Shown here: positions 1 through 64,000 of the stretch, one piece after another | How the letters are laid out: each line of letters opens with the position of its first letter | Numbering within the stretch: the first letter of the stretch is position 1 | DNA from: a bacterium | Lineage (GTDB): Bacteria > Patescibacteriota > Doudnabacteria > UBA920 | Length of the DNA: 64,000 nucleotides | NCBI GenBank assembly: GCA_016699995.1 | Contig: CP064996.1 | Span: 412,330-476,329 of the forward strand | Direction: 5' to 3' | Notes under the pieces: model-generated | What the model saw: only the letters and a program-made list of their open reading frames with translations | Told to the model about the DNA's origin: nothing | Databases searched by the model: none | Translations under genes and position numbers: made by a program

Positions 1-1385
1 ATGCGGTCGCATTTGCCGTAAGGCACTGCCAAAGCCCGGCCTACGTCGCGCACCACCGCGCGCGCCTTCATGGTTCCGAAAGTGATAATCTGAGCCACTT
101 TGTCTGCGCCGTATCTTTCTGCGATCCAGCCGATAACTTCGTCTCGGCGATCGTCGGCAATGTCCAAGTCGATATCAGGCGGGGTCGGGCGGTATACAGT
201 TAAGAAACGTTCAAAAGGAAGTTCGTATTCGAGCGGATCAATAGCGCTGATATTTAACAAGTAGCCGACAATGCTACCTGCCGCGCTTCCTCGAGTATTG
301 GTTAAAACGCCAAGCTTATGGGCGCCTTCCACAATGTCGGCCACCATTAAAAAGTAGGCGTCGAATCCCATCGTGGAAATAATTCCTAATTCATAGTCTA
401 TGCGCTCCTGAATCTGGCGATCCAGTTTGCCGCTGGCATACTTGCCTTGCGGTTCGTAAATCTCTTTGGCTTTTTGGTAGACAACATCTTTCAGATGCTC
501 CGCAGCTGTCTTGTTAGGGGGCAGTTCGACTTTGGCAAAGTAGCGCTGGTTGATAGGAATTTCTACATCCACCTGATCTGCGATCACCTGGGTATTACTG
601 ATAGCTTCTGGTAAATCGGCAAATTTTTTAGCCATTTCTCCGGGTGCCGAAAATGAAAGATCATGCGATCGCATATCGAGTCTATTGGTGTCGGTAACGT
701 TGCGTCCAGTTCCAATGCAAACCATGATGTCTTGAGCTTCGGCATCGTCTTTGTGGACATAATGGCAGTCCTGTGTCGCCACAATTGGGACATTGTATTT
801 TTGTCCTAGAGCAACAAGCTCTTCGTTCGGCATTAATTCATGCCCGTCTAAGCTGTTTCTCTGAAGCTCTAAGTAAAAATTTTCCACGCCAAAAATAGAT
901 AAGTATTGCTGCAGCGCTTTGGCTCCTTCTTCCTCGGATACTTTTAAAGCGCGTGCGATTTGCCCGCGGGGGCAGCCGGATAATGCGATCAATCCTTCGG
1001 AGTGTTTTTGGATAGCTGCTAGGTCTATACGCGGCTTGTAATAGAATCCTTCGGTATGTCCTAAAGTCGCCAGCTTCACCAAATTTAAATATCCCTGATA
1101 GTTTTTTGCTAACAGAGTTAAATGATGGTAGTCGGCGTCTTGTTTGCCTTCCTTCATTATCATGCCGCGAGGCGCGATGTAGGCTTCCATTCCGATTATT
1201 GGTTTGATGCCTTCGGCAACACAGGCGTTATAAAATTCGATCACTCCGTACATAGAGCCATGGTCGGTAATAGCCAGACTGGTCATGCCATGAGCTTTGG
1301 CTGCTTGAATCAGGTCCGGAATTTTTGATAGTCCGTCCAGAAGAGAGAAGTGCGAATGGCAATGTAAATGAGTGAATTTCTCCAT
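1..1385 (-). CDS. dnaE: DNA polymerase III alpha subunit, N-terminal (PHP-domain) part; rest of gene lies beyond the window start
   Basis: Minus-strand frame is open from the ATG at 1385 to the window edge. It is absent from the ORF track only because it has no in-window stop. Translation MEKFTHLHCHSHFSLLDGLSKIPDLIQAAKAHGMTSLAITDHGSMYGVIEFY... shows the HxH/D metal-binding motifs of the DnaE PHP domain. Confidence 0.8.
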   Translation of the reverse strand, partial: MEKFTHLHCHSHFSLLDGLSKIPDLIQAAKAHGMTSLAITDHGSMYGVIEFYNACVAEGIKPIIGMEAYIAPRGMIMKEGKQDADYHHLTLLAKNYQGYLNLVKLATLGHTEGFYYKPRIDLAAIQKHSEGLIALSGCPRGQIARALKVSEEEGAKALQQYLSIFGVENFYLELQRNSLDGHELMPNEELVALGQKYNVPIVATQDCHYVHKDDAEAQDIMVCIGTGRNVTDTNRLDMRSHDLSFSAPGEMAKKFADLPEAISNTQVIADQVDVEIPINQRYFAKVELPPNKTAAEHLKDVVYQKAKEIYEPQGKYASGKLDRQIQERIDYELGIISTMGFDAYFLMVADIVEGAHKLGVLTNTRGSAAGSIVGYLLNISAIDPLEYELPFERFLTVYRPTPPDIDLDIADDRRDEVIGWIAERYGADKVAQIITFGTMKARAVVRDVGRALAVPYGKCDR

Positions 1386-1452
1386 GTTTCGTTAAAATTT
1401 GCTATACTAAATTTATCATAACACACCGCCAAAAACTTAAAAGCAACCTAAA

Positions 1453-2301
1453 ATGAGCGAATTAAAGGAAAATTTAAAAGTCCAATATGCCGGCGCCACG
1501 CTGGCAGTTCAAGACGGCCTGTATAAGCTTAACCAGTGGTTTACCGGCCTTCCGGGGTGGGAGCGAACTCTTTTGGTGAGCTTAATTATTTTGCTCATCC
1601 CTGGCGTGGTGGCCTTACGCTACGGCAGCGAACTTTATTTTACTAAATCGCTTAATCAGCACGCCGTCGCGGCTCATCCCGCTTTCGACGCACCGGAACC
1701 GATTCAGGTCTCCAGCGCTAAGATTGTTCAAAATTATAATGGCACAGTCTCTGCCTATGCAGAGGTCACCAATCGTAATTTGGACTTAGCCGCAGAAAGT
1801 TTAAAGTACACCTTCCGTTTCTTGAATTCTAAAGAAGAGGAAATTACTCAGTCTTTCGGGGAAACTTATTTGCTTCCAGATGAAAAGAAGTGGATTGTGG
1901 TTTCTAGGGTTCAATCGCTGCAAAGCATTAGTTCTGCAACTGTAGAAGTAGAACAGCCGACCTGGCAGAAGAAGATCCAATTGCCGGAAGTTGCTTTGCG
2001 AATGTCCGAACCTTATGTGTACGAAGAGGTTAATCCCTTGGCGACCGCTGCAGAGGGCTCTGTGGTTAATAATAGCCCGTATAATTTGAAGCAGGTCACT
2101 TTACTGTTAATCTTATACGATAAAAATGGTAAGATTTTGGCCGTTACAACCAGGGAAGAATACACTCTGAAGGCTTTCGAACGGCGGGCATATAAGCTGC
2201 AGTGGCCGGGAATATACAAAGCGAATGTAGATCGCATAGAACTTCAGGCCTATACCAATACTCTAGATCCAAACAATCTCAGCGCGGGGAGTGCTAAATA
2301 G
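1453..2301 (+). CDS. hypothetical membrane-anchored protein (single N-terminal TM, internally repeated beta-rich segments)
   Basis: 282 aa ORF in the track with a hydrophobic segment LLVSLIILLIPGVVAL. No recognisable catalytic motif. It abuts the SEDS gene with a 2 nt gap. Confidence 0.45.
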   Translation: MSELKENLKVQYAGATLAVQDGLYKLNQWFTGLPGWERTLLVSLIILLIPGVVALRYGSELYFTKSLNQHAVAAHPAFDAPEPIQVSSAKIVQNYNGTVSAYAEVTNRNLDLAAESLKYTFRFLNSKEEEITQSFGETYLLPDEKKWIVVSRVQSLQSISSATVEVEQPTWQKKIQLPEVALRMSEPYVYEEVNPLATAAEGSVVNNSPYNLKQVTLLLILYDKNGKILAVTTREEYTLKAFERRAYKLQWPGIYKANVDRIELQAYTNTLDPNNLSAGSAK

Positions 2302-2303
2302 AC

Positions 2304-3404
2304 ATGAATCAGCTGTTTCAAAAATTGAAATTTTATGACATACCGCTACTAGTAGTTAGCGGTTTGTTGCTTGTTGTGGGCCTATCCATTCAGTATGCCA
2401 TTTCGCTGGGTGAAGGTGATTTGGGTTTATTCTACCGCCAGTTCGCGTTCGCTAGCGGGGGTTTGGTGGTGTTTGTTCTGCTGGCTAATTACAACTACCA
2501 GGTGTTGGCTAAGCAAAACCGGATCATATATCCGATTTTAATCTTCGCGCTTATTTATCTGGTTCTGTTCGGAGACCCGATTCGCGGCAGCGCGCGCTGG
2601 ATTGATTTTGGATTTTTTCAGTTGCAGCCCGCAGAATTGGCAAAAATTATTATCGGTTTAGGATTATCGCGCTGGCTGTATCTTCATCGGGGCGAAATCA
2701 ATTCGTGGAAAAATATTCTACTGACTTTTGTCTACGCTGCGATGCCTGCAGTACTGATAGCCATGGAGCCGGATTTGGGCTCGTCGTTAATTGTTATGGC
2801 GGTATGGTTTGGAATTATTTTACTTAGTCCGATCCGCCGGTCTTTAATAGTAGTATTTCTAATTGCAGGAATTTTGTTTGCTGGCTTTTCCTGGCAGTTC
2901 CTGCTGCGCGATTACCAAAAGTTGCGCGTAGAAGTATTTTTGAATCCGGATAAGGATCCGCAGGGCAAAGGGTATAACGTACGGCAGGCGACAATTGCTG
3001 TAGGGAGCGGACAGCTTACCGGGCGTGGCCTGGGCCAGGGCGTGCAGAGTGGACTAAAGTTTTTGCCGGAAAAGCATACTGACTTTGTTTTTGCTGCATC
3101 AAGCGAAGAGATCGGCTGGGTCGGATCCATCGCGGTGTTAACTCTTTTTTATATTTTGATGATTCGTATAATCAAAATTATGCAGACTGCCCGCAATGAT
3201 TTGGCTATGTATATTGCCGGCGGTATTTTGTTCTTATTCGGATCGCAGGTTGTTATTAACATCGGCATGAACATCGGATTGCTGCCGGTAACAGGGATTC
3301 CTTTGCCGTTTATCACTTATGGAGGCAGCTCGATGCTAGTTACTGCCATTGCATTGGGGATTGTGCAAAACATCGCCAAACAGTCCAAAGTGCTCCGGTT
3401 TTAG
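2304..3404 (+). CDS. rodA: SEDS-family peptidoglycan glycosyltransferase (RodA/FtsW family)
   Basis: Polytopic membrane protein with the conserved SEDS segments DFGFFQLQPAELAKI, GYNVRQATIAVGSGQLTGRGLGQG and PEKHTDFVFAASSEEIGWVGS. A second SEDS copy sits in the dcw cluster at 47718, so this one is provisionally called RodA. Confidence 0.75.
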   Translation: MNQLFQKLKFYDIPLLVVSGLLLVVGLSIQYAISLGEGDLGLFYRQFAFASGGLVVFVLLANYNYQVLAKQNRIIYPILIFALIYLVLFGDPIRGSARWIDFGFFQLQPAELAKIIIGLGLSRWLYLHRGEINSWKNILLTFVYAAMPAVLIAMEPDLGSSLIVMAVWFGIILLSPIRRSLIVVFLIAGILFAGFSWQFLLRDYQKLRVEVFLNPDKDPQGKGYNVRQATIAVGSGQLTGRGLGQGVQSGLKFLPEKHTDFVFAASSEEIGWVGSIAVLTLFYILMIRIIKIMQTARNDLAMYIAGGILFLFGSQVVINIGMNIGLLPVTGIPLPFITYGGSSMLVTAIALGIVQNIAKQSKVLRF

Positions 3405-3463
3405 CCAAGTTTTTTAATTGATGTAGCCATTGGTAGCTGATATAATATAGAGGAAAGGAATAT

Positions 3464-3826
3464 ATGCGCAAAAATGATCTAAAAAGAGTGCTCGGTTGGC
3501 TGGGTTTTATGCTCCAATGTCCGGTGTGTAGTACCAAATATCAAGTTTCAAACATCAAAGTTTTGGACAGCCAGCAGGAAGAAGGTTTTCCGGAAGCGCA
3601 CTTGCTGATTCATTCCGACTGTCATAAATGCAAAAGTTCTGTTATGTTCAATATTGACATCAATGGCCCCGACATCTTCACTGTTATTGCCAAAACCGAC
3701 TTAACCAAGAAAGATACCGCTAAATTCAATGATCTTCCGGCTTTGGTGCCTAATGACTGTATTACCATTCATCAGTCTATAAAAGATTTTGACGGCGACT
3801 TTATTAAAGCCTTTAAGACTAAATAA
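3464..3826 (+). CDS. small zinc-ribbon protein (two CxxC pairs), hypothetical
   Basis: 120 aa with CPVC...CHKC. An AGGAAAGGAA Shine-Dalgarno sequence precedes the ATG, and an intrinsic terminator follows. Confidence 0.45.
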   Translation: MRKNDLKRVLGWLGFMLQCPVCSTKYQVSNIKVLDSQQEEGFPEAHLLIHSDCHKCKSSVMFNIDINGPDIFTVIAKTDLTKKDTAKFNDLPALVPNDCITIHQSIKDFDGDFIKAFKTK

Positions 3827-3836
3827 ATTACTTGCT

Positions 3837-3862
3837 AAACCCGCCACTCGGCGGGTTTTTTG
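3837..3862 (+). terminator. rho-independent terminator
   Basis: AAACCCGCC-ACTC-GGCGGG hairpin followed by TTTTTT. Confidence 0.7.
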
Positions 3863-3932
3863 TCTTTAGCGAGGCCTCTTGCCAAAAATCTCCAAATACT
3901 ATATAATTCTGAAGTATTTAATTTACTACTAT

Positions 3933-4613
3933 ATGGAAAAAATTCAATTAAAGGCCGTTAGCCGAGAGTTAACTCACCGCAATTCTAAGACAGAATACCG
4001 CGCCGGTTTGATTCCTGCCGAAATGTACGGCAACAAAGTCGATAACGTTCACTTGGCTGTGGACGCAATTGAGTTTGAAAAAGTATTTCGAAAAGCTGGC
4101 GAAAGCACAGTTATCGAGCTGGTGATGCCAGACGGATCTGCTACTAATGTACTGATCCATGATGTGCAGCACCATTACTTAAATTCCAACCCGATTCACA
4201 TCGACTTCTTTGCTGTTAACATGTCCGAAAAGCTGCAGGCAACTGTACAGATCGAATACGTTGGCGAAGCTGAAGCTGTGAAAGTTTTGGGCGGTACGTT
4301 GGTAAAAGTATTAAACGAAGTAAACGTAGAATGTTTGCCTATGGACTTGCCTCCTCATTTCGAAGTGGATATTTCTGCCTTAAAGACTTTTGAAGACTCA
4401 ATCACTGTCGCTGACATTAAAGTAAGCGACAAAGTGCAGATTTTAGCCGAAGCCGAAGAAGTGATCGCTAAGGTACAGGCTCCTCGCGATGTAGAAGCAG
4501 AATTAACCAAACAAGTGGACGAAGCAGCAGCTGTAGCTGCAGCCGTAGGTCCTGAACCGGAAACTGGCAATGTTGAAGGCGGCGAAAAAGCTGACGACAA
4601 GGCTGGCGAATAA
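3933..4613 (+). CDS. rplY: 50S ribosomal protein L25 / general stress protein Ctc form
   Basis: MEKIQLKAVSRELTHRNSKTEYRAGLIPAEMYGNK...IHDVQHHYLNSNPIHIDFFAVNMSE matches the L25/Ctc N-terminal domain. An acidic C-terminal tail is typical of the Ctc form. Start is chosen at the conserved Met (3933), not the upstream TTG at 3879. Confidence 0.8.
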   Translation: MEKIQLKAVSRELTHRNSKTEYRAGLIPAEMYGNKVDNVHLAVDAIEFEKVFRKAGESTVIELVMPDGSATNVLIHDVQHHYLNSNPIHIDFFAVNMSEKLQATVQIEYVGEAEAVKVLGGTLVKVLNEVNVECLPMDLPPHFEVDISALKTFEDSITVADIKVSDKVQILAEAEEVIAKVQAPRDVEAELTKQVDEAAAVAAAVGPEPETGNVEGGEKADDKAGE

Positions 4614-4626
4614 TTGCTAAATTTTT

Positions 4627-4660
4627 AACCGCTCTATCCTAACCGATAGGGCGGTTTTTA
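4627..4660 (+). terminator. rho-independent terminator
   Basis: CCGCTCTATC/GATAGGGCGG stem followed by TTTTT. Confidence 0.6.
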
Positions 4661-4665
4661 TATTG

Positions 4666-5496
4666 TTAAAATTCCAAGACAGCGTATCGGATGAGCTGAT
4701 TTAGGTCCTTGTGGAAGGTGAGTTTATAAGGTCTCTGTTCTGATTTTGGTCCAAGAAATTGTCTGACTGCAGAGGACAGGATAGGCTTAGTTGATGGGTC
4801 TAGTTCGAATAGAATCACTTTAGGCTTCTGTTTTCTTTTGGAGATCTGTTCGATAAGTTTTGTATAGAGGATGGAGTCGTTGGTGCCGTCTGTGAGCGCA
4901 AGTTTAGGCTCTTGCTTGAGATTGCTTATAAACTTTCTATAATCACTAACTGGAACGTAGGGGAGATTGGCAATAATTAAATCAGGATTGCTGCGAATAT
5001 TGGAAAGCAGATCGCTTTGTTTGAATGTGACTTTGGATTTTAGACTTTTTGCATTAGCCTGGGCAATTTTTAATGCCTTCGGGGAGATATCCGTTGCGGT
5101 CACCTTTATTTTAGTTCCAGCCGGTGAGTTTTGAAAGATGGAGATGGCCAAGCATCCCGATCCGGTGCCTATATCCAAAATCGATTTTATGTTTTTAGTG
5201 TTGATATAGTCTAAGGTTTTATCTACCAACCATTCGCTTTCGGGCCTGGGGATGAGTACGCTGCGATTCACCTTAAACTTTTGGCCGTAAAAATATTTAT
5301 ACCCCAGCAGGTACGCCGCCGGCGCACCTTTTTTAAAGGCCCCAATCATTTTATCCAAACTAAATTCCTGGCTTTTTGTGAGCTTTTGGCTAGGGTTTTT
5401 AATTAAATCCGATTTTGAATATTTTAAAAGATGAGACAAAAATAATTCTGTCTCATCAATGGAATGATATTTTTTTAAGGCTTCGCGAATGGTCAT
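4666..5496 (-). CDS. prmC: release factor glutamine N5-methyltransferase
   Basis: SAM motif DIGTGSGCLAISI and the NLPYVP (NPPY-type) motif. Its start overlaps the prfA stop by 1 nt (TAATG). Confidence 0.85.
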   Translation of the reverse strand: MTIREALKKYHSIDETELFLSHLLKYSKSDLIKNPSQKLTKSQEFSLDKMIGAFKKGAPAAYLLGYKYFYGQKFKVNRSVLIPRPESEWLVDKTLDYINTKNIKSILDIGTGSGCLAISIFQNSPAGTKIKVTATDISPKALKIAQANAKSLKSKVTFKQSDLLSNIRSNPDLIIANLPYVPVSDYRKFISNLKQEPKLALTDGTNDSILYTKLIEQISKRKQKPKVILFELDPSTKPILSSAVRQFLGPKSEQRPYKLTFHKDLNQLIRYAVLEF

Positions 5497-6590
5497 TACG
5501 AGTTTTTGATCGCTTCTTTTTTGAGTTCAGTATCAGCTTTCTGAAGCGCTTCGATTATTCCGCCCAGTTCTCCTTCCATAATCAAGTTAATTTGGTTAAA
5601 GTTTTGGTTAATGCGATGATCAGTTACGCGGTCCTGCGGGAAGTTATAGGTGCGGATTTTTTCGCTGCGATCGCCGGTGCCAATCTGACTGCGCTTGTTG
5701 TCGGACAGCTTTTTTTCTTCGATTTCACGGTAGTAGCTAGAAACGCGCGCGCGGATAACCGCCAGAGCTTTTTCTTTGTTCTGTGACTGGCTGCGTTCAT
5801 CCTGGCAGGTAGCCATAATTCCTGTTGGAATATGGACTACGCGGATAGCACTATATGTTGTGTTTACGCTCTGGCCGCCTGCGCCCTGCGAGGTAGTGGC
5901 TTCGATCCGCAGATCTTTTGGGTCAATGCTGTAATCGTTTTCTTCCAATTCCGGCATTACAGCGACGGTTATCGTAGAGGTGTGCACTCGGCCGCTTTTC
6001 TCTGTTTCCGGTACGCGCTGCACGCGGTGTACTCCGGATTCGTACTTAAAGATACCGTAGGGGCCAATGTCGCTATTAGGTCCGGCGCTCGGACGGCCGG
6101 TAATCTCGAAGATGACTTCTTTATAGCCGCCGGCATCATTCGTAGAGCTGGAAACAACATTAACTTTCCAATTATTGCTTTCGGCATATTTTGAGTAAGC
6201 TCGGAAAAGCTCGGCAGCAAACAATCCTGCTTCATCGCCGCCGGCACCGGCGCGCATTTCTAAAATAGCGTTCTTTTGGTAGTACTCGTCTTTGGGAATT
6301 AGGTCGGTTTCTATTTCTTCGTTTAGTTCCAAAATGCGCCCTTCAATGGTTCGGATTTCTTCTAGGGCCATGTTGCGCATTTCTTCATCTACTTCGCTCC
6401 CGGCCTCCGCTAATTCTCTGTTGCCGGTTAATTCATCTTCTAATTTTTGTATTGTCTGAATTTTTTCAACGACAGGCAAAAGCTCAGCTTGGCGTTTGCC
6501 GAGTTTGGCGAGGTCAATATTACCGCCAGAACTGAGCTGCTCGGTAAGCTGATTGTATTCTTCTAAAATTTTATTGAATCCTGGGTTCAT
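5496..6590 (-). CDS. prfA: peptide chain release factor 1
   Basis: GGQ motif in SQGAGGQSVNTTYSAIRVVHIPTGI. Start is placed at MNPGFNKILEEY, 12 codons inside the track ORF. Confidence 0.9.
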   Translation of the reverse strand: MNPGFNKILEEYNQLTEQLSSGGNIDLAKLGKRQAELLPVVEKIQTIQKLEDELTGNRELAEAGSEVDEEMRNMALEEIRTIEGRILELNEEIETDLIPKDEYYQKNAILEMRAGAGGDEAGLFAAELFRAYSKYAESNNWKVNVVSSSTNDAGGYKEVIFEITGRPSAGPNSDIGPYGIFKYESGVHRVQRVPETEKSGRVHTSTITVAVMPELEENDYSIDPKDLRIEATTSQGAGGQSVNTTYSAIRVVHIPTGIMATCQDERSQSQNKEKALAVIRARVSSYYREIEEKKLSDNKRSQIGTGDRSEKIRTYNFPQDRVTDHRINQNFNQINLIMEGELGGIIEALQKADTELKKEAIKNS

Positions 6591-6681
6591 AACTCTGTAA
6601 TTATACTGATCACACTGCCATTGCACAAGGCTGGGAGGTATGCTACTTTATTATATCGATAAATCTTTAGGAGGAAGTAAT

Positions 6682-7206
6682 ATGTACTTATTCATACAAT
6701 GGTACTGGATCCCTTTGGGTGTCCTCAGCGTAACATTCTCCATTATCCTTCTGGTTGTTGCCTTTATTGCTTATTTGAATTGGAAGGAAAGTAGAGCGCA
6801 AAGGTTATTCTTTAAATTAACCTCTACAGTGTACGGAAGATTGCAGGAAAGTTGGGAAAAGATGGTGCAAGATGAAGCTGCGGCACGAGGACTGGAGGAC
6901 TGTAAATTATTTCGCACAGAATCCGGTAATATTATCATTGAAAAGAAAAATACCCCTGATCATCTAGGCAGGCATCCTACTCAAATACCCAGGGTTGTAT
7001 TCATATACAACCCACACAATAAAACTCTCTATTTAGACTTGATGGTGAAGTTTTCAACGCGTGCGTGGGGTGGGCCTGTATCACTGTACGAAAGCCGGGA
7101 AGTAAACTTAGATCAAACTAGTCCGGAAATTGTTTATGACAGGACAATGAAGGATGCCATGGAGCTTTATAGGCATGGTTTGGTTGTAGAAGATCACAGA
7201 AATTAA
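6682..7206 (+). CDS. hypothetical membrane-anchored protein
   Basis: Track ORF 6640-7206. The internal ATG at 6682 has a TAGGAGGAAG SD at proper spacing. One N-terminal TM segment. Confidence 0.45.
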   Translation: MYLFIQWYWIPLGVLSVTFSIILLVVAFIAYLNWKESRAQRLFFKLTSTVYGRLQESWEKMVQDEAAARGLEDCKLFRTESGNIIIEKKNTPDHLGRHPTQIPRVVFIYNPHNKTLYLDLMVKFSTRAWGGPVSLYESREVNLDQTSPEIVYDRTMKDAMELYRHGLVVEDHRN

Positions 7207-7220
7207 GTACGTTTACAAAA

Positions 7221-7255
7221 CAAAAACCACCGACTGGTCGGTGGTCTTTTTATTT
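7221..7255. terminator. bidirectional rho-independent terminator between convergent genes
   Basis: ACCACCGAC-TG-GTCGGTGGT 9 bp stem with an A-run on one side and a T-run on the other. Confidence 0.75.
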
Positions 7256-7260
7256 CTAGT

Positions 7261-7527
7261 TTATTCAGCTTTGGATCCGCGGGTCTTGCGAGGCTTCTTT
7301 TCTTTCTTTTCTGTGATAGCCTTGGCTCCGGCTGCGACTCGCTTCTTAAAGCGGTCAACGTTACCAGTGGTGTCGAGGATCTTCTGCTTACCGGTGTAAA
7401 ATGGGTGGCAATTGCTGCAGATTTCGGTTTCGATGGATTCCATAGTGGAACCTGTTGTAAACGAATTTCCGCAAGAACAAGTCACTTTTACGGCGGTATT
7501 ATAATTTGGATGGATTGCTGTTTTCAT
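7261..7527 (-). CDS. rpmE: 50S ribosomal protein L31 (Cys4 zinc form) with a Lys-rich C-terminal extension
   Basis: [28 protein letters not shown]...[12 protein letters not shown]. Start is at the conserved MK..IHP Met, inside the 99 aa track ORF. Confidence 0.85.
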
Positions 7528-7596
7528 ATATTTCAGCACGCTTGGGCGCTTGCAAGGCATGGCGCGATACGTGCATTACTGATTAGAACTTTTCTA

Positions 7597-7625
7597 AGTA
7601 TACTAGGACTTGCGCGTTTCGTCAA
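7597..7625 (-). promoter_or_regulatory. candidate sigma70 promoter for rpmE (TTGACG-N17-TATACT)
   Basis: Minus-strand -35 box corresponds to plus-strand CGTCAA at 7620-7625, and the -10 box to plus-strand AGTATA at 7597-7602, with a 17 nt spacer. Confidence 0.45.
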
Positions 7626-7638
7626 TAGTTGGTATACT
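7610..7638 (+). promoter_or_regulatory. candidate sigma70 promoter for rpsB-tsf (TTGCGC-N17-TATACT), overlapping the divergent rpmE promoter
   Basis: -35 at 7610-7615 and -10 at 7633-7638 with a 17 nt spacer. About a 120 nt leader lies before the rpsB ATG. Confidence 0.45.
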
Positions 7639-7759
7639 TTTCGGGTAATTAATTAAACATATCTTGCTTAGCTGAGTAGTATTACTCTGCTAAAAATCCT
7701 GTCGTTTCGGGCCATCTGGCCGATTATCGACCCCGCAAGATAGAAGTTAAAGGATCAAT

Positions 7760-8518
7760 ATGAAAGACATTAGTCTCTTAGACCTGCTTAAGAGCGGGGC
7801 TCATTTTGGGCATAAAACATCTCGTTGGAACCCAAAGATGAAACAGTTTATTTTTGCTTCCCGCAACAATATTCATATCATCGATTTAGAAAAAACCCGC
7901 GCTAACCTCCAGAAGGCTGTTAGCTTTGTTTCTGATATCGCTAAAACCGGCGGTACAGTTTTGTTCATTGGCACAAAGCGCCAGTCCCGCGATATCGTAA
8001 AACAGCAGGCAGAAAGCTGCGGCATGCCTTACGTTAACCTTCGCTGGCTAGGCGGCACATTTACCAACTATCGAACTATTCAAAAGACTGTTCGTAAATT
8101 GGAAAAATTACAATCCCGCAAAGACGCCCCTGACTTCGAATTAAAGTACACTAAGAAAGAACGTTTGCTCATCGAACGCGAAATCGAAAAACTAACCAAG
8201 TTGTTCGAAGGTATCAAGAACATGAAGCGTATTCCTCAGGCGGTGTTCATTACCGATATTCACCACGACGATATTGCCTTAACAGAAGCCCGTAAGATGA
8301 AAGTTCCTGTAATCGCAATCACCGACACTAACACAGATCCAAGTTTGGTGGATTACCCAATCCCGGCTAATGACGATGCCAGCAGTGCTGTAGCATTGAT
8401 CACAGAATTCATCGCTACTGCTGTGAAGGCTAATAAGTCTGCAGAACCTGTCGTCCAAGCTGCTCCAGCTGCTCCTAAGGCAGAGAAGCCAAACGCACCT
8501 GCTGCAAGCAGCAAATAA
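7760..8518 (+). CDS. rpsB: 30S ribosomal protein S2
   Basis: MKDISLLDLLKSGAHFGHKTSRWNPKM...RDIV...PVIAITDTNTDP is canonical S2. Confidence 0.95.
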   Translation: MKDISLLDLLKSGAHFGHKTSRWNPKMKQFIFASRNNIHIIDLEKTRANLQKAVSFVSDIAKTGGTVLFIGTKRQSRDIVKQQAESCGMPYVNLRWLGGTFTNYRTIQKTVRKLEKLQSRKDAPDFELKYTKKERLLIEREIEKLTKLFEGIKNMKRIPQAVFITDIHHDDIALTEARKMKVPVIAITDTNTDPSLVDYPIPANDDASSAVALITEFIATAVKANKSAEPVVQAAPAAPKAEKPNAPAASSK

Positions 8519-8537
8519 CATTATTAATAAAACTAAA

Positions 8538-9122
8538 ATGACTGACAACAATACTATCAAATTACTCCGCGAACAAACCGGCGCTGGTATTATGGACGTA
8601 AAAGAAGCTTTAGAAGAGGCTGGCGGCGATAACGAAAAGGCAATCGAAATTTTGCGCAAAAAAGGTTTAGCCAAGCAGGCTAAGAAGGCTGACCGTGCTG
8701 CCAACGAAGGCATTGTGGAAAGCTATATCCATGCTGGAGGTCGCATCGGCGTATTAGTGGAAGTGAACTGCGAAACCGATTTCGTAGCCCGCACTGATGA
8801 CTTTAAGAATTTGGTAAAGGAAATCGCTCTGCATATTGCTGCAGCTAACCCTCTATATATTTCTTCCGAAGATGTTCCTAACGAAGTAATCGAAAAGGAA
8901 AAGGAAATTTATAAAGAACAGTTTGCCGGCAAGCCGGATGACGTCATCGAAAAGATGCTCGAAGGCAAGATTGCCAAATACTACGAAGAAGCATGTTTGC
9001 TTAACCAGCCGTTCGTTAAAGATGGTGGCAAAACCATCGGCGAATTGCTTGGCGAAGCAACCGGTAAGATGGGGGAGAACATTCAGGTTCGCCGCTTTAC
9101 CCGCTACATGCTTGGTAACTAA
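8538..9122 (+). CDS. tsf: elongation factor Ts (short form)
   Basis: LREQTGAGIMDVKEALEEAGGDNEKAIEILRKKGLAKQAKKADR...VEVNCETDFVART. Sits in the conserved rpsB-tsf position. Confidence 0.9.
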   Translation: MTDNNTIKLLREQTGAGIMDVKEALEEAGGDNEKAIEILRKKGLAKQAKKADRAANEGIVESYIHAGGRIGVLVEVNCETDFVARTDDFKNLVKEIALHIAAANPLYISSEDVPNEVIEKEKEIYKEQFAGKPDDVIEKMLEGKIAKYYEEACLLNQPFVKDGGKTIGELLGEATGKMGENIQVRRFTRYMLGN

Positions 9123-9130
9123 ATTTTTTA

Positions 9131-9168
9131 GGCCTCGCGCACTGCAATTTTGCGGCGCGGGGTCTTTT
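9131..9168 (+). terminator. rho-independent terminator after tsf
   Basis: CCTCGCGC/GCGCGGGG stem followed by TCTTTT. Confidence 0.55.
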
Positions 9169-9204
9169 GTAATGCTATAATGAAGTTAATTAATTCCTGT
9201 AAGC

Positions 9205-9984
9205 GTGCCTTATAACACCATAATGAACATCACTTTTATAGTTTCTATCCTGGGGGTAATTTTTATGGTTCTGCGCCGCTTACCGGAAGCCACTATTCAG
9301 GATAAGAATAAGCCGGATTCAAAAAAAGACCGCATAGAAGCAGCTAACGAAGCTGGTTCTGTTTTGAGTGCCAAGGGTTTGCCGGTAAAGGCTTACTCCA
9401 AGTCCAAAGTTATCTTAAAGACCATTGGTCATAAGGCCGGTCAGTTCTTGTTAGAAGCTAAGGGCTTAAAGCAGGCTCCAAAAATTACTTATACTTTTCA
9501 GAAAGTCTTTCAGAATATTAAGGCTGACACTAATCCGGCTTTAGTAAAGGATGAAAAGTATTATATCAACCTCATTAAGCGCAATCCCAAAGACGATTCC
9601 TACTATGACCTCTTGGGGCAGTATTATTTAGAACATAAGAAGATGGAAGACGCGCTCAATGTGTATGAATATTTAATTACTCACGCACCGACCGAGACTT
9701 CCTATTGGGTTCGCTTAGGTTTAGCCGCGCTATTCTTAAACAATTACAAAAAGGCAGAGCAAGCTTACGAAAAGGCGGTTCAGCTCGATCCCACCAATCC
9801 GAGCCGTTTTTATAACCTTGCATTGGCAAGACAAGGGATGAAGCGCTTCGCTCCGGCTTTGGAAGCCATAAAAAAGGCTTTGGAATTGGACCCGAATAAT
9901 CAAAAGTACCAGGATTTTAATTTTGAGCTGGAGTCTAAAGCCAAGAACTCCATACCTCTTGATAATATTCACAAAAAAGAGTAA
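9205..9984 (+). CDS. TPR-repeat protein with N-terminal TM anchor
   Basis: Repeated A-x-x-Y/x-x-A-L-x-L-D-P-xN patterns (AEQAYEKAVQLDPTNP, ALEAIKKALELDPNN). GTG at 9205 or ATG at 9223. Confidence 0.6.
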   Translation: MPYNTIMNITFIVSILGVIFMVLRRLPEATIQDKNKPDSKKDRIEAANEAGSVLSAKGLPVKAYSKSKVILKTIGHKAGQFLLEAKGLKQAPKITYTFQKVFQNIKADTNPALVKDEKYYINLIKRNPKDDSYYDLLGQYYLEHKKMEDALNVYEYLITHAPTETSYWVRLGLAALFLNNYKKAEQAYEKAVQLDPTNPSRFYNLALARQGMKRFAPALEAIKKALELDPNNQKYQDFNFELESKAKNSIPLDNIHKKE

Positions 9985-10007
9985 ACTAACTGAGTATAAA
10001 TTTACCT

Positions 10008-10080
10008 GCCGTTGTAGCTCAGTTGGTAGAGCATCTCCATGGTAAGGAGAAGGTCTGCGGTTCAATCCCGCACAACGGCT
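10008..10080 (+). tRNA. tRNA-Thr (anticodon GGT)
   Basis: Cloverleaf folds by hand: acceptor GCCGTTG/CAACGGC, D arm GCTC-AGTTGGTA-GAGC, anticodon arm TCTCC-ATGGTAA-GGAGA, T arm TGCGG-TTCAATC-CCGCA, CCA encoded. Confidence 0.85.
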
Positions 10081-10096
10081 CCATGAAAGAAAACTT

Positions 10097-10120
10097 AACC
10101 CGCCTAGTGGCGGGTTTTTG
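10097..10120 (+). terminator. rho-independent terminator after tRNA-Thr
   Basis: CCCGCC-TAGT-GGCGGG followed by TTTTT. Confidence 0.7.
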
Positions 10121-10240
10121 ATTTGGTGAATTTGCCGTTTATGCCGATTTTGCAGATGAAAGTAGAGTATGGGAGAATTGACAAAACCATCCTTTTATAT
10201 TATAGTTAGCGGTTATTATCAATTTTTTAGGAGGAAAAAG

Positions 10241-12136
10241 ATGAAAGACTTAAAGCTATTTAATACTGTGCAGCCTGTTCAGTTTGTTAACGAAGAGGAT
10301 GCTCGTTTTTCCGACTTGCAAGATCGCATTGGCCTATACTCCTACAAGCTTGTGGATCTAGCTGAATCTAATCTTGAGGAAGTGCAGGCTCGTCAGTCAA
10401 TTTTGATGTGGCTGCTAAACAATAGTTCATTATTGGAAAAGTCATTCTTTAGATACGGGATGAGTGGATCCATAGATGGCTACAAGAGTGATGCGACGAT
10501 TCCAAGAAATGCTAGCAGCTTTCTAGCTTACGCACAGTTCATCTTAGAGAAACGAACAGCTTTTTGGCAACGTATCAAACAATTCAATAGTATCGATGAC
10601 TCTTTGTATCGTTTGCCTCAGCGCATTCAAAATTTAAGCAATTACCTTGCGACTGAAGGTGCTGTTAAGTACGAAGAAGAGATGGCTCTGACCAGGCGGA
10701 TGATCGCCGAATTGCGCGAGAGTACGGCGATTCAGGGGGTATTGAAATTCTCAGTGGAAAGCAGAACCCATACCGTAAGGTTTGAAAAAGATGAATCATG
10801 CTATGGTACTTGGTATTACCATCCTTGTGTTGATCCGCTCTTGGATCCTTCCTCGGGGGCGGTGGTCAAGTTCTTGAACAAAATCAAACCAGTCCGCTGG
10901 CTAATCAAGAAGACAAAGGATGCAATCTTCTACGTGAAGAAAGGAGTTGCTCAAATCCGCGAAACCCCCGAATCTATCATCGAGGACGTTCGTATGTTCC
11001 TGGTTAAGAAATGCCAGGAGGATGCCGATTTTGCCGCTTTAGGTAATTGCTCCATCACCGTCGGCTATGTGTTTGACCATACTGGCTTGACTGTATCGCT
11101 GCTGGATTGGAAATACAACAAAATTAGTTCCCGCGGCAGAGAGCTGTATGAGCCTGATCACGGCCTTGCGGTGCGAGAGCGTTCGGCGGACAAAGTTTCC
11201 AAAAAAATGAGCCAACTCCTACGGCTCCGGTATAAAAAGCAGCTCGATGTTTTGGCGGATAAGGTGTTTGTAGAAAACTGCGGACCGATCGAAATTCCTT
11301 GCAAGAATGCCCAACAGGCATTTGCCGATTTGAGTTTCCAGGATATATGGGATCAGTACGAGGAAGAAATCTCCGATCTTAGACAATGGCAAAAGGATGT
11401 AATTGCTCTCTTCAAGGATTTGGGTATCTATTCGGACCTGGCTCACATGATTATGGAACTGGAATTGCCGTATTGTTTTCCAAAAATTGTTGAACAAGGC
11501 GCTATACAGTTTGAGCGATTCTATCCCATTCGTGTTAGGACAGAGGCTAAGACCTATTGCGAACCATTCAGCGGTATCGAGATAGACGACAAGGTTGTGA
11601 ATATTACCGGTGCAAATGGGTCAGGTAAGTCAACCGTGATGTTGGCCGTTCTAGACAATTTAATGCTGGCTCATTGCGGCTTACCTGTCTTTGCAGCCGA
11701 TGCGCAGGTCATTTTGCTCGAACATATTATGCTGAGCTTTTTGGATCGCGATTCCGATAAAAGTACATTCACCGCCAAATTTGAGAAGGACGTTTTTACG
11801 ATGCAATCATTGGAGAAACTTTCTAAAGCTCAGCGGGCTAAGACGTTGATTATCAACGATGAGCTGGGTTCGGCTACGGATCCAGTGGAAATGCTCGATC
11901 TGGCAAAAGAGTATTTGATGTACCTTTATGATCTAGGGGCTCATAGCATTACTTCTAGTCAGATCAAAGAGCTAGGGATCTTTGTGGAGTCGGCGGAGTC
12001 AGGGGGCATCGGCAAGAACCTCGTCATCGACAAAACTTATACAATCAAGCCTGGCTTGGAATCTGGCCGACCCAAGGAGGTGGCCAAGCGACTGGGCTTT
12101 GATGAAATCATTAAGCGTAAGGCTGTCGCAGCCTAA
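10241..12136 (+). CDS. MutS-family P-loop ATPase (MutS ATPase domain V plus C-terminal helix) lacking mismatch-binding and Smr domains
   Basis: Walker A ITGANGSGKSTVMLAVLDNLMLAHCGLPVFAADAQVILLEHIMLSF matches GPNMGGKST...AQ.G..VPA of MutS. Walker B LIINDELGSATD. C-terminal YTIKPGLESGRPKEVAKRLGFDEII resembles the MutS Y.l.pG.a..S.gi.vA.l.G.p tail. Start at 10241 follows GGAGGAAAAAG. Confidence 0.65.
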   Translation: MKDLKLFNTVQPVQFVNEEDARFSDLQDRIGLYSYKLVDLAESNLEEVQARQSILMWLLNNSSLLEKSFFRYGMSGSIDGYKSDATIPRNASSFLAYAQFILEKRTAFWQRIKQFNSIDDSLYRLPQRIQNLSNYLATEGAVKYEEEMALTRRMIAELRESTAIQGVLKFSVESRTHTVRFEKDESCYGTWYYHPCVDPLLDPSSGAVVKFLNKIKPVRWLIKKTKDAIFYVKKGVAQIRETPESIIEDVRMFLVKKCQEDADFAALGNCSITVGYVFDHTGLTVSLLDWKYNKISSRGRELYEPDHGLAVRERSADKVSKKMSQLLRLRYKKQLDVLADKVFVENCGPIEIPCKNAQQAFADLSFQDIWDQYEEEISDLRQWQKDVIALFKDLGIYSDLAHMIMELELPYCFPKIVEQGAIQFERFYPIRVRTEAKTYCEPFSGIEIDDKVVNITGANGSGKSTVMLAVLDNLMLAHCGLPVFAADAQVILLEHIMLSFLDRDSDKSTFTAKFEKDVFTMQSLEKLSKAQRAKTLIINDELGSATDPVEMLDLAKEYLMYLYDLGAHSITSSQIKELGIFVESAESGGIGKNLVIDKTYTIKPGLESGRPKEVAKRLGFDEIIKRKAVAA

Positions 12137-12140
12137 ATAT

Positions 12141-12177
12141 AAAACCTGTTCTGAAGTTCAGAACAGGTTCTTTTTAT
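12141..12177. terminator. bidirectional intrinsic terminator between the convergent MutS-like and HD genes
   Basis: AACCTGTTCTGAA-G-TTCAGAACAGGTT 13 bp stem with a flanking T-run. Confidence 0.8.
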
Positions 12178-12186
12178 TTACTTTGC

Positions 12187-12801
12187 TTATTTTGATTCAG
12201 CAGCGGGGGACGCGGCGCAGCAGCGCTTGGCTCCGAGCCATGAATCGTGCCCTTCTGCTGGGTGATTGTACCAGATCCGAGCGCTGGCCACGTCTGCCAT
12301 GTGGCATAGAGCGGCCAGTTCGTTCATAACTCTGTTGCGGCTGGAATAATCCTTGCCTTCGCCTTCTACGTACTTCATTGCATTCAGTTGCATATCGTTG
12401 AGCTCAATTCCGTATTTCTTGAGCAGCGCCATGCGGAATTTATGCTGAGCGCGCTTTTGGGTAAGATGAGGTTTTACATGGAGCACGCCGTCTTCGTCGA
12501 TGTCGTACTTAAAAGGTTTTTCGACATCATGTAGAAATGTAATCAACAGCACGTCTGATAAAGTAAAAGACAGTTTTCTGTAAGCAGATAAAGTGTTGTA
12601 CAGCACCATGCCGATATTCATGATTTCGGCGATGTGATCATGGTAACCGCCGGGCCAAGCTTGGTGGTTGTTAGTCGAGCCCTGGGTTTTTTTGAATAGA
12701 TCAAAATTTTCTTTGTATAAGCGTATGCATCCCAGCTGATTGGGGCCGTGTATCCAACGCAACAGATCGTGCACAGGGTAAGATCTTTGCAAAGCAGTCA
12801 T
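12187..12801 (-). CDS. HD-domain metal-dependent phosphohydrolase
   Basis: H...HD...D motifs: GGYHDHIAEI, FLHDVEKP, LCHMADVAS. The track ORF (to 12933) runs upstream through the tRNA-Tyr exon. The real start MTALQRSYPV at 12801 follows a GGAGGAAT SD. Confidence 0.7.
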   Translation of the reverse strand: MTALQRSYPVHDLLRWIHGPNQLGCIRLYKENFDLFKKTQGSTNNHQAWPGGYHDHIAEIMNIGMVLYNTLSAYRKLSFTLSDVLLITFLHDVEKPFKYDIDEDGVLHVKPHLTQKRAQHKFRMALLKKYGIELNDMQLNAMKYVEGEGKDYSSRNRVMNELAALCHMADVASARIWYNHPAEGHDSWLGAKRCCAASPAAESK

Positions 12802-12852
12802 AATTCCTCCAGAAAAAAGTGAACTAAGTTTAGCAAAATTTTGCGGGCATTT

Positions 12853-12879
12853 CAAAAAACACCCTTGCGGGTGTTTTGA
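12853..12879 (-). terminator. intrinsic terminator downstream of the minus-strand tRNA-Tyr
   Basis: Minus-sense AACACCCGCAAGGGTGTT hairpin followed by TTTTTTG. Confidence 0.6.
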
Positions 12880-12882
12880 TGG

Positions 12883-13158
12883 TGGGCAGGACAGGATTCG
12901 AACCTGTGAAGGCACAAGGCCGGCTGATTTCACTTTATCCTAAAGTTACCTAAAGGCGTGGACTATATCTTCACCATTGCAGGTGTCCCGGTATCTAGTC
13001 TCTACGGCGCTCTCATGATTGTGAGTTCCCACGGTATTGCCCTTGTCTTACGACAGTCGGGTTTCACCGTTATCCCGGAAAGTTTATCGTACAGTTCTTG
13101 TTCCCGTACGAGCTGCATTTTTACAGTCAGCTGCGTTTGACCGCTTCGCTACCTACCC
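12883..13158 (-). tRNA. tRNA-Tyr (anticodon GTA) interrupted by a ~192 nt group I intron in the anticodon loop; mature tRNA about 84 nt
   Basis: Minus-sense exon 1 is GGGTAGG-TA-GCGA-AGCGGTCAA-ACGC-A-GCTGA-CTGT (13158..13123). Exon 2 is AAA-TCAGC-CGGCCTTGTGCCTTC-ACAGG-TTCGAAT-CCTGT-CCTGCCC-A-CCA (12930..12880). Joined, they give a class II tRNA near-identical in architecture to E. coli tRNA-Tyr (long variable arm, anticodon loop CU-GUA-AA, CCA encoded). Confidence 0.7.
12931..13122 (-). ncRNA. group I self-splicing intron within tRNA-Tyr
   Basis: 5' exon ends in U, and CUGU pairs with intron GCAG to form P1 with a U.G at the splice site. Intron ends in G (…GGATAAAGTG). Contains J6/7-P7 GUAGAGACUAGA and P7 3' strand GAAGAUAUAGUCC, closely resembling the Azoarcus and Tetrahymena group I cores. 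Confidence 0.65.
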
Positions 13159-13173
13159 GTAGCTAACTGTAGA

Positions 13174-13202
13174 ATTCTAACTCATTTTGGGCTTTTTGGC
13201 AA
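13174..13202 (-). promoter_or_regulatory. candidate promoter for tRNA-Tyr (TTGCCA-N17-TAGAAT)
   Basis: Minus-sense -35 and -10 boxes with a 17 nt spacer, ending about 15 nt upstream of the tRNA 5' end. Confidence 0.45.
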
Positions 13203-13460
13203 GAATTGTTGGTTATAAAAGAAAAAAACGCTGTGGAAGCGTTATAAAGGTGGGATGCGAGAATGGGTCCGACTTACCCTGAGAAAACGCTGGTATAGTT
13301 CGGATTCGCGCATGGTGGAGGATATATCCTCCGGTGGGTTGTTATGGTGGGGTTTGTTAAGGTGGGATAGCTTTTCAGCTACTTTCAGAATACCCCTCGG
13401 ACTGGACAATGTCAAGGGTTTATGTTAAACTTTGAAAGTTAATTTAATAGCTTAAACCGG

Positions 13461-13533
13461 GCCGGCTTAGCTCATCCGGTAGAGCAACGGTTTTGTAAAC
13501 CGTAGGTGGTCGGTTCGAGTCCGACAGCCGGCT
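13461..13533 (+). tRNA. tRNA-Thr (anticodon TGT)
   Basis: Acceptor GCCGGCT/AGCCGGC, D arm GCTC-ATCCGGTA-GAGC, anticodon arm ACGGT-TTTGTAA-ACCGT, T arm GTCGG-TTCGAGT-CCGAC, CCA encoded. Confidence 0.85.
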
Positions 13534-13558
13534 CCAGCCAAAATATTAAAGATCAGAT

Positions 13559-13714
13559 ATGTCACAAGATCACAGAATTCAGTTGGAATGCACTGAATGC
13601 CGCAACATCAACTATAATACTACTAAGAATAAAAAGAATACCCAGGCTCGCTTGGAGATTAAGAAGTATTGTAAGTTTTGCCGCAAGCAGACCGTTCACA
13701 AGGAAACCAAGTAA
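13559..13714 (+). CDS. rpmG: 50S ribosomal protein L33 (51 aa; below the ORF-track length cutoff)
   Basis: [51 protein letters not shown]: CxxC...CxxC zinc ribbon and the conserved KNK..RLE.KKYC..C.KHT.HKE L33 signature. Confidence 0.85.
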
Positions 13715-13715
13715 C

Positions 13716-13740
13716 ACCCGCACCCCATGCGGGGTTTTGG
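13716..13740 (+). terminator. weak terminator/attenuator after rpmG
   Basis: CCCGCACCCCATGCGGGG hairpin followed by TTTT. It overlaps a TATAAT box (13741-13746) that may drive tRNA-Trp. Confidence 0.4.
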
Positions 13741-13777
13741 TATAATAGGGGAGTCGACTAGCAGGTGAATCATGCGA

Positions 13778-13848
13778 GGGGGCTTCGTATAATGGTAGTA
13801 CAATGGTCTCCAAAACCATTTGCGTAGGTTCGATTCCTACAGCCCCTG
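13778..13848 (+). tRNA. tRNA-Trp (anticodon CCA)
   Basis: Acceptor GGGGGCT/AGCCCCT (G1.U72), anticodon arm ATGGT-CTCCAAA-ACCAT, T arm GTAGG-TTCGATT-CCTAC, discriminator G, CCA encoded. Confidence 0.8.
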
Positions 13849-13889
13849 CCACAAAAACACTCAGTTATGCTGAGTGTTTTTGTTTGAGG
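13844..13889 (+). repeat. direct repeat copy 1 (tRNA-Trp 3' end plus terminator), 46 nt
   Basis: CCCTGCCACAAAAACACTCAGTTATGCTGAGTGTTTTTGTTTGAGG recurs at 14484-14529 with 4 mismatches. Confidence 0.8.
13853..13884 (+). terminator. rho-independent terminator after tRNA-Trp
   Basis: AAACACTCAG-TTATG-CTGAGTGTTT followed by TTGTTTG. Confidence 0.75.
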
Positions 13890-13908
13890 GTATGCGAGAA
13901 TCGAACTG

Positions 13909-14433
13909 GTGTATAATAAGTTTATGAGTAAAATACTTATTGTAATTGGGATACTAGGTGCAATCGTTATTGTGCTAAAACTTGTATTGAACAATACTGA
14001 AGCAGAAGCATATCCTTTTGAGAGGAAACCAAATTTTCTGACACCTAGTGAAATGGCTTTTTTTAGAGTTTTATTGAAAATAATAAATGATCAGTATTTT
14101 GTTTTTCCACAAGTACATCTGGCTAGTATTTTGCAGGTAAAAAAGGGAGAATTTGATAGAAAGGAGTGGAAAAGATATTTTAACAAACTAATTCAAAAAT
14201 CTTTCGATTTCGTTATCTTAGATAGGGAAACCTTAAACCCTCTGCTTGTAATCGAATTAGATGATTATACACATTTACAGAGTAAGCGAATTAAGAGGGA
14301 TCTATTTGTAGATAACGCCTTAAAATCAGCCCAAATCAATATCTTACATATTAAGTGTGAAAAGGAGTACAATATCGAAGAACTAAGAACTCTAATTTTC
14401 CAAGCACTATCTCATCCTGGTGAACGACAGTAA
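13909..14433 (+). CDS. DUF2726-family protein (restriction-endonuclease-like fold) with N-terminal TM helix
   Basis: FLTPSEMAFFRVLLKII...VFPQVHLASIL...QKSFDFVILDRETLNPLLVIELDDYTHLQSKRIKRDLFVDNALKSAQINILHI fits the DUF2726 pattern l.p.E..f...L...y.vf.qv.l..il....fDFvl.d......l.aIELDD.sH....RD.f. AT-rich relative to neighbours. Confidence 0.6.
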   Translation: MYNKFMSKILIVIGILGAIVIVLKLVLNNTEAEAYPFERKPNFLTPSEMAFFRVLLKIINDQYFVFPQVHLASILQVKKGEFDRKEWKRYFNKLIQKSFDFVILDRETLNPLLVIELDDYTHLQSKRIKRDLFVDNALKSAQINILHIKCEKEYNIEELRTLIFQALSHPGERQ

Positions 14434-14483
14434 GATAGACAGTGACGCAAAGTGGATATAGAGTTCTAATATCCTCCATAACA

Positions 14484-14529
14484 CCCTGCCACAAAAACAC
14501 TCAGTCATGCTAGGTGTTTTTGTTTGGGT
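14484..14529 (+). repeat. direct repeat copy 2, with slightly degraded terminator hairpin
   Basis: ACACCCTGCCACAAAAACACTCAGTCATGCTAGGTGTTTTTGTTTGGG. One hairpin position is now an A.C mismatch. Confidence 0.8.
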
Positions 14530-14532
14530 AAT

Positions 14533-14575
14533 AAAAGAGAGCGTGGATTCTTTTTAAGAATCCACGCTCTGCATA
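14533..14575. terminator. bidirectional intrinsic terminator
   Basis: AGAGCGTGGATTC-TTTTTAA-GAATCCACGCTCT 13 bp perfect stem. Confidence 0.75.
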
Positions 14576-14578
14576 ACT

Positions 14579-14929
14579 TTAGTACCTGCGGCCGTACGAG
14601 CCATTCCCGGTCGGCTGCCACTGAACACATGCTTCCGGAGGCGGGTTTGGGGTTCGGTACTGACCTTTGAAAACCCTTACCATACCAGTCTGGCTATGCA
14701 TCAGCTTCTTAAGCAAAGTTTCGGGCAGACTGCTCGTTTCTACCTGGAATGGCTTGCCATCGGTGTAAGTTGCTTCGCCTCGGTTGCCAATGCGAAAAGG
14801 TGCTGCGTACCGATCAAGGTTGTTCTTGTCTAAGTGCAGCGAAAAACCATCGGGCTTGTCGCCAAAAAACTCATCCGCTTCCAGATATACCTGGCAGTAT
14901 ACCTTGGATGGTACTGTATTTTTTTTCAT
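14579..14929 (-). CDS. hypothetical protein (116 aa)
   Basis: Strong GGAGG SD 5 nt upstream of the ATG, and a terminator downstream. No recognisable motif. Confidence 0.5.
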   Translation of the reverse strand: MKKNTVPSKVYCQVYLEADEFFGDKPDGFSLHLDKNNLDRYAAPFRIGNRGEATYTDGKPFQVETSSLPETLLKKLMHSQTGMVRVFKGQYRTPNPPPEACVQWQPTGNGSYGRRY

Positions 14930-15177
14930 ATTCCCCTCCTTAAGGTGCGCTTGGTTGCTTTTTTAAGATTTATTTTTATTGCTCAAGTAGTCAACGAATC
15001 AGCTTCGTTGTTGACTCTAGAGCCTAGCAGAAAAAAAGGGTTTTGTCAAGGCGGCAACGTCCTCAGATTATAATATTTGGATGCTTTAATCATTAAAATT
15101 AGACATTCTGAAAATAAAAAAGAGATGAATTTTTCATCTCTCGATATTTCTTTACTCGTCTACTGTCGAATAATATC

Positions 15178-15444
15178 TTAATCATCTTTCTCAATAAACG
15201 TTTTATAGATGGCTACACCCCAGGCTATAAGGCACAGCCCAGGGTTCGTCTCCCAGTAGAACGTGGTGGCGATGATAGCATTTAAGAAGTAGGGGATAAA
15301 TACCCAAGCTGCGAACCCTAGCAGGGAAATGCCAGGGTCAGACGGGACTGTGTCCAGTGTAAATAGAGTCGTTAGTCTTGGAAAAAAAAATGCTGCAACT
15401 ATAATGATAAGTCCAGTGTCTGGATGTGCTTGCCAGAATTCCAT
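15178..15444 (-). CDS. small integral membrane protein (possibly YqaE/Pmp3-like)
   Basis: 88 aa with two hydrophobic helices. Weak resemblance only. Confidence 0.4.
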   Translation of the reverse strand: MEFWQAHPDTGLIIIVAAFFFPRLTTLFTLDTVPSDPGISLLGFAAWVFIPYFLNAIIATTFYWETNPGLCLIAWGVAIYKTFIEKDD

Positions 15445-15542
15445 GAATTATATTGTGCCTCCGTACTAAGATTTTATAAGCCTATTTTACCATATTTGTC
15501 TAATTTTGTCAATATCACTCGATTTACTGATATAATCAATCT

Positions 15543-15962
15543 ATGGAAATAAACTATATTGCGGTACTAGTTGCCGCTGTTGCGCAATTCATTTTTGGCG
15601 CAATTTGGTACATGCCGCTGTTTGGCGGCATGTGGGGCAAGATCCATGGCTTTGATGCTCACAGTAAAGAAGCTCAGGATGAGATGCGCAAAGGCATGAT
15701 GCCTTTGTTGGTTATTCAGTTTATTGGTACATTAGTCACTTCGTATGTTTTTGCACTCCTATACAAAGACATGCCCAGCCAGTGGCACGCCTACGGTTTC
15801 GCCGGCTTTTTGTGGTTAGGATTTATGGTCCCTACTCAAGTTGCGGCAGTATTGTTTGGCGGCACAGAACCAAAATGGGTTACCAAAAAAATCGCCATTA
15901 TGGCTGGAGCAGCTTTGGGTTGTATGATGATTTTGGCTTTCACGATCAGCGCTTTCAACTAA
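15543..15962 (+). CDS. DUF1761-like polytopic membrane protein
   Basis: LVAAVAQFIFGAIWYMPLFGGMWGK N-terminus is typical of DUF1761 (inference from memory). Confidence 0.5.
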   Translation: MEINYIAVLVAAVAQFIFGAIWYMPLFGGMWGKIHGFDAHSKEAQDEMRKGMMPLLVIQFIGTLVTSYVFALLYKDMPSQWHAYGFAGFLWLGFMVPTQVAAVLFGGTEPKWVTKKIAIMAGAALGCMMILAFTISAFN

Positions 15963-16014
15963 AATCCAAAAAACTGCCTTACCTAATGGGGCAGTTTTTT
16001 GTTATGCTATTTTC

Positions 16015-16557
16015 ATGACCGAGCAGGATATTAGAAATTTGATTTTAGATGATAGTGAAATGATGAATGTGTTAAAGGCCGTGAAGGACCTGCGACTACC
16101 GGATTGCTGGATAGGAGCGGGTTTCGTAAGGAATAAAGTTTGGAACTACTTACATCAATATCCTAACGACCTTAATTCGTCCGACATTGATGTTGTTTAT
16201 TATAATGATCGTAACACCGATTCAGAGCAGGAAAAAGCTATCGAAAATGCTTTAGCTCAGAAAATCTCCAGCGATTGGTCTGTTACGAACCAGGCTCGAA
16301 TGCACACGGAAAATGGAGATGAGCAATATACGTCTACTGAGGATGCGATTAGCTATTGGCCAGAGACTGCTACTGCAGTCGCGGTACGGCTCGGCCAAAG
16401 CCATGAATTGGAGATTATTGCCCCGTATGGTTTAGACGATCTGCTTTCTATGATTATAAGAATGTCACCAAAATTTAAAGATCCTAACAAGTTCAAGCAG
16501 AGGCTATCAAGTAAGCGCTGGCAGGAGAGATGGCCACAAGTTACAATTATTAATTAG
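16015..16557 (+). CDS. small nucleotidyltransferase-family protein (about 180 aa stand-alone NTase)
   Basis: LPDCWIGAGFVRNKVWNYLH...SDIDVVYYND carries a G[GS]-x9-13-DhD nucleotidyltransferase signature. Confidence 0.5.
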   Translation: MTEQDIRNLILDDSEMMNVLKAVKDLRLPDCWIGAGFVRNKVWNYLHQYPNDLNSSDIDVVYYNDRNTDSEQEKAIENALAQKISSDWSVTNQARMHTENGDEQYTSTEDAISYWPETATAVAVRLGQSHELEIIAPYGLDDLLSMIIRMSPKFKDPNKFKQRLSSKRWQERWPQVTIIN

Positions 16558-16562
16558 ATTTT

Positions 16563-17153
16563 ATGAGTATAGAACAAAATCGATTCGGTGAACAATTTTC
16601 GGAACAAGAAAGTCGTCAGCAAAGATGGAATGAACTTACTGTGGAGATTGACCAAATAAAAGATCGTTTAGGTAAAGGGATAGACGAAGGTATTAAAGAA
16701 GCTGTCATTGGTCTTCGAGCTTTGGATGTGAACGTAACCCAATCATGTGAAGGTCATAATGATCACGGGACAGGCGGGCCTTACATCGACGTAGAGTCTG
16801 ATTTGAATACAGTCCATGAGAAAGTATTGGAGCCTATGTATGGCAACCTGGACGATAAGGAAACACAGCAGAAATTTGACGATTTGGTAGAAGAAATTAA
16901 TTATAATAATTTGCGCGAAAGAAAAAAGCTGATCGAATTACTAGATGAATTCTATACCGGGCGAGAGACTCCTTATGAAATACGGCTATCCGTGAGCCCA
17001 ATGGCAAGATCTTGGAGCCGGCTAGAAAATCAGGGCGTGGGGTTACAAACGATTGAAGAAGACGCTGAAAAAAAGAACTTGCGATTAAAAATGTTTAAGG
17101 CCGAAATGGACGATTTTAAAGAATTTTTAAAGAACAAATTTTTCCAAACCTAA
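16563..17153 (+). CDS. hypothetical protein, acidic coiled-coil-rich with an SCEGHNDHGTGG segment
   Basis: 6 nt after the NTase stop and 17 nt before the kinase, implying an operon. Confidence 0.45.
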   Translation: MSIEQNRFGEQFSEQESRQQRWNELTVEIDQIKDRLGKGIDEGIKEAVIGLRALDVNVTQSCEGHNDHGTGGPYIDVESDLNTVHEKVLEPMYGNLDDKETQQKFDDLVEEINYNNLRERKKLIELLDEFYTGRETPYEIRLSVSPMARSWSRLENQGVGLQTIEEDAEKKNLRLKMFKAEMDDFKEFLKNKFFQT

Positions 17154-17169
17154 TTGAACAAGCAAACTG

Positions 17170-17757
17170 ATGCCTAAACCTGTGATCATCTTAGTAAACG
17201 GTTTGCCGGCAACTGGCAAAACCACCATAGCGACGAAAATCGCCGGTCATTTGCAATGGCCGATTTTTCGCAAGGATGACATCAAAGAGCAGCTCGCAGA
17301 TAGATTAAATGAATTTAACCTCGAAAGTTCTCATCGTTTAGGATTAGTGTCGCGGGTTATGCTGCGATATATCACAGAACAGCTTTCCCGATCCAATTCA
17401 AATTTTATAATCGACTCCAATTTTTCCAACGGCGTTCAGACAGACGAGTTTATTAACATGATGAAAAACGCTCGCCACCGTATCATCGAGGTGTTCCTTC
17501 ACACGGACGGCGAAGTGCTCTATGAAAGATTTAGGGACCGAATTAAGGATCGGCATCCGATCCATTTAGAACACTTTCAGGGCTTTGAAGATTTTAGAGA
17601 AACTATCAGTAAAGGATCGCTGCAGCCATTGTCTTTAGACGGAATCGTTATTAGAGTCGATACAACCGATTTTAGTAAATTGGATGAAAGTAAATTGCTA
17701 GAGGAAATCAAGAATTCATTAAATAATATTTATGAACATAATAGCGATTGGATTTGA
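17170..17757 (+). CDS. P-loop kinase-like ATPase (AAA_33/zeta-toxin/Cpt-like fold)
   Basis: Walker A VIILVNGLPATGKTTIATKIA at the N-terminus. Small-molecule or polynucleotide kinase architecture of about 190 aa. Confidence 0.55.
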   Translation: MPKPVIILVNGLPATGKTTIATKIAGHLQWPIFRKDDIKEQLADRLNEFNLESSHRLGLVSRVMLRYITEQLSRSNSNFIIDSNFSNGVQTDEFINMMKNARHRIIEVFLHTDGEVLYERFRDRIKDRHPIHLEHFQGFEDFRETISKGSLQPLSLDGIVIRVDTTDFSKLDESKLLEEIKNSLNNIYEHNSDWI

Positions 17758-17968
17758 TTACGGTGGAGTTATTGGGCTGCATAAAAGAGATTGAAGGAAA
17801 GCGGCTATAAATTAGGGATGTTGAGTAATAACTCCAAAGAGAAAACAGTTCAGAGATTGGATTCACTCCTATCCTGTATTTAAACGTTCGACAGCTCGAA
17901 GCCAGGCTTAAAGAGTTGGGAATTTTTTAGCCCTATCTATATATCTCGACTACAGGTATGATATAGAT

Positions 17969-18355
17969 ATGTCGGCACTGCAAAAGGAGCAAATTTACGT
18001 AGAATTGCGCAAATATCATTTGGACGAACTTCCAGATTCTTTTGCTAATCCTAAGCTAAATGAACTACTAGCCGAGTACCGGCTGCTGGAAGACCAGTCG
18101 ATCAGCATGCTGCTTGGGTTGGTAAATGGAAAGTCAGAAATTGCAGACTTTTCCAATGACTACGAAAATTTCGCTGCTAAAATTGAAATGTTAAATGATG
18201 TAGAAGATAAAAATGATAAGCAGCATTTTCATTCCAAGCTGGAGAGCTTAAAATATATTATTTCTATGGCCCAAGCCGCATCCTTTACCATTAGGCCAGT
18301 AAGAAAAATTAAACAGTCCAGCAGAGCAGTCGTGACAAAGATCAATAAAAAATGA
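17969..18355 (+). CDS. hypothetical protein (128 aa)
   Basis: Track ORF followed by a terminator. No motif. Confidence 0.4.
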   Translation: MSALQKEQIYVELRKYHLDELPDSFANPKLNELLAEYRLLEDQSISMLLGLVNGKSEIADFSNDYENFAAKIEMLNDVEDKNDKQHFHSKLESLKYIISMAQAASFTIRPVRKIKQSSRAVVTKINKK

Positions 18356-18386
18356 AACCGCGTTGTAACTCAAAGCGGTTTTTTGT
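18355..18386 (+). terminator. rho-independent terminator
   Basis: AAACCGCG...GCGGTTTTTTG. Confidence 0.5.
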
Positions 18387-18398
18387 TATCCTGATTTT

Positions 18399-18941
18399 AT
18401 GAATTTAAATGAATTGTTTGAAAAGGCCATCGTGCACAGAGAGCAACATCAGTGTAGCGCTTATCCCTATGAAAGCTATGATAGACTTTTTGAGATTGTT
18501 ACCGTCGAAAATCCAGACCGTATACTGGAGATAGGCTCTGGCTGCGGTTTTAGCGCTTGCGTTATGATGCTGGCCAGCCCAAGATTGCAGCTGGATAGTA
18601 TAGAGAAAGACCCAGAGCACGTTAAAGCTGCGCGTCAATTTTTGCAGGAAAATTTAACTCCGCAGGCAGCAGGGCGTGTAAGGATTATTGAGGGTATCGC
18701 GGAAGAAGTTTTAGAAAGATTGACTGAAGGGTATGATTTAATTTTCTTTGATGGTTATCAGATCCATTATGAATTTTTACCTCATTACAAAAGGCTGCTT
18801 AAAGCCGGCGGGCTGTTGGTTTTAGGAAACACGCATTTGAGCAGTAAAACCAGTGATAATTTCTTTGCGGAATTAAGTAACGGCAAGGATGGGAAGATCA
18901 TGGACCGATTCGCAGAAACGATACTGGCCCGCCGCATATAA
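18399..18941 (+). CDS. class I SAM-dependent O-methyltransferase (family 3, YrrM/TrmR-like)
   Basis: Motif I ILEIGSGCGFSACVMM and motif II DLIFFDG. Confidence 0.65.
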   Translation: MNLNELFEKAIVHREQHQCSAYPYESYDRLFEIVTVENPDRILEIGSGCGFSACVMMLASPRLQLDSIEKDPEHVKAARQFLQENLTPQAAGRVRIIEGIAEEVLERLTEGYDLIFFDGYQIHYEFLPHYKRLLKAGGLLVLGNTHLSSKTSDNFFAELSNGKDGKIMDRFAETILARRI

Positions 18942-18987
18942 GATTTTCAAACTAAAAAAATTGTGATAATATAGATGAATCGTAGAT

Positions 18988-19689
18988 ATGAACTTAACAG
19001 ACAAGTTAAATCATTTAGCAATTATTCCCGATGGGAACCGAAGATGGGCGAAGGCTCGTCTTTTGTTACCCTGGAAAGGCCACATAGAAGGCGTGAAGCG
19101 CTTTTGGGAGTTAGCAGAAGCAGCAGCACAGATGGGTATTAAGTACCTGACTTTCTGGGCCGGTTCCTATGGCAACTTAGACAAGCGCAGTAAAGAAGAA
19201 GTAGATGTCTTATTTCAGCTTATGGCCGATGAGCTAGCCAAGCCAGAGTTGCTCGAAAAATTAGAAAAGAATAAAACCAGCTTAAAGGTCATAGGGGAGT
19301 GGGAATTATTTGCCCGGGATTCTAAGCTAAAAGACACCTTGCAGGGTATTGAAAACAAGACCACCGAAGGTGCGGAGTATCAATTAACCATTTTATTTGG
19401 TTACGATGGCCAGCGCGAAATGCTGGCTGCTGTTAAATCTCTCCAGCAATCGGGGCAAGAGGTTAACGCCGATAACTTACAGCAAAGCCTTTGGACCAAA
19501 GAATTGCCGGCCGTGGACCTAGTTATCCGCACCGGCGGTGAACCGCACTGGTCCGCGGGTTTCTTAATGTGGCAGACAGCTAACAGCCAATACTATTTTA
19601 CAGAAGATTTGTGGCCGGACTTTAAAGTGCCGCAATTAAAAACAGCGCTCGAAGATTTCGAGCGCCGCGAGCGGCGTTTGGGTAAATAA
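18988..19689 (+). CDS. uppS: undecaprenyl diphosphate synthase (cis-isoprenyl transferase)
   Basis: HLAIIPDGNRRWA, LTFWAGSYGNLDKRSKEEV and the C-terminal RRERRLG motif. Confidence 0.9.
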   Translation: MNLTDKLNHLAIIPDGNRRWAKARLLLPWKGHIEGVKRFWELAEAAAQMGIKYLTFWAGSYGNLDKRSKEEVDVLFQLMADELAKPELLEKLEKNKTSLKVIGEWELFARDSKLKDTLQGIENKTTEGAEYQLTILFGYDGQREMLAAVKSLQQSGQEVNADNLQQSLWTKELPAVDLVIRTGGEPHWSAGFLMWQTANSQYYFTEDLWPDFKVPQLKTALEDFERRERRLGK

Positions 19690-19720
19690 AAAATACGCAA
19701 CCTCAGTTGCGTATTTTTTA
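19689..19720 (+). terminator. rho-independent terminator after uppS
   Basis: ATACGCAAC-CTCA-GTTGCGTAT followed by TTTTTT. It abuts the 3' end of antisense rnpB. Confidence 0.7.
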
Positions 19721-19721
19721 T

Positions 19722-20077
19722 GCTTCAAGCAGACTCGTAAGCCGAATTTTGTTTTTAAGCGATAATCAATCTTGGCAGCTTGTTACCAAACTGCTCGTGC
19801 GCCCTACCAAATTTGGGCTTGCACTCAAGTAAGAATTTAGCCGTTTCATCCTCTGCATCTCTGCAGTGATTAATCCTCAAGCAAGCTTGTAGGATTCCTT
19901 TGCATTTCTGCGCCGGCGTCACTGTTCGCATCTCGTAAGTTACCTTAGACGGGTGTTACCCGCTACTAGTTGTTAAAAGCTCATATGATACCTTCAACGC
20001 GAGTGTTCGGACTTTCCTCTCTGGCCCTCAGCCTTGCGGCATAGTTCCAGAGTAATCGCTCGATCTGCTTAAAGCTC
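19722..20077 (-). ncRNA. rnpB: RNase P RNA, bacterial type A
   Basis: Minus-sense reading gives the P4 5' strand GAGGAAAGTCCGAACAC and the P4 3' strand ACAAAATTCGGCTTA. Also AGCGGGTAACACCCG and CAGTGACGCCGGCGCAGAAATGCAAAGG, matching E. coli CAGUGCAACAGAGAGCAAACCGCC. P1 pairs 5' GCUUUAAGCAGAU with 3' GUCUGCUUGAAGC. No ORF in the track across these 535 nt. Confidence 0.8.
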
Positions 20078-20081
20078 ATAA

Positions 20082-20110
20082 ATAATGCCATAGTTGAGGG
20101 GTTTTGTCAA
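20082..20110 (-). promoter_or_regulatory. candidate rnpB promoter (TTGACA-N17-CATTAT)
   Basis: Perfect -35 box 17 nt upstream of a -10-like hexamer. Predicted transcription start coincides with the P1 5' end. Confidence 0.5.
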
Positions 20111-20157
20111 TGTGGCTGCCAAGTAACCGCGGTTAATTCACTGTGAGACTAAAGTGG

Positions 20158-20186
20158 TGCCAAAGCCGGAAAAACAATGGTATAAT
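20158..20186 (+). promoter_or_regulatory. candidate promoter for the glycosyltransferase cluster (TGCCAA-N17-TATAAT)
   Basis: Consensus -10 box at 20181-20186. Confidence 0.4.
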
Positions 20187-20224
20187 TAGCATAAATTCAG
20201 TATTTATTAATCCTTTATATAACC

Positions 20225-21325
20225 TTGAAACAAAGTTCAGAAGTAGTCTTGGCACATGACTCATTTACCCAATATGGTGGCGCAGAGCGAGTAATGGGAG
20301 CAGTGGCAGAACTCTATCCAGAAAGCGAAATTTATACTTTAGCAACTGATCCGGTAATTACAAAGAATTTTCCCGATCGAGTTTTCAAACCGAGCCTGGT
20401 TCAGGTTTTTTATTCTATTATCCCAAAGCTGCAGTGGTGGTTTCCGTTAGCCCCAGTAGCTTTGCGGGTTATGAAGTTGCCGCCTGCAAAAGTTGTGGTC
20501 AGCAGCAGTTCGGCGTTTATGAAGGGGCTGCGCAAACCGAAAGGGAGTATTCATATTGATTACTGCCATACTCCCACCCGGTTTTTATGGAGCGATGCTG
20601 TTTATGCCGAAGGAGAAGTTCCAAAAATACTCCGCGGGGTGATGCGTTTGTATTTGCGCTGGCTGAGACGCTGGGATATTGCCGCCGCTAAGCGCGTTGA
20701 TTATTTTATTGCTAACTCTAAAGAAGTTCAAAATCGCATCCAAAAATATTACAAACGAGATAGCGAACTCATTTATCCGTTTATCGATGTGAACTTTTGG
20801 CAAAACTCCGCGCCTCGAGGCGAGTACTTTTTAATGGCCGGCCGCATTACTCCCTACAAGGGTTACGAAAAAATCATCACTATCTTTAACGAATTAAAAA
20901 TTCCATTACATGTAGTGGGCGAGGGTCGTTATTTGTCTTATTTAAAGACCATTGCTAAAGACAACATAATATTCATGGGCAAGGTTTCTGATGATGAATT
21001 GCGCAATCAGTATAGTGGCGCCAAAGCTTTTATCTATCCTCAAGTAGAAGATTTTGGATTAATGCCTTTGGAGGCAGCCAGCTGCGGCACTCCTACAATA
21101 GCTTTAGCAAAAGCAGGTAGCTTGGAAACAGTTGTATCTGGGGTAACTGGCGAGTTAATCGACGAATTCAATTTCAGTACTGTTTCGGATATTATTCAGC
21201 ACTGGCAGGGAGAGAAATATCAAAGCAACGCTATGCGTGAGCACGCATCAAAGTTCAGTAAGGAAATTTTTCAGGCCAAAATTTCCGACTTTGTTAACAA
21301 GGTGAAACATGAACATAACTATTGA
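20225..21325 (+). CDS. GT4-family glycosyltransferase
   Basis: N-terminal VVLAHDSFTQYGGAERV and C-terminal E..G..LE...CG.P motif (EDFGLMPLEAASCGTPTIA). TTG start. Confidence 0.8.
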   Translation: MKQSSEVVLAHDSFTQYGGAERVMGAVAELYPESEIYTLATDPVITKNFPDRVFKPSLVQVFYSIIPKLQWWFPLAPVALRVMKLPPAKVVVSSSSAFMKGLRKPKGSIHIDYCHTPTRFLWSDAVYAEGEVPKILRGVMRLYLRWLRRWDIAAAKRVDYFIANSKEVQNRIQKYYKRDSELIYPFIDVNFWQNSAPRGEYFLMAGRITPYKGYEKIITIFNELKIPLHVVGEGRYLSYLKTIAKDNIIFMGKVSDDELRNQYSGAKAFIYPQVEDFGLMPLEAASCGTPTIALAKAGSLETVVSGVTGELIDEFNFSTVSDIIQHWQGEKYQSNAMREHASKFSKEIFQAKISDFVNKVKHEHNY

Positions 21326-22424
21326 TCTTCGCAGTCTCCATACTAAAGAATTTAGCGGCGTTGAATATTTTTCTGAGCAAGTCATTCAGCATTTACTGCA
21401 ATTGGATAAGCAGAATCAATACCTGCTTTTTTATAACGGCTATAAAAAGAAAACCTTCGACCAGTTCCATTTTGTAAATGGCAAGTATAAGCAGACCCGC
21501 ATTCCTAACCGTTTGTTAAATTTAAGCTTTAAGTTTTTAGGCTGGCCAAAAATAGAGAACCTGACGAATAATAACCATGTTTTGTTGCTACCAAACCCAA
21601 CAATGGTCAGCATACATTCTGTAACTAAGCTAATCTTGGTGGTGCACGACCTGTCACCGGTATTGATGCCAGAAATGTATACGTTAAAATCCCAGTTATG
21701 GCATAAAATGATAAATATTCCCAAGCTAGCAAAGCGCGCAAACAGAATTCTGGCAGTATCGGAATACACCAAGCAGACTTTGGTCAGCGAATTTGGCATT
21801 AGTCCCGAAAAGATTTCTGTAGGATTATTGGGTATTGATAGTAATCGCTACCGTTACAACCAATCAATAGGCAATCTGCGCAATATTCGCAATGTATATG
21901 GCTTGCCAGGCGAATTCATACTGTTTATTGGCACGCTGGAGCCCCGCAAAAATTTGTCTCGTCTCATAAAAGCTTACGAAGCTTTGGATACCGAAGCGAG
22001 TTTGGTGATTGCAGGGAAAAAAGGCTGGCGTTACGCGGAAGTTATGCAGCTAATCGAATCCAGCCCAAAACGCAAACAGATTGTATACTTAGGCTATATT
22101 TCCGAAGAGCATAAGCCCGGCCTGATAAAATTAGCTAAAGTTTTTGCCTGGCCAAGCTTGTACGAAGGGTTTGGCCTGCCAGTGTTGGAGGCCATGGCCG
22201 TTGGAACCCCGGTGTTAACCTCTAATGTGACCTCATTGCCGGAGGTGGTCGGGGATAGCGCCATAACTGTGAATCCTTATAATATTACAGAGATCACCCA
22301 AGGCCTCAATGTTTTGTTAAATGATTCGGCTGTGCGCGAAAATTATATCGCAAAAGGCTTGGAACGTAGTCAAAAGTTTAATTGGGATAAGACAGCGCAA
22401 GTGCTGCACAGCTTACTGGCATAA
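21309..22424 (+). CDS. GT4/GT1-family glycosyltransferase
   Basis: [20 protein letters not shown] retaining-GT C-terminal motif. Overlaps the previous gene by 17 nt. Confidence 0.75.
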
Positions 22425-22437
22425 TTTTAATTTTAGA

Positions 22438-23646
22438 ATGAAAATAGGCTTTGATTTCAGAATGGGCGGGAGCATCAATGCCGGCATTGGCCGGTATAGT
22501 TTTGAGTTACTCAAAACCATGCTGGACCGTAGTACAAATGATGACTTCGTCGTCTTCTACAATGCCAACAATGTAAACACTGCAGATTTAGAGGAATTAC
22601 AAGCACGAGGGGCGGAATTGGTGGAGGCAAATTATCGCCACTATTCTTTTAGCGAACAGTTGTTTTTTCCGCGATTGCTTAAAGCTCATCATTTGGATAT
22701 AGTTCATTTTCCGAATTTTAATGTACCTTTGCTGTATAAGGGTGAGTATGTCGTTACCATTCATGACATGGTCCACCACAAAATTAGCGGCCATAAAAAG
22801 AGCCGGTATATAAAATTCTTGGCTTATAAATATATTATCGAACAGGCTGCCAAGCGAGCCAAGAAAATTATCACTGTCACCGAAGCCGCGAAAAAAGAAA
22901 TTATTGAATATTTAGGAACAGACCCGAATAAGATTGAAGTGACTTACGAAGCTCCCGCGCCAGTCGTTAAGAACCCCGGTGACTTTAACAGACTCAAAGA
23001 AAATTTTTTAATCAATGCCCCTTACCTGTTGTTTGTGGGCACTCTCGAACGTAAAAAGAATATCGTTAATCTATGCCTAGGTTTCGACAAGTTGTTGTCT
23101 AAATACAACTACAACTTAGATTTAGTTTTGGTAGGAAAAGTAGATAGTCATTATCCAGAAGTTAAAGAGCAGGCTCTGAGCATCAAACACCGCAACCGGC
23201 TCATTTTTACCGGTTATGTAAATAATAACGATCAGGCAAATTTTTACCAAAATGCGTTTGCATTTGTGACTGCTTCTTTGCATGAAGGCTTTGGCTTGCC
23301 GGGTTTAGAGGCCATGCAGTACGGTACTCCCGTACTGGCAGCCAATACCGAGGTTTTTAATGAGGTGTATGATGATGCCGCGATTTACTTTGACGGCTTA
23401 GATCCTGACGATATTGCTGATAAAATTAACTTGCTAGTTTCGGACCAGCCCTTCCACGAATCTATGCGCAAAAAATCGCTCAAGCGCGCAGCGATGTATT
23501 CTTGGGAAAGAACTGCCGACCAAACCTTAAAAATTTACAAAGATACTCAGTCGTTAATACCAATTCCAGATAAAAAACCGGAGTCGATTCCTCAGGTCGA
23601 GCCTCGTGCGCCCGAGTCTAAGGAGTATTCTCCAGAATTAGAATAA
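22438..23646 (+). CDS. GT4-family glycosyltransferase with C-terminal Pro/Glu-rich tail
   Basis: HEGFGLPGLEAMQYGTPVLAAN. Start MKIGFDF is chosen at 22438, not the frame-overlapping 22321. Confidence 0.75.
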   Translation: MKIGFDFRMGGSINAGIGRYSFELLKTMLDRSTNDDFVVFYNANNVNTADLEELQARGAELVEANYRHYSFSEQLFFPRLLKAHHLDIVHFPNFNVPLLYKGEYVVTIHDMVHHKISGHKKSRYIKFLAYKYIIEQAAKRAKKIITVTEAAKKEIIEYLGTDPNKIEVTYEAPAPVVKNPGDFNRLKENFLINAPYLLFVGTLERKKNIVNLCLGFDKLLSKYNYNLDLVLVGKVDSHYPEVKEQALSIKHRNRLIFTGYVNNNDQANFYQNAFAFVTASLHEGFGLPGLEAMQYGTPVLAANTEVFNEVYDDAAIYFDGLDPDDIADKINLLVSDQPFHESMRKKSLKRAAMYSWERTADQTLKIYKDTQSLIPIPDKKPESIPQVEPRAPESKEYSPELE

Positions 23647-24776
23647 TGTCTCATCCAACAAACCCAAAATACATTGCCATAGCCGGAGGCTTAACCGGCG
23701 GTCCAATTGCTCCGCTTCTAGCTGTTACCGATTACTGGCGGACGAAAGACGAACTGATCACTCCGGTTATTTTTGACGTGCGCAACAGCTTTGGAAAAAC
23801 TGTAGCTCAGCGTAGAAACATAAGGTTCTACAGCATAACTACTGGCAAACTTCGCCGCTATTGGACCATAAAAAATTTCCTTGCGCCTTTTTTGCTTTTG
23901 ATCGGCTTGATTCAATCTTTATATTACTTATCCAAGCTGCGCCCAAGGCTGGTATTAGGGGCCGGCGGTTTTGCCCAGCTGCCGGTAATGTACGCTGCTT
24001 GGATCTTGCGAATCCCGAGAGTGATTCATCAGCAAGATGTTTCTGTTACGCTTTCGAACCGGTTATGCACTCCGATCGCTAATTTGATTACAACCACCTT
24101 CGAAGGCTCGATCCGAGATTTCCCTCAGGGCAGCGGTTTAGGCAAAAAATATATCCAGGGCACAAAGGTGTATTGGACAGGCAATCCGGCCAGTCTTCCG
24201 GATAAGCATTCAAAATTCCCTGCGGACATTAAGTTAAATGGCGAACTGCCGGTATTGCTGGTTTTTGGGGGAGCTAGCGGAGCTGCTGCTTTGAATAAAA
24301 TAATTGCTGACGCTGTTCCGACTTTGAGCAGAGTGGTAGAAATCATCCATATCACCGGTCCGGGCAAGAATTTATTTAAGCCGGCAAAGAATTATCATCC
24401 AATAGAGATCTTAACCAGCATGAAGCCTGTTTACGAAGCAGTCGACGTGGTGCTAGGTAGAGCGGGGATTAACACACTCACGGAATTGGCAGAGTTTGGT
24501 AAGCCGGGTATAATTGTTCCGATGCCCGACACTCATCAAGAAGTTAATGCGGAGCTCATTTTCCGCAGCGGTTCGGCTATGGTACTGGACCAAAATTCAT
24601 TAAACGGCGATTTATTGGTTAAAGCCATCAGGAAGATTATTTTCGAGCCAGATCGTCAAAAGAAATACGTCACCAATTTAAGGAAGCTATTTAAGAGTAA
24701 TGCAGCGCGGGAAATTGTGTCTTTAATAGAACATACGGTTTTGCACAAGTCATCAAAACAGAATTATGCAAAATAA
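23646..24776 (+). CDS. murG: MurG-like GT28 glycosyltransferase
   Basis: N-terminal IAIAGGLTGGPIAPLLAV (compare GGTGGH.FPALA) and C-terminal VFGGASGAAALNKII...RAGINTLTELAEFGKPGIIVP. Sits upstream of murC-murB. Confidence 0.65.
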   Translation: MSHPTNPKYIAIAGGLTGGPIAPLLAVTDYWRTKDELITPVIFDVRNSFGKTVAQRRNIRFYSITTGKLRRYWTIKNFLAPFLLLIGLIQSLYYLSKLRPRLVLGAGGFAQLPVMYAAWILRIPRVIHQQDVSVTLSNRLCTPIANLITTTFEGSIRDFPQGSGLGKKYIQGTKVYWTGNPASLPDKHSKFPADIKLNGELPVLLVFGGASGAAALNKIIADAVPTLSRVVEIIHITGPGKNLFKPAKNYHPIEILTSMKPVYEAVDVVLGRAGINTLTELAEFGKPGIIVPMPDTHQEVNAELIFRSGSAMVLDQNSLNGDLLVKAIRKIIFEPDRQKKYVTNLRKLFKSNAAREIVSLIEHTVLHKSSKQNYAK

Positions 24777-25821
24777 GCGGAATAAAATTCGAGTCGGATT
24801 TGCTTTTAGCGGCGCTTCTACCCGTTCCATTTTTTATATTGGCTTTTTAGAAGCTCTTAAAGAAAACGGTTATCCAATCGATTACATTGCATCGATGTCT
24901 GGAGCAACTATCGTAGCAGCCAGTTTTGCCTCCGGAACCATGGATAAGCTTAAAGAGATGGCCTTCAGCATTAACAAAGAAGTAGTGCTTGGCTTCCTGG
25001 AACGCAGCCGCAGCAAAGGCGGTTTATATCACCTTAGAAAAGTGGAAGAGCTGCTGCGGACTTTTACCAAAAATTATAATTTTGAAGACGTTTCCCCTCG
25101 ATTGGGTTTTGTAGCGACCGATATCGTGGCAGGCGAGGAGGTCGTGCTTCAGGTTGGAGATTTGGCCAAAGCCATTTGCGCGTCATGCACCTTGCCGGTG
25201 GTATTTGAACCGCAACCATGGGGCAACAAAGTATTAGTAGATGGAGGGATCATTAACATTGTTCCCGGAAATGTGGCGCGTCAAGCCGGCATGGATCTTA
25301 TTATCGGTGTAGATTTGCGCGCCACCAGGCATGTATTTAGCCCGTGGCAGATTTTTTTAAGAAAAGCCATTAACCGTGTTAAAAAAGTTCTATGGCCGCA
25401 GTTTGCTAAAAATTTCAAGGAAAGGATCATGAATCAATTGCGCCTATCCGAATTCTGGGAAGATAATTTTTACCTTGGACAGACTGGGCATAAGCTCACT
25501 GACCCAAATCTTCTAACCGTTATTGGGCGATCTTTGGATATTGCTATAGAAGCTCAACAGCGCGATAAGCATAGCGAAAATTTTGAGTGCGATATGTTAA
25601 TAGTTCCAGAACTAGAATTGCCATTTTGGAAGCGTAATCTATTTTTGCGCTTCACTCACGTGGATAACACCAAAGATTACTATTTGGCTGGGCGCAAAGC
25701 GGCAGAAGAATATCTACCAAAGATGTGGCAGCTGCTGAAGGACAAGGAAGAACAGGAAAAGGCCCGGGCAAAGCAACTGGAAACATTGTTTACTCAAACC
25801 GAAAATAACAAAACTAAGTAA
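24766..25821 (+). CDS. patatin-like phospholipase
   Basis: Oxyanion GFAFSGASTRS, nucleophile elbow SMSGAT (GxSxG) and catalytic VDGGI (DGG). Overlaps the murG stop and abuts the murC start. Confidence 0.75.
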   Translation: MQNKRNKIRVGFAFSGASTRSIFYIGFLEALKENGYPIDYIASMSGATIVAASFASGTMDKLKEMAFSINKEVVLGFLERSRSKGGLYHLRKVEELLRTFTKNYNFEDVSPRLGFVATDIVAGEEVVLQVGDLAKAICASCTLPVVFEPQPWGNKVLVDGGIINIVPGNVARQAGMDLIIGVDLRATRHVFSPWQIFLRKAINRVKKVLWPQFAKNFKERIMNQLRLSEFWEDNFYLGQTGHKLTDPNLLTVIGRSLDIAIEAQQRDKHSENFECDMLIVPELELPFWKRNLFLRFTHVDNTKDYYLAGRKAAEEYLPKMWQLLKDKEEQEKARAKQLETLFTQTENNKTK

Positions 25822-27240
25822 ATGAATTTATTACCTAACTCAAAAATCTATTTTATTGGAATCGGTGGTATTGCGATGTCGGCTGCTGCAGGCATCGCCA
25901 AACAAGCCGGTTTCGAAGTTACGGGCAGCGACAGCAAAGCATTATACGATCCGGCAAAGTCAGTGCTGGACGAATTGGATATCGATTACTTTATCGGATA
26001 CAGCGCCGAGCAGCTTAAGAACGCGCAGGTTGATGTTTATGTTGCTTCTGCGGGCGAGGATTTGTCGAATCCGGAAATTGCATACCTTCGTGATAAAAAC
26101 ATAGAAATTTATTCTCTTAGCGAGCTGCTTCATGCATTGGCCGAAGATCAATTGCGTATTGTTGTTACCGGAACTCATGGCAAGTCCACCACCACCGCGA
26201 TGCTTGGCCAGACTTTGCAGACCATCGACGACAGTTCATTTATGACCGGCGCAGTGTTAGCAGAGGCAAAAAGGAATTTTCATTATGGTACAGGTCATTA
26301 TTTCGTATTCGAAGGCGACGAATACAAGGCTCTGTATGATGATCCGACCCCTAAGTTTCAGCAATATCACCCCGATATTCTGCTTCTCACTAACTTAGAG
26401 TTCGACCATCCGGATGTGTTTAATTCTATAGAGGAGATACAAGATGAATTCCGTGAGCTGATAGATAAGATGCCGGACGATGGCATTGTGGTTTACAATG
26501 CCGACTCCAGCGATTTAGCCAAGGTTGTTCATACTAGCAACTTGGGACAGGTTAGCTTTGCCTTGGATAACAGCGCCGATTTTACCGTTTCTAACATAGA
26601 AACCTTGCCGGATAAGACGATGTTTACAGTCAATCGTAAAGATCCTGCATCCGCTGAATACAGCACAGAGCAGTATGCTATCAACGCCTTTGGACGAATT
26701 AATGTGTATAACGCTTTGGGAGTGATTAGTTTGCTGAGAACTTTAGGTTTTAGCCATGAGCAAGTGCAGGATGGCCTAGATAGATTCCGCGGCATCAAGC
26801 GCCGCTTTGAATATATCGGGCAAACCAACGGCGGTACAGGAGCAAAAGTTTTTGATGATTATGCCCATCATCCCACTGCAGTGAAAGAAACTTTAGCAAC
26901 CGCGCGATTGCGCTTTCCCAATTCAAAAATTTGGGCAGTTTTTGAACCGCATACCTTTAGCCGTACAGAAGCTGTGCTTGCAGATTTATCGAAAGCTTTC
27001 GAATCTGCAGATAAAGTCTTACTTGCCGAGATTTATCCGGCGCGAGAAAAGAAAACCGAAAATTCCATCACTGGTCAGCAGGTAGTTGAAGCAATAGCAA
27101 AGAACCATACAGACGTGCAATTGGTGGCAAATAAAAATGAAGTTATAGAGATTTTACAAAAGGAGCTTAGTCCGACAGATGTAGTAATAGTTATGGCGGT
27201 AGGCAGCTTTAACACGCTAGCTCTCGATTTGGTTAAATAA
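25822..27240 (+). CDS. murC: UDP-N-acetylmuramate--L-alanine ligase
   Basis: IYFIGIGGIAMSAAAGIAKQAGFEVTGSD and GTHGKSTTT. Confidence 0.9.
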   Translation: MNLLPNSKIYFIGIGGIAMSAAAGIAKQAGFEVTGSDSKALYDPAKSVLDELDIDYFIGYSAEQLKNAQVDVYVASAGEDLSNPEIAYLRDKNIEIYSLSELLHALAEDQLRIVVTGTHGKSTTTAMLGQTLQTIDDSSFMTGAVLAEAKRNFHYGTGHYFVFEGDEYKALYDDPTPKFQQYHPDILLLTNLEFDHPDVFNSIEEIQDEFRELIDKMPDDGIVVYNADSSDLAKVVHTSNLGQVSFALDNSADFTVSNIETLPDKTMFTVNRKDPASAEYSTEQYAINAFGRINVYNALGVISLLRTLGFSHEQVQDGLDRFRGIKRRFEYIGQTNGGTGAKVFDDYAHHPTAVKETLATARLRFPNSKIWAVFEPHTFSRTEAVLADLSKAFESADKVLLAEIYPAREKKTENSITGQQVVEAIAKNHTDVQLVANKNEVIEILQKELSPTDVVIVMAVGSFNTLALDLVK

Positions 27241-27264
27241 CTTCAAACTAATTGCTGTAGATTT

Positions 27265-28335
27265 ATGCAGATTACAGAAAACGCACAATTAGCGCCTTAT
27301 ACAACCTTTTACATCGGCGGCCCTGCTAGGTATTTGATCTTTGCCCAGGATGACAGTGAAGTTATTGAAGCTATAAAATTTGTGAAGAGTAAAAATCTAC
27401 CCCATCTCATTTTTGGCGGGGGCAGCAACATGCTGGTAAGCGATAACGGTTTTGATGGCGTGGCAATCCGCATCGAGAGTGTAGGAATGGATATTATCGA
27501 GGACTCGCCAGAATCTGTGACTTTAAAAATTGCCAGCGGCGAAGTATGGGACGATGCTGTTCGGTTAGCGGTGGAAGAGAATTGGTGGGGGATCGAAAAT
27601 TTATCGCACATCCCCGGCTTTGTAGGTGCGTTTTGCGTTCAAAACGTGGGCGCATATGGTCAAGAAGCTAGTGATGTGGTGCAGAGCGCTGAGGTGTATG
27701 ATATTGAACGCGATGAGGTTTTAGTCATGCCCGCAGCAGATCTTAATTTTGGCTACCGATCTAGTATTTTTAATACAACGCAAAAAGGCCGCTATATCAT
27801 TTTAAGCACGACTATAAAATTAATAAAGAACGGAAAGCCTAATTTATCTTATGGTGATTTAGCAAGCTATTTCCAAAATTTCACGCCATCGATAGAACAA
27901 ATCCGCGAAGCAGTAATCGAAATTAGAAATAAAAAATTTCCTTTTCCTTCCGAGCCGACAAAAGGAAATAGCGGTTCATTTTTCCGCGGTCCGCTACTGT
28001 CTAGAAACGAGTTTGTTCAATTAAACGAAAAGATCAAACAGAACTTTCCAGAAGCCGCAGATAAATTCGACAACATGGAAAACAAACTTAAAGTATCTCA
28101 AGGATACAAAACCCCAGCAGCCTTTTTAATAGATCTATGCGGTCTTAAAGGGAAAACAGTAGGTGGCGCAAAAATCAACGAAGACCAGCCGGCAATTATT
28201 TTAAATTTTACTGGTCATGCAACAAGCGATGATGTAATGACGTTATATAAAGAAGTAAGCTCCGTTGTTTATGAAAAAACAGGGGTAAATCTGGGCATGG
28301 AACCAGAATTGGTCGGATTCAAATCTGAGAAGTAA
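27265..28335 (+). CDS. murB: UDP-N-acetylenolpyruvoylglucosamine reductase
   Basis: FAD-binding TTFYIGGPARYL...GGGSNMLVSD and C-terminal MurB domain. Confidence 0.9.
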   Translation: MQITENAQLAPYTTFYIGGPARYLIFAQDDSEVIEAIKFVKSKNLPHLIFGGGSNMLVSDNGFDGVAIRIESVGMDIIEDSPESVTLKIASGEVWDDAVRLAVEENWWGIENLSHIPGFVGAFCVQNVGAYGQEASDVVQSAEVYDIERDEVLVMPAADLNFGYRSSIFNTTQKGRYIILSTTIKLIKNGKPNLSYGDLASYFQNFTPSIEQIREAVIEIRNKKFPFPSEPTKGNSGSFFRGPLLSRNEFVQLNEKIKQNFPEAADKFDNMENKLKVSQGYKTPAAFLIDLCGLKGKTVGGAKINEDQPAIILNFTGHATSDDVMTLYKEVSSVVYEKTGVNLGMEPELVGFKSEK

Positions 28336-28387
28336 CGTTATTTTCTGTCGTTGTTTGATATAATTAATGCAGAAAGGACAAATCAAT

Positions 28388-28720
28388 ATGAACATCAACA
28401 TCAAGGCAACTAATACCACCTTAACACCCGCAATTCGCAGTAATATCGAGAATAAACTAGAGGTTCTAAGCAAGTTTCTCAAGCCTGAAGACGTTATTCA
28501 TGTTGAATTAGCCGAAGACACTCACCACAATAGCGGACAATTCTTTAGAGTAGATATTCAAATCAGTCCTCGGGGTAGCTATGCAGAAGCTCGCGCCAAC
28601 GATTTTTATGAAGGAATGGATCTGGTTATTCCAAAAATTACTCAACAATTACGTAAAGAAAAGGAGAAGGGGATCAGCCTCCGACGAAGATTAGGCAACC
28701 TTTTCAAGCGGGGAGAATAG
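28388..28720 (+). CDS. hpf: ribosome hibernation promoting factor (HPF/RaiA family, short form)
   Basis: MNINIKATNTTLTPAIRSNIENKLEVLSKFL...FRVDIQISPRG...EGMDLVIPKI. Start after an AAAGGA SD. Confidence 0.85.
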   Translation: MNINIKATNTTLTPAIRSNIENKLEVLSKFLKPEDVIHVELAEDTHHNSGQFFRVDIQISPRGSYAEARANDFYEGMDLVIPKITQQLRKEKEKGISLRRRLGNLFKRGE

Positions 28721-28818
28721 CCCGATTTTAGGCCACTGGAAGCAGTGGTTTTTAATTTTCTTGCTAATTGCCTAAGTAGTGTATTTTAGCTATACTAAAC
28801 TGGTATTATTTACCCATT

Positions 28819-31563
28819 ATGTCTATATTTTCTAGAGTTTTCTCGTTTGCTTCATCTGATCCGCTGCAAAAGTACAGCGGGGAACTGGCAAAAATTAACA
28901 GCTACGCAGATGAAATTTCTAAATTATCCGACGAACAAATCCAGCAAGAAATTGCTGGCTTTAAAGCTGTCTTAAAAGAAATTACTGATTCGAAAGAAGC
29001 AGTTAAAAAGCTTGCCGAAATCCGCCCCCGTGTATTCGCATTAACCCGCGAGGCCGCGAAGCGCGCTATCGGCCAGTTCCATTACGATGTGCAAATTGTC
29101 GGTGGCATTACTTTAGCCGAAGGTGCGATTGCCGAAATGAAAACCGGTGAGGGTAAAACTTTAACTGCCACTTTGCCATTGGCTTTATACGCACTGGCCG
29201 GGCGCGGAGCACATATCGTAACTGTTAACGATTACTTGGCGCGTTGGCAGGCCAGTCTAATGGGTAAGGTTTTTGCCCAGCTTGGCTTGTCTACTGCCAG
29301 CATTCAGCATGAAGCTTCCTTTTTATACGATCCAACGTATCAGCCCGAACAGGAAGAAATCGAAGCATTAGAAAGCGGTACCCAAGGACTGGTATTAGAT
29401 GTAAAGCATATGCGCCCGATTACGCGTCGACAAGCTTACGAAGCCGATATTACATACGGTACCAACAATGAATATGGGTTTGATTACTTGCGCGATAACA
29501 TGGTCCAGTCTATCGAACATCTTCGACAGCGCGAATTATTCTTTGCAATTGTGGACGAAGTCGACAGCATTTTGATCGATGAAGCCCGTACGCCGTTAAT
29601 TATTTCTCAACCGGACACAGAACCGACTGATAAGTATTTTCAGTTTGCAAAATTAGTAGACCGTTTGCAGGAAGAAAAAGATTATACCGTAGACGAAAAG
29701 CATAAAGCGGCCAGCTTAACCGATGAAGGTATTTCTGAAATCGAACAGATTCTAAAAATTCCAAACATTTACGATACCAGCCAGGGCGTAACAACTTTGC
29801 ATCATATCGAACAGGCTCTGCGTGCCAAGACGCTGTTTAAGCGCGACCGCGATTACGTGATTCGCGACGGCGAAATTGTGATTGTAGATGAATTTACCGG
29901 ACGCCTGATGTTCGGCCGCCGTTATAGCCAGGGTTTGCACCAAGCTATTGAAGCCAAGGAAAATGTAAAGATTCAGCAGGAAAGCAAAACTTTAGCGACT
30001 ATCACTTTCCAGAACTTGTTCCGTTTGTACGACAAGCTTTCCGGTATGACAGGTACTGCTAAGACTGAGGAAGAAGAATTCTTTAAGATTTATCAGTTAA
30101 CAGTAGTCCAGATTCCGACTAATCGCGATATGGTTCGCATGGATCATTCTGATTTGGTATTTAAGAATGAAAACGGCAAGTTTGCTGCAATTGCCAAGGA
30201 TGTTAAAGAGCGCAACAAGCGCGGGCAGCCGGTATTGATCGGTACTGTAAGTATTGCCAAGAACGAATTGCTTGCAGAACACCTTAAAAAAGAGGGCGTA
30301 AAGTTCGAAGTGTTGAACGCTAAGAACCACGAACGCGAAGCTCAAATTATTGCTCAGGCAGGTAGCTTAGGTGCCGTGACATTGGCTACTAACATTGCCG
30401 GCCGTGGTGTAGACATTCTACTCGGAGGCAATCCGGTTGATAAAGAAGAAGCTGCTAAGGTGCGCGAAGCGGGTGGTTTGGCTGTGATCGGTACAGAACG
30501 GCATGAATCCCGCCGTATCGACAACCAGTTGCGTGGCCGTGCCGGCCGTCAGGGTGATCCTGGTTCGAGCCAGTTCTATGTTTCCATGGAAGACGATCTG
30601 ATGCGTCTGTTTGGAGGCGGCCGTATGCAGAGCCTGATGGACACTCTAAAGATTCCAGAAGACCAGCCAATTGAGGCCAAGCTGGTATCCCGCTCGATTG
30701 AATCGGCACAAAAGAAAATCGAAGGCATCAACTTTGATACCCGTAAGAGCGTGCTAGAATTTGACGATGTACTAAACAATCAGCGCAAGAGCATTTACAA
30801 CCGCCGCCGTCGCTACCTTGGCGGGCTAGAGAAGAGCGGCCAGGAAGACAAGCATATCCGTGAAGAAATTTTGGATATGATCAGAGCTGAAATCGAAAGC
30901 ATCGTTACCTTCAACATGGGCAGTCTTGATTTTGAAGAAGGTCTTAAGCAAGTTTTCCAATATGCCGGCAATATCTTAACCACACTCGATGGCAACAAGC
31001 AGGCAGTAATATCCGAAGCTCTCCAAAATGCTGCAGATCGCGACTTTGTATTAATTGACGAATTGAACAAATTGGCCGAGCAGGAAATTAAAGCTAAAGG
31101 TGAAGAAATCGGCGATGAGCTATACGACAGCGTACTGCGTTCTTTGATGTTGTCTTCCATTGACCGTTTATGGATGGAACATCTGGATACTATGGATCAC
31201 TTGCGCGATTCTGTTCGCTTGCGTGGCTATGGCCAGCGCGACCCATTAGTGGAATATAAAAAAGAGGGCTACACTTTATTCAAAAATTTGCAGGCAGAAA
31301 TCGACAAGAGTGTAATCTACGCTGCGCTGCGCGTAGGAGTTCAGATTCATAATGAAGGCGGCCAAACCCATCAGCATATTACTTTAGGCGGTGGTAGCAA
31401 TGATGTTTCTAATAAGAGCAGCGCAGCTCAGGTAGAGGCAGAACCGCAAGATCCGCGCGCAGCTGGTTTAGGGCGCAATGATCCTTGTTATTGCGGATCA
31501 GGTTTGAAGTATAAAAAGTGCGGTTTGATTAATTCTGTAGAACACCAAAAGAATTTGGCATAA
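28819..31563 (+). CDS. secA: preprotein translocase ATPase SecA
   Basis: 914 aa. DEAD-like motor AEMKTGEGKTLTATL and DEVDSILIDEARTPLIIS. C-terminal zinc finger CYCGSGLKYKKCG. Confidence 0.95.
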   Translation: MSIFSRVFSFASSDPLQKYSGELAKINSYADEISKLSDEQIQQEIAGFKAVLKEITDSKEAVKKLAEIRPRVFALTREAAKRAIGQFHYDVQIVGGITLAEGAIAEMKTGEGKTLTATLPLALYALAGRGAHIVTVNDYLARWQASLMGKVFAQLGLSTASIQHEASFLYDPTYQPEQEEIEALESGTQGLVLDVKHMRPITRRQAYEADITYGTNNEYGFDYLRDNMVQSIEHLRQRELFFAIVDEVDSILIDEARTPLIISQPDTEPTDKYFQFAKLVDRLQEEKDYTVDEKHKAASLTDEGISEIEQILKIPNIYDTSQGVTTLHHIEQALRAKTLFKRDRDYVIRDGEIVIVDEFTGRLMFGRRYSQGLHQAIEAKENVKIQQESKTLATITFQNLFRLYDKLSGMTGTAKTEEEEFFKIYQLTVVQIPTNRDMVRMDHSDLVFKNENGKFAAIAKDVKERNKRGQPVLIGTVSIAKNELLAEHLKKEGVKFEVLNAKNHEREAQIIAQAGSLGAVTLATNIAGRGVDILLGGNPVDKEEAAKVREAGGLAVIGTERHESRRIDNQLRGRAGRQGDPGSSQFYVSMEDDLMRLFGGGRMQSLMDTLKIPEDQPIEAKLVSRSIESAQKKIEGINFDTRKSVLEFDDVLNNQRKSIYNRRRRYLGGLEKSGQEDKHIREEILDMIRAEIESIVTFNMGSLDFEEGLKQVFQYAGNILTTLDGNKQAVISEALQNAADRDFVLIDELNKLAEQEIKAKGEEIGDELYDSVLRSLMLSSIDRLWMEHLDTMDHLRDSVRLRGYGQRDPLVEYKKEGYTLFKNLQAEIDKSVIYAALRVGVQIHNEGGQTHQHITLGGGSNDVSNKSSAAQVEAEPQDPRAAGLGRNDPCYCGSGLKYKKCGLINSVEHQKNLA

Positions 31564-31564
31564 T

Positions 31565-31596
31565 AAAAAACCTCGATCAGTTTGATCGAGGTTTAT
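31565..31596. terminator. bidirectional terminator after secA
   Basis: AACCTCGATCA-GTT-TGATCGAGGTT. Confidence 0.65.
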
Positions 31597-31832
31597 CCAT
31601 AATCGCCCACATTTGTCTCCCTGGTATGACATACTTCACAGTACCAGCCGACACAACCGAGCTTCCTAATACCTTCGTTTTTAGATCTGGCGTAACGGAT
31701 AATTCTTCTCATGAACGTTTGACAGTGGACATGAAAGAGTGAAATACCCCTAAGTAGTTCTCTATATTCATGTTCACCGTAGTTGCTCCCTTCCCATTCA
31801 GACTCAATTTCTGAATCTCTTTGATAAGACAT
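31593..31832 (-). CDS. small Cys/His-rich hypothetical protein (about 79 aa)
   Basis: AAGGAGGTAAT SD before MSYQRDSE. HVHC...CVGWYCEVCH suggests a possible metal-binding site. Confidence 0.4.
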   Translation of the reverse strand: MSYQRDSEIESEWEGSNYGEHEYRELLRGISLFHVHCQTFMRRIIRYARSKNEGIRKLGCVGWYCEVCHTRETNVGDYG

Positions 31833-31903
31833 ATTACCTCCTTGAATATCATAACAAGGTAACATATAATACATTCAACGTCAAGAGTGTATTAAGGAGG
31901 AAT

Positions 31904-32212
31904 ATGGCTTTAACAACAGAGAAAAGAATCAAGCAATTGATGATGAAAGGTCAAGAAGAAACCAAACACCTTTCTAATCCGAACGTCATTTTACAATCAG
32001 AGTATCATCAGAAAGTTAAGGAATTTGGCCAAGAGGCGATTAAATCTCTATTCCAATTATTGAAGGACAATGAAGGGTGTTCAATAGCAATTTTTGGTTT
32101 ACTTTCAGAGATACACGGCCGTGGGCCAATTATTCCGCTGGATAAACGCGGCAACATCACTTTCATCCGAAAACGATGGCTGCGTCTAGGCAAAGTCCAT
32201 GAGCTATATTAA
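31904..32212 (+). CDS. hypothetical protein (102 aa)
   Basis: TTAAGGAGGAAT SD, with a terminator hairpin immediately after the stop. Confidence 0.45.
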   Translation: MALTTEKRIKQLMMKGQEETKHLSNPNVILQSEYHQKVKEFGQEAIKSLFQLLKDNEGCSIAIFGLLSEIHGRGPIIPLDKRGNITFIRKRWLRLGKVHELY

Positions 32213-32242
32213 AAACCCGCATCTATGATGTGGGTTTTATTT
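32213..32242 (+). terminator. rho-independent terminator
   Basis: AACCCGCAT-CTATG-ATGTGGGTT followed by TTATTT. Confidence 0.65.
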
Positions 32243-32323
32243 CAAGTTCCGCTAATGTCATCAATGCCTCCATTAAAATGTTATAATTAGCTCTGACTTT
32301 GCAGATTATCTACTTCTAAAGCC

Positions 32324-32884
32324 ATGTCAATCAAGAAAAAAACTGATGAACTTCTAAAGATAAATAGGCAGATATTAAAATGCTCCGTATGTTTAAAATC
32401 GGCTAAAGGCCTGCTAGTACCCGGCGAAGGTAGTCGAAGTGCAGAGATAGTTTTAGTAGGAGAAGCCCCAGGCAAGAACGAAGCCGTCACTGGCAAACCG
32501 TTTATTGGCAGAGCAGGGAAGCTGCTCGACTCTTTGCTAGAGACAATCAAACTGGATAGAAACGATATCTTTATCACCAGCGCAGTAAAATATTTGCCTA
32601 AAACCTATATTACGCCCAAGCCAGCAGACATTGAGCATGGCCGTATTCATCTCTTTGCTCAGCTCGAAGCTATCCAGCCAAGAGTAATTGTCTTAATGGG
32701 CAATACTGCAGCTATGGCGGTACTGCACGAAAAGTTTTCCATTGCCAAGGATCATGGTAAATTTATTATACGCGACGGATTAATTTACTTTTTAAGCTAT
32801 CACCCTGCAGCACCTCTTTACAGTCCAAAGCTTAGGGAAATTATTATCAAGGATTTTAAGAAACTCAAACGGTATATCAAATGA
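32324..32884 (+). CDS. uracil-DNA glycosylase family 4
   Basis: LVGEAPGKNEAVTGKPFIGRAGKLLD (GEAPG motif) and C-terminal HPAAPLY. Confidence 0.8.
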   Translation: MSIKKKTDELLKINRQILKCSVCLKSAKGLLVPGEGSRSAEIVLVGEAPGKNEAVTGKPFIGRAGKLLDSLLETIKLDRNDIFITSAVKYLPKTYITPKPADIEHGRIHLFAQLEAIQPRVIVLMGNTAAMAVLHEKFSIAKDHGKFIIRDGLIYFLSYHPAAPLYSPKLREIIIKDFKKLKRYIK

Positions 32885-35460
32885 AAGCTTACTTAAAGAA
32901 ACCAGCCAGGCTGCCGAACCATGTAGTTCCCAGCTATTACCACATTCAAATTACGCCCAATCTGACGGATTTTACTTTTACCGGAAAAGAAAAGATTAAA
33001 CTGGCAATTAATAAGCAAAGCGATCGTATTGTTTTGCATTCCTTAGATCTGAATATCTCTAGCGCCAAATGGGAAAGCGGTAAACAGGAAGTTGTAGCAA
33101 AGAAAATTTCTTATAATAAAAAGGCAGAGACTGTCCAAGTATTCTTGCCAAAAAAAATCACAGGCAAGGGAATTTTACACCTGGAATTTTCTGGCACTAT
33201 CTTAGACGGCTTACAAGGATTTTACCGAAGCAAGTATTTGCACAATGACCAAGAAAAACATTTGGCTACCACTCAACTAGAAGCCACCGATGCCCGCCGA
33301 TTTTTTCCTTGTTTTGACGAACCTGCCCATAAAGCAATTTTCGAAATGGAAGCTATAGTTCCGAAAAAGCTGCAAGTGATCTCTAACACCATCGAAGACG
33401 AAATTTTGCCGCATCACGATACCGGCTTAAAAATTGTCCGCTTTCAGCCTACGCCGCAGATGTCTACATACTTGCTGGCTTTAATAATAGGCGAATTGGA
33501 ACATTTGCAAACGCAAACTAAGAGTGGAGTGCAAATTCGCGTGCATACAACCCCCGGGAAGAAATCGCAGGGAAAGTTTGCTTTGGAGACCACCAAAAAC
33601 GCATTAGAGTTTTTAGAAGATTATTTCGGCATACCTTACCCCTTGCCGGTGTTGGATATGATTGCGATTCCGGATTTTGCTGCCGGGGCAATGGAGAATT
33701 GGGGAGCAGTGACCTTCCGCGAAAAAGAATTGCTCGTGGATGATGACCATACGCCATTTATCGCCAAGCAGCGCATTGCAGAAGTAATCAGCCACGAGTT
33801 GGTACACCAGTGGTTCGGCAACTTAGTGACTATGGAATGGTGGACGCACTTATGGCTCAACGAAAGCTTTGCCTGCTACATGGCGTACTTGGTAGTGGAT
33901 AATCTGCATCCGGAATGGAACTTTTGGACCAAATTCATCTTACAGGAGCAGTCTTATGCGTTAAATCAAGACAGTTTGCATACCAGTCATCCCATAGAAG
34001 TCGAAGTTCATCATCCCAACCAGATCGGCGAAATCTTTGATGGCATCAGCTACTCTAAAGGCGCAAGCATATTGCGCATGCTTTCCAGCTATATTGGCGA
34101 AGAAACTTTTCGGAAAGGATTGTCTTTGTACTTAAAGAAGCATTCCTATAAAAACACTTCCTCTATTCATTTGTGGGAAGCATTCGAAAAAGCATCAGGA
34201 AAGCCGGTAAGAAAGTTTATGAAGCGCTGGACCCAGGAAGTAGGTTATCCGATGGTGGACGTATCTCTGCACAACAACCGCTTGCTCTTAACTCAAAACA
34301 AATTTACTCAGCTGCCTCAGAGGGCTTCAAAAAGACAACGCAGCCCAGTTTGGTCAGTGCCAATTTTACCTTTTTACGGAAAAAATGTACCAACTGGCGA
34401 TATCGAGCTGACCAGAAGTTCTCAATCTTTCCCAGTGCCTTCCAATTACCAGTTGATAAAATTGAATGACCAGGAGCAAAGTTTTTTCATTACTAATTAC
34501 GATCTGCCCCTACTGGCTAGGTTAGCGCAGGAGGTAAAGGCGAAAGAATTTTCCAGCGTGGACCGCCTGGCTATTTTGCGCAACACTTTTTTGCTGGCCA
34601 AGGCGGGGAAGTTAAGCACTGATATCTTTTTAGAATTAGCTAAAAATTTACAGCAAGAAACCAGTTATGTTGTATGGTCAGAGGTAGCTGGTAGTCTTAA
34701 TAATCTTGGGCAAATGCTTGCAGGTACCAGTACGGAGAAGTTTTACAATAATTTCTTATCCAAAATCTACGGACAGCTTATCAGCAAAAAGGAATTAGGC
34801 TTCAATGCAAAAGACAGGGAGACATATAACAATAAAACCTTGAGAGGACTGGCTTTTTTGCAATCGGGCTTATACGGCCATAAGCCTTCTATCTCTGCCG
34901 CCAACCAAATGTTCGCTCAGCGCTTGAAGGGAAAAGCAACCGACCCCGACACCCGTCTGGCTGTTTATGCGACCGTTGCTAGGTGGGGTAATGCAAAAGC
35001 CTACCAGCAGCTGGTTGCGCTGTACAAAAAAGTAGAATCGGCTCAAGAAAAGCAGCAGCTGCTTTTGGCATTAACTAAATTTCAGCAGCCAGAACTGCAA
35101 AGGAAAGTTTTGAAATTCTTTTATGGCAAAGAGATCCGCGATCAAGACCGTTTTTTGGTTATCAATTACTCGCTGCAAACATCTAGCTTAAAAAAGCAGG
35201 CATGGAAAGCTTTGCAGGCAAACTGGAAAAATTTGGAAAGAAAGTACGGCTCCAGCAAAATGCTTGGTTCTATAATTTCCGGAGCTTCGAGCTTTAACTC
35301 TAAACAAGAATCCAACAGTTTCGAAAAATTTGTTAAGACCCACGACCTCAGCAGTGCAAAGCAGGCCGTTAAGCAAACCCGAGAGAAAATTGCGATTAAG
35401 CTGGCATGGCTGAAGAGGGATTTGGGCTTCGTGCGGGCGTATTTGATAAAAAACCAATAG
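32881..35460 (+). CDS. pepN: M1-family aminopeptidase N
   Basis: GAMENWG exopeptidase motif and HELVHQWFGNLVTMEWW...LWLNESFA (HExxH-x18-E). Confidence 0.9.
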   Translation: MKAYLKKPARLPNHVVPSYYHIQITPNLTDFTFTGKEKIKLAINKQSDRIVLHSLDLNISSAKWESGKQEVVAKKISYNKKAETVQVFLPKKITGKGILHLEFSGTILDGLQGFYRSKYLHNDQEKHLATTQLEATDARRFFPCFDEPAHKAIFEMEAIVPKKLQVISNTIEDEILPHHDTGLKIVRFQPTPQMSTYLLALIIGELEHLQTQTKSGVQIRVHTTPGKKSQGKFALETTKNALEFLEDYFGIPYPLPVLDMIAIPDFAAGAMENWGAVTFREKELLVDDDHTPFIAKQRIAEVISHELVHQWFGNLVTMEWWTHLWLNESFACYMAYLVVDNLHPEWNFWTKFILQEQSYALNQDSLHTSHPIEVEVHHPNQIGEIFDGISYSKGASILRMLSSYIGEETFRKGLSLYLKKHSYKNTSSIHLWEAFEKASGKPVRKFMKRWTQEVGYPMVDVSLHNNRLLLTQNKFTQLPQRASKRQRSPVWSVPILPFYGKNVPTGDIELTRSSQSFPVPSNYQLIKLNDQEQSFFITNYDLPLLARLAQEVKAKEFSSVDRLAILRNTFLLAKAGKLSTDIFLELAKNLQQETSYVVWSEVAGSLNNLGQMLAGTSTEKFYNNFLSKIYGQLISKKELGFNAKDRETYNNKTLRGLAFLQSGLYGHKPSISAANQMFAQRLKGKATDPDTRLAVYATVARWGNAKAYQQLVALYKKVESAQEKQQLLLALTKFQQPELQRKVLKFFYGKEIRDQDRFLVINYSLQTSSLKKQAWKALQANWKNLERKYGSSKMLGSIISGASSFNSKQESNSFEKFVKTHDLSSAKQAVKQTREKIAIKLAWLKRDLGFVRAYLIKNQ

Positions 35461-35494
35461 TTTAATATACTTAGTAGGTGATTAATTGATATTT

Positions 35495-36982
35495 ATGAAA
35501 CCATTTATTAAGCGAATTTTGGTTTTTTTATTTGTCATTTTATTGGGTGCAGCGGCAGCCTGGGTAGTCCATCCGCAGGGCAGTAAAATCGACTTAAATA
35601 AAATCGGAATTAACTACAAAAAAGAGTTCAATCTGCGCCTTGGGCTAGACCTTAAAGGCGGTGCTCACTTAGTTTATAAGGCAGATTTTAAGGATGTCGC
35701 AGATGCCGACAAATCCGATGCGTTAAACAGCGTCCGCGATACTATCGAGCGCCGCGTTAATGCTTTTGGCGTATCCGAACCAGTCATTCAAGTTCAGGGC
35801 TCGGATCAGATTATTGTTGACCTACCCGGGGTGGCAGACGTTAACGAAGCTATTAACCAAATTGGCCAAACTCCACTATTAGAATTTCGTACCCAGGGCG
35901 ACCCAAATGCGGTACAGAACGCAACTGTCGGAGCAGACGGTCAGGTAGTGTTGGATCCTTTGGCAGGCTGGGATCAAACAGCCTTATCCGGAAAGCAGCT
36001 GAAGCGGGCCACCGCAGACGTTCAAGCTCAGCAGGGTTCTTTGAACTCGGGAATTATTGTTCGGTTGCAGTTTGATGATGAAGGCACCAAGCTATTCTCA
36101 GAACTGACCCAGGCTAACATCGGCAAGCAAATTGCAATTGTTCTGGACGGCCAAATCATCAGCGCACCGACTGTACAAACAGCAATTACCGACGGCGAAG
36201 CGATTATTTCCGGCAACTTCCCAGCAGACGAAGCAAAGGAGTTGGCTACTCGTCTAAATTCTGGTGCTTTACCTGTGCCTGTCAGCTTAATTTCTCAACA
36301 GAATATCGGAGCCTCTTTGGGACAAGAATCCATTCAGCTCTCTCTCATCGCCGGTCTCATCGGCTTGCTGATGGTGGTGCTATTTATGATTTTCTACTAC
36401 AGATATCCAGGCCTATTGGCCGTATTAGCCCTGATTATTTATGTATTGCTTTCTATTGCAATATTTAAGATCGGCATCTCGATCACAGCTATCGTTCTGG
36501 TCGGCGCATTCTTCCTGCTCGGCGTAGTTGTGAGTGGCTGGTTCGGCATCCTGGCGTTGGTTAGCTATATTGCGTTAATGCTCTTAAATGGCGTACAACC
36601 AGTGACTCTAACATTGGCTGGCATTGCTGGATTCATTTTGTCTATCGGTATGGCTGTGGATGCCAATATTTTGATCTTTGAGAGAATGAAGGAAGAAATC
36701 CGCAGCGGCAAGGAGCTTACCAAAGCGATTGACGATGGCTTTGCCCGAGCTTGGCTATCTATTCGTGACTCGAATGTATCTAGCTTGATAACAACTTTCA
36801 TCTTGTACATGTTCGGCACGCCTTCGATCAAAGGGTTTGCCATCACACTGTCTATCGGTATTTTAATCTCTATGTTCAGCGCTATCACAGCTACCCGCAC
36901 TTTCTTAAGATTATTAATGACAAAGCGAATCTCAACAATGCCATGGCTATTTGGGGCGAAGCTTAAGAAAGCAAAGGAATAA
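35495..36982 (+). CDS. secD: protein translocase subunit SecD
   Basis: Periplasmic domain plus six C-terminal TMs (GFAITLSIGILISMFSAITATR). Followed 5 nt later by secF. Confidence 0.9.
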   Translation: MKPFIKRILVFLFVILLGAAAAWVVHPQGSKIDLNKIGINYKKEFNLRLGLDLKGGAHLVYKADFKDVADADKSDALNSVRDTIERRVNAFGVSEPVIQVQGSDQIIVDLPGVADVNEAINQIGQTPLLEFRTQGDPNAVQNATVGADGQVVLDPLAGWDQTALSGKQLKRATADVQAQQGSLNSGIIVRLQFDDEGTKLFSELTQANIGKQIAIVLDGQIISAPTVQTAITDGEAIISGNFPADEAKELATRLNSGALPVPVSLISQQNIGASLGQESIQLSLIAGLIGLLMVVLFMIFYYRYPGLLAVLALIIYVLLSIAIFKIGISITAIVLVGAFFLLGVVVSGWFGILALVSYIALMLLNGVQPVTLTLAGIAGFILSIGMAVDANILIFERMKEEIRSGKELTKAIDDGFARAWLSIRDSNVSSLITTFILYMFGTPSIKGFAITLSIGILISMFSAITATRTFLRLLMTKRISTMPWLFGAKLKKAKE

Positions 36983-36987
36983 AATAT

Positions 36988-37881
36988 ATGAAATTACTAA
37001 ATTACTACCGGCAGTTCTTTGTTCTCTCTATAGCTATTACTCTGATTAGCATCATCGCTTTAGCTGTATTCGGGCTTAAACTCGGCATAGATTTTAAAGG
37101 TGGTTCCGTAACAGAGTTGGAATTTAACCAAGCTGTAGATACAGGTAAAGTCAGAGAGGTTATTCAACAGAAGGGGATTAGCGGTGCGCAGGTTCAGTCT
37201 ACAGAAGATAACGGCGTGATTATTCGCACCGAGCAGCAAGATGAAGAAAAGCATAAGGAGCTTTTGGCTGCTTTAAAAACTGACGTGGGTGAATTTACCG
37301 AAAAAAGCTATCAGTCGATCGGTCCTATCGTGGGAGAACAGCTCACTAGGCAAGCTGTATATCAGCTTATCTTAGTGTCATTGGGTATTGTGTTATACAT
37401 TGCATATGCGTTCCGTAAGGTTACTAAGCCTATTTCCAGCTGGCAATTCGGTATTGCAGCAGTTGTAGCCCTCCTCCATGACTTGATTGTCGTACTCGGT
37501 ATTTTTGCACTTCTTGGACACTTCTTTAACATCGAAATAGACAGCATGTTCGTTACCGCTATGCTTACCGTATTGGGCTTCTCGGTTCACGATACGATTA
37601 TTGTGTTCGATAGAATCCGCGAAAATCTGCGAGTGTATGCAGGGCAGTCGATCGAGTTCGTCGTTAATCATAGTATTTCGCAAACATTAGTCCGTTCGCT
37701 CAATACTAGCTTAACCGTACTCTTTGTATTGCTTGCACTGCTCCTATTTGGAGGCGAGACTATCCGTTATTTCGTTCTAGCCTTATTCGTAGGTATAGTG
37801 GCCGGTACTTATTCGTCCATCTTCGTAGCTAGTCCAATACTAGTTTTGTGGCAAAATTACAGATTGCGTAAACGAAAATAA
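36988..37881 (+). CDS. secF: protein translocase subunit SecF
   Basis: LGIDFKGGS N-terminal motif and six TMs. Confidence 0.9.
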   Translation: MKLLNYYRQFFVLSIAITLISIIALAVFGLKLGIDFKGGSVTELEFNQAVDTGKVREVIQQKGISGAQVQSTEDNGVIIRTEQQDEEKHKELLAALKTDVGEFTEKSYQSIGPIVGEQLTRQAVYQLILVSLGIVLYIAYAFRKVTKPISSWQFGIAAVVALLHDLIVVLGIFALLGHFFNIEIDSMFVTAMLTVLGFSVHDTIIVFDRIRENLRVYAGQSIEFVVNHSISQTLVRSLNTSLTVLFVLLALLLFGGETIRYFVLALFVGIVAGTYSSIFVASPILVLWQNYRLRKRK

Positions 37882-37883
37882 CT

Positions 37884-37912
37884 AAAAACCCCTTATATAA
37901 GGGGTTTTTTAT
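37884..37912 (+). terminator. rho-independent terminator after secF
   Basis: AAAAACCCCTTATATAAGGGGTTTTTTATTT. Confidence 0.85.
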
Positions 37913-37985
37913 TTGAAAAATGGTATAATAATTATTTGACGAACTCATATATATATGTTATAATCTTGAATATTAAGATTTAGTT

Positions 37986-39077
37986 ATGGGCATTTTAGAT
38001 ACTATAATCGATACGCACCAACGAGAATCTTTGCAAGAATTTGAGTTAAACTTGATCATTGCGAAGATCCTTGAACCTTTGAAAGAGCGCGAAAAGCTGA
38101 TTCTTTCCAAGCGTTATGGTTTAAACAGCGAACCTGTTCAGACTTTAAAGGTAGTCGGGGAAGAACAGGGCTTAACTCGCGAGCGCGTTCGACAAATCGA
38201 AAAGGAGTTACTCAAGAACTTAAAACGTGGCGTTAACCAGCTGGAAGAGTTTATCTCTGCCCGTGACCTTTTAGTTACTACTATCGCCGAACACGGCGGT
38301 TTGATGTCGGAAAAGTCTCTGATCCAATTTTTAGGCTACTCGGAAGAAAGCGATGTCCAGGCATTAAAATTCTTATTGCGTTTAATTACAGAAATTGAAG
38401 AGCACAGCGAAGATGAGCATATCCGACAGTCCTGGTCTAAGATTGGTTTCGATAAAGATTTTTTGCGAGACTTTGTAAAAACCACAAAAGAATTGCTAGA
38501 TAACCATGGTCAGCCTTTGGAACCCGAAAAGTTTATCGAAAAATTTGAACAATCGGAATTCTTTAAGCAGAATCAGGACAAGCTTACTCCGAAAGTAGTA
38601 TTGAACTACCTGCACGCTGCAAGCGGCGTTAAGAAGAACCCTTTCGGAGAATTTGGATTGCATCACTGGAACGAAATTAAGCCAAAAGACGTTGGCGATA
38701 AAGCTTATTTAGTAATGAAGCACCACAAGAAGCCGGAGCATTATTCTGCAATTACCGATCTGATCAACGAGCACAACATTGACGGCCGCAAGGCTTACAA
38801 AGAAACAGTTCACAATAAGCTCATTAAAGACAAGCGCTTTGTACTAGTCGGCCGCGGCATTTATGCCTTAACCGAATGGGGCTATAAGCCAGGGGTTGTG
38901 TCCGACATCATTGTAGAAATACTTAAGGAATCTGGCGAACCTCTTACTCGCGACGCGATCGTAGAAAAAGTTTTGGATCGCCGCCTTGTCAAAAAAAATA
39001 CTGTATTGGTTGGCTTGTCTAACAAGAAATTATTCAAAAAAGTGGGTAAAAACCTTTACTCTTTAGCTAACAGTTAA
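37986..39077 (+). CDS. sigma-70 region-4-like HTH protein fused to tandem HARE-HTH-like winged-helix modules
   Basis: N-terminal LSKRYGL...TLKVVGEEQGLTRERVRQIEKELLKNLKR is a sigma r4 / LuxR-type HTH. C-terminal KAYLVMKHHKKPEHYSAITDLINE...KRFVLVGRGIYALTEW and IIVEILKESGEPLTRDAIVEKV...VGKNLYSL follow the HARE-HTH pattern. Confidence 0.55.
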   Translation: MGILDTIIDTHQRESLQEFELNLIIAKILEPLKEREKLILSKRYGLNSEPVQTLKVVGEEQGLTRERVRQIEKELLKNLKRGVNQLEEFISARDLLVTTIAEHGGLMSEKSLIQFLGYSEESDVQALKFLLRLITEIEEHSEDEHIRQSWSKIGFDKDFLRDFVKTTKELLDNHGQPLEPEKFIEKFEQSEFFKQNQDKLTPKVVLNYLHAASGVKKNPFGEFGLHHWNEIKPKDVGDKAYLVMKHHKKPEHYSAITDLINEHNIDGRKAYKETVHNKLIKDKRFVLVGRGIYALTEWGYKPGVVSDIIVEILKESGEPLTRDAIVEKVLDRRLVKKNTVLVGLSNKKLFKKVGKNLYSLANS

Positions 39078-39113
39078 ATTTAATTTTCAGAAACAAAAAC
39101 CAGGTCTAATATT

Positions 39114-40337
39114 ATGGAAAACGGTCTATTCCCAGACGTAATCAATTTGTTAAGCACTATTTGGTTCCTATTCAGTCATGGGGGATGGGTCGTTTTTGTT
39201 ATTATCACAATTTATATTCTGTATCAGTTGTATATTAACGAAATACAGGGGCAGTATGTAAACAGTATTGAGTGGACCCTATTAGAAATTAAGCCTCCCA
39301 AAGAGAATCCGACCAGCTTCTATAACGCGGAACAAGTATTTATTCAGCTGCACCAGCTGTTTGATAATTTTACATTCCAAGAAAAATACCTCGAAGGCAA
39401 GGTGGTGTTTACCATTGCTTTCGAAATTGTCAGTTTGGGTGGCCGCATCTCTTACTTAGTGCGAGTGCCGACCAAGCAGCGCGATCTATTAGAGGCCGCC
39501 TTATATGCCAATTATCCAAGCATAGAATTGACAGAAGTAAAGGATTACTTGGACAATTTTCACTATGATCCAGAAGACAAGCGCTACGATTTATTTGGTG
39601 CGGAATTTGTACCTGTTAAAAATCAGGCATATCCGATCCGTACTTACCGCGAGTTTGAAAGTTTGCACGGTCCAGAACTGAGCGAAATAGTAGTGGATCC
39701 ACTATCGCCGTTACTAGAAACTTTTACTAAGATTAGCGACCAGGAATTTTATGGTGTGCAATTCATCCTGCAGCCGGTAATGGATTCTTCTTGGGAACCG
39801 GATGCCTTGGAGCAAATTGATAAGCTGCTAGGCGAAAAGACTATCGTCACTGCTGACGGTAAAAAGGCTAAAGTCAAGAACGACATGATGGGCGTAGACG
39901 AAATTGTAAAGCAACAGATCGTCTCGATTAAAAGCAAGCTTAACCGTCCCGGTTTTAGAACCAAGATCCGAATGCTGCACTTAGGAACTAAAGAGCAATT
40001 TAATAAGAATGCAAAAAAACTAATCTTAAGTCCATTTCGAGTTTTTGCCGCACCAAACTTCAACAGCCTAAAGCCGACCTACGGTCCTAAAAAAGATTAT
40101 CGCATCTCCCCGAGCTTAGAAGGTGCGTATATCGACTGGTGGGTTAAACGCCGCAAAAAGGAACTATTTGAGGCTTACAAAGGGCGCAGTAGTTATATGG
40201 GCGATAAAACTGCTATTCTTAATACAGAAGAGCTGGCCACTCTATATCATTTCCCGATTACTACGACTTCTGTCACTCAGCCGGTAGAATCGCTCGAAGT
40301 GAAGAAGATTCAGCCACCAGCCAACCTACCTATTTAA
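39114..40337 (+). CDS. hypothetical membrane-anchored protein (N-terminal TM)
   Basis: 407 aa with one hydrophobic helix FLFSHGGWVVFVIITIYILYQLY. 21 nt upstream of the ATPase gene. Confidence 0.45.
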   Translation: MENGLFPDVINLLSTIWFLFSHGGWVVFVIITIYILYQLYINEIQGQYVNSIEWTLLEIKPPKENPTSFYNAEQVFIQLHQLFDNFTFQEKYLEGKVVFTIAFEIVSLGGRISYLVRVPTKQRDLLEAALYANYPSIELTEVKDYLDNFHYDPEDKRYDLFGAEFVPVKNQAYPIRTYREFESLHGPELSEIVVDPLSPLLETFTKISDQEFYGVQFILQPVMDSSWEPDALEQIDKLLGEKTIVTADGKKAKVKNDMMGVDEIVKQQIVSIKSKLNRPGFRTKIRMLHLGTKEQFNKNAKKLILSPFRVFAAPNFNSLKPTYGPKKDYRISPSLEGAYIDWWVKRRKKELFEAYKGRSSYMGDKTAILNTEELATLYHFPITTTSVTQPVESLEVKKIQPPANLPI

Positions 40338-40358
40338 AGCAAGAACATTTATACCTTT

Positions 40359-42302
40359 ATGGAACAAAAAGAACAAATCAATTTTTTTGGCAAAACGAAC
40401 TTCCGCAATCGGCAAGTTCCTTTTGGCATTAAAACCGACGATCGCCGTCGTCACATGTATGTGATCGGTAAAACAGGAATGGGGAAGACCACGTTGATGG
40501 AAAACATGGTTATTCAGGATATCCGCAACGGCAACGGCGTCTGCTTCATCGACCCCCATGGCGATCCGATAATGAAAATTTTGGATTTTGTTCCGCCTCA
40601 TCGGATTAACGACGTGGTGTACTTTAATCCGGCCGATTTAGACTACCCGATCGCGTTCAATATATTAGAATCTGTGGAAAGCCGGTATAAACATTTAGTC
40701 GCTTCCGGCTTGATGGGTGTGTTCACCAAAATTTGGGCCAGCATGTGGTCTAGCCGTATGGAATACATTCTAAACAACACCATTTTGGCTTTGCTCGACA
40801 GTCCTGGCAACACTATGCTTGGTATTGTGCGAATGTATGTAGATAAAAAGTACCGTAAAAAAATTGTCGATAATATCAAGGATCCAATGGTTAAGGCTTT
40901 TTGGATTGAAGAGTTCGCCAATTATGCAGAAAAGTACCGAACAGAAGCCGTGGCTCCGATCCAGAACAAAGTCGGACAGTTTTTATCCTCGGCCGTCATT
41001 CGCAACATCGTGGGGCAGCCAAAATCTACAATAGATTTGCGCGATATAATGGATAACCAAAAAATTCTATTGCTGGACCTTTCTAAAGGTAAAGTGGGTG
41101 AAGATAACTCCGCGTTACTCGGAGCCATGATTATTACTAAACTCCAGTTGGCAGCTTTATCTCGCGTGGACATACCGGAAAGCGAACGTAAGGATTTTTA
41201 TTTATACGTGGACGAATTTCAAAACTTCGTCACGGACAGTTTTGCGACTATTCTAAGCGAAGCGCGTAAATATCGTTTAAACCTTACCATGGGCCACCAG
41301 TATATCGGCCAGCTGACTCCGGAAAACAATACCAAAGTTCGCGATGCCGTATTCGGTAACGTTGGCTCTATGATTGTATTCCGAGTAGGAGCGGCGGATG
41401 CCGAGTATTTAGAAACGGAGTTCGAACCGGCATTTACCCCTACAGACATCGTCAATTTGCCTAAATTCCATATCGTCTTAAAACTAATGATCAACGGCGT
41501 GGCCAGCGATCCTTTCACGGCTACAACCATTCCTGTCGATGAGAACTGGAGAATAGGGGACGGTGAAAAAGTAATTAAAGTTTCTCGAGAACGCTATGCT
41601 AATCCGCGTGAAGAAGTAGAAGAAAAGATTCAGCGCTGGATGGGCACAGAATTTCATGAGGCTTCTGCCGATTCGCACAGTGCTGAAAATGGCGAACAGT
41701 CTATCCGCAGACAGCGAGATCTTCCCGCACAAAAAGCTGGGACGGGCGGTTATGCTGCGTCCAGAGAACGCACCCCAGTGACTCGTCCGGAGAGCAATGA
41801 GAATATGCGCCAAACTGATCAAAATGATCAGCCTGGGGTAGTCGCGGAAGTAAGTGAAGTGGCTGTGCGTAAAGCCAGCATCCAAATCGCCGATGATTTC
41901 TTAAACCGCGTAAAGACTCCGGCCAAAGCTCCAGCCTTTGGTCCATCCGCCGCTGCGCCGGGAAAGCTGGGTCCAAATAGTAATTCAAATAGAACTGGAG
42001 GCCGTTCCTTTAGCAAGCCTAACAGTAGAACAGCTGCGGCACAGCCTGGCAACGCGTATTCGCGCCCAAAACCGGCTCCAAAAGGCCCAAAGAAGCCCGA
42101 CTTTTGGAAAACTGCCCAAACTCTAAATCAACAAAACCAGGAAGGATTGGCTAATAACATCGCTGATGCTTTAGAAGGCGCGTTTACAACAGCACCACCA
42201 AAACCTCAGCCAGCTGCACAACAAGCTCCAAAACCTCCAGTAGACGGTCAAAGTGCAAATCAGACCGGCATAGCAGAGGAAGGACAGACTTACAATTTAT
42301 AA
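40359..42302 (+). CDS. TraD/TraG/VirD4-like (AAA_10-type) P-loop ATPase with long low-complexity C-terminal tail
   Basis: Walker A YVIGKTGMGKTTLMENM and Walker B LYVDEFQNF. The last roughly 200 aa are rich in P/A/Q/G/N. Confidence 0.6.
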   Translation: MEQKEQINFFGKTNFRNRQVPFGIKTDDRRRHMYVIGKTGMGKTTLMENMVIQDIRNGNGVCFIDPHGDPIMKILDFVPPHRINDVVYFNPADLDYPIAFNILESVESRYKHLVASGLMGVFTKIWASMWSSRMEYILNNTILALLDSPGNTMLGIVRMYVDKKYRKKIVDNIKDPMVKAFWIEEFANYAEKYRTEAVAPIQNKVGQFLSSAVIRNIVGQPKSTIDLRDIMDNQKILLLDLSKGKVGEDNSALLGAMIITKLQLAALSRVDIPESERKDFYLYVDEFQNFVTDSFATILSEARKYRLNLTMGHQYIGQLTPENNTKVRDAVFGNVGSMIVFRVGAADAEYLETEFEPAFTPTDIVNLPKFHIVLKLMINGVASDPFTATTIPVDENWRIGDGEKVIKVSRERYANPREEVEEKIQRWMGTEFHEASADSHSAENGEQSIRRQRDLPAQKAGTGGYAASRERTPVTRPESNENMRQTDQNDQPGVVAEVSEVAVRKASIQIADDFLNRVKTPAKAPAFGPSAAAPGKLGPNSNSNRTGGRSFSKPNSRTAAAQPGNAYSRPKPAPKGPKKPDFWKTAQTLNQQNQEGLANNIADALEGAFTTAPPKPQPAAQQAPKPPVDGQSANQTGIAEEGQTYNL

Positions 42303-42304
42303 AT

Positions 42305-42338
42305 CAAAAAACCGTTGAAAGTTTCAACGGTTTTTTTG
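42305..42338. terminator. bidirectional terminator
   Basis: AAAAAACCGTTGAAAG-TTTCAACGGTTTTTTTG. Confidence 0.85.
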
Positions 42339-42662
42339 TTAAGCTAAGAGTTTTTCTATTTCTGCTTCGATAGTAGCTTTTGGGGCAGCTCCTACGATTT
42401 CGCCAACGATCTGTCCGTCCTTAAAGAATTTCATAGTTGGGATGCTCATAATGCCGTATTCCTGTGTGAGTTCGGGCTCTTCGTCAACGTTGATTTTTGC
42501 TACCTTAATTTTACCTGCATACTGTTCGGCTAATTCTGCGACAATTGGACCGAGAATTTTGCAAGGACCGCACCATACCGCCCAGAAGTCCACCAGAACC
42601 AAACGATCCGATTTTAGCACCTCAAAATCAAAAGTGCTTTTAGTTGCTTTTATTTCGCTCAT
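42339..42662 (-). CDS. trxA: thioredoxin
   Basis: WAVWCGPCK active site, 107 aa. Confidence 0.9.
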   Translation of the reverse strand: MSEIKATKSTFDFEVLKSDRLVLVDFWAVWCGPCKILGPIVAELAEQYAGKIKVAKINVDEEPELTQEYGIMSIPTMKFFKDGQIVGEIVGAAPKATIEAEIEKLLA

Positions 42663-42754
42663 AAATATAAATTAATGTACCCATTCAGTGTATTAAAATT
42701 CGGGTGTAGTGTCAATGAGTTGCCTAAAACCAGCAAGGGATTTATTATGTTAAT

Positions 42755-43657
42755 ATGGTCAAATCCCTCAAAATAATCGGCTTAATAGTACTTGCGATCA
42801 TTATACTGTATGCGATCTCTTTTTTCTTTTCTAATGCAGGTTTGGGTCCCAGTTATAATTCCAAATTATCTAACAAGGAACAGGTGAATATTGGAAGCAT
42901 GGCTACATATTCTGTGGGCGCGCAAGACATCCCTGAAGTTAAGGCAAAAAGCTATATGGCGGTAGATCTGGCAAACGATGAAATAATTTATTCCAGGCGA
43001 GCAGATAGTCCGTTGTTAGTAGCTAGCTTAACTAAGCTGATGACAGCTTGGATAGTGTTAAATTATGGCGACATGTCCGACAGGTACACAGTCTTGAAAG
43101 AGGATGCCACCGCCTTCAGCCCGGCTTTAAAGCTAGTACCAGGGGATAAAGTACTTGTATCGGATTTATTTAACGCCATGCTAATCGGCTCAGCCAACGA
43201 TGCCGCAGCCGCACTTTCTCGTTATATAGAAAAGAAACAGCCTCAATCGTTTATTGAGTTAATGAATCAGGAGAGTAAAAAGCTGAATATGAAGGATACG
43301 CGCTTTAGCAATCCAAATGGTTTTGACAGCGAAACAAATTATTCTTCTAGCAATGATCTTCGCATCCTCGCTACAAAATTGTTAGAAAAAAGCGCGTTCG
43401 ATGCAACCAACCGTGCTACAGGTTACACTTTTTCTGGAGAAATAAAAACGGATTACCAGATTAATGCCACAAATATTCTCCTTAAACAGTACTCCGACCT
43501 GAGAGCAATCAAAACCGGTTTTACCGAAGAAGCGCAAGGAAGTATGATAAATATTTTAAGACATAACAATCAAAATTACCTGCTAATTGTGATAGGCAGC
43601 CCCGATCGGGAAAGCGATACGCTAATCCTCAGAAAGAAAGTCCTGGAGATCCAATAG
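42755..43657 (+). CDS. dacA: D-alanyl-D-alanine carboxypeptidase (S11 peptidase, PBP5/6-like)
   Basis: SxxK (SLTKLM), SxN (GSAND) and KTG (IKTGFT) motifs. Confidence 0.8.
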   Translation: MVKSLKIIGLIVLAIIILYAISFFFSNAGLGPSYNSKLSNKEQVNIGSMATYSVGAQDIPEVKAKSYMAVDLANDEIIYSRRADSPLLVASLTKLMTAWIVLNYGDMSDRYTVLKEDATAFSPALKLVPGDKVLVSDLFNAMLIGSANDAAAALSRYIEKKQPQSFIELMNQESKKLNMKDTRFSNPNGFDSETNYSSSNDLRILATKLLEKSAFDATNRATGYTFSGEIKTDYQINATNILLKQYSDLRAIKTGFTEEAQGSMINILRHNNQNYLLIVIGSPDRESDTLILRKKVLEIQ

Positions 43658-43696
43658 ATTTCACTTTGATGCTAAAAATATGGTATAATAAATCCA

Positions 43697-44737
43697 ATGA
43701 TCACCGATTTATTAATCAAAATATTTAGCTTAACTGCTATAGCTTTTTTGTTTGCTATTGCCATCACGCCGCTCGTGACCAGCTTGCTTTACCGTTTTAA
43801 TTTGGGGAAGCAAATTCGCAATGATGGCTCTACGCCGCTATTTTCCCGTATGCATTCTCATAAAGAAGGCACTCCTACCATGGGAGGGGTAATTGTGTGG
43901 GGAACTGTCTTGATTTTAGGCGTTGTCTTTTGGTTCTTCGACCGCGCGCTAGGCATAGAAAATTTTCATATTCTAAACTTCCTAACCAGAAAAGAAACCT
44001 TGCTACCTCTGGGAGCGTTGATAGGCGCAGCGATTGTGGGCCTGATGGACGATTATCTAGACATTCGCCGCCTCGGACACATGGGGCGAGGCTTCCGGTT
44101 CCGCTTTAAATTAATTTTATACACTTTGGTAGCCTTAATTGGTGCCTGGTGGTTTTATTTTAAGCTTGGCTTTGACTTCGTGCACGTTCCTTTTTATGGC
44201 GATGTAACTATAGGATGGTTGTTTATTCCGTTCTTTTTACTCGTAACAGTGGGGACAAGCTTTGCCGTAAACCAGACCGACGGTTTGGACGGTTTGGCAG
44301 GAGGAGTTTTACTAGTAGCCTTTATAGGTTTTGCGGTTATATCTTTCATGATCGGCCGGGATAATCTAGCGTCTATGCTAGGCGTAATCTCCGGATCTTT
44401 ACTGGCTTTTTTATGGTTCAATGTGCACCCCGCCAGATTTTTTATGGGCGATACAGGCTCAATGGGCTTAGGGGTGTTGCTGGCTATTGTGGCATTTTTG
44501 ACCAACAGCGTATTACTGCTTCCTCTGATGGGATTTGTCTTCGTAATCGAAGCCGGCAGCTATTTTATACAATTGTTTTGGAAAGTAGTATTTAAGAAAA
44601 AATTCTTTTTAGCTGCCCCTATCCACCACCATCTCGAAGCGGTGGGGTGGCCGGAAGCTAAAGTTACCATGCGATTTTGGATTCTCTCCAGCATCGCAGG
44701 AATCATGGCCGTTATCATCTTCTTCCTGGACCGTTAA
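43697..44737 (+). CDS. mraY: phospho-N-acetylmuramoyl-pentapeptide transferase
   Basis: NQTDGLDGLAGG, FFMGDTGS and HHHLE motifs. Confidence 0.9.
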   Translation: MITDLLIKIFSLTAIAFLFAIAITPLVTSLLYRFNLGKQIRNDGSTPLFSRMHSHKEGTPTMGGVIVWGTVLILGVVFWFFDRALGIENFHILNFLTRKETLLPLGALIGAAIVGLMDDYLDIRRLGHMGRGFRFRFKLILYTLVALIGAWWFYFKLGFDFVHVPFYGDVTIGWLFIPFFLLVTVGTSFAVNQTDGLDGLAGGVLLVAFIGFAVISFMIGRDNLASMLGVISGSLLAFLWFNVHPARFFMGDTGSMGLGVLLAIVAFLTNSVLLLPLMGFVFVIEAGSYFIQLFWKVVFKKKFFLAAPIHHHLEAVGWPEAKVTMRFWILSSIAGIMAVIIFFLDR

Positions 44738-44768
44738 TTTATTCATAACTTCAATTACAAAAACAAAA

Positions 44769-46325
44769 ATGTATTCACTGCTCATAAAAAACGCAAATAT
44801 AATCGACGGGTCTGGTAAGAAAGGTTTTGCTGCGGATGTCGCGGTAGAGGGCGATAAGATAGTTGCTGTATCGGAAAAGATTACCGTGGGTGCTAAGCAA
44901 ATTTTTGACGGTACGGGTTTAATTCTAACGCCGGGGTTTATAGATGTACAAAACCATAGCGACAGTTATTGGCAGCTGTTCGACAATCCCGCATTAGAGA
45001 GCTTGGTCACCCAAGGCTATACAACTATTTTGGTAGGAAGCTCTGGCAGCAGCCTGGCCCCTTTGCTTTCCGAGCAAAGCCTTTTGGGTATTCAAAAATG
45101 GAAGCCCACCTCGGGCATTAATGTAAACTGGCGGACTTATAAGGAATATGCGGAGCAATTGGCGGGAAAGAAATACGGAGCAAATGTCTCGACCTTAATT
45201 GGGTATTCTACTGTCCGTCGCGGTCTATTAGGCGATTCGGTATCAGCACCGACAAAAGAAGATCTAGACGCCCTGACCAAGCTATTGGAAGAATGCTTAG
45301 TTGCCGGAGCCAAAGGCGTTTCTTTGGGATTGCAGTATTCACACGAGTTAAATGTCAGCGAAGCAGAGATTTTTAACCTTGCTCAATTGTGCGCCAAGCA
45401 TAATAAAGTTTTGGCTGTGAGCTTAAGGAACGAGAGCTCGGAAATGATCGCCAATATCCGAGAACTGGCTGCCATTGCAGAACAGACCGGCGTGAGGCTA
45501 AAAATATCTCATTTGAAGATCAGATTCCGCAACAATCAAAATCTGCTTACGGAATTATTAGACACCTTAGAATCCAGCTGGCATAGGGGAGTAAAGATTT
45601 CTTTCGATTCCTATCCGTACGATTTTACCTGGCAACCCTTGTACACTTATTTGCCAAAGTGGGCCATAGAAGGCGGTCGCAGCAAAATGCTGGAACGGCT
45701 TAAAGATGAAGTGCAGCATAAAAAAATATTGAGTTATCTACGAGATCATCCGGGCAAGATCACGGAGTTGATTATCGCGTCCACAGGACCAAATTTAAAA
45801 GTCAACGGCAAAGCCGTGTCTAAAATCGCCAAGGATATGAATCTAACCAGCGAAGAAGCTGTATTAAGCCTTATCAAAAGCGGAGGCAGCAGCGTTCTTG
45901 TTTTCGATAAATGTTTAGATCCCAAAACAGTATCAATAATTAACAATCACGCTATGGGCCTGATTGCCACCAACGGAGGCGGTTTTAACCTTATCCATGG
46001 CGAAAACTTAGTCCACCCGCGCAGTTTTGGAACCAGTACTAAATTTTTAAGATCTGTAATAGACGATAAAAGCATCAGCCTGGAAGAAGCGGTTGCCAAG
46101 CTGAGCGGCAGAGCTGCAGAGGTCGCAGGCTTAACTGACCGGGGCATCTTAAAAACCGGCAATTACGCAGACTTGGTTCTGTTTGACCCGGCGCATATCA
46201 ATTCCGAAGCCAGCATGAGCAATCCATACCAGTACAGCAAAGGCATAACAGCCGTCTGGGTAAATGGCGAATTAACAGTTCGCAACGGACTGCCTTTAGA
46301 AACATTAGCTGGGACTTTCATTTGA
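44769..46325 (+). CDS. amidohydrolase of the N-acyl-D-amino-acid deacylase (D-aminoacylase) family
   Basis: N-terminal LILTPGFIDVQNHSDSYW (family GFID.H.H; first His replaced by Gln here) and C-terminal ADLVLFDP. Confidence 0.65.
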   Translation: MYSLLIKNANIIDGSGKKGFAADVAVEGDKIVAVSEKITVGAKQIFDGTGLILTPGFIDVQNHSDSYWQLFDNPALESLVTQGYTTILVGSSGSSLAPLLSEQSLLGIQKWKPTSGINVNWRTYKEYAEQLAGKKYGANVSTLIGYSTVRRGLLGDSVSAPTKEDLDALTKLLEECLVAGAKGVSLGLQYSHELNVSEAEIFNLAQLCAKHNKVLAVSLRNESSEMIANIRELAAIAEQTGVRLKISHLKIRFRNNQNLLTELLDTLESSWHRGVKISFDSYPYDFTWQPLYTYLPKWAIEGGRSKMLERLKDEVQHKKILSYLRDHPGKITELIIASTGPNLKVNGKAVSKIAKDMNLTSEEAVLSLIKSGGSSVLVFDKCLDPKTVSIINNHAMGLIATNGGGFNLIHGENLVHPRSFGTSTKFLRSVIDDKSISLEEAVAKLSGRAAEVAGLTDRGILKTGNYADLVLFDPAHINSEASMSNPYQYSKGITAVWVNGELTVRNGLPLETLAGTFI

Positions 46326-47716
46326 TGGATATTAAAGGTTTACAAAATAAATCAGTCGGGATATTAGGTTTCGGACAGGAAGGGCAAGCAATCGCTGAAT
46401 ATTTAGTTAAAAGCGGTCTGAACCCTGTTGTTTACGACGCAAAAAAATTAGACGAATGGTCATCTTTAAATTTAGCCAAGCTGCATTCGCTCGGTTTGCA
46501 AGCTGTGACCGGAGAGGATTATTTGCAGCATGCAATTGATTCGCAAGAGATCATTTTTCGGAGCCCGGGGATTCGCCTGCCTGACAAGCAGCAACAATTA
46601 GCGATTTCTAAAAATATTACAATCACTAGCCAGACTCAGTGGTTTTTTGAACATTGCCCAGCAAAAATAATAGGCGTTACTGGCACAAAAGGCAAAGGCA
46701 CTACTTCTAGCCTAATATACGAGATCCTCTCAGCGGCAGATTTACAAAGCAAAGTCTATCTAACTGGCAATATCGGCAAGATCCAGCCTTTGGAGTTTTT
46801 AAGCGATCTTACCCCCGAGGACTGGGTCGTTTATGAATTGTCCAGTTTTCAGCTTCAAGATCTCAAGCAAAGCCCTCACATTGGAGTTTGCTTAATGGTA
46901 ACTTCCGACCATTTGGACTATCATTCGGATTTAAATGAATACCACACCGCTAAATCTGCCATTTCGGCATTCCAAAATGAGGAAGATATTTGCATTTATA
47001 ATGCCGATTATGAGGCGACGAAAAAAATAGGCGAACTAGGTTCGGGGCAAAAATGGAAGATTAGCAAATTGCAGCCTGTGCAGAACGGAGCTTGGATCAA
47101 CGAAAAGTCCGAGGAAATTCAGATCAGTGGCACCAGCGAACATCCTTTAATCATTAGTGGCAGTAAGAGGTTACTGCGCGGAAACCATAATCTCGAGAAC
47201 ATCGCGGCTGCCAGCCTAGTTGCGGCAATTTTACAAATTCCAGATGAAATTATCAAAAAAACAGTTAATGAATTTCCAGGTCTTAAGCACCGCTTACAGT
47301 TCGTAACAGAAAAGAAAGGTGTTAAATACTACAACGATTCTATTTCGACAATCCCGGAAACTGCCATTGCAGCTGTTAAGGCTTTCCCAGAGGAATCCAT
47401 CGTGCTGATACTCGGCGGTTCGGAAAAAAATTTGGACTATTCCGAGCTTGCTACTGTTATTGGCAAGTCCAAAAATATAAAAGCAGTTGTAACTATGGGC
47501 CCAGTCGGGAAGAGAGTCCAGCCATTGCTAATTTCTAATAATTTTTCTGGCAACATACAAGGGCCGTTTAGCGATTTTAATCAGGTAATGCAGGCGGTCA
47601 ACAGAGTTTCGGAAACCGGAGATATAGTTATATTGAGCCCCGCCGCACCATCCTTTGATATGTTTGAAGGTTATGCGTTTCGAGGCGATGAATTTATAAA
47701 GCAAGTGACTCAATAA
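46322..47716 (+). CDS. murD: UDP-N-acetylmuramoylalanine--D-glutamate ligase
   Basis: IIGVTGTKGKGTTSSL and HNLENIAAA. Confidence 0.9.
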   Translation: MMDIKGLQNKSVGILGFGQEGQAIAEYLVKSGLNPVVYDAKKLDEWSSLNLAKLHSLGLQAVTGEDYLQHAIDSQEIIFRSPGIRLPDKQQQLAISKNITITSQTQWFFEHCPAKIIGVTGTKGKGTTSSLIYEILSAADLQSKVYLTGNIGKIQPLEFLSDLTPEDWVVYELSSFQLQDLKQSPHIGVCLMVTSDHLDYHSDLNEYHTAKSAISAFQNEEDICIYNADYEATKKIGELGSGQKWKISKLQPVQNGAWINEKSEEIQISGTSEHPLIISGSKRLLRGNHNLENIAAASLVAAILQIPDEIIKKTVNEFPGLKHRLQFVTEKKGVKYYNDSISTIPETAIAAVKAFPEESIVLILGGSEKNLDYSELATVIGKSKNIKAVVTMGPVGKRVQPLLISNNFSGNIQGPFSDFNQVMQAVNRVSETGDIVILSPAAPSFDMFEGYAFRGDEFIKQVTQ

Positions 47717-47717
47717 T

Positions 47718-48824
47718 ATGCCTAAGACAAAGTCAAAATTGAATCTGCCGGTCTTACTGCTCACGGCTGCGCTGGTTGTGATCGGGTTAAGCATGCTTTG
47801 GTCTGCGTCTACTGCGGAATCCACTCAAAATTTTGGGAATACTACCTATTATTTAGTCCATCAATTAACCCGCGGGGTTTTAATAGGAGCCATCTCTTTA
47901 TATTTCTTTAGCAGATTTGACTACAACAAATTAAAGAAGCCAGCTGGAATATTTTTAGCAGTGGCTTTAGTGCTTTTGGTTTTAGTAAAGATGCCTGGCC
48001 TGGGAGTAACCGCCAATGGTGCAACCCGCTGGATAAGCTTGGGTCCAATTTTCTTCCAGCCAGCGGAATTAGCCAAGCTTGCAGTCATAATTTACCTAGC
48101 TGCGTGGATGTCTAAACCAGACCGCGCGCCCTCTAATAATTTTTGGCATTCGGTTTTTCCTCCTCTGGTCTTGATCGTTGTAATGAGCATGTTAATCATA
48201 TGGCAGCCGGACTTGGGATCCACTCTTTCTTTATTGGCTATTAGCATGACCATGTTTTTTGCCGGCGGTGTCAGGTTAAAATATTTAGCAGGTTTAGCGG
48301 TGAGCGGAGTGGTGGCAGTTTTAGGTATTGCCTGGATAGAACCCTACCGTCTCCAGCGCATCACTGCTTTTCTAAATCCAAGCGGGGATCCGCTCGGCAT
48401 CGGCTATCAGATCAATCAGGCGTTGATTGCCGTCGGAAGTGGCGGCCTGTTTGGCTATGGTTATGGACTTTCCCGGCAAAAGCACTTCTATTTGCCAGAA
48501 ACGATTAACGACTCTATTTTTGCTATAATCGCTGAAGAGCTGGGCTTTATCAGAATTGTGCTGATATTGCTTATATTTGGTGCGTTGCTGTATAAAATGA
48601 TGCAGGTTGCCCTAAAAGCCTCGGATAATTTCGGCCGAATGCTCGCCATTGGCATTACCTCGCTTATAGCGATAAATGTTACTATAAACATAGCCGCCAT
48701 TATCGGATTAGTGCCTCTTACCGGCATCCCGCTCCCATTCTTTAGCTACGGAAGCACAGCTATGATAGTCAACCTTACTGCCATCGGCATACTCCTGAAC
48801 ATATCCAAACAAAGTAAAGCATGA
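47718..48824 (+). CDS. ftsW: SEDS-family lipid II polymerase, dcw-cluster copy (FtsW)
   Basis: RWISLGPIFFQPAELAKL and GYQINQALIAVGSGGLFGYGYG motifs. Sits directly after murD. Confidence 0.85.
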   Translation: MPKTKSKLNLPVLLLTAALVVIGLSMLWSASTAESTQNFGNTTYYLVHQLTRGVLIGAISLYFFSRFDYNKLKKPAGIFLAVALVLLVLVKMPGLGVTANGATRWISLGPIFFQPAELAKLAVIIYLAAWMSKPDRAPSNNFWHSVFPPLVLIVVMSMLIIWQPDLGSTLSLLAISMTMFFAGGVRLKYLAGLAVSGVVAVLGIAWIEPYRLQRITAFLNPSGDPLGIGYQINQALIAVGSGGLFGYGYGLSRQKHFYLPETINDSIFAIIAEELGFIRIVLILLIFGALLYKMMQVALKASDNFGRMLAIGITSLIAINVTINIAAIIGLVPLTGIPLPFFSYGSTAMIVNLTAIGILLNISKQSKA

Positions 48825-51010
48825 AACGAAAAGTAAAAATTGTATTGCACCATCATATCGACCAAAATTACGAAACGGGCAACAGAGGTTTTTCTTGGCC
48901 GTCTTTTAAGTCTCTGGGTAAGTCTCTAGGATATGGAGTGCTGAACGGATTAGTAGCATTAAGCTACGCCTTCGGCTGGGTTCTAGTAAACGCCTTTAAG
49001 CTGCCCAAGACCCTAGCGCAGGCAGTTAAAAAGAATAATTTTCAATACAAGAATTTTGATTTCAAAAGGGCAGGCAGCTTCGCCTTGCTTATGATCATTG
49101 CCCTAGTTCCAATCTTTGCATTGCAAGTAGCGTCAGAAGGACAACGCATCAGCGGCCGAATCTTGGGAATCAGCGACAGCTTATTGGGCAACGTAAATTC
49201 CGCCCAGGAAGCAATTAAGCAGCAGGATTACGAACTCGCGCAAAGCAACTTTGCTGGAGCTCTGTCTGACCTAAAAATCGCCCAATCGGAGCTGGATCAA
49301 TCCAGCCTGTTCTTAAGATCCATTATTAACTTTGCACCGGCCGGCTATAACACCGGTAATGTTTTAAAAGCCGCAGAATTACTAACAGAATCCGCGCAAA
49401 TCGGCAGCGGCCTACTGGCCCAAATTGAACAATTCAGATTCTCACCAGAAGGATTGACGGTAGTAAATACCGGCAAAAACACATCAGCGCGAGATGCTCT
49501 GAACCAGGTAAGATCAGATGTCGCAGCCGTGAATCTGAAGCTAAACGAAGCCAATGCATTATTGGCTCCGCTAGATAGCGGGGCTTTGCCAGCAAAATAT
49601 CAAGCACCTTTACGGGATAGCCAGGAGCTAATTGCGGATCTGTCGTCTCAGATGAAATCGTTGAGCGCCGCTACGGATTTATTCACCCAAATCCTTTTGG
49701 GCGAAAAGCGATTTTTAGTTTTTTTGCAAAACAACAATGAACTCCGAGCTACCGGCGGATTTATAGGTACTATTGCCCAAGGGAAATTACAGGATGCCTC
49801 TATTAAGCATTTGGATATCCGCAGCGTTTATGATCTAGACGGTCAGTTGGCAAGCTGGATAGTTCCGCCCAAGCCGATGCGCGCGGTTAACAATAGATGG
49901 TTTATGAGAGACGCTAATTGGCTGGCCAGCTTCGCCGAATCCAGCCAGAGGCTTTCTATTCTTTATGAGAAAGAAGGCGGGGAAACTCCAGATTTAATTT
50001 TGGGCATAACGCCGGACTTATTCATAGATTTATTAAATAAGACCGGCCCGATTACTCTGCCCACATATAAAGTCACAATTTCCAGCAGTAACTTTATCGA
50101 GCAGATTCAGACTACCACTTCTGTGGCATACGACAAGAACCTTAACCAGCCTAAGCAGCTCTTGGCCGATTTATACCCTCTGCTCTTGCAAAAAATCGGC
50201 GCCAGCAATGGTTCTGGCTTAGGAATGTTAAGTCTATTGGAGTTGTTCCAAAAGAATTTAGCGGCAAAGAATATTTTAGCTTATTCTAGAGATCCCAACC
50301 TTCAATCTCAGCTAACTAAATTTCATTGGTCCGGAGAACTGATAGCAACCCACAAAGATTACCTGCACATCAACAGTTCTAACTTAAGCGGCACCAAAAC
50401 TGACAGGTCTTTAAAGCGAAATGCTACTCTAATTACCACTATCCAGCCTGACGGCGCTATTATCAATCAGGTTCGATACACGATTACCAATCCGCTACCT
50501 AACAGTCCTGGGTTAACTAATACCAGCTTTGTAAGATTCTATGTTCCAGATAATTCCAGGATTTTAGCAGCAGATGGCTTTGATAATATCACCATGCCAG
50601 AATTACCAAAGGATAAAGGTTATGTTAACGACTCGGTAATTGAACAGTGGAACCGCGATCTGCAATTCGACGACGCTCATAATGTTTTCTTTGGGAAAGA
50701 GAGCGGAAAAATGTTCATAGCTAACTGGTTTAAGGTGGCAGGGGGAGAGACTAAAACTGTTACCGTAACCTACCAGCTTCCGTTTAAAATAGATAACCCG
50801 GATAACTATAGCTTGTATTGGCAAAAGCAGGCAGGAATGCTCCCGTTCGAGATATCTCAGGAGATCATTTTCCCCGATCGCTCGTTGATTTGGGATAATT
50901 TTGGCAACCAAAACAGGGGAGTCGAAAAGCCCAGTTCAGATAAGTCAATCTGGAGGCAGCAAAGTTTTAATCAAGACCAATTCATCGGCGTAGTGATAAA
51001 GGCAAAATAA
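48821..51010 (+). CDS. large membrane-anchored protein of unknown function in the dcw cluster (possibly DUF4012-like)
   Basis: 729 aa with a TM near residue 85 and no catalytic motifs. Translationally coupled to ftsW and murJ. The DUF4012 assignment is from memory of CPR annotations. Confidence 0.5.
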   Translation: MKRKVKIVLHHHIDQNYETGNRGFSWPSFKSLGKSLGYGVLNGLVALSYAFGWVLVNAFKLPKTLAQAVKKNNFQYKNFDFKRAGSFALLMIIALVPIFALQVASEGQRISGRILGISDSLLGNVNSAQEAIKQQDYELAQSNFAGALSDLKIAQSELDQSSLFLRSIINFAPAGYNTGNVLKAAELLTESAQIGSGLLAQIEQFRFSPEGLTVVNTGKNTSARDALNQVRSDVAAVNLKLNEANALLAPLDSGALPAKYQAPLRDSQELIADLSSQMKSLSAATDLFTQILLGEKRFLVFLQNNNELRATGGFIGTIAQGKLQDASIKHLDIRSVYDLDGQLASWIVPPKPMRAVNNRWFMRDANWLASFAESSQRLSILYEKEGGETPDLILGITPDLFIDLLNKTGPITLPTYKVTISSSNFIEQIQTTTSVAYDKNLNQPKQLLADLYPLLLQKIGASNGSGLGMLSLLELFQKNLAAKNILAYSRDPNLQSQLTKFHWSGELIATHKDYLHINSSNLSGTKTDRSLKRNATLITTIQPDGAIINQVRYTITNPLPNSPGLTNTSFVRFYVPDNSRILAADGFDNITMPELPKDKGYVNDSVIEQWNRDLQFDDAHNVFFGKESGKMFIANWFKVAGGETKTVTVTYQLPFKIDNPDNYSLYWQKQAGMLPFEISQEIIFPDRSLIWDNFGNQNRGVEKPSSDKSIWRQQSFNQDQFIGVVIKAK

Positions 51011-51016
51011 TATCTT

Positions 51017-52642
51017 ATGGTAAAACTATACCGCTTCTTTAGCCGGTTTGAACAAAATTTTCATTTAGGCAGAGCAACTATAATCATTGCTGTGCTAACT
51101 TTGCTTTCCAGGATCTTTGGGTTTATGCGCGATCTGTTGCTGGCTAAGAATCTGGGCCTGAGCAGTCAAACAGATATATATTTTTCTGCTTTCCGTGTCC
51201 CGGACCTTATTTACAATTTGCTCATCCTGGGTACCTTAAGCGCGGCTTTTATTCCAGTTTTTACTAAATACTATCTGAAAGATAAGAATGAAGCATGGAA
51301 AATAGCCAATAGTGTATTAAACATTGCAGTTGTAGGCGTAGGAGCCTTATCTGTTGTAGTATTCGTTCTGGCAAAGCCTCTCACAAAAATAATTGCGCCT
51401 GGTTTTGAAGGGCCAGAGTTTGACCAAACAGTTGCGCTGACCAGAATATTATTACTGTCTCCAATTATCTTTACAGTTTCCAACGTGTTTTCGAGCACGC
51501 TTTTAAGCTTCAAGAAGTTTATTTGGGTAAATACAGCGCCGCTCCTCTATAATCTGGGCATCTTGATGGGCATTTTATTCCTGCATCCTCATTTTGGATT
51601 AAAAGGAATAGCAGCAGGAGTAATAGCAGGTGCCTTAATGCATGCTTTAATACAATTACCTCAGCTGATTCAGTTAGGGTGGAGCTGGAGGCCGAAATGG
51701 GATTGGAAAAATGCCGGGGTTCAACAAATTGTTAAGCTGTTTATCCCAAGAGTCTTAGGGCTAGATATTTCTTATGTTAATTTGGTGATAGTAACTATCA
51801 TCGGCTCCACTTTAGCTACCGGAACCATCGCCGCTTATAATTTTGCAAATAATATTCAAGCTGTACCATTGGGGATTTTTGCTATTTCAACAGCCTTAGC
51901 GGTATTCCCAGTCTTATCGGAAGAGTACGCAAAAAAAGAACTAAATTCGTTTATTAATACTTTTAACCGGGCTTTTGTAAGAATTGTATATTTAATCCTG
52001 CCTGTAAGTATAATGCTCCTGCTTTTGCGCGCGTATATTGTGCGCTTGCTTTTAGGTTACGGTAAATGCGATTGGACATGCACCATTACTACTTTCGATA
52101 CTTTGGGCGTACTGAGCTTGAGCTTAATCGCTCAGAGCCTCATACCTTTGCTGTCTCGAGCATTTTACGCTAGGCAAAATACGAGGATTCCCGTTTTTAT
52201 TGGTTTAGCCGCTATGTTAATCAATGCCGGTTTGTCCTATACCTTATCTTTTGGATTGGGAATTCTGGGAGTCGCTTTAGGTTTTGTGGTTGCATCCATG
52301 TTCCAGCTGCTGTTCTTGATCATTTATCTGCACCGAGGCTTGCAACATGATTTGCGCAACCAAAAAATCATCCGCGAAAGCGATTACTATATAGTGTTCA
52401 ATTGCAGCAAAATACTAGTATCTGCGCTCATTACCGGTTGTGTAGCCTACGGGCTGCTTTATCTTTTCGCCTTAATCTTCGATACCCATACAATCGCTGG
52501 GATATTTCTGCAAACCGGGTTATCTAGCATTATCGCAGGGTTGGTGTACTTATTACTAACTGCCTGGATGGGCGTGCCCGATGCAGCGAGAATAAAGACA
52601 ACTTTAAACCGTATGGCTTCTTTCTTCAATGTTTCAGCCTAG
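51017..52642 (+). CDS. murJ: lipid II flippase MurJ (MviN)
   Basis: About 14 TMs. N-terminal RDLLLAKNLGLSSQTDIYFSAFRVPDLIYNLL is characteristic of MurJ. Confidence 0.85.
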   Translation: MVKLYRFFSRFEQNFHLGRATIIIAVLTLLSRIFGFMRDLLLAKNLGLSSQTDIYFSAFRVPDLIYNLLILGTLSAAFIPVFTKYYLKDKNEAWKIANSVLNIAVVGVGALSVVVFVLAKPLTKIIAPGFEGPEFDQTVALTRILLLSPIIFTVSNVFSSTLLSFKKFIWVNTAPLLYNLGILMGILFLHPHFGLKGIAAGVIAGALMHALIQLPQLIQLGWSWRPKWDWKNAGVQQIVKLFIPRVLGLDISYVNLVIVTIIGSTLATGTIAAYNFANNIQAVPLGIFAISTALAVFPVLSEEYAKKELNSFINTFNRAFVRIVYLILPVSIMLLLLRAYIVRLLLGYGKCDWTCTITTFDTLGVLSLSLIAQSLIPLLSRAFYARQNTRIPVFIGLAAMLINAGLSYTLSFGLGILGVALGFVVASMFQLLFLIIYLHRGLQHDLRNQKIIRESDYYIVFNCSKILVSALITGCVAYGLLYLFALIFDTHTIAGIFLQTGLSSIIAGLVYLLLTAWMGVPDAARIKTTLNRMASFFNVSA

Positions 52643-52692
52643 ATAAGCCTAAAACTATTGAAAATAAAAGCAAAAATTGCTAAACTAGCTCT

Positions 52693-54495
52693 ATGATTGT
52701 AAATCCCGAGCTAGCTCAAATACGAAATTTCTGCATTATTGCCCATATCGATCATGGAAAATCTACCTTAGCTGACCGGCTTTTAGAGGTTACTAAAACC
52801 GTTACAGCCAGAGAGATGAAGGCTCAGCTTTTAGACCAAATGGATCTGGAACGTGAACGCGGTATAACCATCAAACTTCAGCCTGTACAAATGGACTACC
52901 GCTTGGACGACAAGCCGTATGTTCTGAATCTTATCGACACTCCTGGGCATGTAGACTTCAGTTACGAGGTTTCAAGAAGCTTAGCCGCCTGCGAAGGCGC
53001 TATTTTAGTTGTGGACTCAACCCAGGGAATAGAAGCGCAAACTTTGGCCAACGCTTATTTGGCAATCGAGAATGATCTCACCATTATCCCGGTTATCAAT
53101 AAAATTGATCTACCCAACAGCGATCGAGTTAAGGTTGCAGAAGAGATGAAGGCCGTGTTCGGCTTTAAGGATGAAGAATTTATTTATGCTTCGGGCAAAA
53201 CAGGAGAAGGAGTGGAAGATATCCTCAGAGCGATTGTCGAACGAGTTCCTGCTCCGACAGGAGATTCCAACGAGCCTCTCCAGGCCATGATTTTTGATTC
53301 CAGTTATGATGCGCATCGCGGGGTAATCGCATACGTGAGAGTAATGAACGGCGTCCTCGAGCCTCGTCAAAAAATCACCATGATGGGCAGCGGAAGCGAA
53401 GCCGAAAGCTTAGAAGTCGGCGTGTTTAAACCGCGCATGACCAAATCAACTTCCATCGCAACGGGCAGCGTAGGCTATATCGTCACGGGATTAAGGGAAG
53501 TGAGCAAAGCCAGTGTTGGTGACACCATCACCTTAATTAAAAACAAAGCTCAAGAGCCATTGGCTGGGTATAAGCAAGTTAAGCCAATGGTGTATGCCAG
53601 TATCTTTCCAGTATCAGGGGACGACTACCCGCTGCTTCGCGAAGCAATGGAAAAATTAAAGCTTAATGATGCTGCGCTCACCTTTGAAGCAGAAAACATC
53701 CCTAGCATTGGCTTTGGCTTCCGAACTGGTTTTTTAGGATTGCTGCATATGGACATCGTCCAGGAGCGATTAACCAGAGAATATGATCTAGATTTGGTAT
53801 TAACGGCACCAAGCGTGGTTTACGAAATCAACTTAATGGGCGGAGGAGTAGAGACTGTCTACAACCCAGCCGGCTTCCCAGACCCTTCTACAATAATGTC
53901 AGTCAAAGAGCCGTGGGCAGATGTCGCGATTCTTTCGCCAACCGGCTATATTGGACCGATCATGGAGATTGTTAGCCAACGGCGCGGCATCAGCAAAGGC
54001 ATGGATTATGTAGGCCAGGAACGCGTGGAAATTAAGTTCGAAATGCCTTTAGCCACTATTATCATGGACTTTTATGATAAACTAAAAAGTGTTTCCAGCG
54101 GCTATGCTTCTTTAAACTACGAGGTAAAAGAGATGCGCGAAGGCAACTTAGTTAAGCTGGATATCCTGGTCGCCGGCGAAAAGATCGATGCCTTGTCCGC
54201 GATAGTTCACCGCAGCACTGCCGAAAGCGATGGGCGAGAACTAGTGGAAAAGCTTAAGACCCTAATCCCCAGACAGCAATTCGAAATTGCCATTCAAGCA
54301 GCCATCGGCAGTAAGGTAGTGGCTCGCGAAACAATTTCGGCCATGCGCAAAGATGTGACCACAGGCTTGTACGGCGGTGATGTAACCCGAAAAATGAAAG
54401 TATTAAACAAGCAGAAAAAAGGCAAGAAGCGAATGAAGAAAGTCGGGAAAGTCGATATACCTCAGGAAGCTTTTCTAGCTGTGCTCAAGAAATAA
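52693..54495 (+). CDS. lepA: elongation factor 4 (LepA)
   Basis: IRNFCIIAHIDHGKSTLADRLL, DTPGHVDF and the C-terminal LepA domain. Confidence 0.95.
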   Translation: MIVNPELAQIRNFCIIAHIDHGKSTLADRLLEVTKTVTAREMKAQLLDQMDLERERGITIKLQPVQMDYRLDDKPYVLNLIDTPGHVDFSYEVSRSLAACEGAILVVDSTQGIEAQTLANAYLAIENDLTIIPVINKIDLPNSDRVKVAEEMKAVFGFKDEEFIYASGKTGEGVEDILRAIVERVPAPTGDSNEPLQAMIFDSSYDAHRGVIAYVRVMNGVLEPRQKITMMGSGSEAESLEVGVFKPRMTKSTSIATGSVGYIVTGLREVSKASVGDTITLIKNKAQEPLAGYKQVKPMVYASIFPVSGDDYPLLREAMEKLKLNDAALTFEAENIPSIGFGFRTGFLGLLHMDIVQERLTREYDLDLVLTAPSVVYEINLMGGGVETVYNPAGFPDPSTIMSVKEPWADVAILSPTGYIGPIMEIVSQRRGISKGMDYVGQERVEIKFEMPLATIIMDFYDKLKSVSSGYASLNYEVKEMREGNLVKLDILVAGEKIDALSAIVHRSTAESDGRELVEKLKTLIPRQQFEIAIQAAIGSKVVARETISAMRKDVTTGLYGGDVTRKMKVLNKQKKGKKRMKKVGKVDIPQEAFLAVLKK

Positions 54496-54681
54496 AGATT
54501 AAATTTAACAAAACAAACATGAGAAACAGAAAATTGCTCAATCGAATCATGATAATCATTTCTGTACTAATTATTGCTTCAATGATTGGCAGCTTCTTCT
54601 TTTACATCGCCACCCAATCTACAGCGCCTACGGCAGTTCCAGCCACCGGCATGACGGGAATTCCTCAGTAACTAAAACATT

Positions 54682-55245
54682 ATGGCAAAATTCGCATTAT
54701 TAGAGGGCGAACATGTGAAGAACGTTTACCGTCAAAGCAGTGTGTTTTTAATCGAGGATTCTTTAGTCCCTCTTGCGGCCGCGATTATCCCCACGCTAAT
54801 TTTATGGAGGTACGGGTTGTTAGGGCAATTTCAGGGAGTGGTTTACGCGCTAGTGATCGTTTCAGGAATTTGGTTCATCAAAAAATGCATACTGTGGTAC
54901 TTAACGAGCTATGTACTAACTAACAGGCGCCTCATCCTTTTTTACCGACCAGGAATATTTAATAAGTCGGTCATGGAAACCCCTTTGGAGAGGGTATTAA
55001 ACGTCGGTTACAAGTCCAAAGGATTCATTTCCGCCATCTTCGATTATGGCAACGTAGAAGTACAGGTTGTGGGCCTGGTCGATTCTGTCACTTTAAAGAA
55101 TATCCCTAATCCTGCTGCTATTAAGGATTACTTATGGGAAATGCATAAACGGGTGATTGCTAAGCCGATAGCGTTCGACCAAGATGACATTACCCATTTC
55201 CAGGAAAAAATCGGTTATACTAAAAAGAATAAAAAGTCTCAATGA
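54682..55245 (+). CDS. membrane protein with bacterial PH (YdbS-like) domain
   Basis: Two TMs followed by a roughly 80 aa beta-rich domain. Weak assignment. Confidence 0.45.
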   Translation: MAKFALLEGEHVKNVYRQSSVFLIEDSLVPLAAAIIPTLILWRYGLLGQFQGVVYALVIVSGIWFIKKCILWYLTSYVLTNRRLILFYRPGIFNKSVMETPLERVLNVGYKSKGFISAIFDYGNVEVQVVGLVDSVTLKNIPNPAAIKDYLWEMHKRVIAKPIAFDQDDITHFQEKIGYTKKNKKSQ

Positions 55246-55607
55246 AGCTACCCAAAATCTTTTACAATAAATTCTTTTTAGGAGCTATGATTTTGGTATT
55301 TTTATTTTCAGCCTTATTAGAATATAATCAATACAGGCAAAGGCATAAAATAGATACCGAAATAGCCATGCTCAAACAGCAAGAGCAAGAACTGCAAGCT
55401 TCCAACCGACAGCTAGAGCAGTCTATCAATTTTCTGTCCTCGCCCGAATACCAGGATAAGCTTGCCCGCCTGCAATTAAATTTAAAAAAGGAAGGCGAGA
55501 TTGTTATTAATATTCCCCAGCAGCAAGCAGAACAAAACGGCGGCGCCGGGGGGCATTCACCAAAATCAAATCTTATTAAGTGGTGGGAATACATTTTTAT
55601 TAACTAA
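55242..55607 (+). CDS. FtsB/DivIC-like septum formation initiator
   Basis: N-terminal TM, leucine-zipper coiled coil and the C-terminal KLARLQLNLKKEGEIVINIP pattern. Confidence 0.55.
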   Translation: MKLPKIFYNKFFLGAMILVFLFSALLEYNQYRQRHKIDTEIAMLKQQEQELQASNRQLEQSINFLSSPEYQDKLARLQLNLKKEGEIVINIPQQQAEQNGGAGGHSPKSNLIKWWEYIFIN

Positions 55608-55612
55608 GACAT

Positions 55613-56539
55613 ATGACTCAACATAATGATCACATTGAAGAAGCAAAGCCAGCTAAAAAGCTAAAACGAAAGCACAAAATCGGCATCGGCGTTGCAATTA
55701 TCATAGTACTGGCTGCAATCGCCGGGTGCCTGGCTTGGCTGTATACTGGCCAGCTCAGCCCTGCCAAGGAAAAGGTTTTCCGCGCTGTACCATTGCCTAT
55801 TGCACTCATCGAAACTCACCACATTACCAGCAAAGACTTATACAACCGCCTAGATCTGGCAAAAAAAGTTTTAGAGAGCACCGGGCAAAGCACTAATAAT
55901 TTAGAAACCTTACTTCTGGATCAGCTAATAAAAACCGAAAAGATGAACCGAATCGCTGCCAAGCAAAACGTTACTGTAACCGATGAGGAAGTGGATAAGA
56001 GCTATCAGGCAATTATCAAGCGATTTCCGGATGCCAGCGAAGAGGAATTCGAAAAAACCTTGGCCTCTAGTTATGGCTTGGACCTTAACACCTTTAAGAA
56101 CGAAGTTGTCCGCCAGTCGGTACTGCAAGAAAACCTTCGCCTCTGGTTTGCTAAGCAAGAAAACTTAAACAGCGAACAATACAATAAAGCTCGCGACTTG
56201 GTACGCCAGCTAGATGAGGGTACTAGCTTCGAGGAAGTGGCTCGCAAATATAGCGAGGATAATGCTAGCAAGCCATTTGCAGGCGACAGCGGCTTCATTA
56301 AGTATTCCGACATGCTGCCGGAGTTTCAGCAGGCAGTCAAGGATCTGTCTATAGGGGATACGAAGATCGTAGCCAGCCGCGCAGGCATTCATGTTTTAAA
56401 GATCAACGCCATCGAAGGCGACAGCAGTAATCAGGATGGCCGTAATTATAACCTTCTGCAGATCTATATCGAACCCGCAGATTTTGAGGCTTGGCTGGAC
56501 ACCAAAACCCAGGAAATCAAAGCTGTAAAGCTCTTATAA
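55613..56539 (+). CDS. PpiC/parvulin-type peptidyl-prolyl isomerase (PrsA/SurA-like) with N-terminal TM anchor
   Basis: Rotamase motif FEEVARKYSED...GDSGFIKYSDMLPEFQQAV...GIHVLKI. Confidence 0.75.
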   Translation: MTQHNDHIEEAKPAKKLKRKHKIGIGVAIIIVLAAIAGCLAWLYTGQLSPAKEKVFRAVPLPIALIETHHITSKDLYNRLDLAKKVLESTGQSTNNLETLLLDQLIKTEKMNRIAAKQNVTVTDEEVDKSYQAIIKRFPDASEEEFEKTLASSYGLDLNTFKNEVVRQSVLQENLRLWFAKQENLNSEQYNKARDLVRQLDEGTSFEEVARKYSEDNASKPFAGDSGFIKYSDMLPEFQQAVKDLSIGDTKIVASRAGIHVLKINAIEGDSSNQDGRNYNLLQIYIEPADFEAWLDTKTQEIKAVKLL

Positions 56540-56551
56540 TCAAAAGTTAGC

Positions 56552-56583
56552 CAAACCCAGTTCAACAGAACTGGGTTTTTTGT
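56552..56583 (+). terminator. rho-independent terminator
   Basis: AACCCAGTTC-AACA-GAACTGGGTT followed by TTTTG. Confidence 0.8.
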
Positions 56584-56598
56584 TAAAATTGAAAGTAC

Positions 56599-56669
56599 GC
56601 GGGCGTAGTACAATGGTAGTATGCGACCTTCCCAAGGTTGAGACGTGGGTCCGATTCCCATCGTCCGCT
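56599..56669 (+). tRNA. tRNA-Gly (anticodon CCC)
   Basis: GCGGGCG acceptor, anticodon arm CGACC-TTCCCAA-GGTTG, T arm GTGGG-TCCGATT-CCCAT, CCA encoded. Confidence 0.8.
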
Positions 56670-56685
56670 CCATCGAAATGATTCT

Positions 56686-56758
56686 GCCGACTTAGCTCAG
56701 CTGGTAGAGCAGCGGTATCGTAAACCGCAGGTCATCGGTTCAAACCCGATAGTCGGCT
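56686..56758 (+). tRNA. tRNA-Thr (anticodon CGT)
   Basis: GCCGACT acceptor, D arm GCTC-AGCTGGTA-GAGC, anticodon arm GCGGT-ATCGTAA-ACCGC, T arm ATCGG-TTCAAAC-CCGAT, CCA encoded. Confidence 0.85.
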
Positions 56759-56803
56759 CCAGGAAATACCTATTACTAATTTCGAATTAAATTAATTGCG
56801 TTA

Positions 56804-57394
56804 ATGTCAAAAATTCCCAAGCATGCGATAAGTTTATATAAAGGTGTAAGTTTTGAGGTTCTGCAATGGTCTCAGGTGATGTTCGATAACTCCGTGCGGA
56901 CTTTTGAGGTCGCAAAAAATTTGGAAACTGTTTCCATAATGGCCACAGTCGGAGATAAAATTGTAGTTCTGTATCAAAAGCAGCCTGGGACAAAATGGTA
57001 CTACACTTTACCAGGCGGGTATATGGACATCCCAGAAGAGTCTCCCCGCAATGCAGCGCTGCGGGAATTAAGAGAGGAAACTGGCTTGAAGCCAAAATTT
57101 TTTAAAAAATTTCAAACCTATCACCGCCTGGGTCGAATCAGATCAACCCTTCACATGTATATTGCCAATGATTGCTATCAGGCAGGTGGCCAAAAACTAG
57201 ATGGCGGGGAGATTATTAAAGTAAAACTTTACTCATACGACGAGTTTCTAAGATTATCCGACAACCCGCATTTCCATAACAGCGACTTAGTTATTCTCAT
57301 GCTTCAGGCGCGCCTCTCTAAATCTAAATACTTGGCCTTTAAAAAAACCATTTTCCAAGGGGCGAAGAAAATTAAGAAAACCTTGCCAAAATAA
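56804..57394 (+). CDS. NUDIX hydrolase
   Basis: Nudix box LPGGYMDIPEESPRNAALRELREETGL. Confidence 0.8.
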   Translation: MSKIPKHAISLYKGVSFEVLQWSQVMFDNSVRTFEVAKNLETVSIMATVGDKIVVLYQKQPGTKWYYTLPGGYMDIPEESPRNAALRELREETGLKPKFFKKFQTYHRLGRIRSTLHMYIANDCYQAGGQKLDGGEIIKVKLYSYDEFLRLSDNPHFHNSDLVILMLQARLSKSKYLAFKKTIFQGAKKIKKTLPK

Positions 57395-57420
57395 GGTTTT
57401 TTTGATAACTTTTATAAGTA

Positions 57421-57672
57421 ATGCAGGACCAAATCCCAGACAATAACGAGAAAAAACCCGCTTATTCTGCACGAACCCTCGCTATTGCAGTAGAATTTGG
57501 TTTTATTATTGCCATCCCATTGGCTGGAACTACGCTCTTAGGAAAGTGGCTCAGCGTTAAATACGACCAGCCATTCTACTTATACGGTGCAATTATAGTG
57601 GCAATCATCCTTAGCAGCACTATTCTGACCGTCCGGATCAAAAAAATTTACGACGAAATAATTAAAAAATAA
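57421..57672 (+). CDS. AtpZ/AtpI-like small membrane protein preceding the ATP synthase operon
   Basis: 83 aa with two TMs, immediately upstream of atpB. Confidence 0.5.
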   Translation: MQDQIPDNNEKKPAYSARTLAIAVEFGFIIAIPLAGTTLLGKWLSVKYDQPFYLYGAIIVAIILSSTILTVRIKKIYDEIIKK

Positions 57673-58526
57673 TGGCCGCAGCCTTACCTCCGCTCGCCGC
57701 AGAACCGATCTTTCATGTCGGCAGTCTGCCAATCACCAATACCATGATCAACTCCAGCATTACTGTGCTGGGGTTTGTTGTGTTTGCGGTGGTTATTAGC
57801 CTAGCTGTCAAGCGCTATGCGGGCAAAGCTCCTCAAGGAATATTAAACTTTTTTGAATCCATCCTCGAAACTCTTTTCGGCTATTTCGATACGGTTACCC
57901 ATAGCCGCGAAAAGACTATCAAATTTTTGCCTTTAGTGGGAACCTTGTTCTTATTTATTTTAGTTTCTAATTGGATCGGCCTTCTTCCAGGCATCGGCAG
58001 CATTGGCCGCTACTTAGTGCATGAAGGACATGTTATGCTTGTGCCGATGTTTCGCCCTGCCACCACAGACTTGAACATGACTTTGGCCATGTCTTTAACG
58101 GCTGTAATCACTTCCCACGTAGTGGGGATTGCTGTAATTGGGTTCTTTAAATACTTTAACAAGTTTATTAAGCTGGGAGATTTGTGGCACGCATTAAAGA
58201 GCATGAACCCTATGACGATGTTAACTGCGGTTATCGAATTTTTCATTGGCTTTCTGGAAATTATTTCAGAAGTCGCCAAGATGCTGTCTTTATCTTTGCG
58301 TTTGTTCGGCAATGTTTTTGCAGGGGAAGTTTTGTTAACTGTACTGGCAGGGATTTTGCCTTTCGTATTGCCATTACCTTTTATTGCCTTGGAGCTGATT
58401 GTTGGCATAGTACAAGCTACTGTATTTGCCATGCTTACATTGGTTTACTTAACTGTCGCCACAACCGAGGTAGCCAGCCATCACAGCGAACACAAAGAAG
58501 ATCTAGAACCAACGCCGACCGTTTAG
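57672..58526 (+). CDS. atpB: F0F1 ATP synthase subunit a
   Basis: LSLSLRLFGNVFAGE (essential Arg) and C-terminal TM pair. Confidence 0.9.
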   Translation: MAAALPPLAAEPIFHVGSLPITNTMINSSITVLGFVVFAVVISLAVKRYAGKAPQGILNFFESILETLFGYFDTVTHSREKTIKFLPLVGTLFLFILVSNWIGLLPGIGSIGRYLVHEGHVMLVPMFRPATTDLNMTLAMSLTAVITSHVVGIAVIGFFKYFNKFIKLGDLWHALKSMNPMTMLTAVIEFFIGFLEIISEVAKMLSLSLRLFGNVFAGEVLLTVLAGILPFVLPLPFIALELIVGIVQATVFAMLTLVYLTVATTEVASHHSEHKEDLEPTPTV

Positions 58527-58569
58527 GTGTTTTTAATCAGGTATCGAATTATCGATATCTGATCTTTAA

Positions 58570-58851
<282 letters not shown>

Positions 58852-58918
58852 TTTCCAAACGGAACTCTTTGACCCCGCAAGCCGGAGCAGAGAGTTCGCC
58901 TTTGTAAATTATTATTAT

Positions 58919-59608
58919 ATGAAAAAACCTTTACTCACCATACTTATCATTGTCCCGTTGGCAGTCATTCTCTTTGTAGTAAACCCTTATGGCGTATTTG
59001 CAGCCACTACAGCACCGAGCGCTCAAACTACGGCTCAGACGACGGCTAATTTAGACGAGAGCCACTCCGGCGCCGCAACAACGTCGACCGACCATAGCGA
59101 GGACGCAGGGGTTGTAGGCCTGTTTGGCTTAAACTGGAAACTCTTCATCGCTCAATTGATCAACTTTGCAATTGTGTTGTTTGTGCTTTGGAGATTCGTA
59201 TTTAAACCGGTGACCAGCAATATGCAGGAGCGCGCAAAGAAGATCGAAGACTCCCTGGTTAACGCAGACCGCATCACCAAAGAGAAAGAAGAATTCGAAG
59301 CCTGGAAGAATGCCGAGATGAGCAAAGCTCGCAACGAAGCCACTGCCATTATTTCAGGAGCCAAGGATACAGCAGAAAAAGTTAAGCAGGAGACCGTAGA
59401 AGCAACCAAAAAAGAACAGCAAGCTGTATTAGATAAAGCAAAGCAAGATTTAGATAATGCTCAGAGGCAAGCCGTGAACGCAGCCAAGGCTTCTATCGCA
59501 GAAATGGTAATAAGCTCTACAGAAAAACTGTTAAAGTCGAAAATTGACGCAAAGACGGACAGCAAGATCATTAAAGACAGCATGGGACATCTTGAGGAGA
59601 GCGTATGA
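58919..59608 (+). CDS. atpF: F0F1 ATP synthase subunit b (with Ala/Thr-rich N-terminal extension)
   Basis: TM LFIAQLINFAIVLFVLWRFVFKP followed by a long charged coiled coil. Confidence 0.85.
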   Translation: MKKPLLTILIIVPLAVILFVVNPYGVFAATTAPSAQTTAQTTANLDESHSGAATTSTDHSEDAGVVGLFGLNWKLFIAQLINFAIVLFVLWRFVFKPVTSNMQERAKKIEDSLVNADRITKEKEEFEAWKNAEMSKARNEATAIISGAKDTAEKVKQETVEATKKEQQAVLDKAKQDLDNAQRQAVNAAKASIAEMVISSTEKLLKSKIDAKTDSKIIKDSMGHLEESV

Positions 59609-60006
59609 AATTTACAGTAAAACAATACGCCCAAGCTTTGCACGAAGCCATAAGCGACACCAACCCTAAAGACCATGATAAAGTAATTAATAATTTTATC
59701 GAGGCGCTTAAACAAAATGGCGATTTAGCTAGCTATGAAAATGTAGTGAATGAATTTGAAAGCATGGTCCAAGATGCTAACCAAACTACCAAGATCGAAG
59801 TTACTACGGCTTCCGAAGCAGCTGCCACCCCTGGCTTGATCAAAGAACTAAACACCTTCGCTAAAAGCAAGGGTCAAAAAGCGGAGATAACAACCAAAGT
59901 AAACGAAGAGATAATTGGCGGAGTACTCATAAAAGTCGACGATACGCTGATAGACGCAAGTCTAAAATCACAGTTAGAAAATTTAGAACAAGAGTTAAAG
60001 AACTAA
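59605..60006 (+). CDS. atpH: F0F1 ATP synthase subunit delta (short)
   Basis: YAQALHEA N-terminal motif. Positioned between atpF and atpA. Confidence 0.7.
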
Positions 60007-60010
60007 ACAT

Positions 60011-61522
60011 ATGCAAACAGATAGCATTATTCAAAAATTAAAAGACCAAATTCAAGGCTTTGGCCCAAAAGCCAATGTTTCCCATGTAGGAACAGTAATA
60101 GAAGTAGGGGACGGCATTGCTAAAGTTTCCGGTCTCTCCGAAGTGAAGTCAATGGAAATGTTGGATTTTGGCGGCGGAGTTATGGGCGTGGCTTTGAACC
60201 TCGAACAGAATAGCGTTGGAGCAATTATTTTGGGAGAATTCCAGCACGTAAAGCAAGGCGACACTGTAAAATCTACGGGACAGATCTTATCTGTACCAGT
60301 AGGGGAAAGCCTCATCGGTCGAGTAGTAGGCGCACTAGGAAATGCCAAGGACGGCAAAGGGGAGATCTCTTCAAATACTCAGTACCCTGTAGAGAAAATC
60401 GCCCCTGGCGTAATAACCCGCCAGTCGGTATTCCAGCCGGTACAAACCGGCATCAAAGCCATTGATGCTTTAATTCCGATTGGCCGCGGCCAGCGTGAGT
60501 TGATCATTGGCGACCGCCAAACCGGCAAAACTGCCGTGGCAATCGACACGATCATTAACCAAAAAGGACAAGACATGATCTGCGTATACGTAGCCGTGGG
60601 TCAAAAAGAAAGCAAGGTAGCCAAAATCGTGGCCGAACTCGAAGCCCGAGGAGCGATGGACTACACAATTGTCGTATCCAGCAGCGCCAGCGAACCAGCA
60701 GCGCTCTCTTACATCGCGCCGTATTCTGCAACAGCGATGGCCGAATACTTTATGGATCAGGGCAAGGACGTATTAATCGTATATGATGATCTCTCTAAAC
60801 AGGCTGTAGCGTACCGCGAAATTTCCTTGTTGCTGCGCCGACCGCCAGGGCGCGAAGCTTATCCGGGGGATGTATTCTACCTCCACTCCCGCTTGCTAGA
60901 ACGAGCAGCAAAGCTAAACGAAGATCATGGCGGCGGTTCGATTACGGCATTGCCGATTATCGAAACCCAGGCGGGAGACATCTCCGCTTATATCCCTACG
61001 AATGTAATTTCTATTACCGATGGACAAATCTTTTTGGAAAGCGATCTGTTTTATAAGGGCATTCGCCCGGCTGTAAACGTAGGTACTTCTGTATCCCGCG
61101 TAGGCAGCTCTGCTCAGACCAAAGCCATGAAGAAAGTAGCCGGCAAGCTGAAACTTGCATTAGCTCAGTTCCGGGAATTAGAAGCGTTTGCCCAATTCGG
61201 TTCGGACTTAGACGAAGCTACTCGCCAGCAGCTAGAACTTGGCCGCCGGTTAACAGAGCTGCTCAAACAGCCTCAGTACTCTCCGGTCGCGATGGAAAAG
61301 CAAGTAATTGCTTTGTACGCGGTTAATAACGGCTTTATGGATGATGTACCAGTAGAAAAGATTTCCGAGTTCGAATCCAAACTAACGGAATATATGGAAA
61401 CTACCGGCAAAGATACCTTAAGAGCAATTGCCGATAAAAAAGAATTAACAGAAGAAGTTGAAAGCAAATTAAAAACCCTGCTCGAACAATTCAAGCAGGG
61501 CTGGGAAACAATGGCTTCCTAG
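60011..61522 (+). CDS. atpA: F0F1 ATP synthase subunit alpha
   Basis: GDRQTGKT Walker A and [26 protein letters not shown]. Confidence 0.95.
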
Positions 61523-61523
61523 G

Positions 61524-61784
61524 TCAGGAAGCAACCGCGGACTTGCCGCGGGTAAAGATGAAGGAGATCATGCCGAGAATCGACACGATTCCGAGGACAG
61601 GAAGGAGTACCGCATGCGCGATATTCCATTCCACTCCCTCAGCGACCCAGCTGAGGATGGCCGCCGCTATGAGAGCGGGGGCGATGGCCAATGCTGCAGA
61701 CTGCAGCTTGACGCTGGCCCCACGGTAGAACCAAGCCACCAACATTATCACAACTGCCGCCACGAGCATTGCTAATCCTGTCAT
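61524..61784 (-). CDS. small two-TM membrane protein encoded antisense in the atpA-atpG gap
   Basis: Track ORF 61524-61904. The preferred start MTGLAMLVAAVV at 61784 follows GGAGGAAAAGAAG, downstream of a perfect TTGACA-N17-TATAAT promoter. The coding sequence is visibly GC-richer than its flanks. Confidence 0.5.
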   Translation of the reverse strand: MTGLAMLVAAVVIMLVAWFYRGASVKLQSAALAIAPALIAAAILSWVAEGVEWNIAHAVLLPVLGIVSILGMISFIFTRGKSAVAS

Positions 61785-61818
61785 CTTCTTTTCCTCCAGA
61801 TTTGATCTATATGAATAT

Positions 61819-61847
61819 ATTATAGCATAAAGTTTAGAATTTGTCAA
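61819..61847 (-). promoter_or_regulatory. consensus sigma70 promoter (TTGACA-N17-TATAAT) driving the antisense small ORF
   Basis: Plus-strand TGTCAA at 61842-61847 and ATTATA at 61819-61824, with an exact 17 nt spacer. Confidence 0.6.
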
Positions 61848-61879
61848 GTATAACCGAAAAGCACTAAATTCACAGTAAA

Positions 61880-62737
61880 ATGGCATCAACCCAAGAACTA
61901 ACAAGACGCATAAAATCGATTAAAAGCACGCGCAAAATTACCCGCGCGATGCAGCTTGTTAGTAGTGCAAAAATGCGCAAAAGCCAAGCAGTAGCAATGT
62001 CGAGCCGAGCTTATGCCCATCTGGCATGGGAGTTGATCAACAATGTAGGAAGCAAGTCTCGAGAGCACAAGCTGTTTAAAAGCTATCCAAAAGCAAAAAA
62101 AGTCGGCATCATTCTGGTAACAACCAACCGCGGCTTAGTAGGTGGATTCAACACCAATCTAATTAGAAAACTGGTCAAAGAGGAGCAGCTGGAACCAGAA
62201 CTTATTTCCGAATTAATTGTTGTGGGTAAAAAAGGAAGAGAGGCAGCGGTCAGGCTCAATAAGACGATTATCGCCGACTTCCCCAAAATGGATACTACTA
62301 TTCCCGTCAAAGAGGTTTATCCGATTATCAAAATGCTTACCGATATCTATAACAGCGGCGAATATAAAAAAGTCTACATTGTCTATAACCACTTTGTTTC
62401 GATGCTGGTTCAGGATCCGAAGGTAAAACAACTGTTGCCGATAATCCCCAAGTCTCAGCACGGCACCCAAACCATTGGCTCCGACGTTCTGTTCGAACCC
62501 AGCCCTCAAAAAGTACTGGATCACTTACTCCCACGCATTTTAGAATCTCAGGTATATCAGGCTATTCTAGAAAGCGACGCGAGCGAACACAGCGCCCGCA
62601 TGATGATGATGAAAAACGCTACAGATGCTGCCGGAGACTTAATTGACGACTTAACATTAACCTTTAACCAACTTCGCCAAAGCAAGATTACGACGGAACT
62701 TTCCGAAATCACTGCAGGCCGAATTGCACTAGAATAA
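61880..62737 (+). CDS. atpG: F0F1 ATP synthase subunit gamma
   Basis: MASTQELTRRIKSIKSTRKITRAMQLVSSAKMRKSQ and C-terminal ITTELSEITAGRIALE. Confidence 0.9.
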   Translation: MASTQELTRRIKSIKSTRKITRAMQLVSSAKMRKSQAVAMSSRAYAHLAWELINNVGSKSREHKLFKSYPKAKKVGIILVTTNRGLVGGFNTNLIRKLVKEEQLEPELISELIVVGKKGREAAVRLNKTIIADFPKMDTTIPVKEVYPIIKMLTDIYNSGEYKKVYIVYNHFVSMLVQDPKVKQLLPIIPKSQHGTQTIGSDVLFEPSPQKVLDHLLPRILESQVYQAILESDASEHSARMMMMKNATDAAGDLIDDLTLTFNQLRQSKITTELSEITAGRIALE

Positions 62738-62742
62738 CTTAA

Positions 62743-64000
<1,258 letters not shown>

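Follow-up and report, generated by a model that had tools for sequence, protein, structure and literature searches.

A minimal group I intron predicted between positions 35 and 36 of a tRNA-Tyr(GUA) gene in Doudnabacteria

Two compact bacterial introns offer familiar points of comparison for the locus described here. The intron of Azoarcus sp. BH72 pre-tRNA-Ile(CAU) (IC3, ~205 nt) is an ORF-less anticodon-loop intron at site 36/37 that has P2 but is devoid of P2.1, P5abc and P7.1/7.2, and its L9 tetraloop docks on P5. Both its P5 and its P8 contain an 11-nt receptor, and L9 as well as L2 is a GAAA loop. Another self-splicing intron, 249 nt long and also IC3, occurs in tRNA-Leu(UAA) of cyanobacteria and plastids (Anabaena/Nostoc); it likewise interrupts a class II tRNA in its anticodon loop, at site 34/35, and its P1, built from loop bases, is stacked on the anticodon stem. 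Group I introns at site 35/36 were first reported with the program tFind, in a study that raised the number of known tRNA/site classes from 4 to 21 (Williams 2020, bioRxiv 10.1101/2020.01.27.920355). This site is characteristic of Patescibacteria: when 4,934 complete genomes were surveyed, it accounted for 19 of 28 cases (Nakagawa et al. 2026, mSystems, PMC13011429). Precise, GTP-dependent self-splicing in vitro was demonstrated for the 35/36 introns of tRNA-Asn (GCA_016700035.1) and tRNA-Asp (GCA_001029755.1), and omega-G-to-C mutants were blocked in exon ligation (PMC13011429). The same survey contains a tRNA-Tyr(GUA) intron from GCA_016699995.1, entered as 35/36 in its Table 1 and under the raw ARAGORN/tFind index 36/37 in its Table S3, where the gene is placed on the minus strand at 425209-425487 and the intron at 425260-425451 (Nakagawa et al. 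2026, PMC13011429). That intron is only listed there; no structure, covariation or splicing assay is given for it (PMC13011429).

We analysed a 64,000-nt stretch of DNA, referred to below as the window. From 13158 to 12883, its locus is identical in 276 of 276 nt to the Table S3 entry Tyr (GTA) 35/36 of GCA_016699995.1, Doudnabacteria (PMC13011429). On this basis, the window almost certainly derives from that genome. The tRNA-Tyr intron locus is already known, having been catalogued in the 2026 Patescibacteria survey, and we claim no novelty for the locus itself. Beyond the published entry, our analysis makes modest additions: a covariation-backed structure of the Tyr intron, and evidence both of a tetraloop-receptor swap and of the commonness of Tyr-hosted copies in CPR genomes and metagenomes. 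An initial annotation, made from the sequence, had called a Tyr host with a 35/36 split unusual. This is correct with respect to the classical literature, but not for Patescibacteria, where 35/36 is typical (Williams 2020; Nakagawa et al. 2026).

The nearest described relatives are the Asp(GUC) 35/36 intron of GCA_001029755.1 (196 nt) and the Asn(GUU) 35/36 intron of GCA_016700035.1 (234 nt). Both share with the window intron the insertion site, the CUGU/GCAG P1, the AGAGACUA...AGAUAGUCC core and a P9 tail of ~29 nt with G as its last base; they differ in host tRNA, and ~60-66% of window intron positions match pairwise. Like the window intron, the Asp intron has a minimal layout without P7.1/P7.2 and a GCAG guide, whereas the Asn intron has a P7.1/P7.2-type insertion, with 59 nt between the P7 strands compared to 29. 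All the traits of the Azoarcus intron named above other than its site, receptors and loops are found in the window intron as well: it is compact, ORF-less and located in the anticodon loop, it has P2 without P2.1, P5abc or P7.1/7.2, and its L9 tetraloop is predicted to dock on P5. It differs in its site (35/36 instead of 36/37), in its guide sequence, in using GUAA with CC:GG, and in having no GNRA loop in L2. Its GUAGAGACUAGA and GAAG..AUAGUCC segments are near identical to those of Azoarcus. Compared to the window intron, the Anabaena/Nostoc Leu intron is longer, has AAGAGAGAGUCC as J8/7, sits at a different site and belongs to another host phylum.

Taken together, the sequence comparisons support a minus-strand tRNA-Tyr(GUA) gene split between U35 and A36 by a group I intron of 192 nt (Table 1). 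Exon 1 (GGGTAGGTAGCGAAGCGGTCAAACGCAGCTGACTGT) begins with GGGTAGG and terminates in CTGACTGT, its last base being U35 (13123). The intron starts with AAAAATGCAGC and ends in AAAGTG, and exon 2 runs from AAATCAGCC to CCTGCCCACCA, where an encoded CCA comes after the discriminator A73 (12883). The joined exons form an 87-nt RNA, with GCUGACUGU abutting AAAUCAGCC at the predicted junction, which ARAGORN drew as a canonical class II tRNA-Tyr(GUA). In the drawing, the acceptor stem has 7 bp, one of them G.U, the D stem 3 bp and the anticodon stem 5 bp; the anticodon loop reads CUGUAAA, and a long variable arm and a T arm precede A73 and the encoded CCA. On unspliced DNA, ARAGORN -i called tRNA-Tyr(gta) i(37,192). 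Default ARAGORN and the Rfam tRNA model gave no match at the locus, which is detected only with intron detection or with E-value thresholds. The initial annotation had proposed a split class II tRNA-Tyr(GUA) with a 192-nt insert and U...G boundaries. All its coordinates and lengths hold, and two checks of the kind that it had suggested, an intron-aware tRNA scan and reconstitution of the cloverleaf from the two halves, came out as expected, the split gene being called by ARAGORN -i and the 87-mer being folded as class II tRNA-Tyr(gta). Because the intron opens with A-runs and exon 2 opens with AAA, both boundaries can be moved by 1-3 nt (36/37-38/39 instead of 35/36) with an unchanged mature tRNA, and the 35/36 site is fixed only by the U(-1)/omega-G rule.

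Table 1. Features of the split tRNA-Tyr gene, its predicted intron structure and its flanks (window coordinates; counts of aligned introns refer to the window intron plus 23 homologues)
Feature	Position	Strand	Description
tRNA-Tyr exon 1	13123..13158	-	36 nt; acceptor 5' strand, 3-bp D arm, anticodon-stem 5' strand, C32 U33 G34 U35
Intron	12931..13122	-	192 nt, without ORF; placed by RF00028 alignment, ARAGORN i(37,192), covariation and published boundaries
tRNA-Tyr exon 2	12880..12930	-	51 nt; A36 A37 A38, anticodon-stem 3' strand, long variable arm, T arm, acceptor 3' strand, A73, encoded CCA
omega-G, final intron base	12931	-	G in 24/24 aligned homologues
P1	13113..13126	-	C32-U35 (13126..13123) with guide GCAG (13116..13113); loop AAAAAU; 4/4 pairs invariant in 24/24
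P2, 7-bp hairpin	13088..13110	-	99.4% of cells paired; compensatory changes in 7/7 pairs
P3 5' strand	13075..13080	-	Pairs with 12986..12991, pseudoknot with P7; 97.9% paired, 3/6 pairs compensatory
P4-P5-P6 domain	13006..13070	-	P4 ACGGU/ACCGU; J4/5 GAAA; P5 CCC/GGG, distal stem capped by GUAA; then P6/P6a
P7 5' strand	12996..13002	-	GAGACUA; A13001 bulged; G13000 pairs with C12961; invariant in alignment
P3 3' strand	12986..12991	-	Preceded by J7/3 (GAUA); without P7.1/P7.2 insertion
P8, 4-bp hairpin	12972..12985	-	CACC UGCAAU GGUG; 97.9% paired; 2/4 pairs compensatory
J8/7 and P7 3' strand	12960..12971	-	AAGAUA (J8/7), UAGUCC (P7 3' strand); RF00028 alignment; invariance partly forced by homologue search pattern
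P9 hairpin	12939..12956	-	GUAA tetraloop; 84.5% paired; 5/7 pairs compensatory; two tandem U.U mismatches in window copy
Putative sigma-70-like promoter	13174..13202	-	TTGCCA-17 nt-TAGAAT; 10/12 consensus matches; ~15 nt upstream of tRNA position 1; function inferred
Predicted intrinsic terminator	12854..12877	-	ACACCC-GCAA-GGGUGU + U5; downstream of CCA; -13.1 kcal/mol, z = -4.15
Terminator-like hairpin	13227..13243	-	Upstream of the tRNA promoter
RNase P RNA gene	19722..20071	-	Within the window

No match to RF00028 was obtained in the window at the gathering threshold. With E-value reporting, model positions 1-253 aligned end to end to 13134..12939 on the minus strand with 31 bits, compared to a gathering score of 50, and with E = 3.4e-6 on a 451-nt stretch or 4.9e-4 on the whole window against all families. 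The RF00028 seed is without bacterial sequences, and a cut-off of 18-20 bits has been used for bacterial tRNA introns (Williams, bioRxiv 10.1101/2020.01.27.920355); a sub-threshold score is therefore expected for this class and is not counter-evidence. The RF00028 hit foreseen by the initial annotation was thus obtained as a full-length alignment with a low local E-value, but below the gathering score. Two core motifs, GUAGAGACUAGA at 13004..12993 and GAAGAUAUAGUCC at 12972..12960 on the minus strand, align to the RF00028 consensus, GUAGAGACUAGAUA falling on model J6/7-P7 and GUGAAGAUAUAGUCC on J8/7-P7. The J6/7-P7 and P7 3' motifs that had been pointed out as near-identical to those of the Azoarcus and Tetrahymena ribozymes are thus present, the similarity to these ribozymes being measured against the Rfam consensus only. 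Within P7 (GAGACUA/UAGUCC), the G13000-C12961 pair and the bulged A13001 match, at the sequence level, the guanosine-binding site, and we infer that G13000-C12961 corresponds to the pair that binds guanosine.

One genome per GTDB species was scanned for J8/7 followed by G/AAATC (the slash marks the splice site) and a T-loop, and 36 loci were obtained. In 23 of these, a complete tRNA-Tyr(GUA) gene is interrupted at the site seen in the window; a 24th is cut by a contig end. The lengths of the homologous introns span 188-237 nt, and their identity to the window intron is 63-89%. Their hosts are mainly Patescibacteria/CPR (Moranbacteria, Saccharibacteria, Doudnabacteria, Yanofskybacteria and Parcubacteria), and a few host MAGs are labelled Omnitrophota, Bdellovibrionales, Gammaproteobacteria or Planctomycetia. 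One homologue, L017, has exons identical to those of the window gene. The remaining 12 of the 36 genome matches are not Tyr; at least 10 bear a GUGGUAAG/CUAAG end and have the appearance of IC3-type introns residing in genes that resemble tRNA-Arg(UCU). The long 3' exons of these matches are no oddity, since GAAATC lies inside P9 there and the boundary was misplaced by ARAGORN. In viral contigs, the core plus G/AAATC pattern gave 11 loci and no tRNA-Tyr; they comprise introns of phage tRNA-Leu(UAA), introns located in protein genes and a single ambiguous tRNA.

For covariation analysis, the window intron was aligned with the 23 homologues, on a structure written from the window sequence, which is itself one member of the alignment. 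The alignment supports a folded P2-P9 group I core. Over the whole P1-P9 structure, including the P3/P7 pseudoknot, 91.5% of 1218 cells hold standard pairs, compared to 36-45% when the 3' partners were slid by 1-3 columns. Compensatory changes on both sides were seen in 29 of 51 pairs, and none of 500 shuffles matched any of the five measures. P1 and P7 never vary, and P7 is 100% paired, the invariance of the P7 3' strand and J8/7 being partly imposed by the search pattern. P4 is also paired in all cells, with compensatory changes in three of its five pairs, while P6 is paired in 97.9% and P6a in 88.5% (three of four pairs compensatory). The distal P5 stem is poorly aligned among the homologues (53% paired). 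These data agree with what had been noticed from the window sequence, namely a P1 formed by CUGU/GCAG with a U.G at the splice site and an intron ending in G, and the P3-P9 core that the initial annotation had asked for is present. The exon end U35 pairs with G13116 as the U.G wobble, and neither the CUGU/GCAG pairing nor the terminal G changes in any of the 24 introns. L2 is a 9-nt loop, GAACAAGAA, in the window copy and a GNRA tetraloop in 22 of the 24. P9 is weak by itself (-4.6 kcal/mol), and P10 amounts to 1 bp at most and is not conserved over the alignment. With its non-GNRA L2, mismatched P9 and near-absent P10, the window copy has the weakest periphery in the family.

The L9 tetraloop was found to co-vary with P5. 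GUAA occurs together with CCC:GGG in three introns (the window intron, L017 and the Omnitrophota-labelled L020). Among the 20 introns with GAAA or GGAA in L9, 18 have GCUAAG...UAUGC or CCUAAA...UAUGG in P5, a motif that resembles the 11-nt GAAA receptor. The pattern agrees with the GNRA-receptor preferences reported by Costa and Michel. Because the window intron and L017 are close relatives, this co-variation represents only about two independent events. The L9(GUAA)-P5(CC:GG) contact appears to be intact in the window copy, and the alignment provides evidence of a probable tetraloop-receptor swap within the Tyr intron family.

A P7.1/P7.2 insertion is the structural hallmark of subgroup IA. 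This insertion is absent from the window intron, where the two P7 strands are 29 nt apart (J7/3, P3', P8 and J8/7). Among the published entries compared, the spacing is 59-74 nt in IA1-labelled or validated Asn introns and 37 nt in the validated 196-nt Asp intron. On the side of IC3, the window intron shows the minimal layout, with P2 only, without P2.1, P5abc or P7.1/7.2, and with a GNRA loop in L9 facing a P5 receptor. The peripheral features of IC3 are missing, as L2 (GAACAAGAA) is not GNRA and P8 is a plain 4-bp hairpin. The 3' tail is 29 nt long, compared to 48 nt in an IC3-labelled Leu intron from the same published entries. We do not file the intron under IC3 on account of L2, of P8, and of the lack of the GACCAC...GUGGUA 3' extension carried by the IC3-labelled bacterial tRNA introns among these entries. 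Pairwise identities, which range from 0.56 to 0.77 for the entries compared, do not discriminate IA-labelled from IC3-labelled introns. In the published survey, no tRNA intron of Patescibacteria was classed as IC and nearly all were classed as IA (PMC13011429). By its position after G34-U35 in a Patescibacteria genome (GCA_016699995.1), the intron falls into the patescibacterial 35/36 class. It would be best described as a minimal member of this family, with its subgroup left between IA and IC3.

The flanks of the gene contain a candidate promoter and predicted terminators on both sides, as the initial annotation had proposed, recognised by consensus matches and by folding (Table 1). The downstream terminator was absent from a hairpin scan, probably as A/U pairs lengthen its stem into the U-run. 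The hairpin upstream of the promoter would insulate the gene from upstream minus-strand transcription. On the plus strand, a 60-aa ORF (12958..13140) had been regarded as a decoy, and we agree: it has no Pfam match and its frame is not kept open in the homologues, where the stretches without an antisense stop vary in length between 37 and 76 aa. The neighbouring 'HD' gene gave no Pfam match at E <= 0.01.

We consider it very probable that the locus is a functional tRNA-Tyr(GUA) gene with a minimal, ORF-less 35/36 group I intron that is spliced by the group I route. Judging from the consensus matches, transcription would run from the gene's own promoter to the intrinsic terminator. The intron would then fold into the P1-P9 core indicated by covariation, and pairing of C32-U35 with the GCAG guide would place a 4-bp P1 directly on the intact anticodon stem. 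By analogy with the other members of the family, free guanosine bound in P7 would attack after U35. G12931 would next occupy the guanosine site and exon 1 would attack after G12931, so that U35 is joined to A36 and the loop CUGUAAA is restored. The short 5' leader would be removed by RNase P. With hardly any P10, the intron probably relies on the tRNA body to align the exons. Such a dependence has been reported for the Anabaena pre-tRNA-Leu intron.

The weak periphery raises the alternative that this is a real group I intron that is inefficient on its own, its peripheral contacts having degraded, and that it needs a protein cofactor, an RNA chaperone or unusually high Mg2+. The L2 loop that is GNRA in 22 of 24 homologues and not here, the tandem U.U mismatches of P9 and a P10 of 1 bp or less would all fit, as would the whole pre-tRNA folding only modestly better than shuffles (z = -2.53). 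However, the L9(GUAA)-P5(CC:GG) contact appears intact and co-varies, the intron encodes no protein, and no protein is needed for in vitro splicing of the 196-nt Asp intron, which is minimal in a similar way (PMC13011429). We regard such a requirement as improbable, although it is the alternative that we take most seriously. Chance resemblance, in which the locus is unrelated DNA or the plus-strand ORF is the real gene, could appeal to the RF00028 score below gathering and to the blank results of default tRNA finders. This reading is refuted by the full-length RF00028 alignment (E = 3.4e-6), by the strong covariation and by the identical published entry; dozens of homologues at the identical tRNA position, and an ORF with neither a Pfam match nor a conserved frame, likewise speak against it, and we attach next to no credence to it.

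Self-splicing would be essential, as the initial annotation had pointed out, if this were the only tRNA-Tyr of the genome. No second tRNA-Tyr was found in the 64,000-nt window. For GCA_016699995.1, Table S2 of the survey counts one Tyr by ARAGORN, which calls the split gene, and one Tyr by tRNAscan-SE (PMC13011429). For other genomes in that table, tRNAscan-SE scores 0 for split Asn or Asp genes that ARAGORN detected (PMC13011429). The tRNAscan-SE count of one is slightly puzzling given its misses of other split tRNAs, and for that reason an intron-less second copy keeps a small probability. The simplest reading is that the split gene is likely the sole tRNA-Tyr of the genome. An exact protein look-up for further contigs from the source sample, which might carry an intron-less allele, found none. 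The opposite reading, a decaying tRNA-Tyr pseudogene whose intron no longer splices while another, intron-less tRNA-Tyr does the work, would account for tRNAscan-SE counting one tRNA-Tyr despite failing on other intron-bearing tRNAs (PMC13011429). It would also fit the sole other public contig with this neighbourhood, which begins exactly at the first base of exon 2, as would be the case for an intron-less sequence sharing the 3' half. Yet ARAGORN does call the split gene and counts a single Tyr (PMC13011429), all catalytic-core positions match the consensus, and the exons, which equal those of L017, are perfect. In addition, the helices have been kept by compensatory changes over 24 lineages, and the gene has its own predicted promoter and terminator. 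Decay of the gene is thus very unlikely in our view, and a functional split gene remains the preferred reading. If so, a bacterium with a reduced genome appears to depend on a ribozyme for an essential tRNA, a point already made for the phylum. The locus also bears on annotation quality control. Because neither default ARAGORN nor the Rfam tRNA model nor RF00028 at gathering detects the gene, a standard pipeline would miss it and report a genome without tRNA-Tyr, and might call a spurious 60-aa ORF instead.

When metagenome contigs were scanned for GTAGAGACTAGATACC...RAAGATATAGTCC irrespective of the host tRNA, at least 120 stretches matched; their hosts were typed by the first bases of the 3' exon. 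Among the matches listed (n=120), tRNA-Asn accounts for 66, tRNA-Asp for 34 and tRNA-Tyr for 13, and 7 are other or incomplete. The Asn, Asp and Tyr cases among the matches listed all use YUGU/...GCAG. No tRNA-His host, His being the fourth GUN tRNA, was present among the 120 matches listed; three ARAGORN 'His' calls proved to be Asn or Asp by their 3' exons. A neighbour-joining tree of 106 introns (~210 columns, without support values) has Asn, Asp and Tyr hosts interleaved, which hints at possible host switching among tRNAs sharing C32-U35. We tentatively entertain a broader scenario, which we think has a lesser chance of being right than wrong. One compact intron lineage would have moved repeatedly among Asn, Asp and Tyr tRNAs by GCAG-guided reverse splicing and not by endonuclease homing; the Tyr version would be widespread and often reside in a sole, essential gene; and the L9/P5 swap would be a natural record of the upkeep of the fold. 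The Tyr version would then be far commoner than the single case of the survey; we counted it in no fewer than 24 species-level genomes and in 13 of the 120 metagenome matches listed.

Nakagawa et al. 2026 (mSystems, PMC13011429), who used ARAGORN and tFind, place the tRNA-Tyr intron at 35/36 in their Table 1 and at 36/37 in Table S3. Because the intron is preceded by 36 nt, the Table S3 value appears to be a raw sequence index rather than canonical tRNA numbering. At its periphery, the window intron shares two oddities with its close relative L017. The P2 hairpin carries an enlarged 9-nt loop, L2, in these two introns only, the other 22 Tyr introns having a GNRA loop, while tandem U.U mismatches in P9 are common to the window, L017 and a further locus, L014.

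IC3-type introns ending GUGGUAAG|CUAAG sit in tRNA-Arg(UCU)-like genes on 10 genome contigs (L016, L022, L024, L025, L030, L032, L034, L038, L039, L045) from Desulfobulbaceae, Desulfovibrionaceae, Chromatiales, Blastocatellia and Omnitrophota; here ARAGORN places the boundaries off by one to two bases and misnames some of the tRNAs SeC or Ser. Five loci (L040, L041, L047, L048, L020) have tRNA-Tyr exons and introns almost identical to those of Moranbacteria and other CPR, in MAGs labelled Bdellovibrionales, Planctomycetia, Gammaproteobacteria or Omnitrophota. Either these contigs are mis-binned or mislabelled, or the Tyr intron is present outside Patescibacteria. Among IMG/VR viral contigs, phage tRNA-Leu(UAA) genes carry group I introns, as does one ambiguous class II tRNA (L004); closely related introns split protein-coding genes, and upstream of their core lies ORF sequence of endonuclease-like character (loci concerned: L004, L006, L010, L011 and L003, L005, L009, L012).

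In at least eight homologous loci (L013, L018, L020, L035, L037, L044, L150, L163), the split tRNA-Tyr is preceded, at a distance of a few tens of nucleotides, by tRNA-Thr(UGU) encoded on the same strand. The window's tRNA-Thr gene is instead divergent from tRNA-Tyr, which has a promoter of its own. This difference suggests that a local inversion separates the window's arrangement from that of the homologous loci. Upstream of the tRNA-Tyr promoter lies a small unit bounded by promoter-like and terminator-like sequences, which gave no Rfam family match at E <= 1.

Features in and around the split tRNA-Tyr gene (window coordinates)
Feature	Position	Strand	Description
Gene named 'HD' in the initial annotation	12187..12801	-	H..HD..D-like motifs (YHDHIAEIM, FLHDVEK)
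Intron P9	12939..12956	-	tandem U.U mismatches
Intron P2 hairpin	13088..13110	-	9-nt enlarged L2
Small unit, ~150 nt	within 13227..13415	-	palindrome GGAGGATATATCCTCC; 23-codon ORF (MRESELYQRFLRVSRTHSRIPPL)
Terminator-like hairpin	13243..13227	-	closes the small unit opposite the TTGACA-17-TATTCT site
Promoter-like site TTGACA-17-TATTCT	13415..13387	-	flanks the small unit on the other side
tRNA-Thr	13461..13536	+	
RNase P RNA, bacterial class A	19722..20071	-	RF00010, full-length match, 99.5 bits, E = 3.5e-29

The gene adjoining tRNA-Tyr is found on a single other public contig, L001 (Logan SRR11674018), which matches window 10034..12930 over 2,897 nt at 100% identity. L001 starts exactly with the 5'-most base of tRNA-Tyr exon 2, and its opposite end lies within tRNA-Thr(GGU). 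A de Bruijn graph would be expected to break at the start of exon 2 if the sample also contained AAATCAGCC joined to sequence other than omega-G, the last intron base; candidates for such a junction are an allele lacking the intron and a product of splicing. The 'HD' gene carries the H..HD..D-like motifs, but Pfam gives no match for its product at E <= 0.01, and that exact product is recorded on one public contig only.

The 5' leader of the split pre-tRNA-Tyr is presumably trimmed by the RNase P whose RNA is encoded in the window. The match to this RNA falls half a bit short of the RF00010 gathering score of 100 and is thus overlooked at the curated threshold.

Follow-up and report, generated by a model that had tools for sequence, protein, structure and literature searches.

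In the stretch of DNA analyzed here (64,000 nucleotides, from now on the window), positions 13852-14491 are probably one mobile mini-cassette inserted in the 3' end of a tRNA-Trp gene. It would belong to a family of cassettes of a Saccharibacteria-type (CPR) clade, moved by a recombinase acting in trans. These cassettes are tiny, lack an integrase and appear to be self-promoted, and the family looks previously undescribed. The genomes of CPR/Saccharibacteria are tiny, and classical mobile elements are usually said to be scarce in them.

The tRNA-Trp(CCA) gene, on the plus strand at 13778..13851, is intact, with the CCA encoded (ARAGORN; Rfam RF00005, 65.6 bits). Its last 8 nt, CCCTGCCA (13844..13851, plus strand), are called here the core and would be the crossover region. 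The terminator of the tRNA comes next, a type B hairpin with a stem of 14-15 bp and a T-run (13851..13886, plus strand; found by folding and as repeat D1). Core, hairpin and T-run appear again, attR-like, at 14484..14526 on the plus strand, with 93% identity to 13844-13886. This direct repeat of 43 nt has 3 mismatches; none was expected in 100 shuffles, and repeat and pattern searches found only these two copies in the whole 64-kb window. The duplicated tRNA end and terminator announced by the original prediction are, therefore, real. It had given 46 nt with 4 mismatches, including 7 nt of the tRNA; we counted 5 mismatches over the 46 nt and 8 nt of tRNA with the CCA, differences that are trivial. 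The second hairpin is indeed weakened, with an RNA fold of -14.6 kcal/mol (14484..14526) vs -19.8 kcal/mol (z -5.9) for the first (13851..13886). The DNA between the copies is also as AT-rich as proposed, with 31-35% GC (ca. 32%) in the insert of ca. 594 bp vs ca. 44% in its surroundings, and 31.8% in its only ORF vs 43.6% in the whole window.

The 43-nt repeat makes up only the central part of a longer boundary element, conserved and about 100-110 nt in size, that consists, in this order, of a 26-nt L arm, the core CCCTGCCA, the terminator hairpin, an R arm and the box TGGTGTATAAT. Rfam had no known RNA family matching it. The core is the only stretch common to the tRNA and to every internal or terminal site (7 loci). 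At the tRNA-proximal site, the left arm is the tRNA itself (T-arm and acceptor 3' strand, 13827-13851, plus strand). The R arm, GAGGGTATGCGAGAATCGAACT (13886..13907, plus strand; inverted repeat I2), repeats the tRNA T-arm and acceptor in inverted orientation, and closes with 13826-13851 an imperfect palindrome of 83 nt (DNA fold of 13826-13908, -24.6 kcal/mol, z -8.0). It is kept at 12 sites in 8 contigs. The box TGGTGTATAAT (13907..13917, plus strand) resembles an extended -10 promoter and is located 6 nt upstream of the ATG of the cargo gene. It has a single match in the 64-kb window, and both the box and the 6-nt spacing to the ATG recur at 9 other cassette junctions. Its consensus suggests a promoter, and given the 6-nt distance to the ATG, the cargo mRNA is predicted to be leaderless. 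At the other end of the cassette, the second copy (14484..14526) has neither R arm nor promoter downstream, and it is preceded by the L arm, TAGAGTTCTAATATCCTCCATAACA (14459..14483, plus strand), the conserved 3' end of the cassette, similar to a diverged tRNA T-arm. A pattern search for the L arm gave one match in the window (0 expected), and its nhmmer profile (E 3.9e-8 at 14459..14483) gave no other in the 64 kb. Since L arm, R arm and promoter box are absent elsewhere in the 64-kb window, the element is not a general intergenic motif. Junctions of a terminator with an extended -10 box are also found at 15963-16014 and 18356-18398 as a general design of this genome, and part of the conservation of the boundary element may be transcriptional. 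Covariation of the R arms with the left arms facing them, as in an attC-like folded site, was discarded by a permutation test (p 0.45), the complementarity in situ being no better than that of shuffled pairings. The sites compared are few, about 20 in 8 contigs.

The cargo gene (13924..14433, plus strand) codes for a protein of 169 aa with an N-terminal TM helix and a DUF2726 domain. As anticipated, it is a single DUF2726 ORF, and the search with PF10881 gave E 1.8e-30 and 105.7 bits vs a gathering cut-off of 24.7, over profile positions 3-124 of 126. The length of 174 aa originally assigned to it is probably too long, the start being most likely the ATG at 13924 and not the GTG at 13909; the 169-aa form is identical to NCBI QQS23362.1. 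The AlphaFold model (pLDDT 90.8) has a helix at residues 2-23, coincident with the hydrophobic stretch ILIVIGILGAIVIVLKLVL, in agreement with the proposed TM anchor, followed by an alpha/beta domain. By HMM, modeled fold and conserved acidic residues, the cargo is a clear member of DUF2726 (PF10881) with a Vsr-like PD-(D/E)xK nuclease fold, restriction-endonuclease-like. No relative was found in the PDB by sequence. To our knowledge, no biochemical function has been described for the family. The association with defense that had been suggested is unsupported, as PADLOC models gave no match at E<=0.01 for the protein or its immediate neighbors, and a DNA nuclease of the cell envelope would be a guess. 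Neither is a solitary, TM-anchored DUF2726 protein of ca. 170 aa unusual, with 6924 representative clusters at E<=1e-3, many of them with 160-175 aa and aligned from residues 4-8.

Beyond the cassette, the first flank is a perfect 15-bp hairpin (14538..14570; inverted repeat I4, also found by terminator scan) with a fold of -24.6 kcal/mol, the terminator of a convergent minus-strand gene of 116 aa. From there, accessory genes without repeats extend over 14579..18941: the 116-aa gene and one of 88 aa, both on the minus strand, DUF1761, NTP_transf_6, a 196-aa ORF, an AAA_33 kinase, a 128-aa ORF and a methyltransferase. The 196-aa (16563-17153) and 128-aa (17969-18355) ORFs have homologs (36.5% and 40% identity) among the repeat-bounded cassettes of L025, the contig of the closest relative, and 13927-15527 has no counterpart in the syntenic contig L005. 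The region 14579..18941 probably belongs to the same variable island, as an older portion of it. A 116-aa gene found beside the DUF2726 gene in contig L002 is not homologous to that of the window.

At least 6 other Saccharibacteria-type contigs have the boundary element behind rpmG-tRNA-Trp. The units between elements contain one or two genes each and form arrays of 1 to 6 or more (6 units in L002, at least 3 in L025, 2-3 in L010/L009, 2 in L008 and 1 in L007, as in the window). L005 and L006 also have the R arm and promoter at their tRNA. The same cargo is found at different positions, the DUF2726 unit being unit 1 in the window and unit 4 in L002 (69% aa identity); L003 also has a DUF2726 gene, followed by a degenerate L arm. 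The reading of the duplication as an att-like footprint around an inserted single-gene unit is thus borne out by the same unit with the same ends in the arrays of L002 and L003. The genes in first place in L006 and L008 share 69% identity. Cassette genes are AT-rich compared to their hosts also in L002 (31-38% vs 43-46% GC). At terminal or heterologous junctions, the sequences are similar up to CCCTGCCA and no further in L002 (6296), L007 (5176), L010 (7070), L025 (2581) and L008 (6862), and at the terminal sites of the first four unrelated sequence begins straight after it. Behind their terminal sites, L007 and L002 have unrelated genes, so that no common chromosomal flank could be defined. 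Junctions that switch right after CCCTGCCA point to site-specific recombination at the 8-nt core.

Alternatively, the cassettes could be shuffled by RecA-dependent homologous recombination, in the style of minimal mobile elements, the ca. 100-nt terminator-promoter repeats being conserved regulatory spacers and no dedicated recombinase being involved. The repeats are near identical within a genome, with hairpins 93-98% alike (93% in the window, 98% in L008 and L002), and less so between homologous cassettes across genomes: those with DUF2726 have a type B hairpin in the window and type A in L002, as concerted evolution predicts. This similarity within genomes would fit gene conversion or homologous recombination among repeats too. 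Such exchange might follow transformation, Saccharibacteria being reportedly naturally transformable, and it would agree with the spacers of terminator plus extended -10 general in this genome and with the lack of a recombinase among the window ORFs. However, we consider this explanation unlikely. The junctions of the tRNA or of heterologous hairpins fall exactly at the core at 5 or more independent sites, and its 8 nt are too short for RecA-type exchange; the 26-nt L arm is conserved in 6 genomes that carry unrelated cargo, although no role in transcription is evident for it; the element is found at the tRNA-Trp locus and nowhere else; and the first acquisition of both ends by unrelated genes is left unexplained.

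One relative, L011, is free of cassettes. A plain 'CAAAAATCGCCG..CGGCGGTTTTTTG' terminator comes straight after its tRNA-Trp, where the L arm, the R arm and any such unit are missing, and L011 is syntenic upstream (L25, PrmC, RF1, L31, S2, Ts and TPR), with 80% identity in L33. In L007 and L002, this 'CAAAAATCGCCG..CGGCGGTTTTTTG' hairpin comes behind the terminal core. L011 belongs to another species, and the gene behind its terminator bears no relation to the genes at that place in L007 and L002; no empty site of the same species, circular form or read-level polymorphism was seen. In the exact-protein look-ups for an empty site, L33, the 174-aa form of the cargo and the 116-aa neighbor were not on record, and the 169-aa form returned the same genome only, in a Logan contig that breaks inside tRNA-Trp. 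Other look-ups of L33 led to non-CPR bacteria with the canonical order rpmG-secE-nusG-rplK-rplA (P0021 and P0009) and to a distant CPR genome (P0012) in which tRNA-Trp has neither CCA nor element. The original prediction had raised the question of whether secE-nusG normally come after rpmG/tRNA-Trp. This is not so in L002, L005-L008, L010, L011 and L025, and because these genes follow tRNA-Trp in none of those relatives of the lineage, nothing has been displaced from a canonical operon.

Of 185,579 species genomes scanned with its pattern, the element was present in only three Saccharibacteria MAGs and one MAG labeled as “Doudnabacteria,” with all the matches at tRNA-Trp, and a scan of JGI metagenomes recovered two contigs of one population. 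IMG/VR scans with the full element and with the L arm gave no match. The 32 IMG/VR contigs that matched the bare tRNA-Trp 3' end are Firmicute-type tRNA clusters, irrelevant here, and the phage matches obtained by BLAST with 13400-15000 were tRNA-Thr genes only. In the literature on integrons, attC, genomic islands and variable regions in Saccharibacteria/Patescibacteria, we found no description of the locus. The original prediction had pointed out the absence of an integrase; Phage_integrase, resolvase and transposase families gave no hit in the 48 window ORFs scanned, and there was no recombinase gene in the Pfam gene lists of L002, L003, L011 and L025. Of the integrase-mediated insertion that it put forward, the att-like footprint holds, while the integrase itself is conjectural, with no enzyme found in the window or in these loci.

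These features could be explained as follows. The free cassette would be a small circle with one composite site (L arm, CCCTGCCA, hairpin, R arm, extended -10 box and 6 nt up to the ATG) and its ORF. A recombinase encoded elsewhere would carry out strand exchange between the core of the cassette and its identical counterpart in tRNA-Trp, the last 8 nt, by which the tRNA would be regenerated and gain the terminator of the cassette. The promoter carried by the cassette would then drive transcription of the cargo, whose mRNA would probably be leaderless, and the L arm and the second copy of the core would land in front of the DNA formerly behind the tRNA. Repeated tRNA-proximal insertion would stack the cassettes, the newest one beside the tRNA, with older junctions decaying.

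Instead of a tyrosine or serine recombinase, a single-strand HUH/Y1 enzyme (IS200/IS605-like) could insert hairpin-ended units 3' of CCCTGCCA. The insertions always immediately 3' of a fixed short sequence, the strong hairpin that starts each unit and the absence of a linked recombinase would be consistent with this, and no target duplication is needed beyond the shared core; besides, IS200/IS605-like elements are often non-autonomous. It seems nevertheless improbable, as neither TnpA nor RAYT was detected in the window ORFs, and on manual inspection the L arm ends lacked a consistent second hairpin in subterminal position. There is a very slim chance that the locus is the decayed remnant of an integrase-bearing island or prophage at tRNA-Trp, of which two att copies and one cargo gene survive. 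The original prediction had left the choice between such a remnant and a minimal cassette, and the comparative data (the units in L002 and L003 and the cassette-free L011) favor the latter. Islands classically leave a duplicated tRNA 3' end as their footprint, the second hairpin copy is degraded and the downstream region 14530-18941 is accessory and variable, but the repeat is part of a larger conserved element, and the 594 bp are filled by one intact ORF together with the promoter and the two conserved arms, and contain no fragment of an integrase. Elsewhere, compact units of one or two genes have the same ends, in tandems of up to 6 that independent decay would not yield, and the element had no phage or IMG/VR match. 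That the tRNA terminator was simply duplicated in place, without any mobility, had been named in advance as the case that would refute the prediction. Such a duplication accounts for the similarity of the two 43-nt copies and nothing else, and can be dismissed almost entirely from the sites of the relatives, none of which has a duplicated terminator without intervening DNA, from the L arm before copy 2, conserved in other genomes, and from the low-GC gene that separates the copies.

If the mobile cassette is the correct explanation, tRNA-anchored, cargo-only cassettes with their own promoters would be a compact gene-capture device for tiny genomes, by which epibionts of 1 Mb gain a dedicated slot for flexible genes and each captured gene is an autonomous expression unit. 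They would also be a new example of modules bounded by recombination sites outside Proteobacteria. The cargo pool provides candidates for functions in host interaction or niche adaptation (the DUF2726 nuclease-fold protein, kinases, methyltransferases, Nudix, EamA and small membrane proteins), and L arm, core and R arm might be used as an integration-cassette tool for the few genetically tractable Saccharibacteria.

As in integrons, there are tandem arrays of mostly single-ORF cassettes (ca. 0.6-1.3 kb), each followed by a recombination site, here an imperfect palindrome of ca. 100 nt. There is also one fixed platform site, to which the newest unit would be proximal, and the cargo consists of diverse, AT-rich accessory genes. 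The L arm starts with TCTAAC, similar to the R'' box of attC (RYYYAAC). However, a tRNA 3' end serves as the platform instead of an attI beside intI, and no IntI or other integrase was found near the arrays (48 window ORFs and the gene lists of L002, L003, L011 and L025). A GTTRRRY right-hand box is found in only 1 of ca. 12 sites (L002 2607, GTTAGAT), so that the sites depart from attC despite the palindromic fold, and the crossover would take place on the left (core) side instead of the right end. In integrons, the cassettes generally have no promoter and rely on that of the platform, Pc, whereas here each one has its own terminator and putative promoter and does not depend on a Pc. It is possible, although we propose it tentatively, that a clade of Saccharibacteria has an undescribed form of gene capture analogous to integrons, with the tRNA-Trp 3' end as attI, a palindromic site of ca. 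110 nt that would be both terminator and leaderless promoter, and an unlinked recombinase, possibly of a new type. The IntegronFinder 2.0 survey (PMC9024848) makes no mention of CPR, Saccharibacteria or Patescibacteria, and the host here is a CPR bacterium.

The pdif modules of Acinetobacter and the Xer-dependent IMEX are small modules of one or two genes without a recombinase, thought to be moved by that of the host in trans (PMC6449649). They share with the cassettes the lack of this gene, the short recombination sites as bounds and the arrangement in series, but their sites are 28-bp XerC/XerD dif-like sequences, on plasmids or at the chromosomal dif, instead of the end of tRNA-Trp and a 26-nt L arm; by eye, no dif consensus was recognized in the boundary element. 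Tycheposons integrate at tRNA 3' ends, leave partial-tRNA repeats, push older elements inward with degenerate repeats and provide flexible genes to a streamlined genome (bioRxiv 10.1101/2020.12.28.424599). In both cases, the insert lies between direct repeats of the tRNA 3' end, with the intact tRNA at one side; tycheposons, however, are multi-kb elements with their own tyrosine recombinase and replication module, in contrast to 0.6-1.3 kb of cargo only with a conserved terminator-promoter end. Islands that integrate at tRNAs encode an integrase, and the 594-bp insert holds the DUF2726 ORF alone. Minimal mobile elements of Neisseria also place alternative cargo in a fixed chromosomal slot without mobility genes. 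They exchange via long conserved flanking genes by homologous recombination, in contrast to the 8-nt core junctions and tandem stacking described here. We read the system as integron-like or dif-module-like cassettes anchored on a tRNA.

The tRNA-Trp(CCA) gene is located at 13778-13851 (ARAGORN, with concordant Rfam), and the segment 13844-13886 recurs at 14484-14526 (43 nt with 3 mismatches, by repeat finding and mismatch search). These are the only copies of the repeat in the window, where none would be expected by chance. Each contains the 3'-terminal 8 nt of the tRNA with the CCA (CCCTGCCA), followed by a terminator hairpin and a T-run. The duplicated tRNA 3' end and terminator of the original prediction were confirmed, with trivially different counts (46 nt and 4 mismatches had been given), and so was the weaker hairpin of the second copy (-14.6 versus -19.8 kcal/mol in the first). 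The ca. 594 bp between the copies are AT-rich, as claimed (31-35% GC versus ca. 44% in the surroundings), and contain a single open reading frame (ORF), whose predicted assignment to PF10881 held (DUF2726, E value of 1.8e-30). Its start is likely the ATG at 13924, giving a product of 169 aa identical to NCBI QQS23362.1. The same organism was also assembled independently by Logan (SRR11674018), and the resulting 42.9-kb contig, L001, breaks exactly inside tRNA-Trp (its position 1 is 13781 of the window), possibly on account of strain heterogeneity in the sample or of a repeat at this junction.

Alignment of the junctions between units in relatives revealed that the repeat forms just the central portion of a ca. 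110-nt composite site. This site starts with a left (L) arm, AAATAGTTCTAACATCCTnCACYACR, directly followed by the core CCCTGCCA, a terminator hairpin (several types occur), TTTTTGTTTGAGGG, a right (R) arm (..GGAAATAGAAC or ..GAGAATCGAAC), and a putative promoter box (TGGTGTATAAT) placed 6 nt before the ATG. All the parts are present in the window, with the R arm and promoter behind the tRNA (13886-13917) and the L arm in front of the second copy (14459-14483), and both arms and the promoter box are confined to this locus within the 64 kb. The R arm repeats the T-arm and acceptor of the tRNA in inverted orientation, so that 13826-13908 folds into an 83-nt hairpin (-24.6 kcal/mol, z of -8.0). 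A covariation test of the facing arms was negative; what the R arms have in common is complementarity to the tRNA T-arm. Terminators with extended -10 spacers and the 6-nt gap to the ATG are also found at ordinary genes (15963-16014 and 18356-18398), and part of the conservation of the element may therefore be transcriptional. This compact gene start, in which the terminator T-run leads into an extended -10 box (TGnTATAAT, TATGCT or TATCCT), exactly 6 nt and the ATG, leaves no space for a Shine-Dalgarno sequence and recurs in the window (13907-13926, 15993-16017 and 18377-18401) and in the relatives' loci L011 (10310-10335) and L007 (5205-5227), a sequence pattern suggesting that leaderless mRNAs may be widespread in the lineage.

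A gapped-pattern scan of 185,579 species, with one genome per species, recovered the element from four MAGs, always at tRNA-Trp; the label was “Ca. Saccharibacteria” for three of them and Doudnabacteria for the fourth. Two contigs carried it in a JGI metagenome scan and none in IMG/VR. The arrays comprise one unit in the window and L007, two in L008, two or three in L010, at least three in L025 (the closest relative, L33 94% identical, retrieved by an L33-guided look-up) and six in L002. Units measure 0.64-1.3 kb and code for one or two ORFs. The closest homolog of the DUF2726 protein (P0002, 69% identity) also lies downstream of rpmG-tRNA-Trp, in L002, as the fourth of six units all bounded by the same element. 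In L011 (L33 80% identical, with the upstream gene order of the window), tRNA-Trp leads directly into a plain terminator, and neither arm was found throughout its 20 kb. We consider this array family and its anatomy well supported, with little room for doubt; full-text literature searches turned up no account of arrays of this kind from Saccharibacteria or Patescibacteria. The third cassette of L002 (2700-3215) apparently contains two small overlapping ORFs (ca. 48 and 116 aa), neither with a Pfam match on record, in a layout reminiscent of toxin-antitoxin pairs. L010 alone among the relatives has a short, apparently truncated GIY-YIG-like ORF (MYHVYLIQSKKDQKFYIGCTSDLKNRLSQHN..., 6378-6535) between rpmG and tRNA-Trp.

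Several features point to mobility. The cassette genes have a higher AT content than their host genomes. DUF2726 changes place: it belongs to the first unit in the window and to the fourth in L002, fused there with a GNAT gene, and its neighbours in L003 are an EamA gene and a degenerate L arm. Between L006 and L008, the first genes share 69% identity. The syntenic L005 shares with the window 12190-13926 and the DUF1761 gene (15528-15964), and the genes in between are entirely different. Two window ORFs with neither Pfam matches nor flanking repeats, 16563-17153 and 17969-18355, are homologs of L025 cassette genes (401-1009, 36.5% identity, and 2695-3108, 40%), which makes it likely that the island extends over 14.5-18.9 kb as an older portion, now decayed. 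The second ORF also matches L007 7792-7998.

At terminal or heterologous junctions (L002 6296, L007 5176, L010 7070, L025 2581 and L008 6862), the L arm and CCCTGCCA are followed at once by unrelated hairpins. The terminal hairpin of L007 and L002 (AAAAATCGCCGC..GGCGGTTTTTTG) is of the type found behind tRNA-Trp in the cassette-free L011, a different species, and the genes behind it differ among the three. We infer from these junctions that the crossover would occur inside the 8-nt core or at its edge, and that the downstream ORF would bring the hairpin, R arm and promoter in with it. Eight nucleotides is typical of the overlap region in site-specific recombination and too short for RecA. Homologous recombination mediated by the repeats is the main rival, which we regard as rather improbable. 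Hairpins of one genome resemble each other more closely than do those of homologous cassettes from separate genomes, and thus either gene conversion on the repeats or cassette circulation within populations is indicated. Site-specific recombination at the CCCTGCCA core by an enzyme acting in trans is, on balance, the best mechanism. No recombinase appeared among the 48 window ORFs, where only housekeeping or accessory families matched, or in the precomputed Pfam lists of L002, L003, L011 and L025, and searches for a same-species empty site or a circular joint found neither. The initial reading, an att-like scar from a decayed island remnant or a minimal cassette, is supported in part and considerably extended.

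An AlphaFold model of the cargo (12-sequence alignment, pLDDT of 90.8) has a transmembrane helix at residues 2-23 and then an alpha/beta domain. Its fold comparison scored highest with the I-Bth0305I catalytic domain (9.9), NGO0050 (9.8) and Vsr (9.6), followed by RAP domains (8.1-9.3), Bax1 (8.2) and the type II restriction enzymes BpuSI and BstEII (8.1). The restriction-endonuclease-like fold that had been proposed holds, the modeled fold being Vsr-like PD-(D/E)xK, with K92, D95, E111, D113, D114 and H117 invariant; no PDB relative was found by sequence. The suggested link to defence found no support, as PADLOC gave no match for the cargo. Nor is the architecture (transmembrane helix plus DUF2726, ca. 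170 aa) unusual, being common across the family (6924 representative clusters).

Nearby, at 12872-13158 (minus strand), a tRNA-Tyr(GTA), not called by ARAGORN, is apparently split by an insert of ca. 189 nt. Its halves (13158-13120 and 12930-12872) are 90-100% identical to the uninterrupted tRNA-Tyr of L007 and L010, and the insert matches the Rfam group I intron RF00028 below the gathering score (31 bits, E value of 2e-5). L005 has the same arrangement (632-916, 91% identity). tRNA-Thr(GGT) adjoins tRNA-Tyr on the same strand in L007 and L008; in the window (10084-13160) they are apart, with tRNA-Tyr inverted, separated by a 655-aa P-loop protein (10169-12136, only a sub-threshold match to MutS domain V) and a 248-aa minus-strand ORF with no Pfam match. 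A tRNA cluster is thus the site of rearrangement or variation here for a second time. Further away, among cell-wall and secretion genes, a 407-aa ORF without family precedes a 647-aa protein (40359-42302) matching the TrwB/VirD4-type coupling-protein DNA-binding domain (E value of 8e-12) and HerA/DUF87.

The proposed serial integration at a tRNA site resembles that of tycheposons, but the units described here, unlike tycheposons and tRNA islands, have no element-encoded integrase. The arrays were rejected as integrons since no intI was found in the window or in the Pfam lists of L002, L003, L011 and L025, the GTTRRRY box is missing from the right end of all but one of about 12 sites, and the cassettes carry their own (predicted) promoters. 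Functionally, they appear closest to integron cassettes and Acinetobacter dif modules. Integron cassettes are likewise serial cargo-only units, bounded by recombination sites and moved in trans. Similarly, dif modules are cargo-only units arranged in series between recombination sites and moved in trans (PMC6449649).

Follow-up and report, generated by a model that had tools for sequence, protein, structure and literature searches.

In chromosomal integrons, single-gene units that have no relation to one another, most of them pointing the same way, build up at a fixed site, attI beside intI, and attC sites carry an inverse-core box (RYYYAAC) and a core box (GTTRRRY); clusters of attC sites that lack an integrase are termed CALINs. 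Islands and prophages encoding a tyrosine integrase insert at tRNA genes, regenerate the tRNA and are flanked by a direct repeat of its 3' end. Cis-mobilizable elements (CIMEs) and tandem accretion at one att site are described for the ICESt1/ICESt3 family of Streptococcus thermophilus. Finally, the Xer-dependent pdif modules of Acinetobacter plasmids are small gene modules bounded by sites of about 28–30 bp, and the recombinase that acts on these sites is a housekeeping enzyme with its gene elsewhere. The locus described here, between tRNA-Trp and uppS, shares features with each of these systems, and no published description of its cassette system was found. It is best explained, and in our judgement probably so, as a lineage-typical plastic interval into which a DUF2726 cassette was inserted site-specifically at the 3' end of tRNA-Trp, with catalysis provided in trans.

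A variable interval between tRNA-Trp and uppS

The locus lies in a window of 64 kb, the whole stretch of DNA that was analysed, which belongs to a Saccharibacteria (CPR) genome. A first-pass annotation had read positions 13887–18941 as a single 5-kb islet that replaces secE-nusG-rplKA and consists of small unrelated genes in mixed orientations. The ORF list and Pfam agree with the genes as listed there:

13559..13714, plus strand: rpmG (ribosomal protein L33; Pfam Ribosomal_L33, E 3e-21), left-hand conserved backbone
13778..13851, plus strand: tRNA-Trp (CCA) with encoded CCA end (ARAGORN; Rfam tRNA, 65.6 bits)
13924..14433 (alternative start 13909), plus strand: DUF2726 gene (Pfam PF10881, E 2e-30)
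14538..14570: 15-bp perfect hairpin, terminator for the minus-strand 116-aa gene (repeat and terminator searches)
14579..14929, minus strand: 116-aa ORFan (ORF list)
15178..15444, minus strand: 88-aa membrane ORF, accessory (ORF list)
15543..15962, plus strand: DUF1761 membrane protein (Pfam, E 1e-18)
16015..17757, plus strand: three-gene accessory operon (Pfam)
16015–16557, plus strand: operon gene 1, NTP_transf_6 nucleotidyltransferase (Pfam, E 5e-62)
16563–17153, plus strand: operon gene 2, 196-aa protein with no assigned function (ORF list)
17170–17757, plus strand: operon gene 3, AAA_33/zeta-like P-loop kinase (Pfam)
17930..18941, plus strand: backbone restart, with promoter region, 128-aa gene and O-methyltransferase (related-locus comparison)
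17969–18355, plus strand: 128-aa gene, conserved backbone
18399–18941, plus strand: O-methyltransferase gene, conserved backbone
18988..19689, plus strand: uppS (Pfam Prenyltransf, E 4e-56), right-hand backbone anchor

Related loci, none much longer than 20 kb, were selected by UppS, independently of any repeat. UppS of the window is 59–75% identical to Saccharibacteria MAG proteins, and the nearest available relative of the genome shows only 66–75% protein identity. rpmG lies upstream of tRNA-Trp in the related loci covering that sequence (tblastn), and all 10 related Saccharibacteria loci with both markers show rpmG-tRNA-Trp, a variable interval of 2,088–9,531 nt and then uppS. The order rpmG, tRNA-Trp, uppS recurs in a distant CPR contig (L033). 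Neither secE nor nusG follows tRNA-Trp in the 10 related loci or in this contig, and no SecE, NusG, L11 or L1 domain was found among the window ORFs scanned with Pfam. What follows tRNA-Trp here is the lineage's usual, highly variable slot, and the supposed displacement of secE-nusG is not supported. Its gene content differs in every genome compared, and the suspicion of a tRNA-adjacent hotspot was well founded.

The right-hand border proposed for the islet fails. Because the 128-aa family is found in 9 of the 11 intervals (the window plus the 10 related loci) and the methyltransferase family, adjoining uppS, in all 11, these two genes are backbone. The truly variable part spans about 13887–17930, which retains the proposed left border, and the right-hand 1 kb (17930–18941) is not accessory. 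A promoter block CTATCTATAT...TATGATATAGATATG ahead of the 128-aa gene is common to the window, L002 and L007, and in the cassette-free locus L002 only 168 nt separate tRNA-Trp and its trailer from that gene. The DUF2726, 116-aa, 88-aa, nucleotidyltransferase, 196-aa and kinase genes had no tblastn match in any relative's syntenic interval. The exact gene order is not conserved across relatives and the composition is not uniform: the region is accessory, as first proposed, with other borders and another history. The ancestral order in this lineage would have been rpsB-tsf-TPR, a tRNA-Thr/Tyr/Thr cluster, rpmG, tRNA-Trp, the plastic interval, the methyltransferase gene (with or without the 128-aa gene before it), uppS, glycosyltransferases and murG.

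A DUF2726 cassette at the 3' end of tRNA-Trp

DUF2726, the first gene after tRNA-Trp, has a probable ATG start at 13924. It forms a discrete inserted cassette of about 0.6 kb, and its cargo protein has an N-terminal transmembrane helix. The tRNA gene is the attB-like anchor of the variable interval. The cassette is delimited by the following elements:

13828..13906, plus strand: long imperfect palindrome (inverted repeat, 37-nt arms, 78% complementary)
13844..13886, plus strand: direct repeat copy 1 (attL-like), comprising the final 8 nt of tRNA-Trp and the trailer hairpin
13898..13917, plus strand: cassette 5' module GAATCGAACTGGTGTATAAT, the right-arm end and a -10-like TATAAT
14462..14491, plus strand: 30-nt cassette-end motif AGTTCTAATATCCTCCATAACACCCTGCCA, ending like tRNA-Trp (nhmmer E 2.7e-5, 547 kb searched)
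14484..14526, plus strand: direct repeat copy 2 (attR-like), CCCTGCCA and a copy of the trailer hairpin

The two direct repeat copies, already seen in the first pass, are 43 nt long and 93% identical, and do not fix the crossover point within their length. The gene itself has a GC content of 31.4% against 43% (z -4.5; GC3 z -5.0). Taken together, the tRNA-end direct repeat, the atypical GC and the absence from relatives indicate that at least the DUF2726 gene was inserted at the 3' end of the tRNA; the earlier idea of tRNA-linked integration stands for this gene and not for one 5-kb island.

The palindrome combines the T-arm and acceptor 3' strand of the tRNA, the trailer terminator hairpin and an inverted right arm, GAGAATCGAAC, which is complementary to the T-arm. 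As single-stranded DNA it folds at -24.6 kcal/mol (z -9.4). The same layout follows tRNA-Trp in L008, L018, L009, L006 and L001. The TATAAT of the 5' module lies 6 nt ahead of the DUF2726 ATG, a leaderless-type start. The module occurs once in the window, where 0 chance matches are expected, and in L008, L018, L009 and L006 the first gene behind tRNA-Trp has an identical or near-identical copy ahead of it. At the other end the cassette closes with the 30-nt motif, AGTTCTAAYATCCTCCA...CCCTGCCA. No right arm is present 3' of repeat copy 2, and the sequence there (GGTAATAAAAGA) resembles the trailer of cassette-free L002. The only DUF2726 homologues found are 45–69% identical; the closest of them, at 69%, lies in cassette 4 of another tRNA-Trp array (L048), where it follows the arm and promoter module seen in the window.

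The 30-nt motif and cassette arrays in other CPR genomes

The 30-mer, which ends in CTGCCA as tRNA-Trp does, is present once in the 64-kb window, at the cassette 3' end. A metagenome scan returned 27 loci with 47 copies (43 distinct), all in one orientation, that of the tRNA-Trp strand; in each of the 10 scan loci that contain tRNA-Trp, this gene lies 0.65–3.1 kb upstream on the same strand. In the UppS-selected loci the motif occurs only between tRNA-Trp and uppS (eight copies in L001, one each in L006 and L008). It typically sits 0–70 nt past a stop codon, and an intrinsic terminator usually comes next. Since the motif keeps the tRNA orientation even behind minus-strand cargo (L001 units at 1307, 2742 and 5826; L026), a role at the DNA level is favoured over one in mRNA. 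The window, L045, L039 and L001 carry a further copy of the tRNA trailer hairpin behind the 30-mer, and in L006 an exact 19-nt duplicate of the tRNA-Trp 3' end lies 200 nt downstream.

Downstream of tRNA-Trp in other CPR genomes, the 30-mer delimits arrays of 2–9 unrelated units with one or a few genes each (nine units in L001, five in L048, four in L046, three each in L023 and L032), with a variant array in a Minisyncoccia locus (L014). The cargo is nearly all different and includes GNAT, SDR, ArsP, Nramp, ABC transporter and DUF4419 genes and a possible toxin-antitoxin-like pair. The components of such a cassette are an inverted arm, a -10 element placed 6 nt upstream of the ATG, one or more cargo genes and a 30-mer ending in CTGCCA. 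Full repeat units measure 87–89 nt in 10 of the 12 extracted. Six full units (five 30-mer units and the tRNA-proximal palindrome of the window) fold into long imperfect hairpins with z from -2.8 to -9.4; no compensatory pairs supported this hairpin, whose pairing was no better than in column shuffles. The right arm is missing from distal units in the window, in L008 and in L001 (units 2, 4 and 5).

Proposed mechanism and comparison with known systems

None of the loci read contained a recognised recombinase gene, no tyrosine-recombinase motif was found in about 56 loci or in the window, and Pfam scans of more than 150 ORFs yielded no recombinase family (for 126 of them, among the 25 commonest families). 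With no recombinase gene recognised near any array, the putative enzyme would act in trans. For this genome neither an excised circle nor an empty-site polymorphism was seen, at the 66–75% protein identity of its nearest available relative. The most likely candidate mechanism is a trans-catalysed, site-specific insertion of cassettes at the tRNA-Trp 3' end, resembling that of integrons or of cis-mobilizable elements. Insertion of the DUF2726 cassette would have rebuilt the tRNA end and trailer hairpin proximally and left a second copy of both distally, directly behind the 30-nt motif; new units may enter at the tRNA-proximal position. The DUF2726 cassette is the gain nearest to the tRNA, in a plastic interval (about 13887–17930) that is probably the product of several independent gene gains.

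Like tRNA-targeted islands and prophages, the inserts are flanked by a direct repeat of the tRNA 3' end, which measures 43 nt in the window and 19 nt in L006. They also regenerate the tRNA, carry cargo of atypical GC and vary in presence among relatives. By contrast, they measure only 0.5–1.5 kb, hold one to three genes and no integrase, their repeat enters the tRNA by only 8 nt and runs through the trailer terminator, and ahead of the shared core they have a distinct conserved arm of 22 nt on the element side. The resemblance to CIMEs lies in integrase-less units bounded by att sites, tandem build-up at a single attachment site and the need for a recombinase in trans, but the units are far smaller and more numerous (up to nine); two scans of viral contigs gave nothing convincing as a cognate ICE or phage with the same att site. 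As in pdif modules, small gene modules are bounded by sites of similar length that a recombinase encoded elsewhere would use. However, by eye the 30-mer has no inverted 11-mers of the XerC/XerD type flanking a 6-bp spacer and is unlike the dif consensus sequences, and all sites share a direct orientation at a single locus of the chromosome.

The likeness to integrons and CALINs goes further, and a true integron is the alternative that survives best, although we regard it as unlikely. The units of about 88 nt (30-mer, hairpin and inverted arm) would be attC sites that fold single-stranded, served by an IntI-type integrase encoded elsewhere in a CALIN-like array, and the tRNA-Trp/trailer palindrome could be the equivalent of attI. 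The hairpins between unrelated, mostly co-oriented genes, the accretion at one fixed site and the absence of an integrase nearby all agree with this, as does the possible toxin-antitoxin-like pair. Moreover, type-A units begin with GTTCTAAC and end with GTTAGAAC, which match the inverse-core and core boxes at six of seven positions apiece and are oriented to the cargo genes as the boxes of attC are. Yet the window unit lacks such boxes, its arms being GTTCGATTC/GAATCGAAC and its 30-mer reading TTCTAAT. The anchor is a tRNA gene 3' end rather than attI, the conserved part is a 30-mer copying the tRNA's CTGCCA end, and many units have no second arm. Cassettes bring their own leaderless-type promoter, minus-strand genes are possible, the fold is without covariation support, and no IntI was identified in these genomes.

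Less likely again is that there is no dedicated system at all. The 30-mer and hairpin would then be a transcript-end or processing module, a terminator unit resembling a tRNA 3' end, and genes would turn over by natural transformation and homologous recombination between the conserved flanks. The position of the motif just past stop codons and before terminators fits, and 7 of the 11 Saccharibacteria intervals are variable yet contain no 30-mer. In another Saccharibacteria population, a strain-level gene swap is bordered by no repeat, so that ordinary homologous recombination must also be at work on the locus. Against this reading, the motif is limited to the tRNA-Trp-proximal interval instead of marking the ends of genes at large, keeps the tRNA strand behind opposite-strand cargo, where it is not the 3' UTR of that gene, and ends in the tRNA's own CTGCCA, and in the window it forms part of the directly repeated tRNA end.

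The single acquired island of the first-pass annotation is very improbable. The mostly uncharacterised genes in mixed orientations, the patchy GC, the adjoining tRNA with a direct repeat of its end and the lack of secE/nusG among the scanned window ORFs all favoured it, but the synteny contradicts it, the final two genes are conserved backbone, the repeat encloses 0.6 kb and not 5 kb, and the GC outliers deviate in opposite directions (31% versus 50%), which points to separate sources. Least probable of all is a small non-autonomous dispersed element (a MITE, REP or BIME-like palindrome) that landed by chance: the units, palindromic and some 88 nt in length, do recur in intergenic positions, but no copies lie beyond the tRNA-Trp–uppS interval in the window or the UppS-selected loci, orientation is strictly uniform, and the units alternate with unrelated genes instead of lying inside otherwise conserved spacers.

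Mixed origin of the other accessory genes

The other five or six genes of the region are of mixed origin. The cassette signature is absent from them, and they may have arrived by other or older events; their differences in composition and expression signals indicate that several events were involved. The patchy texture noticed earlier was confirmed against the 51 other window genes, with outliers in opposite directions (31.4% GC for DUF2726, 50.4% for the 116-aa ORF, z +2.6) and the remaining genes within about 2 sd. The several intrinsic terminators that had been noticed amount to 13 terminator-like sites, against 6.7 ± 2.5 expected.

The 116-aa ORFan is an accessory gene of foreign character. 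Its strong Shine-Dalgarno sequence was correctly recognised (AAGGAGG, 5 nt ahead of the ATG), in a window where only 8 of 56 genes have an SD-like motif, and its own sequence was the sole match in a word-indexed search of 5.8 billion proteins. The 88-aa membrane ORF had no tblastn match in any fetched locus. The three-gene operon had none in the related loci, and PADLOC and NCBIfam gave it no assignment; the closest matches found for its nucleotidyltransferase, 44–50% identical, are plasmid genes of Bacteroidota, Pseudomonadota and Bacillota, and the PDB relatives of the operon proteins (2LA3, 2RHM) are uncharacterised. DUF1761, which had been counted in the single island, has 67% identical copies in the tRNA-Trp–uppS interval of L009 and L016 and a 40% identical copy in L022, and its identity to the L009 and L016 copies exceeds that of their UppS proteins (62–63%).

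Gene order after tRNA-Trp

The interval between tRNA-Trp and uppS contains every gene that the first-pass annotation had named there, as recovered from the ORF list and from Pfam scans. These genes and their flanks, in window order, are as follows:

13559-13714, rpmG
13778-13851, tRNA-Trp
ATG at 13924, DUF2726 gene (Pfam)
minus strand, 116-aa ORF with an AAGGAGG ribosome-binding site
minus strand, 88-aa membrane-protein ORF (ORF list)
DUF1761 gene (Pfam)
operon of a nucleotidyltransferase (NTase; NTP_transf_6), a 196-aa unknown protein, and an AAA_33 kinase (Pfam)
128-aa ORF, then an O-methyltransferase gene (ORF list and Pfam)
18988-19689, uppS (Pfam)

The window proteins and tRNAs were mapped onto 18 CPR loci fetched around uppS; these and the other comparison loci carry L numbers. 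The closest UppS relatives belong to Candidatus Saccharibacteria MAGs (59-75% identity), and the collections searched set the limit of relatedness at 75% identity for the closest UppS and 66% for the closest methyltransferase. The shared backbone comprises, on the left, rpsB-tsf-TPR, tRNA-Thr, tRNA-Tyr, tRNA-Thr, rpmG, and tRNA-Trp, followed by a variable segment; on the right, it comprises the 128-aa gene, the methyltransferase, a variable segment, uppS, a further variable segment, three glycosyltransferases, and murG. The distance from tRNA-Trp to uppS is 5,137 nt in the window and ranges from 2,088 to 9,531 nt in the 10 related loci holding both genes.

The interval had been read as an islet of about 5 kb (13887-18941) that took the place of secE-nusG-rplKA. 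Neither secE nor nusG is found at this position in the window or in any of the 10 related loci, and no SecE, NusG, L11, or L1 domain was detected among the window ORFs scanned with Pfam. A distant CPR contig whose UppS is 39% identical (L033) also has the order rpmG...tRNA-Trp...uppS. Since all related intervals and L033 lack secE-nusG, these genes are not expected here in this lineage, and nothing has been replaced. The right border at 18941 must likewise be moved inward: of the 11 intervals (window plus 10 related loci), all have the methyltransferase family and 9 have the 128-aa family, and two of the loci (L002 and L007) share a recognisable form of the promoter block that precedes the 128-aa gene, so that the backbone resumes at about 17930. 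In the minimal locus, L002, 168 nt alone separate tRNA-Trp from the 128-aa gene. For the window, the comparison thus corrects a false inference of secE-nusG loss or displacement and separates the backbone from truly accessory genes. The suggestion of a hotspot held, as gene content after tRNA-Trp is truly variable among related loci.

A mosaic of separate gains

The patchy composition that had been noted is real, with two genes as outliers: DUF2726 (GC 31.4%, z -4.5; GC3 z -5.0, with 51 other window genes as reference) and the 116-aa ORF (GC 50.4%, z +2.6 against the other window genes). The remaining genes of the interval lie within about 2 sd of the window genes. Terminator-like hairpins, several of which had also been noted, are enriched (13 against 6.7 ± 2.5 expected). 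High GC goes together with a strong Shine-Dalgarno sequence in the 116-aa ORF, an ORFan whose one match among 5.8 billion proteins, by word-indexed search, was the protein itself. Shine-Dalgarno-like motifs are rare in the window (8 of 56 genes), and a -10-like element lies 5-8 nt before the start codon of 11 of the 56 (for example at 13912-13926, 16000-16017, and 18384-18401), a spacing that suggests leaderless transcripts.

Tblastn searches with the DUF2726, 116-aa, 88-aa, NTase, 196-aa, and kinase proteins gave no match in the syntenic intervals of the relatives or in some 30 other CPR loci. Plasmid genes of several other phyla share 44-50% identity with the NTase. PADLOC and NCBIfam made no assignment for the islet proteins, and the PDB gave no function for the NTase/196-aa/kinase operon. 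The DUF1761 protein is 67% identical to its copies in two Saccharibacteria loci (L009 and L016), slightly above the UppS identity of those loci, and from this comparison looks like an old resident that has been patchily retained. With outlier composition, a shared DUF1761 gene, and other genes without matches in relatives, the variable part is a mosaic of separate gains and not the single island first proposed.

The DUF2726 cassette

The strongest structure of the region is a 43-nt direct repeat, 93% identical between its copies at 13844-13886 and 14484-14526, in which the final 8 nt of tRNA-Trp (CCCTGCCA) are joined to the trailer terminator hairpin. A direct repeat including the tRNA 3' end thus stands at both cassette borders, as in tRNA-integrating islands. 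On the proximal side, the T-arm and acceptor of the tRNA, the hairpin, and an inverted right arm complementary to the T-arm (GAGAATCGAAC) form a 79-nt palindrome (single-strand DNA fold -24.6 kcal/mol, z -9.4), with TGGTGTATAAT directly next to it and the ATG at 13924 a further 6 nt on. At the distal end, 28 nt after the gene, a 30-nt motif (the 30-mer; here AGTTCTAATATCCTCCATAACACCCTGCCA, 14462-14491) precedes the second hairpin, beyond which the sequence resembles the trailer of the cassette-free locus L002.

This 0.6-kb insert encodes DUF2726 alone, a gene of atypical GC for which the syntenic intervals of the 10 relatives offer no homologue. Its closest homologue, and the sole close one found, is 69% identical and occupies the fourth cassette of an array in another locus (L048), where it is preceded by the same module of arm plus TGGTGTATAAT. 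The 30-mer and the other cassette motifs are each unique within the 64-kb window, and a search of the remaining islet gave no further copy, even degenerate, of the 30-mer, right arm, or trailer motif. At ~17846-17857, just ahead of the backbone, the window shares 10 nt, AGATTGGATT, with L002 1078-1089, a degenerate right arm after the tRNA trailer. This match is too short and too weak for more than a conditional reading, in which it could mark the entry point of the 3.3-kb block or an older insertion junction.

The 30-mer and cassette arrays in other CPR loci

In the closest relative (L001), nine units occupy the stretch from tRNA-Trp to the 128-aa gene, with the tRNA end itself as the first. 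Each of the remaining eight opens with the 30-mer AGTTCTAACATCCTCCACCACGCCCTGCCA, after which comes a near-identical hairpin; five of them have the inverted arm as well. The units are spaced 520-1,471 nt apart and enclose one or two unrelated genes each, with GNAT and DUF4419 recognised by Pfam and, by reading of the sequence, a putative lipoprotein-like ORF, SDR, and possible toxin-antitoxin-like pair. Other arrays hold five units (L048), four (L046), or three (L023 and L032), and cargo is almost never common to two of them.

An exact-pattern scan of metagenome contigs yielded 27 loci and, together with the genome loci, 47 copies of the 30-mer (43 distinct). All 47 lie on the tRNA-Trp strand, and downstream of tRNA-Trp where flanks are visible; conservation falls sharply on both sides of the 30 nt. 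Wherever a metagenome locus contains tRNA-Trp (10 of 10), the tRNA is on the same strand and 0.65-3.1 kb upstream. In the loci selected by UppS, which were chosen independently of the motif, copies occur between tRNA-Trp and uppS only. The motif keeps the tRNA strand even after minus-strand cargo, as in three L001 cassettes, and a repeat of the tRNA trailer hairpin follows the 30-mer in the window, L001, and two further loci (L039 and L045).

A Minisyncoccia MAG (L014, 118-5950, upstream of uppS) carries five co-oriented units that are set between unrelated genes and bear a variant motif, GGTTCTAACGTCGTCCAGCCGCCGGAGCA. Across CPR classes, the motif is conserved in its 5' half and differs in its 3' half. 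In L006, a further locus (4240-4491), 19 nt of the tRNA-Trp 3' end recur without mismatch 200 nt beyond the tRNA. A separate hairpin and an inverted copy of the T-arm come after each of the two copies, with 13 of 13 nt complementary at the first; this is apparently an empty or decayed insertion.

Probable site-specific insertion and comparison with known systems

A fixed anchor, repeats of the tRNA end, a conserved element-side arm, stacking in uniform orientation, and atypical cargo together make up the classical footprint of insertion at a tRNA 3' end, and site-specific insertion of this kind is the likely origin of the DUF2726 unit. Arrays would arise by repetition of this insertion in tandem at the tRNA-Trp 3' end. 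The crossover would fall somewhere within the 43-nt repeat, and comparison of the trailer types of three loci (L008, L010, and L048) leaves two candidate positions, CTGCCA or just before the right arm.

Among the closest known systems are cis-mobilizable elements and tandem accretion, in which att-like-flanked units without a recombinase stand in tandem at one site, as they do in L001, L048, L046, L023, and L032; the window holds one such unit. The cassette signature is a new form of these known site-specific accretion systems, and the window is a one-unit instance.

Integrons and CALINs (clusters of attC sites without an integrase) offer a second comparison. Their attC sites, 57-141 nt long, are imperfect palindromes that fold in single-stranded form, with a conserved inverse core (RYYYAAC) and core (GTTRRRY) at the two ends. 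In a complete integron, the array is headed by an intI integrase, an attI site, and a Pc promoter, and the cassettes are generally promoterless and co-oriented. Full units here measure 87-89 nt and give long, imperfect hairpins when folded (z -2.8 to -6.4). The commonest, type A, start with GTTCTAAC / TTCTAAC and end with GTTAGAAC / GTTAGAA, thus matching the consensus of the attC inverse core and core at 6 of 7 positions each and with the right polarity. However, the window units read TTCGATT/GAATCGAA and TTCTAAT and do not match the attC boxes, and many units, including the distal one of the window, lack the second arm. Unlike promoterless cassettes, the cassette genes here carry their own -10-like TATAAT 6 nt before the ATG, and, unlike co-oriented cassettes, three in L001 hold minus-strand genes. 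Every array is headed by tRNA-Trp, preceded by rpmG and other tRNAs, and no locus shows a tyrosine-recombinase motif. As to the folded form, a stem specified by the authors has 73% of its cells complementary against about 33% when slid; a formal pair count on this stem gave neither compensatory changes nor more pairing than in column shuffles. RNAalifold returned no consensus hairpin for the units, and Rfam recognised tRNA alone over the L001 array and the window region. The system is therefore not to be filed as an integron; in outline, it would appear to work like one.

Islands that integrate into tRNAs by a tyrosine integrase share the border repeats with the tRNA 3' end, the atypical GC, and the absence from relatives, but the integrase gene that they carry beside the tRNA has no counterpart in the 0.6-kb insert. 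A dispersed repeat of the REP/MITE type, which would have many copies around the genome in both orientations, is very unlikely, with one copy in the 64-kb window and all 47 copies elsewhere on the tRNA-Trp strand.

A regular-expression search for tyrosine-recombinase boxes over all loci and the whole window gave no match. No recombinase family appeared among the Pfam results of more than 150 ORFs (for a 126-ORF screen, among the 25 commonest families), and none was recognised among the Pfam-scanned window ORFs, including that of the 0.6-kb insert. Cis-mobilizable elements depend on a cognate autonomous element that shares their att site and provides the integrase. In scans of viral contigs, the 30-mer gave 0 hits; a looser pattern matched 6 times, each time away from any tRNA or array and probably by chance. 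With no recombinase recognised in the loci and no convincing match to the site in the phage contigs scanned, the units behave like integrase-less cassettes served in trans.

Taken with the site-specific insertion preferred here, these data lead us to put forward, tentatively and as somewhat less than an even chance, a previously undescribed integron-analogous gene-capture platform in CPR bacteria (in Saccharibacteria and, with a variant motif, Minisyncoccia). The tRNA-Trp 3' end and trailer palindrome would be the fixed entry site, at which a recombinase encoded elsewhere would stack promoter-bearing cassettes of 0.5-1.5 kb marked by the 30-mer, and the window would be a minimal, one-cassette instance. 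Little is understood of how CPR bacteria, whose genomes are tiny and in which few mobile elements have been recognised, gain accessory genes. If the proposal is true, the 30-mer is a searchable marker for cataloguing the flexible gene pool of these episymbionts, the slot after tRNA-Trp is a candidate neutral insertion site for genetic tools, and the evolution of integron-like systems gains a new comparison point. Full-text literature searches turned up no account of tRNA-Trp-anchored cassette arrays or the 30-mer in CPR bacteria; a TM7 pangenome paper reported prophages and transposases, and not tRNA-Trp cassette arrays (PMC7739484).

Other processes and genes at the locus

Variation without any 30-mer is seen in 7 of 11 Saccharibacteria intervals. 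Within one Saccharibacteria population with identical methyltransferase (L057-L066), a TauD-like gene is swapped for tRNA_edit between conserved flanks, with no repeat found at the swap junctions, which indicates that homologous recombination also remodels the locus; the same process may account for window block 14540-17930, which has no cassette signature. Many contigs of this population break just upstream of the methyltransferase.

Directly upstream of tRNA-Trp, some loci encode a protein of about 220 aa that has a resolvase-type HTH at its N-terminus and matches LAGLIDADG_3 weakly (LYWxEG motif), namely L016 (762-1415), L039 (1720-2382), L001 (2-406), and L021/L033. The gene stops within the 5' end of tRNA-Trp in four independent lineages. 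Neither the window nor L009, whose interval much resembles that of L016 in gene content, has it. It may be a free-standing homing-endonuclease-like element. As the enzyme responsible for the arrays it was rejected, because its presence does not track them. The same slot holds a 23S-rRNA-IVS protein in two further loci (L025 and L028).

Neighbouring features

Upstream of rpmG, tRNA-Tyr(GTA) (12880-13158, minus strand) is interrupted by a 192-nt intron (13122 to 12931) that separates anticodon positions 35 and 36; exon 1 ends in U and the intron in G. The intron matches the Rfam group I intron model with 31 bits and E 3.8e-6, under the gathering score. In intron mode, ARAGORN reports i(37,192) and a normal spliced tRNA-Tyr of 87 nt; the tRNA-Tyr of relatives is uninterrupted. 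A second accessory patch within the tRNA cluster, between tRNA-Thr(GGT) and this tRNA-Tyr (10169-12933), encodes a 655-aa MutS-domain-V/P-loop protein and a 248-aa minus-strand ORF, neither with a homologue in related loci.

Between uppS and the glycosyltransferases, a match to bacterial class A RNase P RNA (19722 to ~20100, minus strand) has E 1.7e-16, is truncated by the range searched, and is not among the gathering-score matches of the whole-window scan. Further downstream, a 647-aa TrwB/HerA-type (type IV coupling protein-like) ATPase is encoded at 40359-42302 among cell-envelope genes.
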